Virus record (IMG/VR): IMGVR_UViG_3300033485_000006
Location: 25,402 to 89,401 of that record
DNA length: 64,000 nt
Source of the DNA: a virus
Lineage: Duplodnaviria > Heunggongvirae > Uroviricota > Caudoviricetes
Reading direction: 5' to 3' (one strand)
The position numbers and the translations under genes are program-made. Below the pieces are notes generated by a model. That model was not told the origin of the DNA and searched no databases. It saw only the letters and a list, made by a program, of their open reading frames with translations. The stretch's first letter is position 1. Every line of letters begins with the position of its first letter. Below are positions 1 through 64,000 of the stretch, piece by piece.

Positions 1-1
1 A

Positions 2-151
2 GGATTTATTACTGGTAAACCTATTGATATTAATATCACTACAGTATTAGCTGCATATTTTGGTGGGGTCTATGGAGTAAGTAAAGGTTTTACAGTAGTA
101 AAATCTTATATGGATAAAAGGAAAAATAAAGATGAGCTTATTACTGAATAA
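2..151 (+). CDS. partial CDS (5' end outside window); holin-like C-terminus
   Basis: Frame 2 is open from the window start to a TAA at 149-151. It translates to ...ITTVLAAYFGGVYGVSKGF (hydrophobic TM-like) followed by a highly charged tail KSYMDKRKNKDELITE, as in holin C-termini. It lies directly upstream of a spanin pair. Confidence 0.35.
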   Translation, partial: GFITGKPIDINITTVLAAYFGGVYGVSKGFTVVKSYMDKRKNKDELITE

Positions 152-515
152 TATTTGGAAGTATATCTCTGGTTTGATGTTTGCTTTGCTAGTAGCTATT
201 AGTATTGCTTACTATATACAAGGCAATAAATTAGATACTGTTAATAGTAAATTAGAGAAGTCACTCGTTGATAATAAACTATTAGAGATTCAGAAAGATT
301 TATTAATTAATACTATTGGTATACAGAATGATGCCATGGATAAAATTACTATCTCTGAGAAGAAGAATACTGACGTGTATCATGAGCGTGCCATAGAGCT
401 ATCTAGAAGCCTCGAGAAGGAAAAGCTAAGAGTAAGAGACCTTAATGGTTCTGCTGACTGTACAGAGGCTTCTAGGATAATTAAAAGGATTATTGATGCG
501 AACACTTCTATTTAG
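132..515 (+). CDS. i-spanin (Rz-like)
   Basis: 127 aa. N-terminal TM (IWKYISGLMFALLVAISIAYYI) followed by a long coiled-coil-like charged region. An embedded, overlapping lipoprotein ORF follows at its 3' end. Confidence 0.65.
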   Translation: MSLLLNNIWKYISGLMFALLVAISIAYYIQGNKLDTVNSKLEKSLVDNKLLEIQKDLLINTIGIQNDAMDKITISEKKNTDVYHERAIELSRSLEKEKLRVRDLNGSADCTEASRIIKRIIDANTSI

Positions 516-717
516 TTTTATAGCTATGATTATGTTTTCTGGATGTATACCTAAAATAGTTTATGTAGATAGACCAGTAGTTGTTAAGGTACCTATTAGA
601 TGTAAAATTCCTGAGGTTAAACCATTAGTGTATGGTAAGAATATGTCTGAGTCAACTATTAATATTGAAGAGTACATTAGGAATCTAGAAAATGCTCTAA
701 GAGCATGTAAGGATTAA
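493..717 (+). CDS. o-spanin (Rz1-like outer-membrane lipoprotein)
   Basis: 74 aa. Signal peptide plus lipobox (AMIMFSGC), then a Pro-rich short mature region with Cys. The start lies inside the end of the i-spanin gene in another frame (overlapped architecture). Confidence 0.65.
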   Translation: MMRTLLFSFIAMIMFSGCIPKIVYVDRPVVVKVPIRCKIPEVKPLVYGKNMSESTINIEEYIRNLENALRACKD

Positions 718-719
718 TT

Positions 720-878
720 ATGCCATGCAATAAATGTAGTAATGGTAAATGGCAAATTGGTGCTAAGGGGCCTTGTGCATTCCTAACTAAAGAACAGTGT
801 GAAAGAGCTTTAGCAGCTATATATGCTACTGTTAATAAAATAAAGGATTTATATGCCACACTCAAAGGTAACTGCTAG
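720..878 (+). CDS. small Cys-containing hypothetical protein (52 aa)
   Basis: ATG at 720 with AAGGA 7 nt upstream; open to TAG 876-878 by manual translation (MPCNKCSNGKWQIGAKGPCAF...). Below the ORF-track size cutoff. Confidence 0.25.
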   Translation: MPCNKCSNGKWQIGAKGPCAFLTKEQCERALAAIYATVNKIKDLYATLKGNC

Positions 879-2052
879 AAATATCTTAGCACCTATAAAA
901 GATAGGGATAGACAAGAACTACTTGGTCTTACAGATTTAGTAGGTGATGCTTGGGGTAGGCAAAAAATTGTTAGTGACTATTCATTATTTCAAGCTCTAT
1001 GGACTTTTGAAGTCCCAAGTACTATATGGCTAGAATACGTAAATGGGGTGGAGAGCCCTATTACAAATTTTACTAGTTTTAATGGTATGTTAAGTGCAGT
1101 TGGTGCTAATGGGGTTACAAGATTACTTAGGTCTAGACGCTCACCACGATATCAAACTAATCGTGGGCACTTATTTAGTACCTCAGTTATCCTACCTACT
1201 GGTGCTAATTCTAGTGTATATAGATTTGGAATGTATAATGACCATTCTGGTGTGTTCTTTAAGATGACTAATGGACAACTATTTGCATGTCGTAGAACAC
1301 TGATTGGTACTACTATAACAACAATTGAGGAATTAATTCAAACTCCAGAAGGATTTGATTTTACTAAGGGTAATCTATATGACATCCAAATGCAATGGAG
1401 AGGTGTTGGTAATATTTATTTTTATATAAACCAGCAATTAATCCATACAATGAAGTTACTTGGTACATTAGTTAATGTATCTATATCTATTCCATCATTA
1501 CCAGTTAGTTTTGAAATTATCGGTACTGGAACTATGTATTCAGGTTGTGTTGACCTAGCTAGTGAAGGTGGTGGTCAAAGTGTCCGACAACGAGGTACTG
1601 TTGATAGTGGGGAAATATCACTATCTGCGATTGAAGTTCCAGTATTATTAGTATTTATCCCAAATACTATTACTTATAATACTAATTCTATTATGAATAG
1701 TAGAGACGTAGCACTGAGACGTATGAGTGCATTCTGTGATGTTAATAGTACACTTAAAGTATATACTACAAGAACAGCCACTAAATTCACTGGAACTACA
1801 TTTAGTAATTACGATACTTTAGGGACGATTAAATATGCAGTAAATGGTCAGATTGTACTTGATAATTTAACTACTAATATTAGTAGAGTATTAACTCGTA
1901 GACTACCTGCAAATATTAGTATTGATATTAATAATCCTGATGACCAATATGGTGAATTTTATATAACCCATGGGGACTACATATTAGTTACAATGCAAGC
2001 AAAGAATGTTGCTTTAGGTGGTGTCTCAATTGAATGGGGACAAGATACATAA
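853..2052 (+). CDS. hypothetical protein (399 aa), possibly virion/structural
   Basis: Long ORF with GGA RBS-like sequence upstream. No recognisable enzymatic motif; Ser/Thr/Asn/Gly-rich. Confidence 0.5.
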   Translation: MPHSKVTARNILAPIKDRDRQELLGLTDLVGDAWGRQKIVSDYSLFQALWTFEVPSTIWLEYVNGVESPITNFTSFNGMLSAVGANGVTRLLRSRRSPRYQTNRGHLFSTSVILPTGANSSVYRFGMYNDHSGVFFKMTNGQLFACRRTLIGTTITTIEELIQTPEGFDFTKGNLYDIQMQWRGVGNIYFYINQQLIHTMKLLGTLVNVSISIPSLPVSFEIIGTGTMYSGCVDLASEGGGQSVRQRGTVDSGEISLSAIEVPVLLVFIPNTITYNTNSIMNSRDVALRRMSAFCDVNSTLKVYTTRTATKFTGTTFSNYDTLGTIKYAVNGQIVLDNLTTNISRVLTRRLPANISIDINNPDDQYGEFYITHGDYILVTMQAKNVALGGVSIEWGQDT

Positions 2053-2065
2053 TAAAAGGAAATAA

Positions 2066-2500
2066 ATGTTATTAGAATCTATGGTAGGAAATCTGAAGAT
2101 TTTTCAAGATAATCCAAAAGGTACGTATAGAGGAATTCGCAGAGAGTTTTTCCCACTTTGGAATGGTTGGGAAATGTTAGAGCAAGGTCGTAGTATACAA
2201 GAGATTGATACTGCAGTAGAAGAATTTTATATAAATTTTTATTATTATCACCTTAAGTTAGACTTATTGGAAAACCAAAATATAGCCTATATTCTATTAA
2301 ACTTTGCAACACTGCATGGCAAAAAGAAATGTCTGCAGAAATTGCAAAAAGTATCTGGAGGTATTGATAAATTTAATGCCCTTGGTAAAGCTGGAGAATA
2401 CCAGCTTATAATTGAAATACTAGATTTCTATGAATATATTAGGAGCACAGATACCAAATGGGTATTTGATGCTTATAGTAAATTACTCATCACCAACTAA
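2066..2500 (+). CDS. hypothetical protein (144 aa)
   Basis: ORF follows the 399 aa gene with an AAAGGAAATAAATG RBS. No motif recognised. Confidence 0.45.
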   Translation: MLLESMVGNLKIFQDNPKGTYRGIRREFFPLWNGWEMLEQGRSIQEIDTAVEEFYINFYYYHLKLDLLENQNIAYILLNFATLHGKKKCLQKLQKVSGGIDKFNALGKAGEYQLIIEILDFYEYIRSTDTKWVFDAYSKLLITN

Positions 2501-3757
2501 TTTGATATAATCAATCTTACCTGTTGGTGTTATAGTACCTATAGTTTGCCCCCAATCTAATCCTAGAAAACCATTAGTATGACAATAACCATTGATTCCA
2601 GTAAGTGAACCATTAGTTATATACTTACCACTATTTGGCATTTCTTCTATAGAAAACTTATGGGTATGCCCTTGGAATATATTATCTGGAACTAGGCCAG
2701 TAGTTTGTCTAAAGGCCTCCTTAACTCTAAGGAATTTCATATCTCCTGAGAATCTAAACATATCCCCATGGTGCAATCCAATAGTTTTCCCATTACAATT
2801 AAATGCTAGTAAACCAGTAGTACTAATTTCAATTTTAATATTAGTGTACGCTGCTAGTTGTGCTTTAAGGATTTGATGGAATAAATATTCGAAGTTAAAT
2901 CCTTGTCCAGTTGCTTTCTTATGTTCAGATATTCTACCATGATTACCATGAATACATGGCATATAAACTTCTTCATATATACTAGACATTACAATTAAAT
3001 AACCAGATAGTATAGTTGCTAGTTCAGCTACAGCTTCACCTAGTGGCTTTGTAGTTGATTCAAGCGTATCATGTATAATACCACTGAAAATATCCCCACC
3101 AGACATAACAACTATCTTTTTCTCACCACGATAACTTCTAACAGACTCACTAAATACTCTTCCTAATCTTACCTTCGCAATGTCCCAATTAAACTCATTA
3201 GCTTGCCCGACATCTTTACGACTAATAGCTTCCTCAAAGTGTAAGTCACTTAGTAGTATAAATTGTGTGTACCCAGAGTAATTCTTTATACTTCTAGGTG
3301 GCACACCTATAGCGATATTCTGTGGTTTCAACATATTTACTTTAGCAACCGTATCATTCATGATTTGTTCATAAGTAGACTTCTCAATATCTTCATGGAG
3401 TTGAGATTTGTATTTACTAATTTGAGCCTTAGCAGTTATTAATTGTTTTTCTTTACCAACAACTTCTTTACTAAGATGGTCTAGGATACTATGAGCTTCT
3501 TCCAGTTCATTACTAATAAGACTTGTAGAAGACTCATCAAATCTTGTTAAGTATAATGAGTAATCTCCAGCACGGAACTTCTTTGGTAATCTTAAATTAA
3601 GTGTACTAGCATAAGTTCTGACTAAATACTCCTTACACCCTAGAATACTCGCCATCTCTTCTGTAGATTTCTTTTCTTTGTACACGTCAAGAAATTCATC
3701 AACCGTAACACCATATCTATTCTCTAATTCAACCTTAAGCTTCTCAACTTGTGTCAT
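2483..3757 (-). CDS. calcineurin-like metallophosphoesterase with N-terminal HTH/coiled-coil region
   Basis: C-terminal half has metallophosphatase motifs (GDIFSG, GNHG, GHTHK, GLHHGD). The N-terminus (KEYLVRTYASTLNL) is HTH-like. Confidence 0.55.
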   Translation of the reverse strand: MTQVEKLKVELENRYGVTVDEFLDVYKEKKSTEEMASILGCKEYLVRTYASTLNLRLPKKFRAGDYSLYLTRFDESSTSLISNELEEAHSILDHLSKEVVGKEKQLITAKAQISKYKSQLHEDIEKSTYEQIMNDTVAKVNMLKPQNIAIGVPPRSIKNYSGYTQFILLSDLHFEEAISRKDVGQANEFNWDIAKVRLGRVFSESVRSYRGEKKIVVMSGGDIFSGIIHDTLESTTKPLGEAVAELATILSGYLIVMSSIYEEVYMPCIHGNHGRISEHKKATGQGFNFEYLFHQILKAQLAAYTNIKIEISTTGLLAFNCNGKTIGLHHGDMFRFSGDMKFLRVKEAFRQTTGLVPDNIFQGHTHKFSIEEMPNSGKYITNGSLTGINGYCHTNGFLGLDWGQTIGTITPTGKIDYIKLVGDE

Positions 3758-3780
3758 CTTTGTCCTTTTGTTATCTATTA

Positions 3781-4656
3781 TTAATATTTAGATTTACTTA
3801 GTATGTCTATAGTAAATAGTTCAGTATTACCACTAGTTAATACCTTTGATCCCTTATATTGAAATTCCTTATACTCTCGTAATATCCTACGCTCTTCATT
3901 ATAGCACTCATTACCATTACTAAATTCTTTAGTCCACACTATATCTATAATATCTAGGTCCTCTAATGGGAATCTTTCTCTAACTGTACGATTCGTAATA
4001 CCTATCTTCCATAATGTGATACCACTAGTAGTTACTTTCAGATAATATAGTATACCAGGTTTATTTTTATTAAACCCAAATCTGGCACACTTTGGACAAC
4101 CTTTACCACTTAAATGGTTTGGTGGTGTCTGTAAGAACTCACCATGCTCTCTACAGTTAATTACTACTTTTATATCGGAGCGACTATAAATAGTGTTGCT
4201 GTAGTCGTACGTGAAATTATGTACATTATTAGCAGATAAAATAAAATCATTCTGATTAGAGAATAGCGCAGCATTAGCACACTTTTTACATCCCTGACCA
4301 TTTAAATGGTTATTTGGGGTTTGTAGAAACTCCCCGTGTAATTTGCATGTAATTATTACTTTATCTTTAGAACCAATATATTCCGTATTACTATAATCAT
4401 ATACATCACCATGTATATTAATAGCTCTAGTAATGAATTTTTCATTATTTAGAAACTGACGAACATCAGCACATTTTTTACATCCATGGCCTAATAAGTG
4501 GTGTCGTGGGTACTGAGTGAATTCCCCATGTGTTCTACATATAATAACTACTTTTTTATTCGTGGTAGTGTACTCTGTATTTTGATAATCATAAGTATCG
4601 CCATGTATACTAATAGCATTACTGATAAAAATAGCGGTATCCATTAATTTCCACAC
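3781..4656 (-). CDS. T5orf172/GIY-YIG-like domain protein with three N-terminal zinc-ribbon repeats (HEG-like)
   Basis: Three repeats of ~HG(D/E)xYDYxNTxY...HGEFxQxPxxHLxGxGCxKCA. The C-terminus (ILYYLKV...LWKIGITNRTVRERF...GNTELF) matches the T5orf172 (PF10544) pattern. Confidence 0.55.
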   Translation of the reverse strand: MWKLMDTAIFISNAISIHGDTYDYQNTEYTTTNKKVVIICRTHGEFTQYPRHHLLGHGCKKCADVRQFLNNEKFITRAINIHGDVYDYSNTEYIGSKDKVIITCKLHGEFLQTPNNHLNGQGCKKCANAALFSNQNDFILSANNVHNFTYDYSNTIYSRSDIKVVINCREHGEFLQTPPNHLSGKGCPKCARFGFNKNKPGILYYLKVTTSGITLWKIGITNRTVRERFPLEDLDIIDIVWTKEFSNGNECYNEERRILREYKEFQYKGSKVLTSGNTELFTIDILSKSKY

Positions 4657-5045
4657 CTAAGAAGTCTTACTGCTATACATTTATTTAAATACTCCGGGTC
4701 ACAAAGTACGTTCCTCATAACTTGTTCTTTCAATTCATGGAAAGTTGCACAAGTCTTACTATTACACCACATAAGAATTTCTCTCTTAGTTAACTTACCA
4801 CCATCCTTAAGCATTGCTTTAACATGTAGTGATGAACTCAGATATTTCTTCCAGTTACTCTCGGTAATCACAATCTTTCTTCTTGCAGACCCTGTAACCT
4901 TAGTTCTACGTGCAGATGTTAATTGTTTCTTTCCAATATACTTCCATAACTTACCAAGTTTATCAGTAATTTCTAGGTAATATACGAAAGCTACTGCACC
5001 AACTGGTGGTTCTGCCTCTTTTTCTTTAAAAGTCCAATTAATCAC
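4644..5045 (-). CDS. GIY-YIG nuclease domain protein (Seg/I-TevI-like catalytic domain only)
   Basis: FVYYLE...GKLWKYIGKK (GIY...YIG), conserved Arg cluster (SARRTKV), and ITESNWKKYL resembling I-TevI ERENFWIKEL. At 133 aa it is the catalytic domain only, lacking a DNA-binding domain. Confidence 0.5.
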   Translation of the reverse strand: MINWTFKEKEAEPPVGAVAFVYYLEITDKLGKLWKYIGKKQLTSARRTKVTGSARRKIVITESNWKKYLSSSLHVKAMLKDGGKLTKREILMWCNSKTCATFHELKEQVMRNVLCDPEYLNKCIAVRLLRCGN

Positions 5046-5105
5046 AAAATAACCCCGTAATCTTTACTAATATAAATATGACTATAAGTAATCCAATAGC
5101 AGTAG

Positions 5106-6074
5106 TCATCGTTTATTTCTAACTCTACTTGTAACTTTACTCGTAGTTTCTTCTGAGAATTTATATAAAGTTTTTGTATGTTCAATAAGTATATCATATA
5201 TAGATACCTTTTTCTTAACCATCTGTTTAATTTCGACTTCCTCATTTGTCTCATCTATAACTAATTTAGGGACTAACTCGCAGGTAACCTGTGGATGCCG
5301 TATGAGTTTGCTAAATTCATCTAGTAAATCAGTGATTGTAACCTTATATAAGTTATCGTCATCTAATGTTTTAACCCATTGGTTATGCTCTTGTATACTA
5401 GAAAAACTTTTAATATCTTTGTACGGTAACTCTTCTCTATGCCTAGTAACTTCTAGTGTCTCAGTATCTACTACGAGCCAACCATTAGTCTTCTTATATT
5501 TTGTGTAATGATTATGCGTGGGTTCAGAGGTATACCAGATATTTTCATATGGTTTATGCGGACTATGAATATCACCAAGAACTACTAACTTAAACTTCTC
5601 TGATAATTCCTTAAAGTTAATCTCTTCAATAATATATGGTGGTATTGTACACCTAGCATGGGTAAATAGTAGGTTACATTTAGTAGTGTGTATTTGGTTA
5701 TGTGTGAATCCAACGATATTACTCCAACCAACAAATACTATATTATCTATCTCTGTAATACCTTCATAATACTTAAAGTCTTTTTCTGGTAGAAATTTAA
5801 ATGTGGTTGAATCATGATTACCATCAATTATAATAATATTGGTGAAGTGTTCTGATAGGTCGTGAATAAACCCATAGAATAATTTTATTTCTTTTAGGGA
5901 TGGATTATTTTTATCGAAGACATCTCCAAGTAGATACAATGAGAATATATTTGGATGTTTTGTTTTTAATGCAGTGGAGAGTTTTGAAAGCCTATTTGTT
6001 TCAAATACTAATTGATTACTTACTTTAATATGTAGGTCACCAAGGCATATAGCCTTAGATGCACTAGTAGACAT
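5106..6074 (-). CDS. SbcD/Mre11-like recombination nuclease (T4 gp47-like)
   Basis: Metallophosphoesterase motifs CLGDLH, LLGDVFD and IIDGNHD, with an SbcC-like ATPase nearby. Confidence 0.75.
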   Translation of the reverse strand: MSTSASKAICLGDLHIKVSNQLVFETNRLSKLSTALKTKHPNIFSLYLLGDVFDKNNPSLKEIKLFYGFIHDLSEHFTNIIIIDGNHDSTTFKFLPEKDFKYYEGITEIDNIVFVGWSNIVGFTHNQIHTTKCNLLFTHARCTIPPYIIEEINFKELSEKFKLVVLGDIHSPHKPYENIWYTSEPTHNHYTKYKKTNGWLVVDTETLEVTRHREELPYKDIKSFSSIQEHNQWVKTLDDDNLYKVTITDLLDEFSKLIRHPQVTCELVPKLVIDETNEEVEIKQMVKKKVSIYDILIEHTKTLYKFSEETTSKVTSRVRNKR

Positions 6075-6655
6075 TAGTCAACCCAATCTTCAGTTGCTCC
6101 TGTAGTATTGGTATCATCAGCAGAGAATGTACCCTCATCTTCGTAACCATCAAAGGCGTCAGCTCCGTAGTTTGGTACATCAATGATTTTAATTCCATTC
6201 AAACGAAGAACGATACCTTTATACATACCAGAACTCACAATCTCTACACCAACCTGTAGACGAATCTTACTACGATTTGGGATAGCTGAGATACTATCAA
6301 ACTTTACAGGTTTACCAGCACTATCAAATAGATTTGGTGGATATTTAATTGAGGTCTTAGCCTTAATAATCATATCTCCTGTAGGATTCCCTTCACGGTC
6401 TACAGATTCTTTTACAGGCCATGCTGCTTTATCAAATGGTAAAACCATTTTAGTGCCATCAGCTTGTGCTTTCTCGTATAGAGCTTTTACCTCAGTTTGG
6501 AATGCAGTAAATTCATCAGCAGTGATAATAAGACTTGTTTCATACTTATTCTCATCATACTGAGATGCATTTGGTACTGAACAGTATAGTGCTGAGCCAA
6601 CTACTGTTACGATTCTGCCTAATTTGTTTGATTCAATTTTTGGTGCTGTTGCCAT
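6074..6655 (-). CDS. putative ssDNA-binding protein
   Basis: 193 aa with a strongly acidic C-terminal tail ending DEGTFSADDTNTTGATEDWVD (SSB-like). Located inside the recombination-nuclease cluster. No direct fold evidence. Confidence 0.3.
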   Translation of the reverse strand: MATAPKIESNKLGRIVTVVGSALYCSVPNASQYDENKYETSLIITADEFTAFQTEVKALYEKAQADGTKMVLPFDKAAWPVKESVDREGNPTGDMIIKAKTSIKYPPNLFDSAGKPVKFDSISAIPNRSKIRLQVGVEIVSSGMYKGIVLRLNGIKIIDVPNYGADAFDGYEDEGTFSADDTNTTGATEDWVD

Positions 6656-6809
6656 TTGTTATTTCCTTTGCCCTACTGGGACTTATAAATTTTATCAACC
6701 AGAAGTTTAACTTCAACTTATTTTTATCAACCTTAACTTAAACCTTAATAACTACAACATACCTCTCCTTTTCTTGAGTATACACATTATACCTGAAGTA
6801 ACCTTAAAT

Positions 6810-7466
6810 CTAGCTTAAAATAGCTTTTTGGTATTCAATAAATGGTAATGGGTACTCTTCTCGTATACTCTCGTATAGCTCTTGTTTAAGTACATAATAT
6901 ATAGTACTACCAGTTCGTAGTATCTCCCAATCTTTATACCTAAAATTAAATGGTTTATCAATAAACTTTTTAAAGTTTAGATAAGTAATAGGTACAATAA
7001 AATTCTCTCTTCTAAACTCAGTGTACTCTATAAGTTCTTGTACACATCTCCAGCAGAGTTCCTTTGTACTTACTACACCACATAATGAACATGTAGTTGT
7101 CCATGCGCTTACTCTAGATGTAACCTTGAGTGTTACAGGAGTATACCCTAAGACTTCCTGCAGTTTATCCCTAGTAGTTTGTGGTATGATATTAGAAGCT
7201 AATAGGAATATTACATAGTACATCTCTGATGGAATTGTTAAGAAATACACGGCACATATGATATTATCTAGAGTACCTTTATATGAATACTTAGTTGGAC
7301 CAATAGATACCTTATCCTTATTATCTAGTATTGCTTTTCTAGTATCTGGATTATGAGTGTAACTAAGGACTAACTTAATATCTTTATATGTGTACCCAAG
7401 ATTAAATAGGATATTATATCGTTCTTTTATAGATGACTCTTCTAATAACTGTAGGTATTCTATCAT
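6810..7466 (-). CDS. hypothetical protein with CxxC...CWRC zinc-binding motif
   Basis: 218 aa ORF with a 4-nt overlap to the upstream gene. Contains Cys pairs CSLCG...CWRC. Confidence 0.45.
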   Translation of the reverse strand: MIEYLQLLEESSIKERYNILFNLGYTYKDIKLVLSYTHNPDTRKAILDNKDKVSIGPTKYSYKGTLDNIICAVYFLTIPSEMYYVIFLLASNIIPQTTRDKLQEVLGYTPVTLKVTSRVSAWTTTCSLCGVVSTKELCWRCVQELIEYTEFRRENFIVPITYLNFKKFIDKPFNFRYKDWEILRTGSTIYYVLKQELYESIREEYPLPFIEYQKAILS

Positions 7467-9067
7467 GCTTCTCCTATCATAACAGATGATAATCCACCTG
7501 TCTTTTCTACAACTACCTCATAGTCATAGTTAATCAAATCTAATTCTTTACCATGTGTGATAATAAATATCGACTGACCAAGACCTTTAAGGTAACTAAA
7601 TAACCTCTGCATCTCTTGTGCACCAGAAGCATCCAATGAACTAGACGCCTCATCTATTGATAGAAAGTTATCATCAGACTCTGTGATTGCTTTCATTGCG
7701 TCTAGTAAGCTAATGAGTATCAGAAGTGATAGTCTAGTCTTCTCACCATTACTTAGAGAATCTATAGGGATTTGTACTTTATCTTGCTGGATAGTTATAC
7801 ACATACCTAATTTATCATTACCAACTACAATATCAAACTGTTCAAGATTAATTAGTTCAGAGTAATGTTTAATCTTATACTGAACGACACCAAAGAATTT
7901 ATCAAGTATATTTTGTACTACCTTACCAGACTTAATCTCTTTACGGGCACTTGCAGTAAATGCTAATTGTTGTTCATAATCAGTTAAAGTTTCTTTAAGC
8001 CCACCTTTTTCTTTTGGGATTAACTCAAGGTTACTTATCTCAGAGGCAATTCCGAGGTCTTGCTGTAGCTTATTTATAGATATAGTTAATTCATCCTTAG
8101 CATCAAGGTATTTCTTAGTTAGTATACTAAGCTTACCAGATACCTTACTATACATACTCTGGGTCTGTAATAACTGACTATTCGCGTCCTCTAATTGTTT
8201 AGCCATAGCTACTAGTACTTCTTGATTTAGTAGCGTTGTGCCACACATAGAACATATACCAGATTTCATAGATGTTTTTGTCTGATGGATAGTTTGTTCT
8301 AATTTAGCTATGATATTTTGATGTTCTACTACATCATCCTTAAGTTGTACAGATAGTTCTTGGTAGCGAGCCTCAAGCATACTTAATTCATCTTTAGTCA
8401 CACTTAATGTTTCCTCTAAACTATCCTTATCAAATCTATTACTTAGTAAGAGTATCTTTTCATATTCCTCGGCATCCTTGAGATTTTTACGGGTTTCAAT
8501 AATAGATACTTCTAATTCTTTACTAACTTCTCGTAGCACTTTATCAATTTCTTGTAATTCAACTACATGAAGAATATCATTGAATAAGGTTGGTTGACTA
8601 AGGTTCTGTGTTAATTCAGTTACAGTACGGCTTGTGATATAATGTGTTACCTTAAATGTTTCAAAACCAACCCCAAGTATTTCTTCAATAACTGGTAGGC
8701 AGTTAGTAACGCCAACTGCTATTACATCATCACCACTTGTTATCTGCATTTTCTTTGGTAGTGACCTATCATTTATTATAGTATAATCTGTACTCTCACT
8801 ATTTTTTGTGTTAGTTAACTCAAGGATTATACTATAAGGTTTCTTAGAGGTTCTGTTATTCAGATGGTCTAGGTTAACCCCAGTTAAATCCCTGTTGTAT
8901 AAGCAAAGTATTAGTGCTTGTAGGAATGTACTTTTACCAGCACCATTAGATATATACTTATCATCATTATTAATACCACGGACTTTATATAGTCCAGCCT
9001 CAAATAAGATTTCAGCTGAACCTATAGTCTTATAGTTATTAATCGTTAGTTTCTTGTAATTTACCAT
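7463..9067 (-). CDS. SbcC/Rad50-like recombination ATPase (T4 gp46-like)
   Basis: N-terminal Walker A (NGAGKST), a long coiled-coil middle with a CxxC zinc hook (CSMCG), C-terminal ABC signature/Walker B (LSIDEASSSLD) and a D-loop. Confidence 0.75.
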   Translation of the reverse strand: MVNYKKLTINNYKTIGSAEILFEAGLYKVRGINNDDKYISNGAGKSTFLQALILCLYNRDLTGVNLDHLNNRTSKKPYSIILELTNTKNSESTDYTIINDRSLPKKMQITSGDDVIAVGVTNCLPVIEEILGVGFETFKVTHYITSRTVTELTQNLSQPTLFNDILHVVELQEIDKVLREVSKELEVSIIETRKNLKDAEEYEKILLLSNRFDKDSLEETLSVTKDELSMLEARYQELSVQLKDDVVEHQNIIAKLEQTIHQTKTSMKSGICSMCGTTLLNQEVLVAMAKQLEDANSQLLQTQSMYSKVSGKLSILTKKYLDAKDELTISINKLQQDLGIASEISNLELIPKEKGGLKETLTDYEQQLAFTASARKEIKSGKVVQNILDKFFGVVQYKIKHYSELINLEQFDIVVGNDKLGMCITIQQDKVQIPIDSLSNGEKTRLSLLILISLLDAMKAITESDDNFLSIDEASSSLDASGAQEMQRLFSYLKGLGQSIFIITHGKELDLINYDYEVVVEKTGGLSSVMIGEA

Positions 9068-9434
9068 ACTTCCTCTTTAATAAATTATCCTTAATAAGCC
9101 TAAGCCTCTTGAAGTGATGTGCGAGTAGGAATTGACCAAAACCTTTAGGGTCTTCGTCATGTTCAAGTAGGTTATCAAGATATGGATTAGTACGTTTCTT
9201 AATAATTAATCTATCAGATGAATCAAGTCCAATTGTTAATGTAACCATATCTAATTGTAATGTACCTCTATCTATAAGAGTCATGAGCATAGCTGCTTGC
9301 ATAATATCTATGAATACCTTAGCTTCATTATACGTACAACCCATAAGATTTGCTACATTGTATCTTGAACTGTATTTCCCAGTATAATAATGAAGTCCAG
9401 TCAGCTTTCTTAGGTTGATATTAGTATTAGCCAT
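9039..9434 (-). CDS. hypothetical protein (131 aa)
   Basis: ORF in the operon context. No motif recognised. Confidence 0.4.
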   Translation of the reverse strand: MANTNINLRKLTGLHYYTGKYSSRYNVANLMGCTYNEAKVFIDIMQAAMLMTLIDRGTLQLDMVTLTIGLDSSDRLIIKKRTNPYLDNLLEHDEDPKGFGQFLLAHHFKRLRLIKDNLLKRKYGKLQETND

Positions 9435-10377
9435 GAATTCTCCTGTATATTTCTAACTGGTCTTCGCTTAGATACCATGGGTCACCAAAAGCTGACATGT
9501 ATCCTTGGTTATGTATTGAAGATAGCTCTGATGCTACCTCAAGATTAGTCTTTGGTTTAGTGCAATGGATTGCCCAACATGCATTGAGTTCAATCTTCTG
9601 TTCCTCTGTAAGATGTTTAACACCAGTCATAATAGTACCAAGTTTCACATTATAATCCCAGAGTTCTTCTAAGGAATGTAACCCTTCATAACTATAAATT
9701 TTATGCACTTTATTCCCAGAAATCCTACTACCAAGAGTGAGGAAGGATTCCTTTAAGGTAGTATCAGGAAGTTTAAAGGCTTCCGTAGCCCACTTACTAA
9801 ATGTAACTGGTCCAATTCCTGGTAGGCCAAAGATATGGTCACCGCTATCCCCTAGAATACATTTTTTAGTAATGAATCTTGCCTCAGAACTACACCCAGT
9901 TTCTTCAACAATATCTGAGTAGCCCATTAGTTTAAACTGCTTGATATTAAAGTATTTAACTCTATCAGGGTGTCTTAGTACTATTTGGTCCCAATCTCTA
10001 TCAGATGAGAATAGAATAACTTCCTCAGTTAACTTAGAGGATAGTATACCAGCTATGTCATCTGCCTCTAGATCTTTAATTGGGAAATTAGATATACCTA
10101 GAGCAGAGCCAATAGTTTTCACATATTGTTCATACACTGGCTTAAAGTCATCTGGGACTGTCCCATAGTTGCGGCCACCCTTATACTTACTATATAATCC
10201 AAGGCGATAACTGGATTTACCAATATCATATGTGAAGATGATTCGTGTAATCTTTTTACCAGCTAGTTGTTCTACTCTTGGTATAGTATTTGCTAGTGTA
10301 GCGAATAGATTTATTACAGGCTGTTTTCTATGCAACTCATTATACGCCATTAGTTTTGAATCTACTATTAATACCAT
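9427..10377 (-). CDS. 5'-3' exonuclease / flap endonuclease (RNase H-like, T5 D15 / T4 rnh family)
   Basis: PIN-like N-terminal domain followed by an H3TH motif (ILGDSGDHIFGLPGIGPVTFSKW) typical of the FEN/5'-nuclease family. Confidence 0.8.
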   Translation of the reverse strand: MVLIVDSKLMAYNELHRKQPVINLFATLANTIPRVEQLAGKKITRIIFTYDIGKSSYRLGLYSKYKGGRNYGTVPDDFKPVYEQYVKTIGSALGISNFPIKDLEADDIAGILSSKLTEEVILFSSDRDWDQIVLRHPDRVKYFNIKQFKLMGYSDIVEETGCSSEARFITKKCILGDSGDHIFGLPGIGPVTFSKWATEAFKLPDTTLKESFLTLGSRISGNKVHKIYSYEGLHSLEELWDYNVKLGTIMTGVKHLTEEQKIELNACWAIHCTKPKTNLEVASELSSIHNQGYMSAFGDPWYLSEDQLEIYRRIHG

Positions 10378-10793
10378 TTACTCTCCAATAACTCGGGTTT
10401 TTTATATTCGTTTCCAATTACTTCAACTGTAAAAAATCCTATTAAACTACTACTAGATTCTGACGATTTGATTATGTATCCACTATTAAGATATATTACT
10501 ACTCCAGTATAGCAACTATTTACTACATGGGCCGTATCATAAGTAGGAAATAAAGTAACTCGTAGAATATCACCCTCGTAAATCTCAATACCATTTTTAT
10601 CATTTACCCCAGTGTACTGCATTAGCACATGACCACTTCTTGAAATATAATCTAAGTGACCTTGTGGAGGGTTATTTCCACATGAAGGAAGTGCTTTATT
10701 AGCTACTAGATGACACAGACTATTACTTTGATACATCATTACACCACCCTCATCATAGCTATCTACCCATGCCCTAAACTTAATTGCTCTCAT
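10368..10793 (-). CDS. YopX-domain protein
   Basis: YTGVNDKNGIEIYEGDIL matches the YopX signature TGLKDKNGKEIYEGDIV. Confidence 0.45.
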   Translation of the reverse strand: MRAIKFRAWVDSYDEGGVMMYQSNSLCHLVANKALPSCGNNPPQGHLDYISRSGHVLMQYTGVNDKNGIEIYEGDILRVTLFPTYDTAHVVNSCYTGVVIYLNSGYIIKSSESSSSLIGFFTVEVIGNEYKKPELLESKWY

Positions 10794-10918
10794 TGAAACT
10801 TACTTAATCTATAACTATTCCAATCCATACTCACCCTTTTCTATTAGTGTACTATAAGATGCTTCGCATCCCATATGTCGGCATTATACCATAAAATATA
10901 TTAATTTGTCAAGATTCC

Positions 10919-11845
10919 CTAGTGAGTTCCTAGGGATTGTAAATAATCATTCGCATCTTTATGACCTGATTTACGAATAGCTTTTGTTACTTCATCTGGT
11001 TTACCTATATTAATATAATCACGCCATATATCTTTTAGGCCAACCTTACCAGTTAACTCGTCACCTTGCCATGCCTTAATACTAGGTGAATCTGTATCAA
11101 GACTATTAATAATCTCCATAGCACCTAGACTTAATAGATGTCCAACCTTATTTTGACTAGGAGCACCTAATCCAAAGTTACACACAGCAGCTTTCCCAAG
11201 AGCAATATATGATAAGGCATCAAATATTCCTTCGGTTAAACTAATAGATGTTAGGCCTAGTTCTGGATGGTTAACAAGATAATCTAGTGGGTATAATACA
11301 TCCTTGGTTTTCATTGCTGTAGGTCTAAGATATTTTGCATCTTGTAAGTTAGCCTCAACGTTATACTTAGAATCTTCTATATAATATATCCTAGCGTCAA
11401 ACCCTAGAAGATTACCATAAACATCTCTAATTGGAAAGACAAGGCGACCTTTATACCTACCGTAAGTGCAATAGTAAACTCCTAGTTCCTCTAGGACTTC
11501 ACCAGGGATACCTCTGATGCTCTCAGAGACCCTAAAACCAATTGGTGGTAGGATTATGTCAACTGGTTCTTCTATGTCTTCTGAGGCCTCCCAGAGACGA
11601 TTTAGTTGGAGGTACTTTGAGAGTCGCTCTTGGTCTTCATCTTGTTTTACTCCTAGAATCCTATCAGCATGTGTTTTGAACTGACAGCTAAAGCAGTAAG
11701 CCAGACCTGTAGCATAATTAATAGAGAAACTAGGATTACTATCAGCATGCTCTGGGTTTAAACACTTTGTCTTTAATTCCTTTCCACTTATCGTGTAGTT
11801 TATATTTCTTGATTTGAAGTATGCTTCTAACTGTTCCCTGTACAT
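10919..11845 (-). CDS. DNA primase (DnaG/T4 gp61-like, CHC2 zinc finger + TOPRIM)
   Basis: N-terminal zinc finger CLNPEHADSNPSFS...CFSC, followed by an acidic TOPRIM-like region. Lies adjacent to a DnaB-type helicase gene. Confidence 0.65.
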   Translation of the reverse strand: MYREQLEAYFKSRNINYTISGKELKTKCLNPEHADSNPSFSINYATGLAYCFSCQFKTHADRILGVKQDEDQERLSKYLQLNRLWEASEDIEEPVDIILPPIGFRVSESIRGIPGEVLEELGVYYCTYGRYKGRLVFPIRDVYGNLLGFDARIYYIEDSKYNVEANLQDAKYLRPTAMKTKDVLYPLDYLVNHPELGLTSISLTEGIFDALSYIALGKAAVCNFGLGAPSQNKVGHLLSLGAMEIINSLDTDSPSIKAWQGDELTGKVGLKDIWRDYINIGKPDEVTKAIRKSGHKDANDYLQSLGTH

Positions 11846-12006
11846 ATTCTTGCCCCATCTCTAACCATTTTAACTCTTCTACTATCTGTTTTTCTTTTTG
11901 TTGCCTATAAAATTCAGAAATCATTTAAGCACACTATCTGCTATTGCTGTGTATAACAATACTATAAATGTTATAATAAGATGTATTCTATCAATTCTTG
12001 TAAACA

Positions 12007-13251
12007 TTATATACTCATCACAAAATTGAATTGCATCGTAGCAAACTTTTTCTCGAATAATAGTTGTGCTCTTGGGCCATTTCTATTTTTCATAATATAA
12101 ATAACTGCAGCATCACAGTCACCCTCCTCATCAGTCTCTGGGCTGTATATAAATAATACTAGGGTCGCACTAAAGAATAATTCAGAACTCCCTCTAGTAG
12201 TAATCTCTGGATACTTACCTTGTTTTGGTGCTTTATCCACATTTACCTGACTAGCAGATACAGTAACTACCCCAAGAGACATTGATAGTCTGTGTAGTGC
12301 TCTTGCAGTATCACTAAGCGCTTGCCAACCACCAACAGAACCCTTAGCTGGCATAACAAGATTTAGGTAGTCAAGAACAACTACATCTAAATCAAATAGA
12401 CTCTTTTCAACTTTAATTAGGTTGAGTAGTTCTAAGTTATCTAGTGGGTCTGTAACAATTCGGAATACATTCTCACGATTCTTAAAGTCAGCCATAGCAT
12501 CAGCTATACGTTTCTTCTCATCATCTGTGAGTAACCCTTTATTGACTTGGTTGAATGGAATGCCTGTTAGGAATGACTTTAGGCGATTACCAAGAGTCTG
12601 TGCTGAAAGTTCCAAGGATACAAATAGGATATTCTTGCCTTGTAGGTACATGCCAATTGCCATTTGTAATAGGAGAATTGACTTACCACCACCCGAAGTA
12701 CCTGATACAATTGTAAGTCCAGCTACACCTTCAATATGTTCATCCAGCTCTTTAATACCACTAGATATTAAAGAGGAGCTATCCTCCATTTCCATAGCAT
12801 CCATAAAGTTTGTAGGTCTAACAGAATCTAGGTTGATTTCCTCAATTAGACTATTAAGTACTCCGCGAACACCTTGTACATCCTTTAGCATAGCGCAATT
12901 ATTTAATTCTTGAACTTTAGAATCCATAGTTAACAATAGGTGTTTATCTTTAAGACCACTTAAGATTTGATTAATGTCTACTCCGAGTAAATCAACTCGT
13001 TCCATAGTGCCTAGGATTGCATTTAGTTGTGGTTTGATATTTGTTGGTGCTTTATCATTAATAATTGATTCAACAATGCGCATACTAGGTAACTTATGGC
13101 TAGTTGAAAATTCTTTATTAATCAGTTTAAATATCTGGCTATATTGATTAGAGAATAAATCTGGGTGTAACCCAAGGAATAATTCTTGGTCACCCTCACG
13201 AATTAGTTTTGATAGTGCAAGTAACTCATAATTAATCTTTGGTTGTGTCAT
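12007..13251 (-). CDS. replicative DNA helicase (DnaB family)
   Basis: Walker A (SGTSGGGKS), Walker B (VVVLDYL) and the RecA-like C-terminal domain layout of DnaB/gp41 helicases. Confidence 0.75.
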   Translation of the reverse strand: MTQPKINYELLALSKLIREGDQELFLGLHPDLFSNQYSQIFKLINKEFSTSHKLPSMRIVESIINDKAPTNIKPQLNAILGTMERVDLLGVDINQILSGLKDKHLLLTMDSKVQELNNCAMLKDVQGVRGVLNSLIEEINLDSVRPTNFMDAMEMEDSSSLISSGIKELDEHIEGVAGLTIVSGTSGGGKSILLLQMAIGMYLQGKNILFVSLELSAQTLGNRLKSFLTGIPFNQVNKGLLTDDEKKRIADAMADFKNRENVFRIVTDPLDNLELLNLIKVEKSLFDLDVVVLDYLNLVMPAKGSVGGWQALSDTARALHRLSMSLGVVTVSASQVNVDKAPKQGKYPEITTRGSSELFFSATLVLFIYSPETDEEGDCDAAVIYIMKNRNGPRAQLLFEKKFATMQFNFVMSI

Positions 13252-13445
13252 TTATTTCCTTTGTGTTGATATACTATTCGTTGGTAACTACTCGGTTCTA
13301 CTTTTAATGTATTTAGAAGGATTATGAGTTCTTCAAAGTTACCTTTAAAGTAGAACTCTGAACCATCTAATAGAAATGTTGTAGTCCTATTCCAACCAGA
13401 ACGTTGTGACCACTCAAGTTCACTTTTAAAATTTGTTATTTTCAA
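13248..13445 (-). CDS. hypothetical small protein (65 aa)
   Basis: 4-nt overlap with the helicase gene. No motif. Confidence 0.35.
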   Translation of the reverse strand: MKITNFKSELEWSQRSGWNRTTTFLLDGSEFYFKGNFEELIILLNTLKVEPSSYQRIVYQHKGNK

Positions 13446-13642
13446 TTGTAGTTCCTATCGTCATCTGAAATTAAGTACTCTAGGTTATCCCATAATATAT
13501 CTTCTAGGAAGTCTAACGCTTCACTTTGTTCATATGACACATACCCCTCAGCAATCTGTACCATTCTCTTGACCATTTCATCAAACTCTGTTACTTTCAT
13601 TTATCCCCTTTGTTGTACTAGGCACCACAAGGATGCCTATAA

Positions 13643-14389
13643 TTAAGCTTTGGTTGCCCGTGGCTTATTCTTTGGTTTTTCTTTTACTGGAAGTTTTGAT
13701 TTAAGAATTGTTAATTGTTTCTCTAGGTATTCCACATGGTCAGCTAAATGTTCTGCCTCTGCTTCATCAACTAGTTTTTCTCGTTGTTCTTTCACAAGTG
13801 ACCAACGCGCCATAGTTTCATCTGCATCAAAGTATAGGTCACCACCTTTGATTACTTCTTCAATTTCATCGTTACTTAGAAAATACTTATAAGTTTCCTC
13901 AATTAATTTACGAGATTGTTTAAGAATAAACTCAACGGATGCTTTAGCTTCATGCATCTTACCACCACTACCAAAACTCACTGAATGTACCATAAACATA
14001 CTATGGTCTGTCATAATAATCTCATCACAGTTAAGAGCAATAATAGTAGCTGCACTCGCAGCTGTATCAGTAATAATTGCTGTGCATACTGCAGCTGTAC
14101 TATTAATACCAGTGATAATCATTTGAGCACCAGATAGGTAACCCCCACCATTATCAATAATAAAATTTATATTATCATTGTCAGTTAGTGCTAGTGCAAT
14201 TTCCATATACTCATGGTATTCACTAGAAGATTCAATACCTTCAGTTAAATAATAGTTTACTGTAATTGTTTCCCCAAAGATAACATATAGTCCTTTATTA
14301 TTACAACGTTCTCTTACCATAGCATCTGTATGGTAAGCCTCTAGTGTATTATTTACATCACCACCAAACATATTATCATGTTTACTCAT
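13643..14389 (-). CDS. ClpP/S14-family serine protease-like protein
   Basis: TDTAASAATIIALNCDE resembles the ClpP active-site Ser region (GxAASMG). A downstream His (MVHSV) and Gly-rich turns fit the ClpP fold. 248 aa. Confidence 0.55.
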   Translation of the reverse strand: MSKHDNMFGGDVNNTLEAYHTDAMVRERCNNKGLYVIFGETITVNYYLTEGIESSSEYHEYMEIALALTDNDNINFIIDNGGGYLSGAQMIITGINSTAAVCTAIITDTAASAATIIALNCDEIIMTDHSMFMVHSVSFGSGGKMHEAKASVEFILKQSRKLIEETYKYFLSNDEIEEVIKGGDLYFDADETMARWSLVKEQREKLVDEAEAEHLADHVEYLEKQLTILKSKLPVKEKPKNKPRATKA

Positions 14390-16782
14390 TTGTGTCCTTT
14401 TGAAAATATATTCTCTGCGAATTCTGTTAGTCTTCCTCTAACAACCTTAGTTAGTTTAGCACCAAATAATTTTACATTTGGGTATTCTTTCTTTAGCGCA
14501 CCAAGTAACACTGCAAGACTAGTAGTATACTTATTTAGGTACGCATTGTCAATCTGGCGACTAGACCCAATAGCGATTACCATACAACCCTCACCAATAC
14601 GTGTAAGTGCTGTTTGCGCTGAGCTAGGTGAGAAGTTTTGTGCCTCATCCATAATGATGATAGAGTCAGTTAACGTCCTTCCACGTAGTCCAAGAGTTGT
14701 TATTGGTTTGATATTATAGCTCTTCATGAGTTCTTCTAGTTTTTCCTCTACAGCTAACTCAAGGTCCTCTGCCTTCATCTTCTTATTACTGAGATGTTTT
14801 CTCACCATGATTCTCAGGGTATCATATAATGGTGCAAAGAATGGTGCGAACTTTTCATCAGAGTTATGCGTCACAATATAGTCATCTGTAAGATATAGGC
14901 CGTCCTGGTTGTCTAATGTAATACACTGCACCTCGTCATCACGAACATACTCTACACTTTTAATCATCCTTGGTCTACCAATGCGTGCTGCCTTGTAATT
15001 AGTAGCTTTACGTTGTAGCTTTGCTAAGTTAAAGTGTGGGGAGTCTATCTGAACAATATATTGAATATGGTTGCAGTTACATTGTATACCTAAAATCTCT
15101 GTTAAGCCGATTCTATCCCTTGTAGAAATTCTTGCAATACCGCCAATTGAGTGGACTAAGTCTTTAACATCACTGGATAATACACTAGATGAAGTGTAGA
15201 ATATTATCTCTCCTGATGGTCTAATAGAGCCATCAGAGTCTATCATACCCCTCAAAAGTTCCACTCTAGTATTCAGTGTAGCTACCTTGTAGCTTTCAGG
15301 TATAAATTTAGTTTCTGCTTTTTTATATTGAAGACCTAGCATAGTTAAGGCCTCTTTAAGCTTATTCGTGTGGCCTCTTCCATTAATACCTGATATAGTG
15401 TATAATACATTTTTATCTGAAGAACGGTTTATAGCGCACCCAATATCTTTTAAGGTACTAGCTATATTATTAATAATCTCTTCACTATCAGAATTTCCTA
15501 GAGCTAACCTGACGTGACTTCCTGATAAGCTACCATCTCCAATTAGTAATCCTAATAGGTATGGGTCAACTAAAGGCTCACTATAATCAAATTCTACTGG
15601 TAGGTTCTTCGGTAGTTTATGACGTAAAGCCCCCCATTTAGTAATAGTAGACATAATTTCTGCAGTGCTTCTAAGTTTTGTAACTTTATCTCTTGTAGTT
15701 TCCCATAAGTGGTCCTCAGAACATTCAGTTACGCCCCCATCGGTAGTAGTTACTCTATACACTTTTTTAGTGCCTTGTGGTGTTACATGCTTTACTGTTG
15801 AGTATTCCCCAGTATTAGTTATAACTAAGTCCCCAACAGCAATATCACCCATCACTACCCAACCAGTAGGTGTAAGTATCTTGGCAGTTAAAGGCTGTGG
15901 CCCAGGTAAAAAACCAACCTCTTCATTACGTTCTAAGTTATGAACAGTATTCCTAAGATAATATATACCAGAATACTTCTTAGCCCTTACAAGCTTCATA
16001 GCAGAAGATATAGCAGCAAAGGATTTACCTGAACCAGCCAAGGCATCACAAATAATAAAGTCATAATTCTGTGATAGTATAGCTGCTGAGTACACAAGTT
16101 GTTCTAGGTTCCGTGGGCTTGCCTCTTGCTTTCTTACTTCATCCTCATCAATAGACTCAAGTTTCCCATTGTTAACCAAGAATACCGATTGGTTACCATC
16201 AGTTGATGTGATATGGTATGCATAGTTTTCTTGCGTATGAGTTGGGTTAATACTAATAACTTCCTTAAGCTCCAACTCTTGAAACACTTCTGGGTCAACT
16301 GTTAGGTACACTAATGGTTCTATATTAATGTCCTCTTGCTCCCTAACAAAGTCTACCTTAATACCCCGAGTTAATGCAAGAAATCTACAGTTAGTATCAT
16401 TGCTAATAAATGTAACATCCATAGAGCTATTATGGATATCCTCGGCTATCTCAATAATTTTTAAGTCATTCTTCTCATCTTTATATTCTTTCTTAGAGAC
16501 TAACATAAGAGTTACTTCAAACTCGCCTGTATCATACTTAGCATGAATAGTGGTTCTATCTTCCTGTCTATCAACACTTACTAAACGTGCATCTGATAGC
16601 ATACCAGAGGTTCTCCTAGCATGAAAACCTATCTCTTCCATTAATGTTTTCTTAGAATCAAGTTCTTGTATAACAGTATCTGGAATAACTATTACCTTAC
16701 TACCAGAATTACTAAGTGTATATAGGTTAGTTGAATCTAATAGTAGTATATTTGTGTCCAACACTAGGTATTCATTTTGCAT
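14386..16782 (-). CDS. phoH: PIN-PhoH (YlaK-like) ATPase interrupted by an intein
   Basis: N-terminal PIN (LVLDTNILL), Walker A (DALAGSGKS) and PhoH motif GFLPG. An insert of about 340 aa carries two LAGLIDADG motifs and ends ...VTHN|S. The extein then resumes with DEKFAPFFAPLYD and Walker B (IIIMDEAQNF). Confidence 0.8.
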   Translation of the reverse strand: MQNEYLVLDTNILLLDSTNLYTLSNSGSKVIVIPDTVIQELDSKKTLMEEIGFHARRTSGMLSDARLVSVDRQEDRTTIHAKYDTGEFEVTLMLVSKKEYKDEKNDLKIIEIAEDIHNSSMDVTFISNDTNCRFLALTRGIKVDFVREQEDINIEPLVYLTVDPEVFQELELKEVISINPTHTQENYAYHITSTDGNQSVFLVNNGKLESIDEDEVRKQEASPRNLEQLVYSAAILSQNYDFIICDALAGSGKSFAAISSAMKLVRAKKYSGIYYLRNTVHNLERNEEVGFLPGPQPLTAKILTPTGWVVMGDIAVGDLVITNTGEYSTVKHVTPQGTKKVYRVTTTDGGVTECSEDHLWETTRDKVTKLRSTAEIMSTITKWGALRHKLPKNLPVEFDYSEPLVDPYLLGLLIGDGSLSGSHVRLALGNSDSEEIINNIASTLKDIGCAINRSSDKNVLYTISGINGRGHTNKLKEALTMLGLQYKKAETKFIPESYKVATLNTRVELLRGMIDSDGSIRPSGEIIFYTSSSVLSSDVKDLVHSIGGIARISTRDRIGLTEILGIQCNCNHIQYIVQIDSPHFNLAKLQRKATNYKAARIGRPRMIKSVEYVRDDEVQCITLDNQDGLYLTDDYIVTHNSDEKFAPFFAPLYDTLRIMVRKHLSNKKMKAEDLELAVEEKLEELMKSYNIKPITTLGLRGRTLTDSIIIMDEAQNFSPSSAQTALTRIGEGCMVIAIGSSRQIDNAYLNKYTTSLAVLLGALKKEYPNVKLFGAKLTKVVRGRLTEFAENIFSKGHK
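14863..15885 (-). mobile_element. intein with LAGLIDADG homing endonuclease domain inside the PhoH-like gene
   Basis: Hint N-block-like ILTPTGWVVMGDIAVGDLV. LAGLIDADG motifs LLGLLIGDGSL and LLRGMIDSDGSI about 100 aa apart. C-terminal splice block IVTHN followed by Ser. The upstream boundary is uncertain by a few codons. Confidence 0.7.
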
Positions 16783-16950
16783 AATAATCCTATTTATTTA
16801 ATAAAAGTGCTACAAGGCCTGCGATACTCGCAAGTTGTACTAAATCTGTAACCTTATCCATATTTCTATAAGTACCAATTGGTACATTCAGCCACTGCTT
16901 AACTGCGTAAAATTTTTGTTCAAGATATAATTTTATACCAAATAAATCCA

Positions 16951-17217
16951 CTAGTCGTCCTTTACTGTTTTCTCAAGGTAAAACTTTTGGGCTTTAACTC
17001 GGTATGTTCTAAGATGGTTTTTACTTGGTTCCATCCAATCTTTTCCTTCGGTAGATTGTTTAATAAGCTCACCTAACTTATGAACTGACCATAAGCTAAA
17101 CTGATTCATGGTTAAAGTCTTTTTAAGGCGGTTTAGCTCCGCCTTTGTCATATCCCATAATTCTTCATCGCTATAACGTACTGTACTCATATTAATCACC
17201 CATGACAAGATAAACAT
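16951..17217 (-). CDS. hypothetical protein (88 aa)
   Basis: ORF overlapping the start of the NrdA-like gene. No motif. Confidence 0.35.
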   Translation of the reverse strand: MFILSWVINMSTVRYSDEELWDMTKAELNRLKKTLTMNQFSLWSVHKLGELIKQSTEGKDWMEPSKNHLRTYRVKAQKFYLEKTVKDD

Positions 17218-18932
17218 TCTGAATTATCAACTTTATATGTTGATGGTTCATTTAGACTATGTACATAATATAGTGACTGCACATAATCATCCTCAAAAGC
17301 TATATTATGAATTCTAGAAATATCTTCTTCTGTCGCCTCCATTGGAAAGTATAAGTTTAATGACTGACCTTGTCCACCACCACCTTCATTCATAATACGC
17401 TGTCGATGTGACGCCATTAGAATGATAGACTCTTGTGGTAATTCAAATGCTGTTCTGAATACTAATTTCTCTTGGTCTGATAACCAATCCTCACCTTGAA
17501 CTGAACCTTGAGCTTCTGATATACGAGACATAACTTCTTCATTATACATACCACGTTCTTTCATAATAGGTAGAAGCACTGGGTTAATACGATAGACTAA
17601 ACCACCAGCTGTCTCTTGTTCATATACGTTAGCATACACTGGCATAATACCCTCAGATACCCCACCAACGATAATTGCAGTTGACTTAGTAGGAGGTAAA
17701 GCTAGACGATGTGAATTACGTAAATTGTAACCTTGCATCCATTCTGGTTCGCCTAATTCTTTTGCAAGTAATTTGGAAGCAATTAAGGATTCCTTATCCA
17801 TCTCTTTCATTAATTGTTGGTTAAATAGGATTGAACTCATATCACCAAATGCCCACATATTCTGTTGGTAGTATGTTGATAACCCTAGGATACCAAGACC
17901 TAGTGCTCGTGATTTCTCCGTGAAGGCAATAATCTTATCAAAGCCCTCCTCCTGTTTAGCTTTAATCAACATATCCTCAACAACTGCATCCAAGAATATA
18001 GTTGCTAGTTGTATTACATACGTACTTTTCCATTCATTATATTTAGAAACATTTAATGATGATAGGACACAAGTGAATGAGTGATTCTCATCTGACATTA
18101 GGTTTATCTCAGCACATAGATTAGAATGTCTAACAAAGAATCCTCTGTCTTTATACATTTGTGGTCTAGCACGATTAACCTTATCAACAAAATACATATA
18201 ACCTTTTCCAGGGGTCATACGTGTCTTTAACATACGCTTCCAAATACGGTCTGCTTCTTGTGAGTCACGATTAAATAATTCAGCATACTCATCAGTGATA
18301 TTCCAACCAACATTCCATCCATCGTGGTCAGCTATTAATTGGTCTACTAACTCATCAAAGTCAGGATGCATCGGGTCTAAGTATTGTCCTACAGAACCTC
18401 TACGTGAATTCTGTGATACATCTTTCATATCTTGGACTACACCAGCCGCTGGTTGCATGATACCGTTAGCAGTACCACCTCTTGATACAAGAGAACCTCT
18501 CGCACGCACTGGATCTAATCCCCAAGACGTACCATAACCACGTTGAGTTAATTGAGCGATTTCCATTCGAGCTTGGTAGAAGGAACGAATGGAATCCCCT
18601 AAGTATGTACCAGAACATGCGATTGGGTGTCCTCTTGAATTACCCATATTAGTTAATACTGGGGTAGATGGGGACAGCCATCCTTTCCACATAATATCAA
18701 AGAAGGCGTTATCCCATGAGTCATACCCAAAGTAACTAGGGATTTCAAAAGTAGTTAATTCTGCGGCACGTTTAGCAATACGTGAATACATATCTTTTGG
18801 TGTTTCAGCAGTATTCAAATAGTTTTGGTTGAGTAATAATTGGTAACTTGCTGTACTCATCCAGTCAGGAGCTAGATTATCTGCTTGTAATTGTTTTCGT
18901 TTATATGATAGTTGTTCGTATTTATTTTCCAT
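17196..18932 (-). CDS. nrdA: ribonucleoside-diphosphate reductase large subunit (class I, no ATP-cone)
   Basis: Active-site motif HSNLCAEI, a C-terminal CxxC (CLSCHG), and NrdB directly upstream. 578 aa, so the N-terminal ATP-cone is absent. Confidence 0.7.
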   Translation of the reverse strand: MENKYEQLSYKRKQLQADNLAPDWMSTASYQLLLNQNYLNTAETPKDMYSRIAKRAAELTTFEIPSYFGYDSWDNAFFDIMWKGWLSPSTPVLTNMGNSRGHPIACSGTYLGDSIRSFYQARMEIAQLTQRGYGTSWGLDPVRARGSLVSRGGTANGIMQPAAGVVQDMKDVSQNSRRGSVGQYLDPMHPDFDELVDQLIADHDGWNVGWNITDEYAELFNRDSQEADRIWKRMLKTRMTPGKGYMYFVDKVNRARPQMYKDRGFFVRHSNLCAEINLMSDENHSFTCVLSSLNVSKYNEWKSTYVIQLATIFLDAVVEDMLIKAKQEEGFDKIIAFTEKSRALGLGILGLSTYYQQNMWAFGDMSSILFNQQLMKEMDKESLIASKLLAKELGEPEWMQGYNLRNSHRLALPPTKSTAIIVGGVSEGIMPVYANVYEQETAGGLVYRINPVLLPIMKERGMYNEEVMSRISEAQGSVQGEDWLSDQEKLVFRTAFELPQESIILMASHRQRIMNEGGGGQGQSLNLYFPMEATEEDISRIHNIAFEDDYVQSLYYVHSLNEPSTYKVDNSECLSCHG

Positions 18933-18940
18933 TTACCCTC

Positions 18941-19948
18941 CTATGGATTGTGGGTTTTCATATGTGGTAGTCGTGAGAAATTATCAATTTTCCAGTTCTT
19001 ACGATATTGAGTCGTACTAGCAGAGAAGAAATCATGAACCTTGATTGATTTAATACCACGGTAAAACCATGTTGAAATTTTATCCTCTAATGGGTTAATT
19101 AGATATGCTGCGGTAAAATTCATATCAGCAAGTAGCGCATTTGCTCTAACACGAATAAATGTTTTTAATTGACCTACTGTAATATCATTGATACTATCAA
19201 GTCCATCATAAACATAGTCAATAACCGAATCTTCATGTTCTATAATCTCATCTAATACTGCCATACAGTTTTCATGATGGTCACCAAGAGCAAAAGGATT
19301 ATTAAGAATTAATTCTGTTGTATATGTGTTATGTAAATATGCTGCAAATACTCCATGTAACTGCTCATCTTGAATTACGTAATCAACACCAGTTAAAGTT
19401 TTCTTAATAAGATTATTACCATTAGCCTTGAATGACTTAAGCATTGCAAAATTACTGAATAGTAATACCTGCTCAATCGCAGCAACTGTAAATAATGTTA
19501 GAGCTTTATCTTTATCAAGGTTACTAGTTATCTTTTCAAGGAGTACTAGTTTATCTTTCAATGCTTTAACAGCTTGTTGCTGTTCTGCTACATGTGCTGG
19601 GTCAATATTAAGTACATCAGACATTTTCTGATAAAAGAATGCATGTACTGATTGTTCCATTCGTGCAATCTCAATACAAGTACCTTCTATTTCTGAATGC
19701 GGAAACCACGAGGCGATTATATTCCATACATCACCAACACGCTGTTCAATTTCAACAAATAAATGTAGAGTTGTATCAGTTAGGCGTCGTTGTGGGACAG
19801 ACATTTTAACTAGATAATCATGCTTATCATCCTCTACTGGGATTTCTTGCGCAGACCAACTCTTATCTTGTTGTTCTTCCATAATCTCTTTGGCTTGGGG
19901 ATACAGATATAGTCCAAATAAAGGGTTTTTAGTTTCAATAGGTAGCAT
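18941..19948 (-). CDS. nrdB: ribonucleoside-diphosphate reductase small subunit
   Basis: Diiron ligand motifs ExxH (EQSVH, EQVLLF, QDEQLHG) and the ferritin-like helical pattern. Lies upstream of NrdA. Confidence 0.65.
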   Translation of the reverse strand: MLPIETKNPLFGLYLYPQAKEIMEEQQDKSWSAQEIPVEDDKHDYLVKMSVPQRRLTDTTLHLFVEIEQRVGDVWNIIASWFPHSEIEGTCIEIARMEQSVHAFFYQKMSDVLNIDPAHVAEQQQAVKALKDKLVLLEKITSNLDKDKALTLFTVAAIEQVLLFSNFAMLKSFKANGNNLIKKTLTGVDYVIQDEQLHGVFAAYLHNTYTTELILNNPFALGDHHENCMAVLDEIIEHEDSVIDYVYDGLDSINDITVGQLKTFIRVRANALLADMNFTAAYLINPLEDKISTWFYRGIKSIKVHDFFSASTTQYRKNWKIDNFSRLPHMKTHNP

Positions 19949-20261
19949 TATGCTCCTTGGTAATTAGACTATATAATTTATCCACAGTGTCAATTTGTAT
20001 ATTATCTACAGTTAGCCCAGTAGTACCCATGTTATTATCAAAGACATACCAAGCAATCCAACTATCACCACCCATATGTTTATCAAGGGTATCAACTAAG
20101 TTATCTAATAGAAGACATAATCCTTGGAAATCCTCAAGTAGAAACTCATAGTGTACTTGTTCTGTTGAGATACGGTTTGAGGTATTATCAATGATTAACA
20201 TTAAGTCTTTAAATAATTCTTTATTCATTATGCACCTCCAAATAACAGGAAGCCTTCCCAT
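19935..20261 (-). CDS. hypothetical protein (108 aa)
   Basis: ORF in the operon. No motif. Confidence 0.35.
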   Translation of the reverse strand: MGRLPVIWRCIMNKELFKDLMLIIDNTSNRISTEQVHYEFLLEDFQGLCLLLDNLVDTLDKHMGGDSWIAWYVFDNNMGTTGLTVDNIQIDTVDKLYSLITKEHNATY

Positions 20262-20410
20262 AATACAAAGGCAAGTGACACAAATATCCCTACAATCTTT
20301 GCACTAATAGTTGGCTTAGTAATAAACTTTTCTGGATTAGTTAGTTGTATAAGCGTCAGTATAATTGAGATAACCCCAAGAATAAATAAGGTTGTTACTA
20401 ATGTTACCAT
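20228..20410 (-). CDS. small membrane protein (60 aa)
   Basis: Two hydrophobic helices. Confidence 0.35.
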   Translation of the reverse strand: MVTLVTTLFILGVISIILTLIQLTNPEKFITKPTISAKIVGIFVSLAFVLWEGFLLFGGA

Positions 20411-20411
20411 A

Positions 20412-20618
20412 TTAAACCTTTAACCCAAGAATTTGTGCTACCATACCAAGATAAATAGTATTCATAGTAATATATTTAGGTTTCTCAACTTTACCAGTTT
20501 TAATCAGCTTTGTATATTCCCCATTAGGGACAACTACGTAGTATGGCGGGTAAGTGTGTGGTTGCTTAGCAACTGCCTGTCGTGCTCGTTTTGCTTCTAG
20601 TGAATTCTTTTTACTCAT
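20412..20618 (-). CDS. hypothetical basic small protein (68 aa)
   Basis: ORF with an RBS-like upstream sequence. Confidence 0.35.
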   Translation of the reverse strand: MSKKNSLEAKRARQAVAKQPHTYPPYYVVVPNGEYTKLIKTGKVEKPKYITMNTIYLGMVAQILGLKV

Positions 20619-20653
20619 ATTATTTCCTTAAATGTATTTTATAATAGTCTAGG

Positions 20654-20818
20654 TTAAATCCCTAGACCAACTCGTAGTGCAATTTGTTCGATTGCAAGAT
20701 ACCATGAGTATACTGGAATTAAAATTGCTAGTGCCATCATCCAGAAGCCTTTAGCTATAACCATACCGTATACCCATAACATAACTAGGAGTGTTCCTCC
20801 TGTATTAACTTTACCCAT
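20654..20818 (-). CDS. small membrane protein (54 aa)
   Basis: Manually translated: MGKVNTGGTLLVMLWVYGMVIAKGFWMMALAILIPVYSWYLAIEQIALRVGLGI. Its ATG overlaps the stop of the upstream gene (AATGGGTAA). Confidence 0.3.
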   Translation of the reverse strand: MGKVNTGGTLLVMLWVYGMVIAKGFWMMALAILIPVYSWYLAIEQIALRVGLGI

Positions 20819-21314
20819 TTAACACCTCCCAGTCATTAGCAAGAATATCTGCCTGTGATGCCAACCAACCTGGTTGCATTGTTTTACCAGTAGTAAACAT
20901 ATCTATATGTGCATCAATAGTAACTACTTCTTGGGTACCAGATAAAGCTTTAGCATAACAAGAACCAGCGTATGGTTTTATATCTGGAGTTTCACCTTGT
21001 AAAACGAGCCACATACCTTTACCATTCCAACCACTACGAGCAACCTTATAACCTAATTTAAGATATTCAATAGCACCACCAAATGATAAATTGCCAGATA
21101 ATTTATAAGCATTTTCAAACTGTTCTTTAGGTGACCAAGAAACATATCCTTTAAATTCTTCTGTGTTTGGTTTCCCACCATCTACATACTCTACTAAGTA
21201 GCCTTCATCAGTACCATCCTCATCATCTGGTAGTTTCCAACCACGAAACTCATTATACTCTAAACGATTCATCGTTTTTGCATTAATAATCTTTATTCCA
21301 ATATACTGCTTCAT
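20811..21314 (-). CDS. DUF2829-domain protein (Tad2-like, candidate anti-Thoeris signal sponge)
   Basis: AIEYLKLGYKVARSGWNGKGMWLVLQ and the C-terminal ...SQADILANDWEVL match the DUF2829 consensus (ALKxGKKVxRxGWNGKGMxI ... DxLAEDWEIV). There is an N-terminal extension of about 65 aa. Confidence 0.55.
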   Translation of the reverse strand: MKQYIGIKIINAKTMNRLEYNEFRGWKLPDDEDGTDEGYLVEYVDGGKPNTEEFKGYVSWSPKEQFENAYKLSGNLSFGGAIEYLKLGYKVARSGWNGKGMWLVLQGETPDIKPYAGSCYAKALSGTQEVVTIDAHIDMFTTGKTMQPGWLASQADILANDWEVLNG

Positions 21315-21889
21315 AAAATTTCCTTTAATTTTTCTTTAAGTTCATCTTCTGTACCATTATTACTAATAATATGGTCGAAGTTGCAATCATCTAGTTCAAC
21401 CTCTGAACTGTGACTATCAAATAGATTAGTATTATCTCGTGTGATGCGCACAGTCTTAATATTATAATCTGGGAAATGGTCTTGAATTGCATCTAACTCT
21501 AATGTAAATCGCCAGTCAGTAATAACAACAGTATCTGTTGAGATTAACATATGGTTAATGAACTTAGCGGCTACATCAACCCATACAGTATCACCAAAGA
21601 TTGGTTTCATACCCTCTGTACCAAAGTTCTGTAGAATCTCACGGTATGTTTGCATACGAAAACTAGTATCATTCTGGTCTTCTGGTGGTATACCATGAAC
21701 TAGAACATAACCACTGTTCTTCCAACCCTCTAGTTCCTGCATATCAATACCGAAAGTTGCAGCTATAATTTGTTTGAGCGGACCAGCAAACGCAATGAGT
21801 TTAACTGTTGGGTCAATTTGTTTTAGGAGTTTAGCACTGGTGTCTTTACCAGCCCTGGCCTTCCCCGATAGTAAAATTATTTGTTTCAT
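21311..21889 (-). CDS. deoxynucleoside monophosphate kinase (T4 gp1-like)
   Basis: N-terminus MKQIILLSGKARAGKDT resembles the T4 dNMP kinase P-loop (LSGVKRSGKDT). Confidence 0.65.
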   Translation of the reverse strand: MKQIILLSGKARAGKDTSAKLLKQIDPTVKLIAFAGPLKQIIAATFGIDMQELEGWKNSGYVLVHGIPPEDQNDTSFRMQTYREILQNFGTEGMKPIFGDTVWVDVAAKFINHMLISTDTVVITDWRFTLELDAIQDHFPDYNIKTVRITRDNTNLFDSHSSEVELDDCNFDHIISNNGTEDELKEKLKEIL

Positions 21890-22335
21890 GATAAGTGAGT
21901 CTCCTCAAGTAGTGTTTGTCGTAACTCTTCTTTAATTTCTTTTAGTTCAGCATCATTGGCTGAATATTTACATTTAGAATAATCAGCTTTATATAATGTA
22001 TTTTTTGGTTGTTCTTTCCACTTCTGCCATTTAGCACCTTCTGGTACTCCGTACCAATCCCATTGTTCTGCTTGGTCTGGGTCTTGCATTCGACTCTCAA
22101 TTTCTTTTAAAGTTTCATCCATAGTTAACTCTGGACTATACCCAAGTTTATATAGGGCGCCAGTAGCTACTACAATAATGTCACACAGGGCATCAACCAT
22201 CTCGTCTTCGTTCTTAGCATCTTTAAACTCTACGCCTAATTCTTCCATAAGCATATCATACTCATTCTGATGATTAAACGATAAGTTTAACCTTTCTGCA
22301 TTCCAGCCGATAACCCTACTAAAAATATTACTCAT
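21886..22335 (-). CDS. MazG-like nucleotide pyrophosphohydrolase
   Basis: EELGVEF...EDEMVDALCDIIV matches the all-alpha NTP-PPase ExxE...ExxD pattern. Confidence 0.5.
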   Translation of the reverse strand: MSNIFSRVIGWNAERLNLSFNHQNEYDMLMEELGVEFKDAKNEDEMVDALCDIIVVATGALYKLGYSPELTMDETLKEIESRMQDPDQAEQWDWYGVPEGAKWQKWKEQPKNTLYKADYSKCKYSANDAELKEIKEELRQTLLEETHLS

Positions 22336-23011
22336 TAATTTCCTTTAAGTGATTTTGAAATAGATATTTGTGTTCTTCTGGTAATGCTTCATAAATAGCA
22401 TTCGCTAAATCACGAATCTCCCATAGCGCACTCTTATCAGACCTAAGAGATATAAAGTTTTGTAGACTACGAATATTTACAGTCCATGTAAGTTCTGTCT
22501 TGTACGCTTCAGGTAGTGCATATTTAATCTTGTCATTAGACCCTCCTAATGTAAGAAGCTTTCTTAGGTTATCTAAGGCAACTAAGATGAAATAATCAAT
22601 CATATTTTCACCAGTAAATACTACAAATTTTGATGCCCTAGGTTTGTCTATATTAATATCAGTAAATGCAGGCTCATCTTTCAATTCTTTAAGTGTATAC
22701 CTAGTAGACTTCACTGATAGTGAGGCTATGCGGTGACGTGCAAGTTCTTGGAGTAATGCCCTAGATACCCCAGAGATATGAAAGTTATATGAGACATGCT
22801 CAAGGATAGATGCATGTTTGAACTTATTTCCAACTCTATCAATAAGTTCCATATCTTTAGGTCCACACTCTATGATATCTTTTCCATCACCACAAGTAGC
22901 ACATGACATTAATTCTGTTTTTGTATCAGATTTATCACCACTATCCCAACAGGTACGAGCACCATGTGCTGCGATATGTAGTGGTGTATTATGTAGTAAT
23001 TCTACTTTCAC
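22328..23011 (-). CDS. thyX: flavin-dependent thymidylate synthase
   Basis: ThyX signature RHRxxxxxxxS (ELARHRIASLSVKSTRY). Confidence 0.8.
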   Translation of the reverse strand: MKVELLHNTPLHIAAHGARTCWDSGDKSDTKTELMSCATCGDGKDIIECGPKDMELIDRVGNKFKHASILEHVSYNFHISGVSRALLQELARHRIASLSVKSTRYTLKELKDEPAFTDINIDKPRASKFVVFTGENMIDYFILVALDNLRKLLTLGGSNDKIKYALPEAYKTELTWTVNIRSLQNFISLRSDKSALWEIRDLANAIYEALPEEHKYLFQNHLKEINE

Positions 23012-23643
23012 TCGTAGTCTCCTATTGATTGTTTTAGTTTATTTATGGCTACATCCATCATATTATTAATCTTACTAATATGGATACCAAGAGATACCGC
23101 AGCTTGTCTAGGGGTTAAATCTTGGAAGAAGACTAAATCAACTAATTGTTGTTCTAATGATGTTAAGACAGCCAAATGGTCTGTAACCCAAGCATAACTT
23201 GTGTGTTCTTCCTCAACCATATCTGTAAGTGATATTTCACGTTCTCTATCAAAATAAACTGATAGAATATCTATATAAGATAGTTTAGACCATGCTTGGA
23301 TACTAGCGATATCAGGGTACTCCCCGTACTTCTCAATATATTCATTAATAGATTTTAATACTAACTTATATACTTTAGTCTTACTATGTGGATTACCAAA
23401 CTCATCTTGAATAGCTGTCTCAATTGGTTTAGTCACATAAGAATAAAATGTAGCTCCTTGGTCAACATATCGTGACTCATAACGGCAAGCAGTAGCTACT
23501 GCAACTTGCTGAAAGTCTTCTTCATTATGTTCTTGCTTATATCTAAATGATAGTTTTTTAGCTAACCCAAGAATTCCTGGGAGGAATTGTGAAACTAAAG
23601 GGTAATCATTTAGTAAAGCTTCTTGTGTTTTCTGTATATTCAT
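23008..23643 (-). CDS. sigma-70 family-like transcription factor
   Basis: C-terminal region-4-like HTH (DLTPRQAAVSLGIHISKINNMMDVAINKLKQSI) and a region-2-like segment. Confidence 0.45.
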   Translation of the reverse strand: MNIQKTQEALLNDYPLVSQFLPGILGLAKKLSFRYKQEHNEEDFQQVAVATACRYESRYVDQGATFYSYVTKPIETAIQDEFGNPHSKTKVYKLVLKSINEYIEKYGEYPDIASIQAWSKLSYIDILSVYFDREREISLTDMVEEEHTSYAWVTDHLAVLTSLEQQLVDLVFFQDLTPRQAAVSLGIHISKINNMMDVAINKLKQSIGDYE

Positions 23644-23921
23644 TAGATGGAAGCCTTTGTGTATTCTCCACCAGAAGGGAACTCGTCCACTACTAGGTTA
23701 CACCAGTCGGCTAATAGTTGTTTTTGATTAAAGACTTCGGTGTGAATAAACCCACCACACACAACCGATACTTCTTTACCATCACTACGTGTTATAATAG
23801 CCGAACTATCAGAAACTACAGCTTTACAGAGTTTATCAACATCATCAATATTATTGATACTAAATAGATTCTTAACTGTCTTTGGGCTTGTACACATTCT
23901 ACTTGTTACTCTTACATTCAT
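23643..23921 (-). CDS. hypothetical protein (92 aa)
   Basis: ORF with a 1-nt overlap to the sigma-like gene. Confidence 0.35.
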   Translation of the reverse strand: MNVRVTSRMCTSPKTVKNLFSINNIDDVDKLCKAVVSDSSAIITRSDGKEVSVVCGGFIHTEVFNQKQLLADWCNLVVDEFPSGGEYTKASI

Positions 23922-23969
23922 TTTCTTTCCTTATTTTAATATTATACCAAAAGTTTGCTTCAAGTAAGC

Positions 23970-25055
23970 TTAATCTTTTTTCTTCAAGAGATATTCATTT
24001 GAAATACACTTGAAACTCAGACCTGGAATTGTAGTTGACTTATAAACTCTACCCTCAGATACTGTACCTTTATTCATTGATGGTCCTGTAACTCTCTCTT
24101 GGAGTTCTTGGAGATTAGTACATACTTCGAATACTTTACATGAGGCACTAACAACTGGCACATGTTTAATATCGCATTTTGCAAAACTAAAATATTCCTC
24201 GAAGAATTCAGTGCGCTCTACTGGTAGTAGATATTTGCCATTAGTAATATCATAAATATCAAATACGTAGAAGTCTAACTCTTGAACTTTCTCATGGTTG
24301 GCTTGAATTCTAGGTCCAATTACCTCACCTTGAACAGCATATCCAACTGGTAGGTACTCAGCAAGTTTATACTTATTAGTCATCTTCCAGAAGTCGGAAT
24401 CATTTGGTCTTAACTCTAAGTTTCTAGAACATACTCCAAGTTTCACAGCCTCTTGTTTAAATCCTAAGGATTCTTTAATACGCTGCCATAGATTTAACTT
24501 CTGATGAATTTTAAATACAGTCATACTAGAACCATCAAGTTTCAATGTTTCTTCCCATTGATGGTCTTTGTATCGCTCATAGTAACTAGTTAAGTTTTGA
24601 ATTCGCTCTTGGTCTGTCTTAGGTAGAAAACTTGGGAATCTATCTTGAGTACTTCCAGGAGATTGCTTGGTGGATCCACCTGTAGTTTGCTCAGGTTCGT
24701 ACTTAACTACTTTAAGTATATCTGTAACATCATCTCCGAGTTTAAACCCCTGGTGAATCTCTGGGAAACTACTAAGTGGTAAGGCCAACCCTTGGCTGAT
24801 AACTTTACGCAACTTCATAGTCTTTAGGCGGTGTCTGTCATCTATAAGATACTTCTTTGGTGTACCAAGAAATGAATATCTAGGCTCATCTGGTAGCATG
24901 GAGTCAATCTCAAAGAATACACATGAGTCACCAAAATTAAACTCACCTTTCTTAACCACAACTTGCCAGTCGTCAACTAAGGCAATCTCAATAAAATCTG
25001 CACCATCAATTGGTAATAGTGCACCAATACACCTAATTGTTACTAATTTTCGCAT
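23970..25055 (-). CDS. ATP-dependent RNA ligase (Rnl1-like)
   Basis: Nucleotidyltransferase motif I KLDGSS (T4 Rnl1 has KEDGSL), a downstream EG/QGEVIG motif IV-like, and a size of 361 aa similar to T4 Rnl1. Confidence 0.5.
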   Translation of the reverse strand: MRKLVTIRCIGALLPIDGADFIEIALVDDWQVVVKKGEFNFGDSCVFFEIDSMLPDEPRYSFLGTPKKYLIDDRHRLKTMKLRKVISQGLALPLSSFPEIHQGFKLGDDVTDILKVVKYEPEQTTGGSTKQSPGSTQDRFPSFLPKTDQERIQNLTSYYERYKDHQWEETLKLDGSSMTVFKIHQKLNLWQRIKESLGFKQEAVKLGVCSRNLELRPNDSDFWKMTNKYKLAEYLPVGYAVQGEVIGPRIQANHEKVQELDFYVFDIYDITNGKYLLPVERTEFFEEYFSFAKCDIKHVPVVSASCKVFEVCTNLQELQERVTGPSMNKGTVSEGRVYKSTTIPGLSFKCISNEYLLKKKD

Positions 25056-25357
25056 TCTGCGATCTCCTTAATGTAAATATTGTAGTAATCATAGTCATAT
25101 CCTCTATCCTCAGGCATCCCTAATGTGTCTTCAAATTCTTTTAATCTATCGTAAAATTCATCCTCATCTTTATAAACTTCATATAAGGAATCATATTCAT
25201 TATCCAATAGTTCTTTTAACTTATCATACTTAACTTTCTGTTCCAGTAGTTCACTTACAACAGTCCCAGCTTCTTCCTTAGTTTTACAGTAACCAACATA
25301 ATTAGTCCAACCTGATTCATAACTAAACCCGTATTCTTCAATTACTAGATAAATCAT
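25043..25357 (-). CDS. acidic hypothetical protein (104 aa)
   Basis: Highly acidic, Tyr/Glu-rich. Confidence 0.35.
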   Translation of the reverse strand: MIYLVIEEYGFSYESGWTNYVGYCKTKEEAGTVVSELLEQKVKYDKLKELLDNEYDSLYEVYKDEDEFYDRLKEFEDTLGMPEDRGYDYDYYNIYIKEIAECEN

Positions 25358-26185
25358 TTAATTCCCAATCTCAAAATATTTAATAGTTTTACTCTTCGAC
25401 TCACTTGGATAACCAAGAGGGTTAGCTAATAGGTTAACCCCAATAAAATCAAAGTCTTCTACTACGTGTGTATGACCATAAATCCATGTCTTAAGTCTAG
25501 AGTCATTAGCGATATTCTCCTCAAAGTCGAATGAATAGAACGCATTAGTCATATCATTTTGATACATTGGAGAAAAGAATTTATTGTCTACTACAGGCTT
25601 CATATGAGTTACCATAATATCACAAGAATCCTTTAGAAGTTTAAGTTTATCCTTCTCTTGCTTTGCATATTCCCAAAAGTCGTCCATCTTCATGTACTTT
25701 GAGTCATTCATAGTACGCTTCCAATATCCTTGCAGTCCTCCATCAGACTGGTAATAACCAGAAGCCATCCTGTAATAAATAGTACCATCGTAGAAACTAT
25801 TTGCTCCACCTATAGTTAAACCATTTGGTAGCGCATACTTAGTCCCATCAAGTACTTTAACCCAATTCTCTAGGAATAAGTCTTGCTGATAAGCAATCTT
25901 ATGTAAACCAGTTGGGAACATACTGCGTTGCTTATCATTTACTAGGTATCCTTCATGATTTCCTAGTACTATAAATATGTCTTTAATATTATATTTACCC
26001 CTGATAATATCCATAAATTCCATGGACTGCTCTGGGTAGTGCCCAAGATCCCCAGCTATAATTAGGTACTCAGAATCCATACTATCAAAGTATTTACTAA
26101 AAGCTTTATCAAAAAGTAGTTTTGAGCACTGAGCATCTCTCATATAAAAATCTATATGTAAATCTGAAGTGTACGCTATCTTCAT
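25358..26185 (-). CDS. calcineurin-like metallophosphoesterase
   Basis: Motifs SDLHID, IIAGDLGH, LGNHEG and GHTHV. Adjacent to the RNA ligase. Confidence 0.65.
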   Translation of the reverse strand: MKIAYTSDLHIDFYMRDAQCSKLLFDKAFSKYFDSMDSEYLIIAGDLGHYPEQSMEFMDIIRGKYNIKDIFIVLGNHEGYLVNDKQRSMFPTGLHKIAYQQDLFLENWVKVLDGTKYALPNGLTIGGANSFYDGTIYYRMASGYYQSDGGLQGYWKRTMNDSKYMKMDDFWEYAKQEKDKLKLLKDSCDIMVTHMKPVVDNKFFSPMYQNDMTNAFYSFDFEENIANDSRLKTWIYGHTHVVEDFDFIGVNLLANPLGYPSESKSKTIKYFEIGN

Positions 26186-26407
26186 TTATATCTCCTAAGA
26201 ATGTTAGTACCAGTCTATATATATATATTACCAATCTATGTTGTAACTTTCTAAACTCTAATATTTGTGCGTCTGGAATAATACCAATAGTAGCTTGTTG
26301 TATTACAGAACCATTTAGTTTCCTATCTGTCTCAATAGCAATAGCGTCTGATAAATCTTCTAGCTTCTGTAGTATTACTTATAATCGTTTATTTATTAAT
26401 TCTTTAA

Positions 26408-26611
26408 TTATTTGTTTCCTTTACTAAAAAGTTCGCAAGTATGGTCGCATGGTAGGATACCGAGTATATGCTTAGTACGCTCTGCTCTTTTTTCATGTGA
26501 CCATATAGACGCTTTATTCGTGCACCTAAAAGTCTTTCCTGTTGTCATCCCTTCAGATGAGTATTTACAATTATGACACCCATCATAATCTGGTGTATAC
26601 CAATAACACAT
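26408..26611 (-). CDS. small Cys-rich protein (67 aa)
   Basis: Contains CHNC...C...C...CDHTC, a possible zinc ribbon. Confidence 0.35.
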   Translation of the reverse strand: MCYWYTPDYDGCHNCKYSSEGMTTGKTFRCTNKASIWSHEKRAERTKHILGILPCDHTCELFSKGNK

Positions 26612-26655
26612 ATTACTTCCTTTAAAAGGCTACACACCCATTTAATGGTGTATGA

Positions 26656-29208
26656 TTATACCGAAAGTTCACTTAAGACTTCCTTAATATAATCATCTGA
26701 ACACCAATTTGGTAATGTTACACAATGTGCCCAATCTTTTCCGATATCTAACTCGGCACCAATTTTAACATTTGACTTAAGCTTCTCATCCTCTTGCCAT
26801 TCCATACATTCAATTAGGTGTTTATTCACCCAAGCAACTGTATCAACATCATCTTTAATTAGCATGTACACAGCATCATGAATGGTATTGATTAGTTTAA
26901 CTTTACCTGTCATACCATGGGACTCGATACGTTCTTGAAACTCAATGAAGGCTCTATTCATAAGTGTACCGTAAGATTGAGTAGCGGCATTACTAGCACT
27001 TCTAGACTCACCAGACTGAATACCACCATCCCTAGAGTTAATTCGTGGTGTCTTTAAGGTAAGACCAAAAGCTAACTCAATATAGCCATTGGCTTTAGCA
27101 AATTGCTCATTTCTTTTGGCGAAGTCCCCAAGACCAGAGTAGAGTTTATGATACGCATTGAAAATGTTCTGAGCTTTATCCATAGTACACTTAAGCATCT
27201 TTTGCAACTTAGGCGCAGCACAACCGTATTGCATAGCAAAAGATGGACCTTTACTCATACCACGAATATCTGGTGCTTCATCCTTAATCCGATTAATTGA
27301 TTCTGGATTAGTCATATCAATAAATATTCCACGTTCCTCAAGTTCTTCAGGGAAGAATGCCGCACCACGCATTGAGTGACCATCTACACCATCAGTAAAC
27401 TCCATAGTCTTATTCTTATCACCACTTAGGATGGCTCCTATTTTATCCTCTAGTGAGCTAAAGTCAGCATAGGCAAACAACCAACCATCTGGAGCAACAA
27501 AACAATTCTTAATAGTCTTACCATAAGAAGAACCGCTTGGGAGATTCTGTAGATTAGGCTCAGATGAACTAAGACGTGCAGACTGTGTACCACCTAATCG
27601 TAGATTACCATGTAATGTATAGTTACCATCAGCATCAGTTAAGGATAATTCTTGGAAAGATGAGATAAATGTATTCTGAATAATAGCTGTCTCAGAGATT
27701 GCCTTCAATGCTTTAAGTGTATCAAGTCTTGGGTCATCCTCAGGACATGAGGAGATAAACTCTGCAATACTCGCCCTATCTGTCTTAGCCGCACCAGTCT
27801 CAGTAAACTCAACTGGCTCAAATTCCATAACATCAAAGAGTAGTACTCTGAGTTGTACTGCTGAATTAGCATTGAATTCAACATCAAATTCCCATGCCTC
27901 TTTATTACCAACGTGAGTTGCATTATACTTAACCATTGCTAAGTATCGTAGGTTCTCCTCAGAATCTCTAACATACGTAGAATCCTTAAGAATAGCTTTA
28001 GCTTTCTCTAACTCACCAGTGATTGTCTCTGAAGCCTCAGCAACTCTATCCATATCTATTGGTAGACCATTAATCATCATATGTAATAATGGTTTAAGAC
28101 TAGGTCGCATAATCTCAGTGTAACCTCTAGATGTTTCTTGATGTTTATATAAGTTGTAAACATAGAATGTGCCACAACAGTCTTTGGCGTTATAGATAGC
28201 TAAGTTATCAAGTGGGACTACTTTACAATCTTTAACATCCTCAGCGTAATTCCCAAGATGGTCTTTAGATAGTGTCTTAAGACCTATTGATGGTCGCTCA
28301 GTACTATTTAACTCACAGTAGGCAAGTAGCATAGTATCATGTATGTTATCAATGTTTAATGCTTCAAGACCATCATAGATACCCTGTGTATCATTAAAGC
28401 CAGACATAAACCAGTTGAATACGATATGTTTTACATCAAATAAAGCATTATGAAATAGTAACTTACCCTTATAATTCCTAAAGAATTCCTTAAGTATACT
28501 AATCGTCTCCTCTGTATCCATAGTTAAACACCAATGGTCATGACAAGGAATAGTTACAGCATTATACTCATCCCAAGCAAATGCTATCGTTAATATTTCG
28601 GCCTCACCAAGTCGTAGACCCGTAGTTTCAATATCGCAGGTAATTATTGGATGTTCTAGTAACTTAGCAAGTATTAGTTTAAGTCTATCAGTAGAAGTCA
28701 CAAGTTCGTATGATTCAAACTCAAACTCTTTCTTTGCTGAATAAGTACCAGCAATAAGATGCCCGAATGTATCGAGTGATTTTGTAAGTAGTCCTTTCTT
28801 ATTTGGTTGCGCAGAGATTACTGCTGGATTAATACATGGGCATATCTTAATATGCTCATAGCCACCAATATTACAGCTTAGTACATTACCAATCTCATCT
28901 TCGAATCCTTTAGTGCCACTAAGATATTTGAAGTAATCCGCAGATACTACTAACAACTTATCAATTCCCATTGTATCACAAGCTTCAAGTATCTCTTCAC
29001 AGTGGTTTACGAGTTGTTTCTTAGGCAACTTTTTACCATCTGCTAATTCCATTGTGGAAATACCAAGCATGCGCCGAGCGATATCTGTGTCATATTTCTT
29101 TAGTGGGATACCAAAATTCTTCCCTATAAAATCAGTCCAAGCGTAATATTTATTACCTACTATAAGACCAATTGACTTATCACCTTTAGCATATTCAAAG
29201 CTTAACAT
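26656..29208 (-). CDS. DNA polymerase I family (family A) with 3'-5' exonuclease domain and an N-terminal extra domain
   Basis: Exo I (ITCDIETTGL), exo motifs (YNAKDC), Pol motif B (KxxxFAMQYG) and motif C (IHDAVYM). The first approximately 150 aa are unassigned. Confidence 0.8.
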   Translation of the reverse strand: MLSFEYAKGDKSIGLIVGNKYYAWTDFIGKNFGIPLKKYDTDIARRMLGISTMELADGKKLPKKQLVNHCEEILEACDTMGIDKLLVVSADYFKYLSGTKGFEDEIGNVLSCNIGGYEHIKICPCINPAVISAQPNKKGLLTKSLDTFGHLIAGTYSAKKEFEFESYELVTSTDRLKLILAKLLEHPIITCDIETTGLRLGEAEILTIAFAWDEYNAVTIPCHDHWCLTMDTEETISILKEFFRNYKGKLLFHNALFDVKHIVFNWFMSGFNDTQGIYDGLEALNIDNIHDTMLLAYCELNSTERPSIGLKTLSKDHLGNYAEDVKDCKVVPLDNLAIYNAKDCCGTFYVYNLYKHQETSRGYTEIMRPSLKPLLHMMINGLPIDMDRVAEASETITGELEKAKAILKDSTYVRDSEENLRYLAMVKYNATHVGNKEAWEFDVEFNANSAVQLRVLLFDVMEFEPVEFTETGAAKTDRASIAEFISSCPEDDPRLDTLKALKAISETAIIQNTFISSFQELSLTDADGNYTLHGNLRLGGTQSARLSSSEPNLQNLPSGSSYGKTIKNCFVAPDGWLFAYADFSSLEDKIGAILSGDKNKTMEFTDGVDGHSMRGAAFFPEELEERGIFIDMTNPESINRIKDEAPDIRGMSKGPSFAMQYGCAAPKLQKMLKCTMDKAQNIFNAYHKLYSGLGDFAKRNEQFAKANGYIELAFGLTLKTPRINSRDGGIQSGESRSASNAATQSYGTLMNRAFIEFQERIESHGMTGKVKLINTIHDAVYMLIKDDVDTVAWVNKHLIECMEWQEDEKLKSNVKIGAELDIGKDWAHCVTLPNWCSDDYIKEVLSELSV

Positions 29209-29411
29209 TTAACTCCTTTAGTACTCATCGCATTTTTAACATATGTTAAACACCACTTGACAACTTCATCATCACTAGCCATACAACCAGTAGCACGATA
29301 GTGATAAGTTCGTAGTTTAGCAAAAGCTTTATTAGTAGCAATTAGTTGGTCTAATGTATTTGGTGGGTTATTACTAATCATCCAAGTCTCCTTCTTTAAT
29401 CCCAAGGTCAC
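29202..29411 (-). CDS. hypothetical protein (69 aa)
   Basis: ORF overlapping the start of the polymerase gene. Confidence 0.3.
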   Translation of the reverse strand: MTLGLKKETWMISNNPPNTLDQLIATNKAFAKLRTYHYRATGCMASDDEVVKWCLTYVKNAMSTKGVKC

Positions 29412-29507
29412 TATAAGTGCCTTGTTGTGTATATGACCAAGAGCTTTCCTCTAGGTCGTCTAAGTAATCTGAGTGTTTACCATTAGACTCACTATCTAAT
29501 TCTTCCT

Positions 29508-29729
29508 CTAGTTCTTCCATTTTTCGTCACCCCTTTCCCATCGTTCGCAGAATCCTCTACTTGGAACATATCTGTAAAACTCTAGACACAGTAAATTCTC
29601 ATCTAACACCTCAGAAAACTTGCAGTTAGCACACGGGTTTATTATCCAACTTTCTTCGGTACTTGACCATAATGATATAATATTCATAGTTTCCTCAATG
29701 TTGTTTAAATAGGATAGGTGTACCCTCAT
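29508..29729 (-). CDS. hypothetical Cys-containing protein (73 aa)
   Basis: ORF only; contains CANC...C...C. Confidence 0.3.
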   Translation of the reverse strand: MRVHLSYLNNIEETMNIISLWSSTEESWIINPCANCKFSEVLDENLLCLEFYRYVPSRGFCERWERGDEKWKN

Positions 29730-30249
29730 TACATTTCTGCATGCACCATGTGCAACTTAGTCCGCACTTCACGTCTTCTCCAAGTGTATCTGGGCATACA
29801 TACCCAGTCTTAGATTCAACATCCTTACTGTAGTTAATAGATCCATCACTAAGTAGACTGTTATGCACTACAAAATTACTTAAGGCTTTTACTTTAGAGA
29901 AATCAAACTGCTTCATACGCTTAGTGTAAGCGTAGAATATTGTATTTGGATTACTCTCTGCAATCTTAACCCATTTATCAATGTACTCCTGACTATAGAA
30001 CTCACCATCAGCGTGTACTCTAACATACTTGTGGCCTCTACCAATAGCAATACCAAAATCGCTGCTCTTAGAAGCCTCATAGTTTCGTTCTCGTGACTTT
30101 AGCACAGATGGAAAACGCTTTTGTGCTTTGTATGAGTAGCATCCTGGGCATACTCGTCCGCATACTTCAATGCTAGCTGGTAGTGACCATGCACCAATAC
30201 TCTTATCTAACTTTGTATTCCCTGATTGTAACTTACTTTTTACACCCAT
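29695..30249 (-). CDS. putative Fe-S / radical-SAM-like protein
   Basis: CxxxCxxC (CGRVCPGCY) near the N-terminus and a second Cys cluster (CGLSCTWCMQKC). At 184 aa it is short for a full radical-SAM enzyme. Confidence 0.3.
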   Translation of the reverse strand: MGVKSKLQSGNTKLDKSIGAWSLPASIEVCGRVCPGCYSYKAQKRFPSVLKSRERNYEASKSSDFGIAIGRGHKYVRVHADGEFYSQEYIDKWVKIAESNPNTIFYAYTKRMKQFDFSKVKALSNFVVHNSLLSDGSINYSKDVESKTGYVCPDTLGEDVKCGLSCTWCMQKCNEGTPILFKQH

Positions 30250-30251
30250 AA

Positions 30252-30494
30252 CTACATCCTTGAATCATATATAGATAACACGTTCTCACCCTCAACAACC
30301 TGAGTCACAAGTGGTGGTGTTTTATGTATACCGTTAATAACACTGAGTTCATGTACGATACGCTTCTTGTCAGCCTTAACATCATTAAGTTTTACTTCAA
30401 GACTCTCTTTAAGTTTTTCATAAGTAAACCCAAGATTATCCAAGGTTTCCATCAATTCCAATGTTTTAATATCACTATAATTAATCTTTCTCAT
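30252..30494 (-). CDS. hypothetical protein (80 aa)
   Basis: ORF only. Confidence 0.3.
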   Translation of the reverse strand: MRKINYSDIKTLELMETLDNLGFTYEKLKESLEVKLNDVKADKKRIVHELSVINGIHKTPPLVTQVVEGENVLSIYDSRM

Positions 30495-30626
30495 CCCACA
30501 AGTACCTTTCCGATAACTAGAAGTAGTGTTGTAATTACTAATCCTAGTACAACTAGTCCGCCATACACATATAATTTTACTGTACGCTTAGCCTCAGTAA
30601 CTGTTCCATTGATAACATCTTCAATA

Positions 30627-31808
30627 TTAAGCTTCATTTATTAGCTCCTTTAGTAGATTTAATTTTTCTCTATAAACTTTTTGTTTGATTTGCTCAGTAG
30701 TTAATCCTGAACAATCAGTTTTGTGTTTTGTGATAGTATACCACATATTTCTAATATCTAACTGAGAATACACAAAAGGTTTCTTAATACCGTAACGACC
30801 AAGCATATCCGCATAGACTGCTTCTAATACATAACTAAGGAATTTACCATCACGAATACCGAGTAGTAACTTAAGAAATTTCTTAGAGCCTGTGTGACCA
30901 TCTATGACATTCTGCCAACGGTGATGATTTAGGGCTACATACTCAGCAACTTTAAATTCTTCTGATGAGAAACCGTAAGTAGTCCTCATGGTTTCAAATG
31001 CTGGTTTAACCCATTGTTCATCTGAGTGACCATGAAATGTACCAATAGTTTGCTTACATGGTACTTTACCAATATCATGAAATAGTGCTGCAATCTTAGC
31101 AACCTGAGTTTCGCATTGGTCAACTACAAGCATAGTATGGTTAAATACTGAACCTTCCATGTGATATGGGTTGTCATGTTCCATAGATTTCATCTTATAA
31201 ATCTCTGGGAAGAAATCATTAAGAACATTGAGTTCATCCAAGGCTCTAAAGAATACTGAGGGTTTGTCAGATGCTAATACCTTAACCAACTCTTTGTAGA
31301 CTCTTTCTTTTGGCATCGAAGTATATAATAACTTCATATCATTAGCGTATTCTTTAAGTTCATTACTAATAACCCAATGTCCACCAAGTGTACACTTAAG
31401 GCGAGCGGCCCTTAGTACTCTAAGTGGGTCTTCTTTAAATGCTTCTGACACTGGTCTAAGTACTCCTTCAGCCAAATCTTTACATCCACCATAAGGGTCT
31501 ATAAGATTGTCTTCTAAATCCATGGCTATCGCATTGATAGTTAAATCCCTACGCAATAGGTCTTGCTCTAGAGTCACATCATTAGTACCAACTACAAACT
31601 TATCTCCTGATAACCTTTCTTGCCTAGCTAGAGCGTACTCATCGCTAGACTCAGGGTGTAGAAATACTGGGAAATCTCTACCAACCTGAGTGTATCCTAG
31701 TGACAGCATTTCTTCTACTGAAGAACCAACTACAACATAGTCTAGGTCACTAGGAGTTTTGCCTAGGAGCTTATCTCGGATGGCCCCACCAACCCTATAT
31801 ACTTCCAT
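30627..31808 (-). CDS. tRNA nucleotidyltransferase (CCA-adding enzyme) with HD domain
   Basis: Pol-beta-type head motif GGAIRDKLLGKTPSDLDYVV, RDLTINA, and the HD motif FHDIGK. Confidence 0.75.
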   Translation of the reverse strand: MEVYRVGGAIRDKLLGKTPSDLDYVVVGSSVEEMLSLGYTQVGRDFPVFLHPESSDEYALARQERLSGDKFVVGTNDVTLEQDLLRRDLTINAIAMDLEDNLIDPYGGCKDLAEGVLRPVSEAFKEDPLRVLRAARLKCTLGGHWVISNELKEYANDMKLLYTSMPKERVYKELVKVLASDKPSVFFRALDELNVLNDFFPEIYKMKSMEHDNPYHMEGSVFNHTMLVVDQCETQVAKIAALFHDIGKVPCKQTIGTFHGHSDEQWVKPAFETMRTTYGFSSEEFKVAEYVALNHHRWQNVIDGHTGSKKFLKLLLGIRDGKFLSYVLEAVYADMLGRYGIKKPFVYSQLDIRNMWYTITKHKTDCSGLTTEQIKQKVYREKLNLLKELINEA

Positions 31809-32773
31809 AATATCTCCTCAAATTTCTCAGAGTTTCTTTTAACTTTCTTAAGGTAATTTCCGTCTGTCTTCTCCAATGCTGATACACTATCATATAATTC
31901 TTCAAGTTGTTTAAATGCGAATTCAGGTTTCCAGTGTTGCAATCTAATTGATAGTAGTCTTTCAGAAGTTTCTAGTGGAAAACTAATAGTACCATGTGTC
32001 ATTAACTCTTGACATTCATCAAGTACCCTGAATGCATGATACATCGACTTCCAATCTACTAGATTATTTTCCATAGAAGCCTTGGCACGAGTACCGTATT
32101 TGCTTTCCATCTCAATGAGTTTTTCCATAAACTCCGATAGGCGGATATTAGTAATAAATCTTTTATCTAACACTTGGTAATAATCTGTAGTATCATCACT
32201 AACTACTTTAAGGTTTTGGGATACTGGCAATTGGGTGATAACATCCTTAAGCTTATCATTAGTAATCATTAATCCTTGTACTAATGATTTAACTGAAAGA
32301 ATATCGTGTAACTTGTCACCCTTAACACTATACATCTTGACTTGCCCAAGAGCATAACCAAAAAATGAACGAAGCGACTCTGGATAGAAGCACTCACGGT
32401 TGTTGTAGATTTCCTTGAACAACTCATGACATCCTATTTGACAGTGTGAACCATAGGCAAACAAAGTGTCGAATGCATTAGTATCCCCTACTTGTAATAA
32501 CTTAATGAACTTATGCACTGACCATAGGGTAAAATCTTCATCATCACTTGAATTCTTAGAATCTTTACCATTTGAATTGCTAGTCCATTGGTCAATATCC
32601 TTCTTTAATACCAAGTCCTTCAACGATGGTAGAAAGATGCCTCTATAGTCTTTATCAGAGGTTGGTAACTGTGTACCATACAACGTACTTCCTGATATAT
32701 GTAGGAAGATTACTGTATATTCTGGATATAACTCTTTAAACTTTTCTAGTTGTTTCATCTGCTTCCTTATCAT
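31763..32773 (-). CDS. predicted nucleotidyltransferase (Pol-beta superfamily)
   Basis: N-terminal GSTLYGTQLPTSDKDYRGIF matches the GSxxYGxxxxxSDxDxxGV nucleotidyltransferase fold motif. Confidence 0.4.
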   Translation of the reverse strand: MIRKQMKQLEKFKELYPEYTVIFLHISGSTLYGTQLPTSDKDYRGIFLPSLKDLVLKKDIDQWTSNSNGKDSKNSSDDEDFTLWSVHKFIKLLQVGDTNAFDTLFAYGSHCQIGCHELFKEIYNNRECFYPESLRSFFGYALGQVKMYSVKGDKLHDILSVKSLVQGLMITNDKLKDVITQLPVSQNLKVVSDDTTDYYQVLDKRFITNIRLSEFMEKLIEMESKYGTRAKASMENNLVDWKSMYHAFRVLDECQELMTHGTISFPLETSERLLSIRLQHWKPEFAFKQLEELYDSVSALEKTDGNYLKKVKRNSEKFEEILWKYIGLVGPSEISS

Positions 32774-32948
32774 ATTTTAGGTATATCTTAAAATCTCTTT
32801 CAAACTTCACATTACCTCTAATAGCAAAGTGTGAATAATAACATGGGAACTTCTTAGAAGAAGCATCGAAAGGTTCTTTTATGTGGTACTTACAATCATG
32901 GCAAAACTCGTAGTTACCTTTATTTGTTGGTGTCATTTTCTGCCACAC
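32736..32948 (-). CDS. small Cys/His-rich protein (70 aa)
   Basis: CHDCKYH...C...H, a possible zinc binder. Confidence 0.3.
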   Translation of the reverse strand: MWQKMTPTNKGNYEFCHDCKYHIKEPFDASSKKFPCYYSHFAIRGNVKFERDFKIYLKYDKEADETTRKV

Positions 32949-33133
32949 TTAACAGTATGTATAACCTCTTTATTTTTACAGATAAATGTATTTGCGTCTT
33001 CTAATGTATCAAATTTTACTTGTTCTACGCCATCATAACAAACACCCTTATAATAGTTTCTCCAAAAGAAGAACATCCAAGTATACTGTGGGTAATACGT
33101 ATATCCATATTGTTGTATTCTATATTTAGTCAT
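32933..33133 (-). CDS. hypothetical protein (66 aa)
   Basis: ORF only. Confidence 0.3.
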   Translation of the reverse strand: MTKYRIQQYGYTYYPQYTWMFFFWRNYYKGVCYDGVEQVKFDTLEDANTFICKNKEVIHTVKCGRK

Positions 33134-33477
33134 CTATTCTCCAATACCCATTGGCAAGCTTTAAATACTGCTTCTGGTTCAGTATCTGCTTCAATCCATT
33201 GATACTCACAACCATTATTTGAAACTGCCTGAGCACATGGAGTATTATCACCCATCCAACTATTTGTTGAAGTAATACTAAACCCAGCAGTTAATGCCCA
33301 CGCTTTACATTTATGTGTAAGTTCGTAGATATTGATTTCACTGTTATCTACTCGGACATACTCACTCCATGTGACGTCATATTCATATTTATAATGTATG
33401 AGATTATATGTATCTTCAAAATAACACTCAGAGCAATCACACCCAAGAACTTCACTCAACAATTCATTGCTTATCAT
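33130..33477 (-). CDS. hypothetical protein (115 aa)
   Basis: ORF only. Confidence 0.35.
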   Translation of the reverse strand: MISNELLSEVLGCDCSECYFEDTYNLIHYKYEYDVTWSEYVRVDNSEINIYELTHKCKAWALTAGFSITSTNSWMGDNTPCAQAVSNNGCEYQWIEADTEPEAVFKACQWVLENR

Positions 33478-34852
33478 AAATCAATCCTTTAATTTTATCC
33501 ATAACTTCATGTGGTTTACACATAGTTACACCATGAGTTGTCTCTTGGTATAACTTCCAGCGTTTCTTTGCGGAGTACTCGAGGTTACCAGAAATTCTAA
33601 AATCAATCCATAAAGGGGATTGTGTAGTCTTCCATTCTATGAAACGTTTAAGCCTTCCCTTCTGTTGTTCAAGTAACTCCTCGGAGGAACTATTTGGCAT
33701 CAGTCGGATACCTATGGATAACTCTGGAATACTTATACCAGCAGATAATGGTGCGCTACCTATAAGTATATTCATTCTATCTAAATGGATAGCTTCAAGT
33801 ATTACCTGACGCTTCTTCTGTGAGGTTGTACCTCGGATAATACCTACAGTTAACCCTTGAGCTACTAGTAGCTCTTCCAATTTATCCTGAACAGCATTTA
33901 GGTCAGCTATAATCCAGAACGTACCTTTAACATTATTTTCCTTTAGCTCACGACACATTCTAGCGATATCTGAAGGAATACTAGAGCGTAGTATAAATTT
34001 ACCAAGAGATGTTTTATACATATTGGTATTTCCTGGAGATTGCCATGTTAGATGTGAATAATCTAGGAATAGGTGCCGTGAATGAATAACAGTTTCAGTT
34101 GGTTGTTCCATCTCAACAACCTTATTACCAAATAAGTAATTAAGTCCCTGAGTTTGCTTCATCAAATCTTTAGTTGGTGTTGCAGTAAGATACAACTGAT
34201 ACTGTGGCATAAGCGTAAATAACACTTTAAGCCTACTAGAAGTAAAACTATTATCAGCTTCGTCAACTATAACCATACCATAGTATGCCTTACAACTATC
34301 AAGTAGTTTTTTAGAACTATTAAGTAGTTGAAAGGTTGCAATGGCAACATCTGGTAGTTGTTTATCATGGTCGGATGCTTCAAGTATTTTTATGGAGGCG
34401 TCTGGAAGATTCTTAGTCATCTCCTTAAACATTTGTGTCGATAACATAGTTAGATGAGAGAGGATTAAAGTTCGTCTATGTACACCAACTAGAACACCAG
34501 CAAGACTAGTAGTCTTACCAGAACCTGTACCAGCACTTAATAATAACTGCCCATAATCATTACCAGCTAGATGGGTAATAATTTCGCCTACAGCAACCTC
34601 TTGGTAATCCCTGAGGTTATAACTTTGGGCTGTCTCAAAGTCACAATGTGATTTAATTAACTTTGAAGAATCGACTTCATCAGTTAATGGATAACCTCGA
34701 GGAATTACAAGGTATTCAGGACTAATGAAGTATGCAATGAAGTTTTTATTTGGTTCGAAGGGATTGATAAAGGTAAGATTATTTATAATCCCTTGTAATT
34801 TATGGTGGTCTTTAGGGACTTTAAGTGCACCACTAGCGACTATTGAACCCAT
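33464..34852 (-). CDS. SF2 DEAD/DEAH-box helicase (UvsW/Res-subunit-like)
   Basis: Walker A (SAGTGSGKTT), DEAD box (VIVDEADN) and helicase C-terminal motifs (QKGRLKR). Confidence 0.65.
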   Translation of the reverse strand: MGSIVASGALKVPKDHHKLQGIINNLTFINPFEPNKNFIAYFISPEYLVIPRGYPLTDEVDSSKLIKSHCDFETAQSYNLRDYQEVAVGEIITHLAGNDYGQLLLSAGTGSGKTTSLAGVLVGVHRRTLILSHLTMLSTQMFKEMTKNLPDASIKILEASDHDKQLPDVAIATFQLLNSSKKLLDSCKAYYGMVIVDEADNSFTSSRLKVLFTLMPQYQLYLTATPTKDLMKQTQGLNYLFGNKVVEMEQPTETVIHSRHLFLDYSHLTWQSPGNTNMYKTSLGKFILRSSIPSDIARMCRELKENNVKGTFWIIADLNAVQDKLEELLVAQGLTVGIIRGTTSQKKRQVILEAIHLDRMNILIGSAPLSAGISIPELSIGIRLMPNSSSEELLEQQKGRLKRFIEWKTTQSPLWIDFRISGNLEYSAKKRWKLYQETTHGVTMCKPHEVMDKIKGLIYDKQ

Positions 34853-35334
34853 TTGACATCTTCTTGTTGTGGTATACTCATGGTATTACTTATGAGTAGG
34901 CCGTAAGTAGCCTGAAAGTTTGAAATTGTAAATGGTGTTTCAATAATTAGAAGCGTTTCTCTAGCCTTATAATATGAAATTATAGAATTAAGAATAGTCA
35001 TCGAAAATTCTTTATTCTTAGCAGATTCTAAACCTACATCATAGATTAAAACTACAGGTGAATTAGGGTAACCCTCATTATCCCCTGAGTTAAACTTATC
35101 ATCAAATACTTCTGGAAAGCTAATACCTATTACTTTTCTATCCATATCAAACATCTGGTTTACGATAGGTGCGCTAGTACCAGCGACTAATAGTAAACCA
35201 GAGATTGGTGCCCGTGATATTGACTCTTGGAATGCTCTTTGTTTTGTTGGTAATAATTTAGTATCACCCCACGTTTTATCATAGAAATGTTGTGGGATAC
35301 CTAATATACTGAATGCTGATTTAGGTAATTTCAT
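34840..35334 (-). CDS. hypothetical protein (164 aa)
   Basis: ORF only. Confidence 0.35.
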   Translation of the reverse strand: MKLPKSAFSILGIPQHFYDKTWGDTKLLPTKQRAFQESISRAPISGLLLVAGTSAPIVNQMFDMDRKVIGISFPEVFDDKFNSGDNEGYPNSPVVLIYDVGLESAKNKEFSMTILNSIISYYKARETLLIIETPFTISNFQATYGLLISNTMSIPQQEDVKWVQ

Positions 35335-35477
35335 TTAATAAACCTTTAATTCTTTTGAAGTATAATACTTTGGAAAACCAAACATTAACATATAGAGCGC
35401 CCCAAGAAGACTATCTGTATAATAATGATGTACTACATTCTTACCTATAAACCAAAGCACAGCATAGTGTTTATGTC

Positions 35478-35672
35478 TCATTTAATAACCTTTAATTCAT
35501 ATTTTTGAAACCATTTAGAATTATAGTTGCCATTAGTAAACCAACTAACTTCTATAAGTACACCTGAATCTCTAATTAAGTAGCCAATAACTATACCGAT
35601 TAGTTCATTATCATGTAAGAATTTGACTTTTTGCCCTAATTGTGGGTCGTCAATTAGATAGAGTAATCTCAT
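35478..35672 (-). CDS. hypothetical protein (64 aa)
   Basis: ORF only. Confidence 0.3.
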   Translation of the reverse strand: MRLLYLIDDPQLGQKVKFLHDNELIGIVIGYLIRDSGVLIEVSWFTNGNYNSKWFQKYELKVIK

Positions 35673-35995
35673 CCATTACTTCTAAGAGCTGAACAACCTA
35701 TGGTAACACCATAAGCATCCTTGATTGGTCTATGTGTAGCAAGACAATCAGTACGCTCTGGGTATAGATGTTTAACTGCATTTAGTACAACTGATGGTAC
35801 TATATACACTACACCTTCAACTGGCCCTGGTAATCCTGTAATTCTAACATACTCCATCTCAAATACTGGGAGCTGGTCTATAATGCAGACTAAATTTTGT
35901 CTTTGATTTGCTTTTGCCACTTCCATAGCTGGTGGTATTTCTAAACCTAGATGTGGAATATTTAATTTGTGACCTGTTAAGTTTATGAGTTTCAC
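35669..35995 (-). CDS. hypothetical protein (108 aa)
   Basis: ORF only. Confidence 0.35.
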   Translation of the reverse strand: MKLINLTGHKLNIPHLGLEIPPAMEVAKANQRQNLVCIIDQLPVFEMEYVRITGLPGPVEGVVYIVPSVVLNAVKHLYPERTDCLATHRPIKDAYGVTIGCSALRSNG

Positions 35996-36021
35996 TTATC
36001 TCCTTTTTGTTTTTGTTGGTG

Positions 36022-36118
36022 TTAGCGATGGGAATTGAACCCATAATATTATGTCTCTACCATACCAAATGGCTAACCCGAATCGAACGGGATACAACTG
36101 ACCACAGACTAACGTAAA
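36022..36118 (-). other. tRNA-like remnant with two T-arm-like hairpins and a CCA-terminated 3' end
   Basis: The minus strand reads ...CCCGTTCGATTCGGG...ATGGGTTCAATTCCCATCGCTAACACCA. The acceptor-like pairing GTTAG(C/T)C with CGCTAAC is 6/7. I could not fold a canonical D/anticodon arm, and the length is wrong for a single tRNA. Confidence 0.3.
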
Positions 36119-36119
36119 T

Positions 36120-36204
36120 TGGCGGATAGTATAGGATTCGAACCTATAAGAGTGTTACCTCGACAGATTAGCAATCTGCTCACTTACCATTAGTGTAACT
36201 ATCC
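36120..36204 (-). tRNA. tRNA-Ser (anticodon GCU), type II with long variable arm
   Basis: The minus strand reads GGATAGT TA CAC-TAATGGTAA-GTG A GCAGA-TTGCTAA-TCTGT ... ATAGG-TTCGAAT-CCTAT ACTATCC G CCA. It has a 7-bp acceptor, a 3-bp D stem and an encoded CCA. Confidence 0.75.
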
Positions 36205-36583
36205 AATTAAAAGCACACCAAGAGTCCACCAGATAAGCTCCAATGACTCTTGGTATACAAAGCATTCCAAATCCCAATTAAGGGGATAGCTAGGAGTTTA
36301 ACCACATCAGCAGTAGTAAGGCACATACAACATTCTTTCAGTGAACTAACTGTGAAACATACCAAACTAGTACATGGTGTCTCATAAAATTTACATAGCC
36401 ATAGGACTCTCACCTATGGACGATTTAGTATAGTTATTGTGGTAAATTCGGCCATGTTGCGTCTTCTAACCACCCGCTTACAGCAAGTGTAGCACCAACA
36501 TCCCACTCTCTCCTCGATTACAGAACCTGCGTCTATACTCCGCCACTATGTAGGTTACATTATACCTAAAGTATTCTTAAGGT

Positions 36584-37399
36584 TTACTTAGAGTTTACCA
36601 TTGGTTGCGGAGTAGCACCAAGGAATACTTGAACATTATCCTTCTTAGCAATAATATCCAATTGTTTATTCTGTAGGTATTGTTGAGGTGTCATATTCAT
36701 CTCTTGCATATACGCTTTATCAGCTGATGCTGAGGCTTTCTCAGCAACCTCACGACTTTGCTCTGCTTTTACACGAGCCTCTTGTGTTAGAACACGTTGT
36801 TTCTGCGCAGCTGTCTCTAGAGTTGCTGTGATTACAGACTCTGGTGGCATAACTTTACCAACCGAGACATTCACTAGAGTTGTAGGAATACCTTGTTGTT
36901 TAATAAAAATTCGAATCTTATTCGCTACAACTTCTTGTAACTTATTAGCAATTGCTGGGTCTGTTGAGATATCGAACATATGGTATTCTTTTACAAACTC
37001 ACGTACATCATTTCGTAATGGTTGTCGAATTTTAGAACCATACCAACCACCGTTACCATTCTCATCAGAGAGTCCAAACTTCTCAATTAACTTAGGGGTT
37101 TGTCCTTCAATATGTTTGAAGGTCATGTGAACTTCAAAATCAACTGGATTATTATCCTTGGTAATCAAATCTGCAAACTTCTCATCAATACTGAAAGGTT
37201 TAACATTTACACGTTCTACTTGGGTACTCCATACTGTCCAAGTCATACCTGTAGTAATTGGGTCTTTATCAACACCACCATGACCAAAAATCCAAGGCTT
37301 ATAAATAAGTACACCCTCTTCTCCAGCATCAATATTACTAGGGCCAACACAACCTGAAAACATTAGAACCATAAGGCTCATTAACACGTATTTTAACAT
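36584..37399 (-). CDS. lipoprotein (271 aa)
   Basis: Signal peptide with lipobox VLMFSGC, the same MFSGC lipobox as the o-spanin. C-terminal charged helix. Confidence 0.5.
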   Translation of the reverse strand: MLKYVLMSLMVLMFSGCVGPSNIDAGEEGVLIYKPWIFGHGGVDKDPITTGMTWTVWSTQVERVNVKPFSIDEKFADLITKDNNPVDFEVHMTFKHIEGQTPKLIEKFGLSDENGNGGWYGSKIRQPLRNDVREFVKEYHMFDISTDPAIANKLQEVVANKIRIFIKQQGIPTTLVNVSVGKVMPPESVITATLETAAQKQRVLTQEARVKAEQSREVAEKASASADKAYMQEMNMTPQQYLQNKQLDIIAKKDNVQVFLGATPQPMVNSK

Positions 37400-37581
37400 T
37401 CTTTTCCTTTTGTTTTATTATTGGGCTTACTACTAGGATGCCAATTGATTAGTAACTTCTACTCTTTTCTATCGTGTCTTTCTGCTTTGTACCACCAAAA
37501 TGTGGAATCGCTACACTAGCTAGGATACCTAAAACTACTGCTAGAAAGATAACCTCAATAAGTGTAAAACCTTTTTTAATA

Positions 37582-37989
37582 TCAAACCTTTTTCTTATAC
37601 TTTTCTTCAAGATACTCAATAGCTTCTTCTAAAATCTCAATATCAGAGGTATGTATATAGTCGTACTTTGTATTTGGGTTACGGACTCTAGGTAATCTCT
37701 TGAATATAGCTACGAGTTTATCAGCATTTTCATTTTTCTGGTTAGAAACTAGAAGGTCACCAATCATAAAATTTATTGTTCTATCTACAACAGTCACAGA
37801 GGTCTTCTTTGTGATAGCCCAATCATGAAATTTAGTAATCACGTATTTAATTAGCAATAGAATACTCAGTAACTGAGTTAGCTTAAATGCTAAGAAGCCA
37901 ACTATAGCTGTGACTGCGACAGCTAAGGTGTATGCTCCGAGTGTACCTAGGAGCTGTAATAGCTCCATTAAGGGTTGTATTACGTCCAT
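37582..37989 (-). CDS. membrane protein (135 aa)
   Basis: Two or three hydrophobic helices in the N-terminal half. Confidence 0.4.
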   Translation of the reverse strand: MDVIQPLMELLQLLGTLGAYTLAVAVTAIVGFLAFKLTQLLSILLLIKYVITKFHDWAITKKTSVTVVDRTINFMIGDLLVSNQKNENADKLVAIFKRLPRVRNPNTKYDYIHTSDIEILEEAIEYLEEKYKKKV

Positions 37990-38909
37990 TACTTAATCCA
38001 AGACCACTTATAACCACCAGCAGTAGCACGAGACCCGTTACAGCATGCTCTAGTATTCTGTGACCAGATTCCAGTTATAGCCTCAATATGCTGAGCATCT
38101 TTAAACTGCGCTAACTTATTTCCTTGTAGGTCGTACTGTTGGATAGTATTTTTAGTACATTGAGTAGTAACTAATGGTTTTTCCACAAGCACATTCATAC
38201 TTTTATAATAAGAATCAGTTACGTCCTGTACAACTTCATAACGACTACAGCGTAACTTTGAGTCATGATAATCAGAAGGAATAGATACTACATCTCGTGG
38301 ATTAATCTTAACGACTACAACTTTATTATCAGGGCTACCACCAAAATGCTTTAGGTATGAGAATGAGCAGGCATGTAGTCCAGCGCTGCAAGTTCGTGAT
38401 GAGTCTTCATCTACCATGTTACGTGGCATCTCGCAGATAGACCCAACTGAATTATCAAATGTGCCACTATGAATATCTTTGAAGTTACGGTCAACTTTCT
38501 TATAACATAGGAAGTTTCCATCATCTGTTAAAGGCATTTGACCAACTTCGAGGAACTTATATAACTCTTTAACAGCTCGATAACTTGGGTTATCCATTAA
38601 GTTATCAAGGAACTTAATAATAGGTTCAACTGGTAGGTCTAACTCCATAAACTCTAGAACTTTATCGACCCCGTAGTTTTCAAGTAGTGTATCTTTATAG
38701 TACACATTACCATTCTTTACAACAATCTTTGAGTTACCAAAAGTATTAATTGAAGTGGACACATCAGATAGTTTAATAACTTTATCAACATCACCTTCTT
38801 GTACTGCTTCAATAATGCTTTTGAAATTCGCATGAGTCTTATCGACAACTTTTGGTAGACCATTAATCAAGACAGTTAGGCTGCTTGAGGTTAGTGTATA
38901 TGGTATCAT
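37989..38909 (-). CDS. rIIB: rIIB-like protein
   Basis: The C-terminal region (TFDNSVGSICEMPRNMVDEDSSRTCSAGLHACSFSYLKHFG...INPRDVVSIPSDYHDSKLRCSRYEVVQDVT) closely parallels T4 rIIB. Lies directly downstream of rIIA. Confidence 0.75.
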   Translation of the reverse strand: MIPYTLTSSSLTVLINGLPKVVDKTHANFKSIIEAVQEGDVDKVIKLSDVSTSINTFGNSKIVVKNGNVYYKDTLLENYGVDKVLEFMELDLPVEPIIKFLDNLMDNPSYRAVKELYKFLEVGQMPLTDDGNFLCYKKVDRNFKDIHSGTFDNSVGSICEMPRNMVDEDSSRTCSAGLHACSFSYLKHFGGSPDNKVVVVKINPRDVVSIPSDYHDSKLRCSRYEVVQDVTDSYYKSMNVLVEKPLVTTQCTKNTIQQYDLQGNKLAQFKDAQHIEAITGIWSQNTRACCNGSRATAGGYKWSWIK

Positions 38910-39080
38910 TTGTTTTCCTTTATTTTTGTATAGTTACTTGGCTAAATACTCGTGAATCTTCTATAGCTTCCGCTTCATCCCAAGAGCCATAATCGGTCTC
39001 ACAATAATCATTATATGCTTCAATACTAGCAAATACTCCTACAACACAATCCCAACCTAATTCAGTATCTGTCACTACGA

Positions 39081-41087
39081 TTACTTCCATTTAATCTCCT
39101 TTAGTTCTGTTTTAATCAAAGCATTCGCTATTTTTAGGTAGTCATCCCAATCATTATATCTGTAGTACACTGAATTCAGTGGTTTGAATACACTATGTAA
39201 TTCAATGAGTCGATTTGGTACTTTCAATTCTTTAACTTTTACTTTACATCCAAGTTTCTCAAGATGCTGTTTTAAGTGTCTATTATGATATGTCTTATTG
39301 GCTTGTGCACTAACGTCTTTAGCTAATTGAAAGTACTCCACGAGATATTTTGGGCATTTTGAATCTTTAATAACAGTCTCACTGATAGAGACCGTGTTAC
39401 ATGGCTCCATAACTTCTAGCTCTTTTATATTTAGACTATCGAGATAGGTGTAAATATCAATAGTATTTACTAAATGCTTTTTATGGGTCACTGGTATTAC
39501 TACAAAGTATAAATCATCCTTAGGTTTTACAATTCTTAGTACCTCTTTAACAACCTCCAATGGGTTCAAGGTAGAGGTCTCATTAGAGTACTTAACATCA
39601 GTTAACCCATTTAACTTAACAGGGATTCCAATAGTCTTGCTCTTATTTTTATCCGATACTTCCACTTGATTATGATATGTAGGATATACTGAACCATCCT
39701 TAGTGACTTTAAAACCAGTTGCACTATATCTTTCATGTGTTGCAACTACACCTTTAGGTAACTTCTGCTTTTTACCAAATAATTTCTCATGCTTCTCAGA
39801 GGCTAATGAGTAGGGAACACCAAGTTTATCCGCAAATTCCTTAAGATAAGCTAAAGTTTGTTCTTTATCACCAATATGACCATCATTTACTATAATAATA
39901 CTATTCTCAGTGAGTGCCACCTCACGAGCTTTTGGCATACTATCAGAAATAATAACACCATATTTATTTAGACTAGATGGTGTTATCTGTGTATTTCCAC
40001 TAAATCTATTTTGATATCCTTTAAGCATAAACTTTACATCATCACAACGTATATTCATGTTATATGATATATTATCACTTAAATGCTTACTACCAAGGAT
40101 GCTGCGGATACTATACGGTAATGCTGAAAGGCTGGTAGATAGTGTGCATAAATCATTTTCATACTTCTTAATAATAACATTAATTTGGGCTAGTAGTTCG
40201 ACCTCAATAGCTTTATCAATAGCTTTAAGTTTATTTAGAGTAGCCTCAGTATAACTTAAAGCCTCTCTAGAAGCCGCAAATTGTATACTACCTGTTGGTA
40301 CTTCAATCTCAAACCCAGAGTTCCTAATGGTGCGTAACTCATTAGCGATACTGCCATCAAGTGGGTATGCAACATTTGCCATAATTATTACACCATTTGT
40401 GCCACTTTCAGTTAACCTCCAAGCACAATGCTCATTATTTCCCTCGAATAATGGTACGGTATTTTGTATATTAAGCTCTTGATTTATCTCTGGTTTTACT
40501 TTGAAGTGTCGATATAATTTTTCAGCTGATGAGATGAATTTTTGTATATCGTTAATTTGTACTGGGACAGACACTGATACACCATTTGGTTCTTCTGTAG
40601 AAAAACTTCCAAGTTCTGCGATACTAGGGATGCCGTTATCAGCGAATACTGAGTAGACATTACTTGTACCTTCAAAGTACGATGTAACAGTAAAAGCAGA
40701 ACCAGCGGTATAGGCAAAAGGTGACTTCGAACCCACCCCTAGGGCCCCATTGAGAGCGTTACTATTTCGTTTACTGGAAGCACCCATAGTTCCGTAGAGT
40801 TCAAATACGGTATCATTACTCATACCAGTACCGTAGTCACGAATGGTTAGGAATGGTTCAAGTCGAGTTGGTAAATGAACATCAAATGGTTTATCTGGAT
40901 TACCGTTTACAATCTGGGCATCCAAGGCATTAGTTGATAGTTCTCTAAGTACAGCCATTGGTTTATCAGAATATAGTCGAGAAGACAACAATTCGAACAT
41001 CGTAGAGTTTGCCTCGATCTTTACTGTATGAACATTCTGAGCGTTAGTCTGTGCTTGACCATTTATATTTTCTAGAATCATTTCCAA
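39081..41087 (-). CDS. rIIA: rIIA-like protein (GHKL ATPase N-domain)
   Basis: The N-terminus (SSRLYSDKPMAVLRELSTNALDA ... IRDYGTGMS) parallels T4 rIIA (ANRLYSDPIGSIVRELTSNCVDA) and carries GHKL/HATPase motifs. 668 aa. Confidence 0.75.
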   Translation of the reverse strand: MEMILENINGQAQTNAQNVHTVKIEANSTMFELLSSRLYSDKPMAVLRELSTNALDAQIVNGNPDKPFDVHLPTRLEPFLTIRDYGTGMSNDTVFELYGTMGASSKRNSNALNGALGVGSKSPFAYTAGSAFTVTSYFEGTSNVYSVFADNGIPSIAELGSFSTEEPNGVSVSVPVQINDIQKFISSAEKLYRHFKVKPEINQELNIQNTVPLFEGNNEHCAWRLTESGTNGVIIMANVAYPLDGSIANELRTIRNSGFEIEVPTGSIQFAASREALSYTEATLNKLKAIDKAIEVELLAQINVIIKKYENDLCTLSTSLSALPYSIRSILGSKHLSDNISYNMNIRCDDVKFMLKGYQNRFSGNTQITPSSLNKYGVIISDSMPKAREVALTENSIIIVNDGHIGDKEQTLAYLKEFADKLGVPYSLASEKHEKLFGKKQKLPKGVVATHERYSATGFKVTKDGSVYPTYHNQVEVSDKNKSKTIGIPVKLNGLTDVKYSNETSTLNPLEVVKEVLRIVKPKDDLYFVVIPVTHKKHLVNTIDIYTYLDSLNIKELEVMEPCNTVSISETVIKDSKCPKYLVEYFQLAKDVSAQANKTYHNRHLKQHLEKLGCKVKVKELKVPNRLIELHSVFKPLNSVYYRYNDWDDYLKIANALIKTELKEIKWK

Positions 41088-41329
41088 ACCTTCTTAAAAT
41101 GGATTTCTTGCACTGTACTAAGGTTAATATTACGATAACCTTTATCAGATACAGAATAGACCGTTACAAAATCGTTTTGGTCAACATTATTAGCACCACC
41201 ATTAGTATGCTTCTTGACACCAAGGCGACAGTTAATGGTTCTTACTGTCGCATCCTTCTTCACAAAACGTACTGTGAAAAACTTACCTTTGGTATTCTCT
41301 ATGATACCTTTTGCTATACTTTTAGTCAT
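41078..41329 (-). CDS. hypothetical protein (83 aa)
   Basis: ORF only. Confidence 0.35.
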   Translation of the reverse strand: MTKSIAKGIIENTKGKFFTVRFVKKDATVRTINCRLGVKKHTNGGANNVDQNDFVTVYSVSDKGYRNINLSTVQEIHFKKVWK

Positions 41330-42092
41330 TTCTTATCTCCTTAAGTTTGTCTAATGGAAACTCCATAATTTTCTTGAAGTTTACTATTAGGTAAATATTA
41401 AACCATCCAGTAGTCATACTAGTGATTAACTGTTTCAGCGCTTTATACCTTGAGATTTTTATTGGGTAGTCAGAGTAACGCTCAAGTGCGATTACAAATA
41501 CTTCCTCAACTGCACACATTAATCTTTCATCTTCTGAGAGTTGATTAAATAAACTCTCAGAGCAATATGGCTTGCTTAAATCTTCCCTAATTAACTTATG
41601 CATTGGCTCAGAACTCAACTTCACCAATTCGTGTAGTTCGTCATGAGGGATACTCCGAGTAATACTCTGGGTAAAGAAGTCGGTTTCTGGAACATCCATG
41701 TGCACCTGTTTCTTTCCATGAACATTCTGGAAGTCATTAAAAATAAAATGGTAAAATACTCTATCTAACTTACAGTCTTTACTTAAAAGGAACTGTACGT
41801 CAGCCATGTGTTTATCCCATTTGATATCCCAAGATAGGTGTGCAATCTTTATCGTCAGCAACAAGTCTTTACCTAAGTATTCCTGCGGAGCAAGTGTACT
41901 TAGAGTTGGGCTATTGAAAACCTCATTAGAACCTTTGGGATACTTCAAGTAATCTAACTCCGTGTCTATCACATCTAAATCTTTTGGTTCTCTGAAATCT
42001 GGGAACCAGTGCTTAATTGCAGTAGACCCAAAGATTATTCTACTCATATACCGTAATAGTCTTTTCTTTTGGTTCAACGAATTTAGCTGCAT
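41322..42092 (-). CDS. hypothetical protein (256 aa)
   Basis: ORF only. Confidence 0.4.
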   Translation of the reverse strand: MQLNSLNQKKRLLRYMSRIIFGSTAIKHWFPDFREPKDLDVIDTELDYLKYPKGSNEVFNSPTLSTLAPQEYLGKDLLLTIKIAHLSWDIKWDKHMADVQFLLSKDCKLDRVFYHFIFNDFQNVHGKKQVHMDVPETDFFTQSITRSIPHDELHELVKLSSEPMHKLIREDLSKPYCSESLFNQLSEDERLMCAVEEVFVIALERYSDYPIKISRYKALKQLITSMTTGWFNIYLIVNFKKIMEFPLDKLKEIRND

Positions 42093-42378
42093 GCCATTCT
42101 GAGCTATCCCAAGAGCTGTAATACCCAGTAACTTTTACATACTTTACGTCATCATCCTTAGTAATTTTAAGGACAACTTCCATATGTTCACCACCTCCTT
42201 CATAGCCACCCTTAGAATCAACCTGCTCTACGTTATAGTTTTTTAAAGAGTGCTCTAATTGCTCTTCCCACATCATATAGTTAAGACCATCCCATACCTT
42301 ACCTTCAGTCTCTATGACTAACTTTAAAAATTCTTCAACTTTCATTATTTTTCCTTTAGTTAGCTCAGTAAGAGCCAT
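42040..42378 (-). CDS. hypothetical protein (112 aa)
   Basis: ORF only. Confidence 0.35.
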   Translation of the reverse strand: MALTELTKGKIMKVEEFLKLVIETEGKVWDGLNYMMWEEQLEHSLKNYNVEQVDSKGGYEGGGEHMEVVLKITKDDDVKYVKVTGYYSSWDSSEWHAAKFVEPKEKTITVYE

Positions 42379-42589
42379 TTAATTTATACTCAAAGTTTAA
42401 ACTCTGGGTAATATCCGTATAATCTAGTACAAGTGCGCACATATCATCAAATCTTCTTATAATAACCTGATGGTGAGTGTCAAAAGTACTTTTATACACC
42501 TTGAATTCATGATTAGAGTAGACCTTAGTCATTGAAGGAGTCATAAACACCTGCTTTGACTTTGGGTCAACTAATAGTAGTGTTTTCAT
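42365..42589 (-). CDS. hypothetical protein (74 aa)
   Basis: ORF only. Confidence 0.3.
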   Translation of the reverse strand: MKTLLLVDPKSKQVFMTPSMTKVYSNHEFKVYKSTFDTHHQVIIRRFDDMCALVLDYTDITQSLNFEYKLNGSY

Positions 42590-42825
42590 TATTCTAAGCC
42601 TTTACAAGAATGAATGCATTGAGTAACTGTAGACGCTAAAGATTCAATCTGCTCAATTACATCTTCAATCGGCCAATACTCAAATGGTTGCCATACTGAA
42701 TACTCTTCAAGGTATTCAATTAATTCAGCTTCATCTAGCTCCTCCCACATAGTAGCATCCACACTATCTGACATATACTCATTAATAGCTAGCTGTAGCG
42801 CTTTTAACCTAATAGTATCACTCAT
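42589..42825 (-). CDS. acidic hypothetical protein (78 aa)
   Basis: ORF only. Confidence 0.3.
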   Translation of the reverse strand: MSDTIRLKALQLAINEYMSDSVDATMWEELDEAELIEYLEEYSVWQPFEYWPIEDVIEQIESLASTVTQCIHSCKGLE

Positions 42826-43325
42826 GATATACCCCTTGCCATGTTAATTGTCTCTTTTAGTCGCTTAAGCGTGTCACTTTCAGTTTTATCTGGTCTTAAA
42901 CCAAGGAATCTGGGATGGCTTAAAGCCCATGTGGTAGAACCACTAGCTAGGCTAAGGTCATTAAACTCAATATCGCAGTAAGTTCCTATGAGTTCCTCAC
43001 GCCTGCCATTAAAATCTTGTAGCTCATCGTCTGTGAACCCCGATGTCTGGCCTTTGACTAGACCATCGTCAGTCTCAAACATCATAGCACCAAAGGTTTG
43101 CTCTCGTGAAGTACCAACTGTACCTTCAGTAAAACCAGTAATCTTGAATGTTCCCTCAATTTGTAACTTAATCTTCAACTGTTGGTTACTAGTACAGTTA
43201 CGGAATCCAAGGGTTTTATCCTTTAATACTGAGCCTTCTAAGCCTTTCTCTAGAAAGCCCATAGTTACCTTAAGCGCCTCAGCCTCAGAGTTAACCTCAT
43301 GGGTTTCTACTATATTTATTATCAT
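42822..43325 (-). CDS. DNA ligase, C-terminal fragment (OB domain; T4 gp30-like) of a split gene
   Basis: LEKGLEGSVLKD (motif IV/V region, EGxxxK) and ALSHPRFLGLRPDK (motif VI). The N-terminus MIINIVETHEV parallels T4 ligase VILIENQVV. It has its own start with AAGGAG 6 nt upstream. Confidence 0.7.
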   Translation of the reverse strand: MIINIVETHEVNSEAEALKVTMGFLEKGLEGSVLKDKTLGFRNCTSNQQLKIKLQIEGTFKITGFTEGTVGTSREQTFGAMMFETDDGLVKGQTSGFTDDELQDFNGRREELIGTYCDIEFNDLSLASGSTTWALSHPRFLGLRPDKTESDTLKRLKETINMARGIS

Positions 43326-43374
43326 TTAAGCTCCTTTTAAGTTAATTTTAGTTATAATAGTGTAAAGGGGAATT

Positions 43375-44166
43375 ATGTTTTTAGAAAAGATACAATCAGC
43401 AAACGTAATAAAATCAGAATTTTACATTAAAAGATATATAAAATTTATTAATGCTTTTGGTGGGGTTAGATATGGTAATAACACAGAATACCATCATATA
43501 CTACCAAAAGCATACTTCAAGCAATATGAGTACAGCTCTTGGAACATAATTGAGTTAGACGTAAGAGTGCATTACGTAGCACATATGTTACTTGCTAAAG
43601 CTGTTGGTGGTAAGATGATACAAGCTTTTCAACTAATGGGCAGATTTAAAAAACATACATCTACAATGTTTGCTATGTTTAAGAAGTACGCTAAGCCTTT
43701 ATCACCAGAAGTAAATGCACAAATATCTAAATCAGTTACAAAACTATGGGAAGACCCTGAATACAGAAAAAGACAATCAGAAGCTCATAAAGGGTACGTA
43801 CAATCACAAGAAGCTAGGGATAAAGTATCTAAAGCTAATAGAGGGAAGAAAAAGCCAGAAGGTTTTAGGGTTGGTGCTAGAGCATCGGAAGAAACCAGAG
43901 AAAAATTATCAAAGGCTAAAATGGGTATTAGGCCTGGTACAAAAGTACCATTAACTCTGTATAACGCTGATGGGGTACCAGTACTTACAATTATCGGGGC
44001 AGTAGAATCTACATTACGTGAGCTAGGATTACCAAGTAGTCTGCTATCTGCGTATAGAAATGGGGGTAAAGTATATGATAACCTAAGGGGCTGTGATATA
44101 TCTAAACTAATGAATCTTGGACTGTACCAGAAGTACGCTGATTGGTATCTACAAAAAGCGATTTAA
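43375..44166 (+). CDS. HNH homing endonuclease with NUMOD3 repeats
   Basis: HNH motif (EYHHILPKAY...NIIELDVRVHYVAH). The C-terminal repeats (KRQSEAHKG, RDKVSKANRGKK, TREKLSKAKMG) match NUMOD3. It lies on the opposite strand to all neighbours, between the two ligase fragments. Confidence 0.75.
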   Translation: MFLEKIQSANVIKSEFYIKRYIKFINAFGGVRYGNNTEYHHILPKAYFKQYEYSSWNIIELDVRVHYVAHMLLAKAVGGKMIQAFQLMGRFKKHTSTMFAMFKKYAKPLSPEVNAQISKSVTKLWEDPEYRKRQSEAHKGYVQSQEARDKVSKANRGKKKPEGFRVGARASEETREKLSKAKMGIRPGTKVPLTLYNADGVPVLTIIGAVESTLRELGLPSSLLSAYRNGGKVYDNLRGCDISKLMNLGLYQKYADWYLQKAI

Positions 44167-44977
44167 GAGTGTTTAACCTATCAGCGTACGGAATAGTGCA
44201 GTTACAATTAGTGTAGTCTGATAATGGTATTATGTCCCATAATGTATAGACTATTTTATCTTCATCTAAGTGTATAAATGATAAGTCTGTATTAACAGAG
44301 TACACTGATTTAATTGAATTAAACACACCATTAGATTCAGACCTATTTAGTGTAGGAATAGTCACTTCTCCTTGGATTACTGTGTCAACCAATTCAGGAA
44401 TATCTTGTAGATATTGTAAAGACCTGAGAATGATTTCCTCACCACTTCTTGTATGCGAAGTTACACCATCACAAGTTATAATCGTAAATAATCCTAACCC
44501 ATCCATTTTTAATTGTATATATGCAGGATACTTAATATGTCTCCGAGTTTTGTCTGAAAGTAAATTACAGCGTTGATAAGGAGGCTTCACAATACTTCCT
44601 GGCCATACTTTAAGTGTCTGAGTACGACCTAGCCCGCACTTAAGGTCTCTATCAATAACTCTTCTAATAACTAGAAAGTCCTCTTGGCTTAACTGCGTTA
44701 ACTGCATAGCTAATCGTTGTGTAGCATTATTACCAGTAGCATTTCTAGTAGCTAACTCTAATTCTAAGAAATCTAATACATCAGATAATGTAATACTTGG
44801 ATTTACTGCTGGCGGTACATTAGGAAACTTTCGAATACCATAACTAAACTTAACCTTATCCAAGGTCATTACAAAGACTCTTTTAAGTAGCTCATTGCCA
44901 CTATTAGCTTTCAATAAAGCAATCTTTGTGTTTGTACCTTGGGCATTACTAATTTTATCAAGGATTTCATATATCAT
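44102..44977 (-). CDS. DNA ligase, N-terminal fragment (adenylation domain; T4 gp30-like) of a split gene
   Basis: The N-terminus MIYEILDKISNAQGTNTKIALLKANSGNELLKRVF parallels T4 ligase MILKILNEIASIGSTKQKQAILEKNKDNELLKRVY. Motif I is PAYIQLKMDGLG (T4 PAFAQLKADGAR) and motif III is TVIQGEVTI. The last approximately 20 codons overlap the HEG 3' end. Confidence 0.75.
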   Translation of the reverse strand: MIYEILDKISNAQGTNTKIALLKANSGNELLKRVFVMTLDKVKFSYGIRKFPNVPPAVNPSITLSDVLDFLELELATRNATGNNATQRLAMQLTQLSQEDFLVIRRVIDRDLKCGLGRTQTLKVWPGSIVKPPYQRCNLLSDKTRRHIKYPAYIQLKMDGLGLFTIITCDGVTSHTRSGEEIILRSLQYLQDIPELVDTVIQGEVTIPTLNRSESNGVFNSIKSVYSVNTDLSFIHLDEDKIVYTLWDIIPLSDYTNCNCTIPYADRLNTLKSLFVDTNQRTSGTVQDSLV

Positions 44978-45321
44978 TTACACAACTCCTCGTACATATA
45001 TTTGTATTCTTTAAGTTCACCTAGTTCCTTTAACAACTCTGAATTATGCTTACGCAACATCTTATTAGTGTCAACGTAAGGTGACTTAAAGCTTGTCCAA
45101 TCATCCAGTAGATTCTGAAAAATATCATCTGCAGAATACTCAAGGCCATAGTCTCTAAGTTCTCCTACTAATTTATCGTATAAAACTTGGAGTGGCTCAG
45201 CATCAAAAGCTTCTGAGATATCCTCTAGTACTTCCTCAGCGTTACGATTGGCGTACCTACGGTCATCCTGTGCGTCCATCTTATACTCTAACTCACGGTC
45301 TAATCTTTCCTCTTCAGTCAT
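44974..45321 (-). CDS. acidic hypothetical protein (115 aa)
   Basis: ORF only. Confidence 0.35.
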   Translation of the reverse strand: MTEEERLDRELEYKMDAQDDRRYANRNAEEVLEDISEAFDAEPLQVLYDKLVGELRDYGLEYSADDIFQNLLDDWTSFKSPYVDTNKMLRKHNSELLKELGELKEYKYMYEELCK

Positions 45322-45548
45322 TCTTGTGCCTCACATTTAACAGGTTCTTCCCATTTGTTACGTTCCATTGTATCTATCCAGTTACCTTTCTGTAATTCCC
45401 AATGGTGCATAAGGAACCCAGTTTCATGGCAGTAATATCTGTCGTGGTCTGGTTGTAGTTCGGTTTTAATAGTATGTTTTGGATCTGATGTAAGTACAAC
45501 TGTTGTTATGATTATAGAAAGTATCCCACCTACTAGGTAATATTTCAT
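45318..45548 (-). CDS. small membrane-anchored protein (76 aa)
   Basis: N-terminal TM helix. Confidence 0.35.
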   Translation of the reverse strand: MKYYLVGGILSIIITTVVLTSDPKHTIKTELQPDHDRYYCHETGFLMHHWELQKGNWIDTMERNKWEEPVKCEAQE

Positions 45549-45597
45549 TATTTGGCCCCTATATACCCAAGGTGTAGTTTAAATATAGTATTATTAT

Positions 45598-46023
45598 TCA
45601 TCGTCTAATCCTTTTAGTTTCTTCAAATTTAATCCATCCATCAGTAGTATATTTCTCATCTTCTGTAAAATATTGCTTAACTTCCCATGTATGAGTTGAA
45701 TCAATATGTCCATTAACGAATTTATACCACTGCCATTCATATATTGGCTCTGATGGTTTGATACGGTATTCATACTTAAAAACTTTAGTTACTGTTGGCA
45801 TATTTGAATGTTGGTTATATCCCATTAGTTTTTGATTTACTTCCATTTCAGTACCTTCAATCCACTTATGCAATACATCAGCATAAGGATGGCGATTAGC
45901 TCCTTTAGGAATACAGATGTTTGAGTCGAAGAACTCATCTAGGCATTTTTTAACATCAGATGCATTAATACCATATTCTGTTTCACAGTCTTCAAGATGT
46001 GAATACAAATCTTCTTTATTCAT
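45598..46023 (-). CDS. hypothetical protein (141 aa); intact copy of a duplicated gene
   Basis: ORF only. A decayed paralog lies at 49730-50080. Confidence 0.45.
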   Translation of the reverse strand: MNKEDLYSHLEDCETEYGINASDVKKCLDEFFDSNICIPKGANRHPYADVLHKWIEGTEMEVNQKLMGYNQHSNMPTVTKVFKYEYRIKPSEPIYEWQWYKFVNGHIDSTHTWEVKQYFTEDEKYTTDGWIKFEETKRIRR

Positions 46024-46304
46024 TTAATACTCCTATATGCTGTTTCTTATATGTTGTACACGTAATGCGTATTGATACCCTAACGGGCACCAGGATTTGT
46101 AGCGTTTAAAAGCTAAAGTGTATGTTTTATACACTGTGAGATGATTACGCAGTCTCTTGGCTGACTCATATATATTGCCTTGATCTGTAAATACATTGTA
46201 GGTAATAGATGAGCCATCTGTTATGTTTATGCCACCTAAGCCTATCCAGTTTGAGTTAGAATGTTGCCTATGAATAAAGCCACTCTCAGAGGCTAGGAGA
46301 GCAG

Positions 46305-46802
46305 CTAAAGCTTTGGGTCAAGATTATATACCTCTGCCGCACGAATGACAGTTATAGCCTGAGCATGTGATGCTCCTAATGATTTAATTGCTCTTATAGT
46401 AGAGCGATAATACTGAAGATGTTTAGTTAACTCAGAAATCTCGTGGTTTGCTTGAGATACTTCTTGGAATAAGCAGGCATTCTCATTAAGCAGTGGGTCA
46501 ACATTTGGTACCTCTGCTTTAAACATAAAAAGGATTGAAAGACCCATAAGAAAACCAATGATTAATAATCCAATATTATGTAGGTCATTACTACTATCGC
46601 AACACTTAAGTGCAGTAGGTTTGGACTTGCGAGATATACGCCACATATCTGGAGAGCTAAAAGCAAACTCCCTACCTTTCCTTTTCTTACCCATATTAAT
46701 GGTACGTTGTACCCCATGCTCAAGCCATACAAGACCACCTGTGATATTCTCTAACATCTTACCATTTTTAAGTGCGGTTAGGCACTCTTCAGTTGTTCTC
46801 AT
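46305..46802 (-). CDS. hypothetical membrane protein (165 aa)
   Basis: Central TM helix (IGLLIIGFLMGLSILFMF). Confidence 0.4.
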   Translation of the reverse strand: MRTTEECLTALKNGKMLENITGGLVWLEHGVQRTINMGKKRKGREFAFSSPDMWRISRKSKPTALKCCDSSNDLHNIGLLIIGFLMGLSILFMFKAEVPNVDPLLNENACLFQEVSQANHEISELTKHLQYYRSTIRAIKSLGASHAQAITVIRAAEVYNLDPKL

Positions 46803-46811
46803 ATTTTCTCC

Positions 46812-47033
46812 TTAGACTACATCATAATCAATCAGAAATTGCATTGACTTACAATGTATTTTGTCAGTATTCAAATCGTATAGCATATCTGAAATAAGTT
46901 CATACTTCATGTAATCACTTACAACATATTTAGGTATAGCCCTGCAGTATTTATGTGATGCTATAAACATAGGGTTAGTAGTGGTGTTCCAATTACCCGT
47001 GGAATCTTTGTAAATATAATAATATTTTTCCAT
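46812..47033 (-). CDS. hypothetical protein (73 aa)
   Basis: ORF only. Confidence 0.3.
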   Translation of the reverse strand: MEKYYYIYKDSTGNWNTTTNPMFIASHKYCRAIPKYVVSDYMKYELISDMLYDLNTDKIHCKSMQFLIDYDVV

Positions 47034-47950
47034 TAGTAAGCCAATTCATCTAATGCTAGACATTCTTTACAAATCATACCCCAACCAGCATCGTATAATG
47101 GCTTGTGTTTCATACACCCATCACAAAGTACAGCTTCTGGAATTGTCTCATCAACCCATGAAGTATACTTTGGGTAACCTTTAGTCTCCGCTAAGAATTT
47201 ACGTTGCCATAAATCATCTGGGATAACTGATGATAGAAACTCACGAGTTCGTTCCATATCTTTTACTACTAGGTGCTCATTCTTAGTATGTTCATTGTAA
47301 TAACCAATAGATAAGTTACAACATGCCAAATCTGAATATTGTGAAAATGTCATAATATCAGTGAATGACCCAAAAGCATACTTATAGTTACCATACTCTT
47401 CCATGAGTCCAAATAGTTCCTCATTATCATAACCATAACTAGCACAGTCATCATACCCTTTACGGTCGAGACCAATAAAACAAGTTAAGAATGGTAGTAA
47501 CTCTTGGAATATATCAGACTTTGCGAAAGCATCGCCACCAATACCACCAACCTCTTCCTTATCAGTTAATAGATATACATAGTTATACCCAGTAGATATT
47601 AGTTTATGCATAATATATACGCCTGCTCTACAGTCAGCTCCAATCCCTTTACTGGTGTCCATATTAGTAATCATACCATTAATATCATTTAGTAATATTG
47701 GTTTGATCGAGTGAACAGTATCAGTATGCGCATTCAACAATGGTGCGAGTTCAATATACTTTGGGACATATAGTGACCATAGTTCATTGTGAACAACATT
47801 AAACTCTTCTAGATCTACCCCAGACTCAAATAAAGAAATAACATCAAGATGCGTTTTAGCCTTTAGGAAATCATGTACAGTCTTCATCTTCTTCAACCTC
47901 ATTTTCATACCATAATCCATCATGGCTATATAATCCAGCGTTATCCTCAA
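47033..47950 (-). CDS. M20/M28/M42-family metallopeptidase-like protein with C-terminal zinc ribbon
   Basis: Ordered metal-ligand motifs HTDTVH (HxD), GADCRAG (D), DKEEVGG (EE) and NEHTKNEH, plus a C-terminal CDGC...CKEC. The true start is probably an internal Met. Confidence 0.45.
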   Translation of the reverse strand: MRITLDYIAMMDYGMKMRLKKMKTVHDFLKAKTHLDVISLFESGVDLEEFNVVHNELWSLYVPKYIELAPLLNAHTDTVHSIKPILLNDINGMITNMDTSKGIGADCRAGVYIMHKLISTGYNYVYLLTDKEEVGGIGGDAFAKSDIFQELLPFLTCFIGLDRKGYDDCASYGYDNEELFGLMEEYGNYKYAFGSFTDIMTFSQYSDLACCNLSIGYYNEHTKNEHLVVKDMERTREFLSSVIPDDLWQRKFLAETKGYPKYTSWVDETIPEAVLCDGCMKHKPLYDAGWGMICKECLALDELAY

Positions 47951-49187
47951 AATAACTACCAGTATCTTCCGTTAGGAATAAATTCTTAGAAGACTCAAAG
48001 TACACCTCAGTATCAACTGTAAAGAATAAACCATCGGCAGACTCAAAATATCTCTCGGTATCCTCTGTTTGTATTAAACCAAATCTAGAGTGTACGAATT
48101 CATCTTTGTCATACACATGAACATAATCATCTGAGTAGTCGTTAATATCTGTGCAATAAACGTAACCTTTAATCTCTAGACAGTCTTCACAAAGTGAGCC
48201 GTAACTTACCTCATGGATATTATCATGTTCAAAAGCATCACAACAACGTTCACATGTAGTATACACTTCATGGAAACAATCGGAACAATACATATCATCA
48301 CCATCTGGGCCATAATATCTGTCATCTTCATTGTCTATACAATAATCACATGAACAACAAACGTGTACTGAGCCAGTACCACCATCTGTATCATCTAATT
48401 TAGTATCACAACCATCAGATTTATTATGGAAGTTACGAAGATTATCTGTAAAACTAAACGTATCTATATACGGGTAGTAGTCACTACTTTGTACTTCTGG
48501 CGGGCTTAATGATAATCTACAGTTTACTTCATTACCATTAAAGATAAAATTATCTTTATCAGAATAGTTCTGACGTTTCTTATACATGAGATTATGCTTA
48601 TTAGCATAATCCTTAAACACATTAACAATCTTATGGTTATCTGATGGATAAATCCTATCCATCAACCCTTGGCAGCCATCAGGTAATCCTGAGATGTAAC
48701 TATCAGACCAAATGATAGCACGACCATTAGTTTCCCCAACTAGTTGGAGTAGTACACCAGCACCCTCGAAGTTTGCAAAGTATTCGCCATTACCTTTCAT
48801 ACATGAGTCTACATTTGTATTATTATATCCATGTACAAGACTCTCGTCAATTTCAAACTCAACGTTATCACTTATGGAATTCGTATCGGACATTATACCA
48901 AGTATACTCTCAGCATATTCACTTCTACTACTGAGAAACGTAAAGGTTTTTAGTTGTGTCCAATATGTCTTATCATCAAATGTCTTTATACCATATACAG
49001 TACCCTCGTCATCAAATTTATACGCTAGGTACTTTGTGGAGTGTTGTTCTGTAGTATAGTAGTTATCAATAAGTGTACCACTAATTATGCCGTATTCCTC
49101 TAGCACCCCTAAATGTTTGTTATTCTCAGCTATAAAGACATAGGCCCTACCAGTAGGTAGTTCTGGCAACTTTAGTATTTCATCCAT
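47871..49187 (-). CDS. Cys-rich hypothetical protein (438 aa) with C-terminal triple repeat
   Basis: Dense Cys/Asp/Tyr cluster (CCSCDYC...CSDC...CERCC...CEDC). Three C-terminal repeats of ~(E/D)xYFE(S/D)xxxLF. Confidence 0.45.
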   Translation of the reverse strand: MDEILKLPELPTGRAYVFIAENNKHLGVLEEYGIISGTLIDNYYTTEQHSTKYLAYKFDDEGTVYGIKTFDDKTYWTQLKTFTFLSSRSEYAESILGIMSDTNSISDNVEFEIDESLVHGYNNTNVDSCMKGNGEYFANFEGAGVLLQLVGETNGRAIIWSDSYISGLPDGCQGLMDRIYPSDNHKIVNVFKDYANKHNLMYKKRQNYSDKDNFIFNGNEVNCRLSLSPPEVQSSDYYPYIDTFSFTDNLRNFHNKSDGCDTKLDDTDGGTGSVHVCCSCDYCIDNEDDRYYGPDGDDMYCSDCFHEVYTTCERCCDAFEHDNIHEVSYGSLCEDCLEIKGYVYCTDINDYSDDYVHVYDKDEFVHSRFGLIQTEDTERYFESADGLFFTVDTEVYFESSKNLFLTEDTGSYFEDNAGLYSHDGLWYENEVEEDEDCT

Positions 49188-49213
49188 TATTTTCTCCTTG
49201 TGTAAATTTTACG

Positions 49214-49423
49214 TTAAGCATACTCTTCACCTTTCATTCTGTAAAACTCATGTAAATTATGATAGATACAGTCCCTATCTACTGTAGTTGCTTGGGATTT
49301 AATCACCTTTAATGACGCATCAAGTGCCAAATAACCTTCATAATCACAAGTGGATAAATACTCCAAAAACTTAACGCAATACTCAAGATACTGCTCATCA
49401 GTTACTTTTAAAAACATAATCAA
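49214..49423 (-). CDS. hypothetical protein (69 aa)
   Basis: ORF only. Confidence 0.3.
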   Translation of the reverse strand: MIMFLKVTDEQYLEYCVKFLEYLSTCDYEGYLALDASLKVIKSQATTVDRDCIYHNLHEFYRMKGEEYA

Positions 49424-49632
49424 ACCCTCAAGTCAACGAATTTAGGTTTTGCACGAGTCTTATATATGTCGAGAGCAATCTGTGCAGATTCTAGTCTATC
49501 AGAAACTAGATTAAAAGCTCTTTCCATTCGCTCATTTTGGATAATTAGGTCAATCAATTCAAGGGCATTGACCTCAACAACGTCATCTTTACCATAGTGC
49601 ATTCGGTCATCTATGAGTTCTTTTTTGTTCAT
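49420..49632 (-). CDS. hypothetical protein (70 aa)
   Basis: ORF only. Confidence 0.3.
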   Translation of the reverse strand: MNKKELIDDRMHYGKDDVVEVNALELIDLIIQNERMERAFNLVSDRLESAQIALDIYKTRAKPKFVDLRV

Positions 49633-49729
49633 TCTCTACTCCTTATACTTGAGTTTAGCTATTTCAAGTGCGTAGTGACTTAGCAGCCATATAGCAATTA
49701 TAAATGATACACCATCTATATAATAGTTC

Positions 49730-50080
49730 ATTCTCTAATCCTTTTAGTTTCTTTATCTTTTATTGCCATATTAATAGTGTGATATTCAAACTTACCAAAC
49801 TCTTCATTTGTCATATATTTACTATATGCCCATAATTTAGTATCGTCATCTTTATACTTCCATTGTCATTCGTACGTTAACTTTTCTGGTTTGATACGGA
49901 TATTATCAAGATACCCATTATCAGATACAAACCACATATCATCATTTTCTTGTATCTCAAATACTAAATCCTTATCTTCTGCAAATGCATGCAATACATC
50001 AGCACAAGGATGTCTATTGTCTCCTTTAGGAATACAAATGTTTTGTGAGAAGAACTCATTAATCCTAGCATACCTTTAAG
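49730..50080 (-). pseudogene. decayed paralog of the 141 aa gene at 45598-46023
   Basis: Blocks of nucleotide identity with the 3' and 5' parts of 45598-46023 (e.g. ggtttgatacgg..., gcaatacatcagcaYaaggatgNcNattgNctcctttaggaatacaRatgttt...gaagaactcat). No intact minus-strand ORF remains. Confidence 0.55.
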
Positions 50081-50426
50081 TCTATTTTTCGTAAATCTTC
50101 CATGCGTAAGAAATGCTTACACCACCCATTTGGCATAAGAAAGTACCCCCATTCCATCTTTTACTTCATTATTCAGCATTTGTACAATTTGCCCCTTTGT
50201 AGCATATGTACTACTTATAATTACTTCAAAATACTTTTCAGTCATACGTTGTGTTAACATATTATCCCCTAATTTAATTTAATTATGTGTATACTTTGGG
50301 AAATACCTTTAGAAGCCATAACACGTCCTTACGACTTGAGGTACTCCATAAAGTATACTTATTACATAGCCATAGTTCATAGATAAATGGCGGTGGCATC
50401 AGTTGATCAAATTGACCCCACCAAGT

Positions 50427-50507
50427 GAAGACTGGTAGGATTTGAACCTACCACCATCCTCTGTTTCACGGGAGATAGCTCTGCCAGTATGAGTCTTACA
50501 GTCTTCA
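50427..50507 (-). tRNA. tRNA-like element (possibly degenerate tRNA)
   Basis: The minus strand has a perfect 7-bp acceptor pairing (GAAGACT/AGTCTTC) and a T-arm GTAGG-TTCAAAT-CCTAC. I could not place a convincing anticodon arm, and there is no encoded CCA. Confidence 0.3.
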
Positions 50508-50549
50508 TTAATAGCGATATAGAGGGCAACGCCCTCAATGGTATTGTAT

Positions 50550-50936
50550 CTATATCTTACTTAATTCAGCCTGAAGTTCTTCTAGGGACTTACCTTTAAG
50601 TTCATCAATCTGTTTTTCCTTGATGATTTCCTTGAGAAACTCTTTCTTGGATTGGTTAACCATAGCCTGTTCTTTGGCTTCAGCTTCAGATAATTTCTGT
50701 GCGATGACATACTTGACAACATCCAGTTTATCCTTAAGCAACTTCGATGAAGTATTTGTAGTCTTCACAAAGCTTACTTCAGGTGTTTCCTGAATCTTTT
50801 GAGCCAAAGTAATAGCAACGCTGTCTAGGTCAAAACCATTACGACTACTTAGTGGTAGGTCGAATAGGTCTTCTGTAGTAATAAGGCCCTTAGTGGTCTC
50901 AAAGCGGTATTTATTTTTAAGTGCTGACTCGAACAT
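50550..50936 (-). CDS. hypothetical protein (128 aa), Lys/Glu-rich C-terminal helix
   Basis: ORF only. Confidence 0.4.
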   Translation of the reverse strand: MFESALKNKYRFETTKGLITTEDLFDLPLSSRNGFDLDSVAITLAQKIQETPEVSFVKTTNTSSKLLKDKLDVVKYVIAQKLSEAEAKEQAMVNQSKKEFLKEIIKEKQIDELKGKSLEELQAELSKI

Positions 50937-50939
50937 TGT

Positions 50940-51482
50940 TTATCCTTTAATTATTTTAATAGTTTTACCTAGTGCTTTACACACCTCAGCCATAGTCATT
51001 TCTTGTACTGGCTCTTTGTATTCCCAGATACACTTGGTGTACTCAAGAAAATGTTTATCTAGCAACCAAAACCCTAAATCAGCACCAAAATGTGAACCAC
51101 CAGGATACACTGGCTCTGTATACACTTTCATAACATTCCATGATTTTGCACCAGAATTGTCAAACTTAATACTGTTCATTGGTACACCGCCACCTTTACT
51201 ATGGGCAATTAGTGTATTACCAATACATAGTCTTAGTAGACCATCACCCATTTCAACCAACATCCCAGTTTTAATATCACCGACTTTAAACATAACTTTT
51301 CCTTCATATTTTAATTTAGCTTCAAGAGCTTCTCCATAGGTTTCCCAATAACCAACATTACCTGTGTGAACCCCAGTTTCTCGTAGTACTTCACCACTAG
51401 GTCTAAGATAATGACACTCATCTGTGGCAGCAACATACCAACCCAAACTAACTATTTCTGGTGACTTTAATTCATACTTCAT
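50940..51482 (-). CDS. hypothetical protein (180 aa)
   Basis: ORF only. Confidence 0.4.
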   Translation of the reverse strand: MKYELKSPEIVSLGWYVAATDECHYLRPSGEVLRETGVHTGNVGYWETYGEALEAKLKYEGKVMFKVGDIKTGMLVEMGDGLLRLCIGNTLIAHSKGGGVPMNSIKFDNSGAKSWNVMKVYTEPVYPGGSHFGADLGFWLLDKHFLEYTKCIWEYKEPVQEMTMAEVCKALGKTIKIIKG

Positions 51483-51730
51483 CTACAAAACCTTTCGTCT
51501 ACTTCTAGTAGAACCCGTACCAGCCGAGTGTCGAACTTGGTCAACTTACAATTAACTGAGTATTCTGCGAGAATGTCAAGTGACTCACCGAGCAATTTAC
51601 AATCAACTGCATTACTAGTTAAAGCCTTATCCACAAGGTTTACCCATTGTTTCTCTTGTTGTACACATTCATCTGCACTTAGAGTTAACTGAGTGACTAG
51701 TACCATACTTACTAATCCCAAGAGTTTCAT
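51479..51730 (-). CDS. small secreted protein (83 aa)
   Basis: N-terminal signal peptide (MKLLGLVSMVLVTQLTLSA). Confidence 0.35.
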   Translation of the reverse strand: MKLLGLVSMVLVTQLTLSADECVQQEKQWVNLVDKALTSNAVDCKLLGESLDILAEYSVNCKLTKFDTRLVRVLLEVDERFCR

Positions 51731-51806
51731 AACTTCCCCTTCTTCAATAGTTTACCATCATCACCATAAACATCCCCAGTTTCTGGGTCTTGAATATAAC
51801 GCATAA

Positions 51807-52022
51807 TCACTCCTCTACAATTTGAAAGTAACCATCCTCCACTAATAGGATTGTATCCTCATCAGCTTCTGGGTGTACATTCAGCGTTTCCACTAGGATT
51901 CCATTGAGTATATCCAACTTGAACTGTTGGCATTCCTCTTGTGTACCACGAAACATAGAACGTTTCTGATTAGATATTTTACACTTACGCCATACTACAA
52001 ACATCACTTTTGTTTCCTCCAA
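51807..52022 (-). CDS. hypothetical protein (71 aa)
   Basis: ORF only. Confidence 0.3.
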   Translation of the reverse strand: MEETKVMFVVWRKCKISNQKRSMFRGTQEECQQFKLDILNGILVETLNVHPEADEDTILLVEDGYFQIVEE

Positions 52023-52179
52023 ATAATATCACCAGTGGTCGCACTATAATAAGCCATACCATGTTCAACCAATTTTTCGTTAACTGCCCTAACATTATAC
52101 GGAAATAAATAAGCACCCACAGTATGGAATAGTAACCCAAAGATAAACCCTATAACCAGACTACTAATCTTACCCTCAG

Positions 52180-52524
52180 TCATACGAACTCCTTTGGTAA
52201 TTCCCCAGTGAACTCAACACACTTATTATACGCACAACCATTATGTGTTGTATATTTGTTACCTAAATAGCAAGTAAATTTTGCTAGTGCCGCAATAGTT
52301 CCACCATTGTCAAAGAATAGGCAGTACTCACCTTTTTTAGGTTCCCATACTTCTACTAAGTCATAGATATGGACTCCATTATTACAAAATTGTCCACTAC
52401 TAGTGAATGTCTCTATAGCAGTATCAATTATTGTGACAACTGGTTGAGTGCCCCCACCATCAGTACACAAAATACGTACTGGTTTACCATTTGAAGTATA
52501 CTTTTTGTCCATTGATATTGTCAT
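52180..52524 (-). CDS. hypothetical protein (114 aa)
   Basis: ORF only. Confidence 0.35.
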   Translation of the reverse strand: MTISMDKKYTSNGKPVRILCTDGGGTQPVVTIIDTAIETFTSSGQFCNNGVHIYDLVEVWEPKKGEYCLFFDNGGTIAALAKFTCYLGNKYTTHNGCAYNKCVEFTGELPKEFV

Positions 52525-52709
52525 GGGAATTCCTTTCTAAGTCGCTTAAGACATGCTTTAGTTGCACGAGGTTTTCTAAGACCATTCTCTTTGTACCATT
52601 TAGAAACATAATTTTGTTCCTCAGTATTTAGGGGCTTTGCCCATTGTCCTACCACTGGATGCCCAGCACCATTATTATAAGTTTTCATTTGTTTTCTCAT
52701 TTTTTGCAT
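52521..52709 (-). CDS. basic small protein (62 aa)
   Basis: ORF only. Confidence 0.3.
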   Translation of the reverse strand: MQKMRKQMKTYNNGAGHPVVGQWAKPLNTEEQNYVSKWYKENGLRKPRATKACLKRLRKEFP

Positions 52710-52912
52710 TGTTTAGGTATTGTTCTTTTCCATTTTTCTATAAATACTTGTGTTAGTTGTGCTGATTCTTCATAGTTAGTAGGGTACGCATTAACTTTTA
52801 CGGTTGTTAAAATAAATTCGTACCCTCCAATACATTTAACCTCATGTTGTACATAAGTACCACCAGCAAAAACGCTTTGGATGGCTAAAAATAAAGTAAT
52901 TAGTAATCTCAT
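52697..52912 (-). CDS. small secreted protein (71 aa)
   Basis: Signal peptide (MRLLITLFLAIQSVFA). Confidence 0.35.
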   Translation of the reverse strand: MRLLITLFLAIQSVFAGGTYVQHEVKCIGGYEFILTTVKVNAYPTNYEESAQLTQVFIEKWKRTIPKQCKK

Positions 52913-53101
52913 TTGTTTTCTCCTTGATTATTAATTACCCAAGATACATATTAATTATGCTCTTGGCTTTTCTCACTGCTCCGCCATAACTAGCTGAGGT
53001 GTCCTCATGGCTAATCCCACCATTCTGTGAGTACACAGTTAGCTGGAATCTTGAGCCACTCTTCATAATAGTATAACTGTACCCTTTATACCACTCTTTA
53101 T

Positions 53102-53284
53102 TCATTCTTTAGGCTCCAACCAAAATTCATTAAACTCTCCCATAACTTCCGATAGCCCAGCTATAAGTTCATCTTTACGAAATGTAAAAATAACCATAAC
53201 TATGAATATCACAGTATACGCTAAAGCAACCAATAATGTTACAAATACTTTTAGTAAAATTCTAATCATTTTAAAAAGTTCCAT
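53102..53284 (-). CDS. small membrane protein (60 aa)
   Basis: Hydrophobic helix. Confidence 0.3.
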   Translation of the reverse strand: MELFKMIRILLKVFVTLLVALAYTVIFIVMVIFTFRKDELIAGLSEVMGEFNEFWLEPKE

Positions 53285-53360
53285 CCTTTCATTAACATGT
53301 ATACAACGAATTTTCGTGGTATATTTACCTCTCTACCACGCTTAACCAATGTAACGTATT

Positions 53361-53546
53361 TCATAACAATCTCCTCGCAATTTCACCATAATTAGTAGTT
53401 CCATAGTATGCACAGAGTACACCATAAAACCCAACAGTTGCCATAATACCTGCTAATACGTATAATTCCATATTAATTACACCCCCAAATATAGATTCAA
53501 CTATAATTATCAGAAGTAAAACCAATAGCGCCATAAATATAATCAT
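53361..53546 (-). CDS. small membrane protein (61 aa)
   Basis: Two hydrophobic helices. Confidence 0.3.
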   Translation of the reverse strand: MIIFMALLVLLLIIIVESIFGGVINMELYVLAGIMATVGFYGVLCAYYGTTNYGEIARRLL

Positions 53547-53584
53547 AAGTATCTCCTTAATTCAATCCTCCGAGGAGGACTGTG

Positions 53585-53806
53585 TTAAATGATTACTTCA
53601 CCAGAAGTTTCATTCAATAACTTCTGACCATAAGGGCCAGTAGCAACCAGTGTCGCAACATCATCAACAATACGTGTTTCCAATGATGTATAACCAATTT
53701 GAACCCATCGACTTTGTTTAGTCTTAGGGTCATACTCACGACAAGTCGTAATAATACCAGTAGCTGTACGCTCAGTTTGTGTTTCGTTTGTTCTTTTAAA
53801 GCTCAT
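53585..53806 (-). CDS. hypothetical protein (73 aa)
   Basis: ORF only. Confidence 0.3.
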   Translation of the reverse strand: MSFKRTNETQTERTATGIITTCREYDPKTKQSRWVQIGYTSLETRIVDDVATLVATGPYGQKLLNETSGEVII

Positions 53807-53905
53807 AATTTATCCTTAGTGTTTGTTTTTGGTTGTAAGATCGAATTGAGCACAGAATAGTCTGCTGGCTATTAAACAATCATTGCTTTATACCTTTATC
53901 CATAA

Positions 53906-54376
53906 TTAACTCCTTATATCAAATTGCGGATTTATAACTCTCATAGCATTCTGTAAATGCCTCAATATGGCTGACTTCTTGTTGATTTCAGTAACCAATT
54001 GTAAATCTCTTGGCGAACTAAGACCACCTTTATGGTACATATCCTTAATTTCTTCATACAATGCACCAATTAAATTATATAAGATTATCTCTGTGGAATC
54101 CCTATTATTTTCCTTATGTTTAAGCTTATTAAATATATCCCAGAATACCGATAAATCTTTTCCTGATTCGGATGCAGAAGTATACCATAACCCATAATCT
54201 GAGTATGCATGGGAGGCTTTACGAATTGTTAAACCTTTCCATGTATTACAAGCTGGTACAGTCTTATAGTATATTTCTATAGCTTCTTTATATAAATTAC
54301 GTCTATCTACACTAAAATTAGTGATAAGTGTAAAATTTCCTTCTGTTGTGGGGTTCCCTCCAAAATTGTGTGGCAT
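53906..54376 (-). CDS. hypothetical protein (156 aa)
   Basis: ORF only. Confidence 0.4.
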   Translation of the reverse strand: MPHNFGGNPTTEGNFTLITNFSVDRRNLYKEAIEIYYKTVPACNTWKGLTIRKASHAYSDYGLWYTSASESGKDLSVFWDIFNKLKHKENNRDSTEIILYNLIGALYEEIKDMYHKGGLSSPRDLQLVTEINKKSAILRHLQNAMRVINPQFDIRS

Positions 54377-54970
54377 AATTATCTCCTATATAGAAAATAA
54401 GAACATAGCCAGCGTATCGGCTGGAACTATGATAAGCCACCAAGCAGTATCAGTGTATGTAACATGCCATAATGCTGTTGGTACAACCCCAATAATCATT
54501 GAACACATAATGAATAATGTAAAACGTGTAGGTGTCATGATTTAGCCTCCCTCATGTTAATTAATTTAACTATTGAGTCGTAGGGTATACTTACACCGCT
54601 ACGTGCTTCATACATAACATACCCTAGGATATACTTTATGGTATCCTCCGAGGTATTCTCCAATATGTTAGCAATCTCTGCTACTAATTCTTTATCCATA
54701 ATTTACTCCTTTGGTTGGGCTTACACCCTAAATATACACTATGTAATATTATTGTGATAGTGCATAATTAAAAGGTAATGCGTATTAGGAGAGTACCTCT
54801 CCCCGTCTTAAGACTCTAATTATATCGAAATCTTCCTGATATGTCAAGAGCAAACCATAATTAGTTTGAAGTCTTAAGTTTAGATTAATGTGTAGGAAGC
54901 CCTAGGCTTACCATAATTGCTCGGGAATACCAGAGGTTACTATAATAGTCGTTTGGCTGTTCTAGGTACT

Positions 54971-55183
54971 TTAAAATGACTCTGAGCGCAACTCCTCGTC
55001 AATATACTGCTTTGCTTGTTCAATACTAGGGATTGAACTAACATAATCCCCATCATTTTCACCAAACCAATACGTGTAACCACCAACGTATCTAAATATA
55101 GTATGCCTCTTGTATTCCACCATATCCTCTGGGTTGGTGGAAGCTAACCACTCTTGCTCATATGAGCTTATGATTCTAACCAT
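54971..55183 (-). CDS. hypothetical protein (70 aa)
   Basis: ORF. Its 3' end overlaps a 25-nt element that recurs at 60837. Confidence 0.35.
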   Translation of the reverse strand: MVRIISSYEQEWLASTNPEDMVEYKRHTIFRYVGGYTYWFGENDGDYVSSIPSIEQAKQYIDEELRSESF

Positions 55184-55329
55184 AATTTCAACACCCCATC
55201 CATAATTTATACGCTACCCAATATTCAGGAAAAGCCATAGCAAGCTTACTTCTGTTATTATTATCAGCTTTCATAAACAACTCAAACAGAGCTGTTGAAA
55301 ACCCTCCAAGTGTTCCAGCATTATAGTAT

Positions 55330-55578
55330 TTAACGATTTCTTCTGGTGACATAATTCTCTCCTTGTTCGCAATGACGTATTACTTTATACACTTTTGATG
55401 GTGAGTAGTATCTACGGTAATTTGGGTACTTCCCAATAAAAGATGTTTTAACTAAAACATCAAAATCACTACTCCATACATGTCCATCAAGCGAAATTAA
55501 CTTATTGTAGATTTTTAAGACCTCTGTCTTATCTTCACCATCATCCTGTTGGTTAATCCTGTCCAATAGTTTGCCCAT
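55330..55578 (-). CDS. hypothetical protein (82 aa)
   Basis: ORF only. Confidence 0.35.
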   Translation of the reverse strand: MGKLLDRINQQDDGEDKTEVLKIYNKLISLDGHVWSSDFDVLVKTSFIGKYPNYRRYYSPSKVYKVIRHCEQGENYVTRRNR

Positions 55579-55674
55579 AATTCTCTCCTTGTTCGCAATG
55601 GTGGATATAGCAATAGCCTAGTACACAGTAAGCCATAATTACGGATAACGCCATAATTTCAAAGTTTACCATAC

Positions 55675-56196
55675 TTAGCATTTTACTAATTTAACCGTGT
55701 TCATCTGAAAATAGTGGTGGTCTGGCACTTGGTTTGCTAGGTCATTAGCAGTTCGCTTAAGCTTACTAATACGACCTTGAATCTCTTGTAGTTGTCTTTG
55801 AAATCTGAGGGGTATCTTTGAGCCGTGACCCTTGGAAATTCTCTCAGCTTGTTTCTTCATCACTAAAGTATGTAGTGGGATGAACTCTGTGCGGTACACG
55901 TAATCCGCCTCATCTTTAAGGGCTGTTGAAATATTAATAGAACCTTTATAAGCTCTGCTGTTATCTGTACGTACTGTGACCCCTGATTTAATAGTACCAC
56001 CGAATTTAAGCTTTTGGGCTGGTAGGGTGTGTGAGTATTCAAGCATTAAGCCATCACGAAAATCTTTATACATGGTTATCTCCTTGTTAATTAGGTAAAA
56101 TCCTAAAGTAAGCCAATAGTTGGTATCGGTGTACCTAGACGTAAGTATCCGTAGCAATATTATAGTAATATCAATATTGGGACTGTGAGGACGCAA
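55675..56196 (-). CDS. hypothetical protein (173 aa; true start probably internal Met)
   Basis: ORF only. Confidence 0.35.
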   Translation of the reverse strand: MRPHSPNIDITIILLRILTSRYTDTNYWLTLGFYLINKEITMYKDFRDGLMLEYSHTLPAQKLKFGGTIKSGVTVRTDNSRAYKGSINISTALKDEADYVYRTEFIPLHTLVMKKQAERISKGHGSKIPLRFQRQLQEIQGRISKLKRTANDLANQVPDHHYFQMNTVKLVKC

Positions 56197-56203
56197 GGGA
56201 AGT

Positions 56204-56386
56204 CTATTGACTTACTTTAGGATTTATTAATAGCCCTCTTATTTTCTCTGTGAGTGAAGCGCAGGTATCCACAAGGGATACCATGAGGGCTAAATTGTAG
56301 CGCATTGGTAACGTGAGATAATTCCAAGATTTGGCAGATTTTGCGTAAAAGTCCTTAATAGTCCTTAAGCTTAGTTTTAACGTCAC
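56204..56386 (-). CDS. hypothetical protein (60 aa)
   Basis: ORF only; doubtful. Confidence 0.2.
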   Translation of the reverse strand: MTLKLSLRTIKDFYAKSAKSWNYLTLPMRYNLALMVSLVDTCASLTEKIRGLLINPKVSQ

Positions 56387-56450
56387 GTTACCCGTTTGTT
56401 ATTTTTTATGGCTAACTATACCATTTTATTTTTTGTTATACCTTGTAACA

Positions 56451-56530
56451 CGCTTTTAGCTGGTGTGGTTGTTACCGTTCCGCTTTTAGCTGGTGTGGCT
56501 GTTACCGTTCCGCTTTTAGCTGGTGTGGTA
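56451..56530. repeat. 30-bp tandem repeat x2.7 (cgcttttagctggtgtggYtgttaccgttc)
   Basis: Direct reading: units at 56451-56480 and 56481-56510, partial at 56511-56530. Flanked by the short inverted repeat ccttgta / tacaagg. Confidence 0.9.
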
Positions 56531-56786
56531 CAAGGTAATAGAATATTCTATTGATTACTAAGTATAACGCCTTATGATTTTGATTATAGAAAATACTATA
56601 ACCGCCTCATAGGTAGTTTATAAATTTTTCTTACCTCTATTATTATAGCCTTAGAATAAACGATAAAACACGCCTATAATAACTATAATCTAGTTAATAA
56701 GTGTAACAATAACAATTTGAAAAAACACAGATTATAACTTATAATCTCATTAAGGGGATACTAATATCCCCCTATGAAACGATAAA

Positions 56787-57503
56787 TTAAGCCGTTTTAA
56801 GTTGCTTCGCCCGCTCCTTACTATTATCCAATGTCAATTGTAATTTTTTAATCATAACCTCAATCTCGTTATCGGTTGCACTTGCAACGAATTGCGCTGT
56901 TGCCTCTTCCATTAACTCATAGTAAGATTTAACAAACTCCTCTTCCGCTACTTTTTTCCCGTATTGTTTGGCGTAGGTAGTGATTTGCTCATTTAATAGG
57001 TCGTTATAAGTGATTTTAAAGGCTTCATCTTTTAAGCCTTTCAATACTTCACTTTTAAACACCAAAGACAACGACGTTTGAATAGTTGTTAATGCTCCTT
57101 CTTTGTCCACTTGTACAATATCGCTATCTTTATCGGCTTTATAACCAACAGTATCGCCTTCCGTTGCTTTAATCTTTGTGAGTAGCCCAACGATAGCGTG
57201 GGTATTGTTATACTCTACTTTATCAAACGCAAGGATTAGCCCTAAAGTATGATAGTTTTTAGCGGTTGTTAGAATGTTTTTTGCTACTTTCTTGTTATTC
57301 GCTGATGCTGAAAGTGTTTTTAGTTCGCTATCAATAGCCGTGACAATAGCCCCTTGTAACTGCTCGTTTGTTCCAGCTTCACGGATACGCTTCAACGTCT
57401 GACTAAAAAACAATGCTTTTGCATTATCATTTTTAACGATATTAGTAACTACCGCTGTAACCTCTTGTTTGATTGTCAAGTTAGTGCTTACTTCTGTTTT
57501 CAT
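56787..57503 (-). CDS. hypothetical protein (238 aa) in repeat-rich region
   Basis: ORF with locally higher GC and different codon flavour (gcg, ccg, cgc codons). No motif recognised. Confidence 0.45.
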   Translation of the reverse strand: MKTEVSTNLTIKQEVTAVVTNIVKNDNAKALFFSQTLKRIREAGTNEQLQGAIVTAIDSELKTLSASANNKKVAKNILTTAKNYHTLGLILAFDKVEYNNTHAIVGLLTKIKATEGDTVGYKADKDSDIVQVDKEGALTTIQTSLSLVFKSEVLKGLKDEAFKITYNDLLNEQITTYAKQYGKKVAEEEFVKSYYELMEEATAQFVASATDNEIEVMIKKLQLTLDNSKERAKQLKTA

Positions 57504-57869
57504 TTTATCCCCTTTTTGCGGTTAGTGTTCGCCAACGTATTAAGCTACCCTATCGGATAACTTTATAACCCCTTACTAATAAGAGGCAAAAAGTTATTTA
57601 TTGGTATAACTATACCCGTTTATTTCTTAATGTTTCCTTCGATTAGAGATTTAACTATTCTAAGAGTGATTAAAGCTCCACTCAATGACAGTGTTATAGT
57701 ATTAATAAGAGTTTGTCCGTTATCAATTACATTTAATAACGATAAGCAAAGGATAATGATTAAGATTATAGTTTTCATTGAGTAGCCTTTATTAGTTAAT
57801 TAATTTATGTTTGAAGTATGCCCACTTAATTATTAGAGTAACCTTCAGCTATTCAATTAATATTTTATC

Positions 57870-57929
57870 AGTCCTTCTATTAGTACGCCCTTAGTCCTTC
57901 TATCAGTACGCCCTTAGTCCTTCTTATCG
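57870..57929. repeat. 23-bp tandem repeat x2.6 (agtccttctatYagtacgccctt)
   Basis: Direct reading: 57870-57892, 57893-57915, partial to 57929. Confidence 0.85.
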
Positions 57930-58115
57930 TTCATTTTATACGGTTTACCGTATGTTATGTACTAAATAACGTATAAATTTTTTTTAGTAATTGTTTTCTC
58001 GTTTACTTTTTGCGCTCCTCTTGTTTGTTTGTAGTTTTGTGGATGGTTATTTTTAGGTGTGTTTTGGGTTGATTTGATACTCATTATCATATAAAGTAAT
58101 TAAACGTTTTCAAAT

Positions 58116-58232
58116 AGTACACTATGAGTACACTATGAGTACACTATGAGTACACTATGAGTACACTATGAGTACACTATGAGTACACTATGAGTACACT
58201 ATGAGTACACTATGAGTACACTATGAGTACAC
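58116..58232. repeat. 11-bp tandem repeat x10.6 (agtacactatg)
   Basis: Direct reading: ten perfect units from 58116 to 58225 plus a partial agtacac. Confidence 0.95.
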
Positions 58233-58489
58233 CCTTAACCGCTTAGTAGTGTACGCACGTACTACCTGAATTAACCTTTGGTTAACCTTAAGTCACTAGT
58301 AGAAATTATAGGCAACTAATTGTTTATTTATTAATCATGCCCTTAGAATCGTTTTAAGGTACTTCTAGCGCACGAATAGTTTTTAGTAGGTTTACCCCTT
58401 GACTACTACGAGAACGCAGTTAGTTACATTTAGTAACACTTACCTTAAGCTAATCTTAAGTTTCAGCTATTGGTACACCAAGAGTAACT

Positions 58490-58850
58490 AATTGTTTTAC
58501 TTAAGGTGACTCAAAGGTAAACTATGAGTGTACTATGAGTCTATCGGAAGTACGTCCAGCAGGGCGTTTAGTGACCTAAGGTGTACTTAAGGAATACTAT
58601 GAGTGAGATTTATGGGTTTTACTTAGAGTTTACTTAAGGTTTACTACTAGTTTACTTAAGGTTTGCTTGTGGGTAGGCTAGGGGGAGGTTAAGGTAGACT
58701 TAAGGTTGGTGTGGGTGGCGCCCATACGTAGAAATTTTCGGGGTAATTTTGAAAGTGCCTAGGGTGCATTAGAGGTATAGTAGAAGTTTACTTAAGGATT
58801 GATTATAGGTTGCACTAGAAGTTTACTTAAGTATATAGCAGAAGTTTACT
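58490..58850. repeat. dispersed short-repeat cluster: about 8 copies of TTACTTAAGG (palindromic core CTTAAG) and several CTATGAG motifs
   Basis: agtttacttaagg is seen at about 58627, 58649, 58782, 58819 and 58842, with variants at about 58495, 58581 and 58690. actatgag is seen at 58521, 58531 and 58596. Confidence 0.7.
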
Positions 58851-58853
58851 TAA

Positions 58854-58919
58854 GGATGCTATGAGGTTTCTTAAAGGATGCTATGAGGTTTCTTAAAGGA
58901 TGCTATGAGGTTTCTTAAA
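58854..58919. repeat. 22-bp tandem repeat x3 (ggatgctatgaggtttcttaaa)
   Basis: Direct reading: 58854-58875, 58876-58897, 58898-58919. Confidence 0.9.
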
Positions 58920-58926
58920 GGAGACC

Positions 58927-60171
58927 CTAGACTCGCTCATGGAGTCCCTTAGGGTTCTGGAAGGGGTTTAGCCTATTGGATAAGGCTGCGGTTATTAGGG
59001 GAGGTCTAGGGATTTGGGTAGGCTGGAAGTTATCTATGGTGTAACCGACAGTCTCCATTAGGTTTCTATGGAGTAGTGCATGGCGGAATAGCTTTGAGTG
59101 AATCCTGCGTACCCTCTTTAACTCTGATACTATATAGGTAGAGGAGTAGATTTTATTGTTATACTCTTGGAATTCCCATGTCGATGGGTCCCCTTTAAGG
59201 ATATTTAGATATGCTATAACTGTCCTAGGGTAATATTTAAGGGTTGCCTTGGGCAACTTATAGTGTTCTATAATGGAATTGACGATGTATTCAACTACTT
59301 CTGAGCATTCTTCATGGCCTTTAATACGAGAAAATGTGGTATATCTAGTATAATACTTGGGCATTTTAGTACCATTTGGTGGTGGAACATCAAGTAATTT
59401 ACGTACAAATGGTAGTTTTGTGGCTATCATGACACCATTTGGTAGGTACAAGTACTCCCTAGTGGCTATAAGTATGCTATAATGATACGCATACCTACGC
59501 ATATACTCCCTTTGGTGTGATAGACTACTAGAAGAGCACTTATTACCCATTGGTATAATCATTGCAAGCTCATGAAGGTCATTTAAGTCCTGTAGAAATA
59601 TCCCATTGACTTTAGTTAACTTAAATTTCCCATGATTGAATGGTTGGTATGGTAACTGGTAGTTTACCTTGGGTGGGAGTTGTGCGTATGTAAAGTTGCT
59701 ATGCCTAAGTTCTAGTGATGGTAGGTAAGTTACTAATTCGAACTTCTCCTTATCTGAGTACACCCTTGGGTTTCCCTGATGGTCTACTAGTAGCGCTAAC
59801 TCTAAGCAACTACATCGCTGTAACTGCTGCGGATGATAGGTACTTAGATTATTACTTAGGGTTAATTCCTTGGATAGCCTAGGTATATGTCTAAACATAT
59901 ATAAATAGTCTCCGCATAGGGTGCATCTAATAGCTTCCCTATGCTCTGGTTGTAACTTAGCCTTATGATTTGGGTACATGGATGTATAATATGGAACCCT
60001 TAGCTGTGTAGGGAGTACTTCTGGTATATAGATATTACTATAGGCTGCTATGGATATGGACATCTTCACAGAAGACCTAATAATTTTCCTATAGTCATCA
60101 TCTAGTCTGTTTAGGTAGAACCCCTGCGCATGATTAGTCTTCCCATAGTCGTATAAGTCTTCTACTGTCAT
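58927..60171 (-). CDS. hypothetical protein (414 aa) in compositionally distinct segment
   Basis: Long ORF. Locally GC-richer DNA with many tagg/ctag strings. Cys pairs (CTLCGDY, RCSC); a weak box-II-like HxxRHxxL stretch near the C-terminus, not convincing. Function unknown. Confidence 0.5.
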   Translation of the reverse strand: MTVEDLYDYGKTNHAQGFYLNRLDDDYRKIIRSSVKMSISIAAYSNIYIPEVLPTQLRVPYYTSMYPNHKAKLQPEHREAIRCTLCGDYLYMFRHIPRLSKELTLSNNLSTYHPQQLQRCSCLELALLVDHQGNPRVYSDKEKFELVTYLPSLELRHSNFTYAQLPPKVNYQLPYQPFNHGKFKLTKVNGIFLQDLNDLHELAMIIPMGNKCSSSSLSHQREYMRRYAYHYSILIATREYLYLPNGVMIATKLPFVRKLLDVPPPNGTKMPKYYTRYTTFSRIKGHEECSEVVEYIVNSIIEHYKLPKATLKYYPRTVIAYLNILKGDPSTWEFQEYNNKIYSSTYIVSELKRVRRIHSKLFRHALLHRNLMETVGYTIDNFQPTQIPRPPLITAALSNRLNPFQNPKGLHERV

Positions 60172-60530
60172 TAAATCCTACCTATAGAATAGTTCAGGGA
60201 ATCTATCTCAGCCTGTGAGTTTGCCCTGAGTATCAAAATAGTCTGTACCTTTTGTGTATTGAATAACTTAAAGTGATCACGGTGTATTAGTTTATTCAGG
60301 GTTGCTGTGGATGTTCCAAGAAATTTAGCTAGTGAATGGACAGACCAGTACTTTGCGTTAGCCTTTAGGAATTGCCTAAGGTCTTTCTTCAGTGGTATTA
60401 GTTCAGGAGGTGGGTTATCTAGGCATAACTCAATATTCTCTGGGTCATAATCAGGAATGTCAAACTGCGGAACTTGTAGTTCAGAGTTCCCAATAAATGC
60501 TTCAGTGTAATTAAGAGCATTATCGAACAT
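60171..60530 (-). CDS. HTH-containing hypothetical protein (119 aa)
   Basis: SVHSLAKFLGTSTATLNKLIHR is HTH-like. Start overlaps the stop of the 414 aa gene (ATGA). Confidence 0.4.
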   Translation of the reverse strand: MFDNALNYTEAFIGNSELQVPQFDIPDYDPENIELCLDNPPPELIPLKKDLRQFLKANAKYWSVHSLAKFLGTSTATLNKLIHRDHFKLFNTQKVQTILILRANSQAEIDSLNYSIGRI

Positions 60531-60759
60531 TCTTATGCCCTACTATGGTATACTCACCCTTAGTCGTAGTTATTACTACTGGACCAATATATGGGATAGT
60601 ATAGTATTGCCCAGTGCACACATAACCCTTCATATCATAGGAATCTGTTTGGAAATCTACTGGCGTACCGTTAGAAGTGACTGATAGTATATTATTATTT
60701 CGACTTGTTAGCACTCTTATATGGTCTGAGTATCTGTCTATTAGAATTATTGGTTGCAA
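60520..60759 (-). CDS. hypothetical protein (79 aa)
   Basis: ORF only. Confidence 0.35.
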   Translation of the reverse strand: MQPIILIDRYSDHIRVLTSRNNNILSVTSNGTPVDFQTDSYDMKGYVCTGQYYTIPYIGPVVITTTKGEYTIVGHKNVR

Positions 60760-60905
60760 TGTAGTCCTTTTATAGAGCCTAGGAGGCCTTTAGTTGTTAA
60801 TATAGGTTAGGAGTCGACTAGAAGTAGTTTAGGTCTTCTAGGTACTTTAGAATGCTTCTGGTGTACTACTAGAGTTACTCTAGGTTAAACCCTGCGCACT
60901 ACTCA

Positions 60906-61367
60906 TTATGACATAACCTGATTTAGAATACTTACATAGATATTATCAGCTTCCTGTGGCTTCCTAGACTTCTTCTCTGAGGTTAGGAGGTCAGCATATG
61001 CCTTAACAACCTCTAGAGTATCCTTACGTGTGCTCTCTCCAGCGGAGTCAACTTCAGATATCCTATCATCTATGACTTCCTCAAACCAACCCTTGAGTTT
61101 ATCTATACGTGCCTGGTCTAGTAACTCTAAGAGTTGCTCTACATGCTCCTTCACATCCTTGCGTTTAAGAATTTCTATAATAGTAGAGGTTGGTATGGCT
61201 AGGCGCAGAGATATATCAGCTGGACTAGAACCTTTTACCCTTAGTTCTATTATATCTTGTTCTAATGGTTTGAATAGGTTTAGACTAGGGAGGATCTGTA
61301 TTGATTCTGGTAATTCTATAAGTTCTGGTGGGTCTAATTCCTCCAGAAAGTCTCTTGCTTTAGACAT
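60906..61367 (-). CDS. HTH DNA-binding protein (153 aa; possible regulator or small-terminase-like)
   Basis: HTH-like SPADISLRLAIPTSTIIEIL with an acidic N-terminus. It is on the opposite strand to the terminase large subunit, so a TerS assignment is weak. Confidence 0.3.
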   Translation of the reverse strand: MSKARDFLEELDPPELIELPESIQILPSLNLFKPLEQDIIELRVKGSSPADISLRLAIPTSTIIEILKRKDVKEHVEQLLELLDQARIDKLKGWFEEVIDDRISEVDSAGESTRKDTLEVVKAYADLLTSEKKSRKPQEADNIYVSILNQVMS

Positions 61368-61989
61368 GTAGTGGTCCTTTAATATTAATAGTTAGTTGGG
61401 TCGGTGTAGGAATTAACCCAAGGGCATAAGCTCTTAGTGTACTATAGTTTAGGCCAAGAGCTTTACTAGCAATACTAATAGAGGCGTAGGTAGTACCATT
61501 GATAATCACAGGAATACCCTTAGTCTGTTGTATGCCTCTATTAGTAATCTCACCTAGTATACTCTGTGCTTTCCCTAGGCAGATATCACACACCTTATGT
61601 TTCTTTGAGGAGAACTTGGTAGTATCAGTAGTTCCATGGCATTTATTGCATACTTGAGGCTTTTCCTTTAGTAGACTGAAAGGACCAACTATTTTAGCAT
61701 TAGGATTCGATTTAAGAACTAAGTAACATCTCTTACATATTAAGGAGTTACCATGGAAGTCGAATAGTTCACTCTGGGTCTTAGCTTTTAGTCCGCAGTG
61801 TTTACATACCCGAATTGGTAGGTTAACTCCTAATATATCTCTGAGTTTAATAAAACCTAGGATTACACCTAGTTCCCTACGTCTTTCCTTAGTTGTGTTA
61901 GGAGACTTATATTCTTTCATAAGTTTACGTCTCTCAATCTTATCAACTCTTGATTCTTCTCTTAGCTTTTCTTTTATTCTATTATTCAA
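61360..61989 (-). CDS. zinc-finger protein with NUMOD1-like C-terminal HTH (homing-endonuclease-related)
   Basis: Two Cys-His clusters (CKHCG...FDFHG...CKRCY and CNKCHG...KKHKVCDIC) resembling degenerate HNH/zinc ribbons. C-terminal INGTTYASISIASKALGLNYSTLRAYALG resembles NUMOD1. Confidence 0.35.
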   Translation of the reverse strand: MNNRIKEKLREESRVDKIERRKLMKEYKSPNTTKERRRELGVILGFIKLRDILGVNLPIRVCKHCGLKAKTQSELFDFHGNSLICKRCYLVLKSNPNAKIVGPFSLLKEKPQVCNKCHGTTDTTKFSSKKHKVCDICLGKAQSILGEITNRGIQQTKGIPVIINGTTYASISIASKALGLNYSTLRAYALGLIPTPTQLTINIKGPLHV

Positions 61990-62151
61990 AATCGCCCTAC
62001 TTAATTTTAGCTAATATATTGGTTATCCCAAGGGAATAATTCCCTCGCGTACTATAAGTATACTATATCAGCTTCTCGTTGGCCTATAAATATATTGTAG
62101 TATTTTATAGGTTTACTACAAAACTAATCACGTTTAAGCAAACTTTAAGTT

Positions 62152-62508
62152 TCACACTTGGTAAAACTTTGGTAATTCCTGTATAGAAATTTCAGATAAA
62201 CTACCTATTTTTTCTGAAAGTTTACTATCAATAACTTCCTTACGTTCTGCGAATGGATAATGTTTACTGGCAGATATCATTGACTTCTGGGCCTCTAACT
62301 GTAACTCATCTTGGTAATCTGCATAATATTTATTAGCAGCAACTAATTGACTAATACGTTCTTTAAGATCACTTCTAATCTCTTCCTTAACCCGATATTC
62401 AGCTATATCATCAAAATCCTCATGACTTATAATATGCTTCATGTCTAACCAAAGGCTACTTTTAGTATATAAACCACTTGCTAACTTAACTCTTATTGCT
62501 TCAATCAT
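62152..62508 (-). CDS. hypothetical protein (118 aa)
   Basis: First gene of the long minus-strand block; ORF only. Confidence 0.4.
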   Translation of the reverse strand: MIEAIRVKLASGLYTKSSLWLDMKHIISHEDFDDIAEYRVKEEIRSDLKERISQLVAANKYYADYQDELQLEAQKSMISASKHYPFAERKEVIDSKLSEKIGSLSEISIQELPKFYQV

Positions 62509-62610
62509 GGATATCCTTCTTTAAATATAGTACATTATATCTAATCTAACCTTAAAGTTTGCTTAAAGTATAAAACTTTTGTAGTAAACCGATAAAATAC
62601 CCCAAAGTAC

Positions 62611-62637
62611 TTGTAGATTAAGTTTTCTAAGTATACA
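62611..62637 (+). promoter_or_regulatory. possible sigma70-like promoter (TTGTAG-N15-TATACA) in the divergent region upstream of the terminase gene
   Basis: Sequence read in the 230-bp divergent intergenic region. The spacer is short (15 nt). Weak. Confidence 0.15.
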
Positions 62638-62741
62638 GGATGAACAAGTGGTGTGGGAGTTAATCCAACTTCTTTACAAAAGGACAAGACGAGTACGTAA
62701 TGCGTCAATAATGGTTCTCCTGTGTAGTTAAAAGGTTTTAA

Positions 62742-64000
62742 ATGGTAATTAATAATGAGATATCTACTTATCAGGAAATAAGTAGTAGGGTTAAGCTTAA
62801 TAAGGTTTGGGAGTTAGTTAAAGCTACTCCGCATTCTGGTCAAGCCCCAATTGTATACGACTTCGATAATAATGACGCAGTTAACTGTTACGTTATTGTA
62901 TTAGGTCGTCGTTCTGGTAAAAGTATGAGTACATCATTAATAGTACTTAGAGAAATGCTCATACCAAATAGTAATACAATACTACTAACTCCAGCTTATA
63001 AGAACTCAGATATTATGTTTAAAGAAGTTCTAAAACATGTTCAAGGATTAAAACTTCCAGTCAAAGCGATTAACAAGAATCAGTTTACAATAGAATTAGA
63101 GAATGGTGCGAAGTTTACTTCTGTTACCCAGACTAACTATGAGTCAGCTCTTGGTTCACGTCTTAGTCTACTCGTAGTTGATGAAACACAATCTATAACT
63201 GATATTAAAAGTATCTATGAAGAGATTCTTGGTCCGATGATGTTGGACTTCGGTGTTAAAGATAATGGTGTTCTATACGCTAGAGCAGTTTTCCTTGGTA
63301 CACCTCGTGGTGTTGGTACAGCATTCCATGCACTATACCTGAAAGAATTATCAAATAGCAACTGGAAGTCGTATAATAGCCCATCCAGCTGTAATCCATT
63401 ATTACCTAGAGTATATTTGGACCAACAGAAAGAATTACTACCAGACCATGTGTATAGACAAGAACTATTATCTGAATGGTTATCTAAAGGTAGTGGGGTA
63501 TTTCATGCGTTTGACCCTGAAGTAAATCTATATGACCCTGAAGAATTAATATTCGCTAAAGACTCAAGATTTATTATTGGACAAGACTATGGTCATACCG
63601 ATAGCACAGCTTCAGTATTTATCTATATAGATAATGCTGGTAACTACTATGTACATGATACATATCAAGAAGCTGCAAAACCAACTAAAGAACATGTTAA
63701 GTCATTCTTGAGTATGGAAAATAGAAATCCTGGTGAGCTAGAAGAAAGATATGGTGACCCATCAGCTGCTCAGATGCTATTGGATTTAAGAAGCCAGTAT
63801 GACTATGAAGTGTCTAAGGGTGTTAATAAGATTGCCCCTGGATTAGCTTGTATTAATGATCTACTTGCTCCTCAAGGTTATAATAAGAAGCCTAAACTAT
63901 ACATTAATAAAAATCTTACGGAATTACGAAGACAAGTCCAATCTGTTACGTATAAAGAAAATAGTAATGGGACCGACCCATTCAATAAAGACCCAGAGGG
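62742..64000 (+). CDS. terminase large subunit (partial, continues beyond window)
   Basis: Manual translation from ATG 62742 (RBS AAAAGG): MVINNEISTYQEI...VIVLGRRSGKSMS (Walker A) ... LSLLVVDETQ (Walker B). No stop before the window end. Confidence 0.75.
   Translation, partial: MVINNEISTYQEISSRVKLNKVWELVKATPHSGQAPIVYDFDNNDAVNCYVIVLGRRSGKSMSTSLIVLREMLIPNSNTILLTPAYKNSDIMFKEVLKHVQGLKLPVKAINKNQFTIELENGAKFTSVTQTNYESALGSRLSLLVVDETQSITDIKSIYEEILGPMMLDFGVKDNGVLYARAVFLGTPRGVGTAFHALYLKELSNSNWKSYNSPSSCNPLLPRVYLDQQKELLPDHVYRQELLSEWLSKGSGVFHAFDPEVNLYDPEELIFAKDSRFIIGQDYGHTDSTASVFIYIDNAGNYYVHDTYQEAAKPTKEHVKSFLSMENRNPGELEERYGDPSAAQMLLDLRSQYDYEVSKGVNKIAPGLACINDLLAPQGYNKKPKLYINKNLTELRRQVQSVTYKENSNGTDPFNKDPE

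Follow-up and report, generated by a model that had tools for sequence, protein, structure and literature searches.

The 0.84-kb gap at positions 58091 to 58926 of our window, the 64-kb stretch of phage DNA analyzed here, is a non-coding control region kept by a new T5-related phage group at the junction of its packaging genes and its early genes. Comparison with relatives shows that the region is a conserved cis-acting and probably protein-binding element, and as such it is compatible in general with all three readings put forward in the original prediction, namely a replication origin, a packaging or terminal-repeat region, and a binding-site array for a regulator. The terminal-repeat or packaging reading has the most support of the three because of the T5-type terminase, a synteny like that of T5 and phi 3, and repeat regions like those of T5, phi 3 and T7; the origin reading is unsupported beyond one 22-bp array. 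By analogy with these phages, we tentatively propose that the gap, upstream of the early genes, is a genome end or concatemer junction with a putative protein-binding role, a proposal we consider plausible albeit short of an even chance.

The source genome is that of an 88.5-kb uncultured siphovirus distantly related to T5. Its large terminase (TerL; start at 62756, plus strand) is closest to those of T5-like phages, the best cultured matches being Demerecviridae throughout, with an identity of only 24 to 26%, so that the packaging mode is inferred from TerL weakly. The gene order TerL-portal-protease-capsid is that of T5. A distance of 3.8 kb, occupied by divergently transcribed genes, separates the TerL start from the gap, in agreement with the predicted position of a terminase gene a few kilobases away. 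Five related metagenomic phages, whose TerL proteins are 56 to 74% identical to this one, all have a gene-free gap of 0.8 to 2 kb in the equivalent place, downstream of a conserved orphan gene of ~400 codons. All five gaps contain tandem arrays, but the array units are not conserved. Beyond this clade, no match to the region turned up by megablast in 50,697 phage records, tblastn searches of phages with two proteins encoded nearby (414 and 153 aa) were equally negative, as were IMG/VR scans using the 238-aa and 414-aa proteins, and a JGI metagenome scan using TerL returned a single 3.3-kb fragment and nothing more. A scan of GTDB genomes also found no match and therefore offers no prophage or host clue.

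Tandem arrays and dispersed motifs

The predicted gene-poor, repeat-dense character of this region is real. When TRF was run over the 64-kb window, all four arrays with a score of at least 100 fell within 56451-58922, where the longest ORF-free stretch also lies, and the best array elsewhere scored no more than 78. The perfect 11-bp array of 10.6 copies stands as first described; copy numbers given for the other three as 2.7, 2.6 and 3 should read 2.6, 2.4 and 3.6, and TRF places the start of the 22-bp array at 58844 instead of 58854. The units abut without spacers, contiguous and head to tail, and the arrays are therefore not CRISPR, which would show repeats of 24 to 48 bp alternating with unique spacers of comparable length; the prediction had reached the same view.

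The first array, 30 bp × 2.6 at 56451-56529 (TRF score 151, no strand assigned), is bracketed by a 9-bp inverted repeat, TACCTTGTA / TACAAGGTA, and followed by a 16-bp palindrome, AATAGAATATTCTATT, the whole unstranded element spanning 56439..56552. At the equivalent position, the relative L005 has a perfect intergenic 11-bp array of at least 7 copies. The 23 bp × 2.4 array (AAGGACTAAGGGCGTACTGATAG on the minus strand; 57870-57924; score 103) lies upstream of a 52-aa ORF. Within the gap itself, the 11 bp × 10.6 array (58116-58232, minus strand; score 234) consists of copies that are 100% identical, with the unit AGTACACTATG on the plus strand or CATAGTGTACT on the minus strand, and is followed by a degenerate 11 bp × 4.6 array at 58618-58668, likewise detected by TRF. 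The 22 bp × 3.6 array (58844-58922, minus strand; score 142) begins 4 nt past the stop codon of the 414-aa gene. Arrays abutting the stop codon of the homologous gene are also present in L008 (33 bp × 2.6) and L013 (23 bp × 3.1).

Two families of short motifs connect these arrays with the sequence between them. The A motif, CCTTAAGTAAAC on the minus strand and TTACTTAAGG on the plus strand, is dispersed over 58490..58860. The prediction had counted about eight copies with a CTTAAG core; indeed, five exact and three one-mismatch copies of TTACTTAAGG lie on the plus strand at 58497-58855, accompanied by several looser copies that share this orientation and lie to either side of the conserved core described below, while just one exact copy occurs elsewhere in the window. 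Allowing up to one mismatch, the total is 20 matches versus 9.8 ± 3.0 in shuffled sequence, a number reached in 0 of 100 shuffles. CTTAAG itself occurs at 13.2 per kb in 58091-58926 versus 0.51 per kb elsewhere in the window, and is enriched 5- to 26-fold in five of the six gaps of the source genome and its relatives. Clustering of CTATGAG motifs was likewise borne out, as ACTATGAG gave 20 matches versus 3.5 ± 1.8 expected, 13 of them within 58121-58603. On the gene-sense strand, this B motif reads CTCATAG and is found 16 times in the gap: the 11-mer array is the B motif at 11-bp spacing, and three isolated copies (58528..58609, minus strand) are interleaved with A motifs. Each 22-bp unit combines, on the minus strand, one A-type motif, CCTTTAAGAAAC, with one B-type motif, CTCATAGCAT. 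The two families thus share ~0.8 kb, nearly all copies in one orientation.

We considered whether the gap might be a neutral, slippage-prone spacer, with the arrays as young VNTR-like expansions and only the core and a few motifs functional. As such a spacer would have it, array copies match perfectly or nearly so, relatives share no related units, and exactly one 43/44-bp array unit separates L009 from L010, two genomes that are nearly identical. Moreover, the array periods cluster at 10 to 12 and 21 to 23 bp, but weak chance arrays elsewhere in the window cluster equally; this clustering is therefore not evidence of design, and helical phasing was rejected. Nevertheless, we regard a neutral spacer as improbable: every clade member has arrays at matching positions, those of the window, L008 and L013 sit against the stop codon of the ~400-aa gene, the window arrays are built from the very two motifs that also occur dispersed, and the other intergenic gaps of the window have no comparable arrays.

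The repeats also bear on assembly. Contigs L002, L004, L005 and L014 break inside the gap because the repeats exceed the assembler k-mer; the Logan contig L002, for instance, begins inside the 11-mer array and carries one 31-mer of the repeat. Since these contigs stop after exactly one k-mer of repeat, we rejected their ends as a sign of physical termini.

The conserved core and the proteins encoded next door

BLASTN between the gaps revealed a single-copy non-coding core at 58671..58789 (minus strand). Its ~90 nt are 66 to 79% identical over 50 to 134 nt in L005, L008, L011 and L013, and are thus better conserved than the proteins flanking the gap, which are 21 to 55% identical across the clade. 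The core has the layout AGGCACTTTCAAAA-N7-9-(G)AAATTTCTA-N~20-ACCTTAAGTAnACCTTAAC-CCTCCCCC and carries the sole GAAAATTTC of the window. No conserved RNA fold was found in it (consensus fold, -0.3 kcal/mol). Being single-copy and free of conserved RNA structure, it is a DNA-level site.

The same result speaks against a non-coding RNA locus, in which a repetitive transcript would serve, for example, as a ToxI-like mimic of a type III antitoxin or as a protein sponge. In 2012, Blower et al. reportedly described phage-borne tandem repeats of 30 to 45 nt that mimic such antitoxins. Here, arrays flank a promoter candidate in a possibly transcribed region and an inverted repeat brackets the 30-bp array; against this, a search of 55500-59100 with Rfam gave no match even at E ≤ 1, and units of 11 bp are shorter than known antitoxin RNAs would allow. 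We deem an RNA function very improbable.

The core has no BLASTN match to the ends of T5, phi 3 or phiR2-01. Its invariant center, (G)AAATTTCT, matches a word of T5 located 8 nt inward from the right LTR end, and GAAATTTC sits 29 nt outward from the left RTR end of the same phage. We take this as a weak lead; the GAAAATTTC match to T5 concerns a short word, rich in A and T, that was noticed post hoc. Another GAAATTTC close to the far edge of the gene island was rejected as a marker, as it occurs in the window and L005 and is absent from the other relatives. Similarly, no second core copy or second repeat region that could mark the other repeat boundary was present in the sequence examined.

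Directly upstream of the gap lies the gene of the 414-aa orphan protein (58927..60171, minus strand), which has CxxC...CxC motifs and is found across the clade, yet evolves fast. The prediction had labeled it a helix-turn-helix (HTH) protein, a label that is unsupported because the protein has no Pfam, PDB or structural match. Nor does it resemble Rep proteins, initiators or known DNA-binding proteins in sequence or fold. Its fold is predicted with confidence and lacks a known relative.

Further upstream, three small putative DNA-binding proteins are encoded at 60171..61989 (minus strand), with a 79-aa ORF among them, and are candidate binders of the motifs. The 119-aa protein, also predicted to be HTH, does have HTH matches, albeit weak ones below threshold. 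The 209-aa protein combines a Zn-ribbon with a weak MerR/NUMOD1 HTH. For the 153-aa protein, matches are weak and to terminase small subunits or HTH domains, including a terminase small-subunit PHROG at 1.3e-6 and a weak precomputed match to T5_Terminase_small. All domain matches of these three proteins are under the curated cut-offs. The TerS-like gene, annotated from weak matches, is on the strand opposite TerL.

Promoters, transcription and replication

The stretch 57504-58926 is the longest of the window without a real ORF. The prediction had allowed the region only one ORF, of 238 aa, which is indeed present (56787..57503, minus strand), but a small hydrophobic ORF of 52 aa exists as well (57620..57778, minus strand). 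Gene calls on two independent assemblies both include the latter, which is preceded by an AAAGG purine run as a candidate ribosome-binding site. The 238-aa ORF has no assigned function and is poorly conserved, with 22% identity to a 251-aa protein of L008. At 15 nt past its stop codon lies a GC-rich hairpin, GGGGATA / TATCCCC (56754..56772, minus strand; -16.6 kcal/mol for a 41-nt segment), which is terminator-like albeit without a clean T-run. Stop-codon reassignment as an explanation for the gap was rejected on reading, as the plus strand of the repeats bears all three stop codons.

Transcription is predicted to cross the junction in one direction. By consensus match, a sigma-70-like promoter, TTGAAA-16-TATGAT (58086..58113, minus strand), may lie 3 bp downstream of the 11-mer array, facing the early genes, and TTAATA-18-TATAAT (58305-58334, minus strand) is a second candidate of the same kind. 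About 130 nt downstream of the promoter, a small hairpin, ATACGGTAAACCGTAT (57938..57953, minus strand), closes a G-poor, CA-rich leader; L005 has a similar hairpin, ATACGGGAAACTGTAT, at the equivalent place, as well as a strong promoter equivalent in its gap, TTGACT-17-TATAAT.

These features could mean that the region regulates early genes only, through promoters and operator arrays for cooperative phage repressors or activators, and has no role at a genome end. There are precedents for such arrays: the omega repressor binds heptad arrays, ParR binds 11-bp iterons next to a promoter, and parC of plasmid R1 has ten 11-bp iterons flanking its promoter. The ten perfect 11-bp units directly beside a promoter-like site are alike; different is that no ParM/ParR-like or ribbon-helix-helix gene was recognized nearby, and a phage genome of the virulent type has no obvious need for partition. 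A regulatory role would suit the run of small, non-conserved ORFs that the promoter faces, the three copies of a 16-bp operator-like sequence that precede the near-consensus promoter of L005, the three putative HTH proteins encoded next door, and the fact that array units, like early genes, are lineage-specific. However, we found no sigma-70-like promoter in the gaps of L008, L011 and L013, the L005 array is ~250 bp away from its promoter, and ~0.8 to 2 kb of repeats far exceeds usual operator needs. In addition, the best-conserved element, the core, is unlike a promoter, and 0.6 kb separates it from the first promoter candidate downstream. On balance, regulation without a genome-end role appears unlikely.

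A lytic replication origin, with the 22-bp array and dispersed motifs as iterons, adjacent AT-rich unwinding and perhaps the co-evolving 414-aa protein as initiator, strikes us as unlikely. With 3.6 copies, the 22-bp array fits the iteron definition of at least three direct repeats of ~17 to 22 bp. As in iteron origins such as lambda ori and the oriR of plasmids P1, F and R6K, direct repeats of ~22 bp lie beside a gene whose product diverges with the repeats; they adjoin the 3′ end of a gene that is conserved yet evolves fast, and relatives hold arrays of different sequence at the equivalent place. The replication genes yield no other initiator candidate. Different from those origins, the arrays here are downstream of the gene instead of within or upstream of it, and neither a recognizable initiator fold nor an AT-rich unwinding element is present, the 414-aa protein being unlike any initiator and the gap having a GC content of 0.367 versus ~0.35 for the genome. 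DnaA boxes (TTWTNCACA) are also missing from the window gap; among the gaps, only that of L011 has two. The minimum of the window's cumulative GC skew does fall here, but in all six genomes the reversal is confined to the ~400-aa gene plus the gap, which makes it a matter of local composition, not a replication switch; we therefore rejected it as a sign of an origin. In T5, origins are at the genome center, away from the repeat region (10.1101/866236).

Likeness to the genome ends of T5, phi 3 and T7

The tentative genome-end reading draws support from comparison with known phage ends. It is drawn from assembled contigs, and assemblies collapse terminal repeats. Repeat Region 3 of T5, where the left terminal repeat has its inner end, is untranslated and a candidate injection-stop signal (iss). 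T5 and the present phage are both siphoviruses with a T5-type large terminase; both have more than 1 kb of untranslated sequence (~0.8 to 2 kb in our clade) with dispersed direct repeats in the same orientation plus tandem arrays, and in both one strand is G/T-rich. In T5-like phages, as here, a family-wide short motif accompanies lineage-specific arrays. Thus, the DRD motif is common to T5 and Vibrio phi 3, and at the terminal-repeat boundary T5 has nine DRD copies and a 23-bp × 4.1 array, while phi 3 has a perfect 30-bp × 4.2 array and a 17-bp × 4.7 array. That boundary is 3.6 kb from the TerL start in T5 and 3.0 kb in phi 3, versus 3.8 kb for our gap, and divergently transcribed genes, in phi 3 a single one, lie in between in all three.

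There are also clear differences. In sequence, the gap resembles neither the T5 repeat region nor DRD; it lacks the paired DnaA boxes which T5 has within large inverted repeats (IRD'-spacer-IRC') and contains no counterpart of the T5 131-bp inverted repeats, or any other long inverted repeat. No match to A1, A2 or dmp by PHROG or Pfam was found among the nine nearby ORFs scanned (118, 209, 153, 79, 119 and 414 aa in the island, plus 52, 238 and 173 aa). Transcription converges on the T5 repeat region, whereas here it is co-directional. Finally, by TerL synteny the gap corresponds to the outer (left) T5 repeat boundary, whereas Repeat Region 3 is the inner one.

At the T7 concatemer junction, the 160-bp terminal repeat lies between arrays of CCTAAAG and CCTAAGG (SRR, SRL), heptamers that share one orientation on both sides of the repeat, and is followed by the early promoters A1-A3. 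The same order is kept here: the last right-end gene, short motifs in one orientation, a unique central segment, more motifs together with arrays of 11- to 13-bp period, sigma-70 promoter candidates, and early genes. The motifs are themselves alike (CCTAAGG/CCTAAAG in T7, CCTTAAG/CCTTTAAG here) and in both cases read on the C-rich early-gene sense strand. The two phages differ in family and terminase type; a T7-type RNA polymerase and phiOL or phiOR promoters are absent here, the region measures 0.8 kb compared to ~0.5 kb in T7, and the present phage has long perfect arrays. To our knowledge, and going by Dunn and Studier 1983 and Chung and Hinkle 1990, the role of the T7 short repeats is not established.

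In phage P1, clusters of a palindromic hexamer flank the cleavage region of pac. The CTTAAG clusters on both sides of a unique conserved segment are alike, albeit CTTAAG contains no Dam site, the terminase is of the T5 type, and the region is several times larger. In sum, our phage combines a T5-type terminase and structural module with a long untranslated repeat stretch and a T7-like order of motifs, core, motifs and promoter candidates.

Under the genome-end reading, the 0.84-kb gap at 58091-58926, together with the smaller gaps below, would be a control region that acts in cis and binds protein, placed where the terminase-proximal gene module meets the early genes, with the gap itself as the concatemer junction or a terminal-repeat boundary. 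The conserved single-copy core would be recognized by conserved machinery, either the T5-type terminase or small DNA-binding partners encoded next door, and the A motifs, CCTTAAGTAAAC, which flank the core on either side in one orientation, would load a DNA-binding protein found across the clade. The perfect, lineage-specific 11-mer and 22-mer arrays might nucleate cooperative binding of fast-evolving proteins. If DNA entered the cell from the gap end, the adjacent promoter and small early genes would be presented first.

A bolder version, which we consider quite unlikely, would have the perfect lineage-specific arrays as co-evolving sites for the 414-aa zinc protein, forming with the core an undescribed nucleoprotein complex at the genome end. 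Such a complex could be, for example, a cap or pause device by which a phage outside the Demerecviridae protects its DNA end or lets its DNA enter in two steps.

For ~40 years, T5 and T7 have been known to carry untranslated repeat regions at their DNA ends, and what these contribute to the injection stop, to end formation and to packaging is unsettled. The uncultured clade would offer an independent, sequence-unrelated version of these regions, with a clean split between a single-copy core that is better conserved than the flanking proteins and hypervariable arrays of changing copy number, a split that guides the choice of pieces to delete or footprint. If the termini are indeed here, comparative genomics of the clade could define recognition by T5-type terminases; if not, the region would be a new conserved phage regulatory or origin element beside an orphan protein family.

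Layout of the repeat-dense region

We show that the repeat-dense interval at 56387-58926 is a conserved cis-acting DNA region with three layers. The single-copy core evolves slowly, one short motif recurs clade-wide in many copies of the same orientation, and the tandem arrays evolve fast. The original prediction described this interval as gene-poor, and the longest ORF-free stretch of the window (57504-58926) indeed lies here. With Tandem Repeats Finder, run over the whole 64-kb window, we also recovered the four predicted tandem arrays, albeit with small corrections to copy numbers and one start coordinate: 30 bp x2.6 (56451-56529), 23 bp x2.4 (57870-57924), a perfect 11 bp x10.6 (58116-58232) and 22 bp x3.6 (58844-58922). 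These four alone score at least 100 in the 64 kb, the best array elsewhere reaching 78; there is also a degenerate 11-bp array at 58618-58668. That the periods approximate multiples of about 11 bp was rejected as evidence, since the weak arrays that arise by chance in the rest of the window cluster likewise. The dispersed short-motif families proposed earlier held up as well, TTACTTAAGG and ACTATGAG being strongly over-represented, clustered at 58.1-58.9 kb and nearly all on the + strand. CTTAAG, the palindromic core of the motif, occurs 13.2 times per kb in the gene-free gap (58091-58926) versus 0.51 per kb elsewhere.

Read along the gene-sense (-) strand, three and a half 22-bp units begin 4 nt past the stop of the 414-aa gene, every unit comprising a single copy of the A motif (CCTTTAAGAAAC) and of the B motif (CTCATAGCAT). 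Three copies of CCTTAAGTAAACTTCT are followed by the conserved core (58789 to 58671) and then by ~10 more A-type copies interleaved with three B copies. Ten repeats of the B motif at exactly 11-bp spacing come next and, 3 bp beyond this array, a candidate sigma-70-like promoter (TTGAAA-16-TATGAT), after which a G-poor leader ends in a small hairpin. It is unlikely that the region is an operator and promoter region for early genes and nothing more; evidence for a promoter varies from one relative to the next. Beyond the leader, the 23-bp array precedes two ORFs, a hydrophobic one of 52 aa and then that of 238 aa; after them come a GC hairpin and, last in order, the 30-bp array, bracketed by an inverted repeat and followed by a 16-bp palindrome.

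Every unit of the 30-bp array (56451-56529, + strand) contains GCTGGTGT, which differs by one base from GCTGGTGG, the Chi octamer of E. coli, a likeness that may or may not matter in the host of this phage; the orientation is such that the element would face an exonuclease coming from the 58-kb side. Outside the region, the start of a 132-aa gene (56075) is closely preceded by a 22-nt inverted repeat (56098-56119 and 56204-56225) whose arms are 95% complementary and separated by 84 nt.

Neighbouring genes and the 414-aa orphan protein

The window corresponds, in reverse, to 20709-84708 of a metagenomic contig of 88,497 bp (ENA ERZ27267356 k141_261293); comparison with 50,697 phage records gave no near match. 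Its family-A DNA polymerase (~36% identity to N4-like phage enzymes), DnaB, primase, RNR, RIIA/RIIB, SbcCD, RNA ligase and PhoH are all encoded on the - strand, from 2483 to 62508. The gene for TerL, the terminase large subunit, starts at 62756 on the + strand, followed by those for the portal, S78 protease, HK97-type capsid, tail-tube and tape-measure proteins. The cultured phages with the nearest TerL all belong to the T5-like Demerecviridae (24-26% identity), and the T5-related siphoviruses that carry the region form an undescribed clade.

Between TerL and the repeat region lies an island of six divergently transcribed genes, encoding proteins of 118, 209, 153, 79, 119 and 414 aa. The 153-aa protein has a terminase small-subunit PHROG match (1.3e-6) and a weak precomputed T5_Terminase_small match; HTH matches of the 119-, 153- and 209-aa proteins are sub-threshold only. 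Below the repeat region, many small, poorly conserved ORFs resemble early genes.

The 414-aa protein (58927-60171, - strand) belongs to a rare orphan family. A word-indexed search returned the protein itself and one relative, a profile built from seven members added one more, and scanning 1.84 billion proteins in full with an HMM gave ~33 representatives. The protein carries CxxC...CxC motifs, and its AlphaFold model is confident (pLDDT 81.7), with no structural neighbours in PDB or BFVD. An iteron origin served by this protein is quite unlikely; an initiator that could be recognised, an AT-rich element and DnaA boxes are all missing.

Several other elements were seen in this genome. The 118-aa gene, which is divergent from TerL, sits between the arms of a 69-nt inverted repeat (62084-62152 and 62548-62616, 78% complementary); the right arm falls in the divergent intergenic region adjoining TerL. 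At ~50426-50506 (- strand), within a 0.9-kb stretch without long ORFs, a tRNA-like element with 7-bp acceptor-type pairing (GAAGACT/AGTCTTC) and a canonical T-arm (GGTAGGTTCAAATCCTACC) received no call from ARAGORN or Rfam. Residues ~299-641 of the 798-aa PhoH-like protein (14386-16782, - strand) match terminase, primase, helicase and endonuclease PHROGs, a pattern typical of what may be an intein or inserted homing element. Past the right end of the window, an HNH endonuclease gene lies between portal and prohead protease (3872-4399 of L003, from the same phage); it is a likely mobile insertion, as it is absent at this position in L008, L009, L011 and L013.

Conserved core and variable arrays in related phages

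TerL homologues led to five related genomes (TerL 56-74% identical), namely L005 (IMG/VR), L008, L009/L010, L011/L012 and L013/L014; an additional 5-kb fragment (L006) was recovered. All five carry the same island and, directly downstream of the ~400-aa gene, a 0.8-2 kb gene-free gap, again with tandem arrays in 5/5. Five of the six gaps show a 5-26-fold excess of CTTAAG, and the sense strand of the ~400-aa gene plus gap is C-rich and G-poor in 6/6 genomes. We rejected the cumulative GC-skew minimum at 58 kb as a replication switch, for it reflects the local C-rich gene and gap.

The ~90-nt core is 66-79% identical among the window, L005, L008, L011 and L013, in contrast to the flanking proteins, which are merely 21-55% identical. 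Single-copy at every locus, it reads AGGCACTTTCAAAA-N7-9-(G)AAATTTCTA-N~20-ACCTTAAGTAnACCTTAAC-CCTCCCCC. No conserved RNA structure was found for the core (-0.3 kcal/mol) and no Rfam family for the region, even at E<=1; that this is an RNA locus is highly improbable.

Array unit sequences bear no relation from genome to genome. L008 has two perfect arrays, 33 bp x2.6 right against the stop codon and 22 bp x3.3; in L013 a perfect 23 bp x3.1 array likewise touches the stop codon, and a 45 bp x4.3 array is also present; L011 has two arrays of 11 bp, L009 one of 12 bp x3, and L005 a perfect 10 bp x7.8 and 11 bp in at least 7 copies. L009 and L010, assemblies of the same phage from separate samples (99.9-100% identical), differ by exactly one 43/44-bp array unit (L010 2810-2910, second early-region gap), indicating that such arrays change copy number quickly. 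Mostly neutral VNTR DNA surrounding a small functional core would be a very unlikely account of the region. Five independent contigs end in the gap, which we rejected as evidence: where checkable, each breaks off a single assembler k-mer into the repeat.

Likeness to phage genome ends

In T5 (AY587007), the inner end of the 10,139-bp terminal repeat falls within the 1.2-kb untranslated Repeat Region 3, a candidate injection-stop signal in which the 15-bp DRD occurs nine times, dispersed but in the same orientation, alongside a 23-bp x4.1 array and G-rich stretches (10.1101/866236). The terminal repeat of Vibrio phage phi 3 contains, in its final 400 bp, a perfect 30-bp x4.2 array and a 17-bp x4.7 array whose unit is a DRD-like motif. 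The right terminal repeat has its left boundary 3.6 kb from the TerL start in T5 and 3.0 kb from it in phi 3, with divergently transcribed genes in between; here, in the same arrangement, the gap begins 3.8 kb from TerL. The T7 concatemer junction shares this layout too: CCTAAGG/CCTAAAG heptamers, all in one orientation, form 13-bp-period arrays ahead of, inside and beyond the 160-bp repeat, and promoters A1-A3 and then the early genes come after the heptamers. Against this likeness, the region has no sequence homology to T5, its gap lacks DnaA boxes, and transcription passes in a single direction instead of converging.

At its invariant centre the core has (G)AAATTTCT, the same word as in the left terminal repeat of T5, where GAAAATTTC is found 8 nt in from the right end (L015 10123-10131); at the right terminal repeat of T5, GAAATTTC is found 29 nt beyond the left end (L016 986-993). 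Short, AT-rich and found post hoc, this word may be shared by chance and is a lead only.

Because the region adjoins the terminase module, TerL is T5-type, synteny with T5 and phi 3 is retained and the region resembles the end regions of T5, phi 3 and T7, we tentatively read it, by analogy, as a possible concatemer junction or terminal-repeat boundary, from which early genes would be first expressed. The region would be a sequence-unrelated variant of the untranslated repeat region at a phage genome end or junction, and not categorically new. Its value is comparative: with a conserved core told apart from hypervariable arrays, both beside an orphan protein, the role of such end regions, a long-standing question, becomes more testable.
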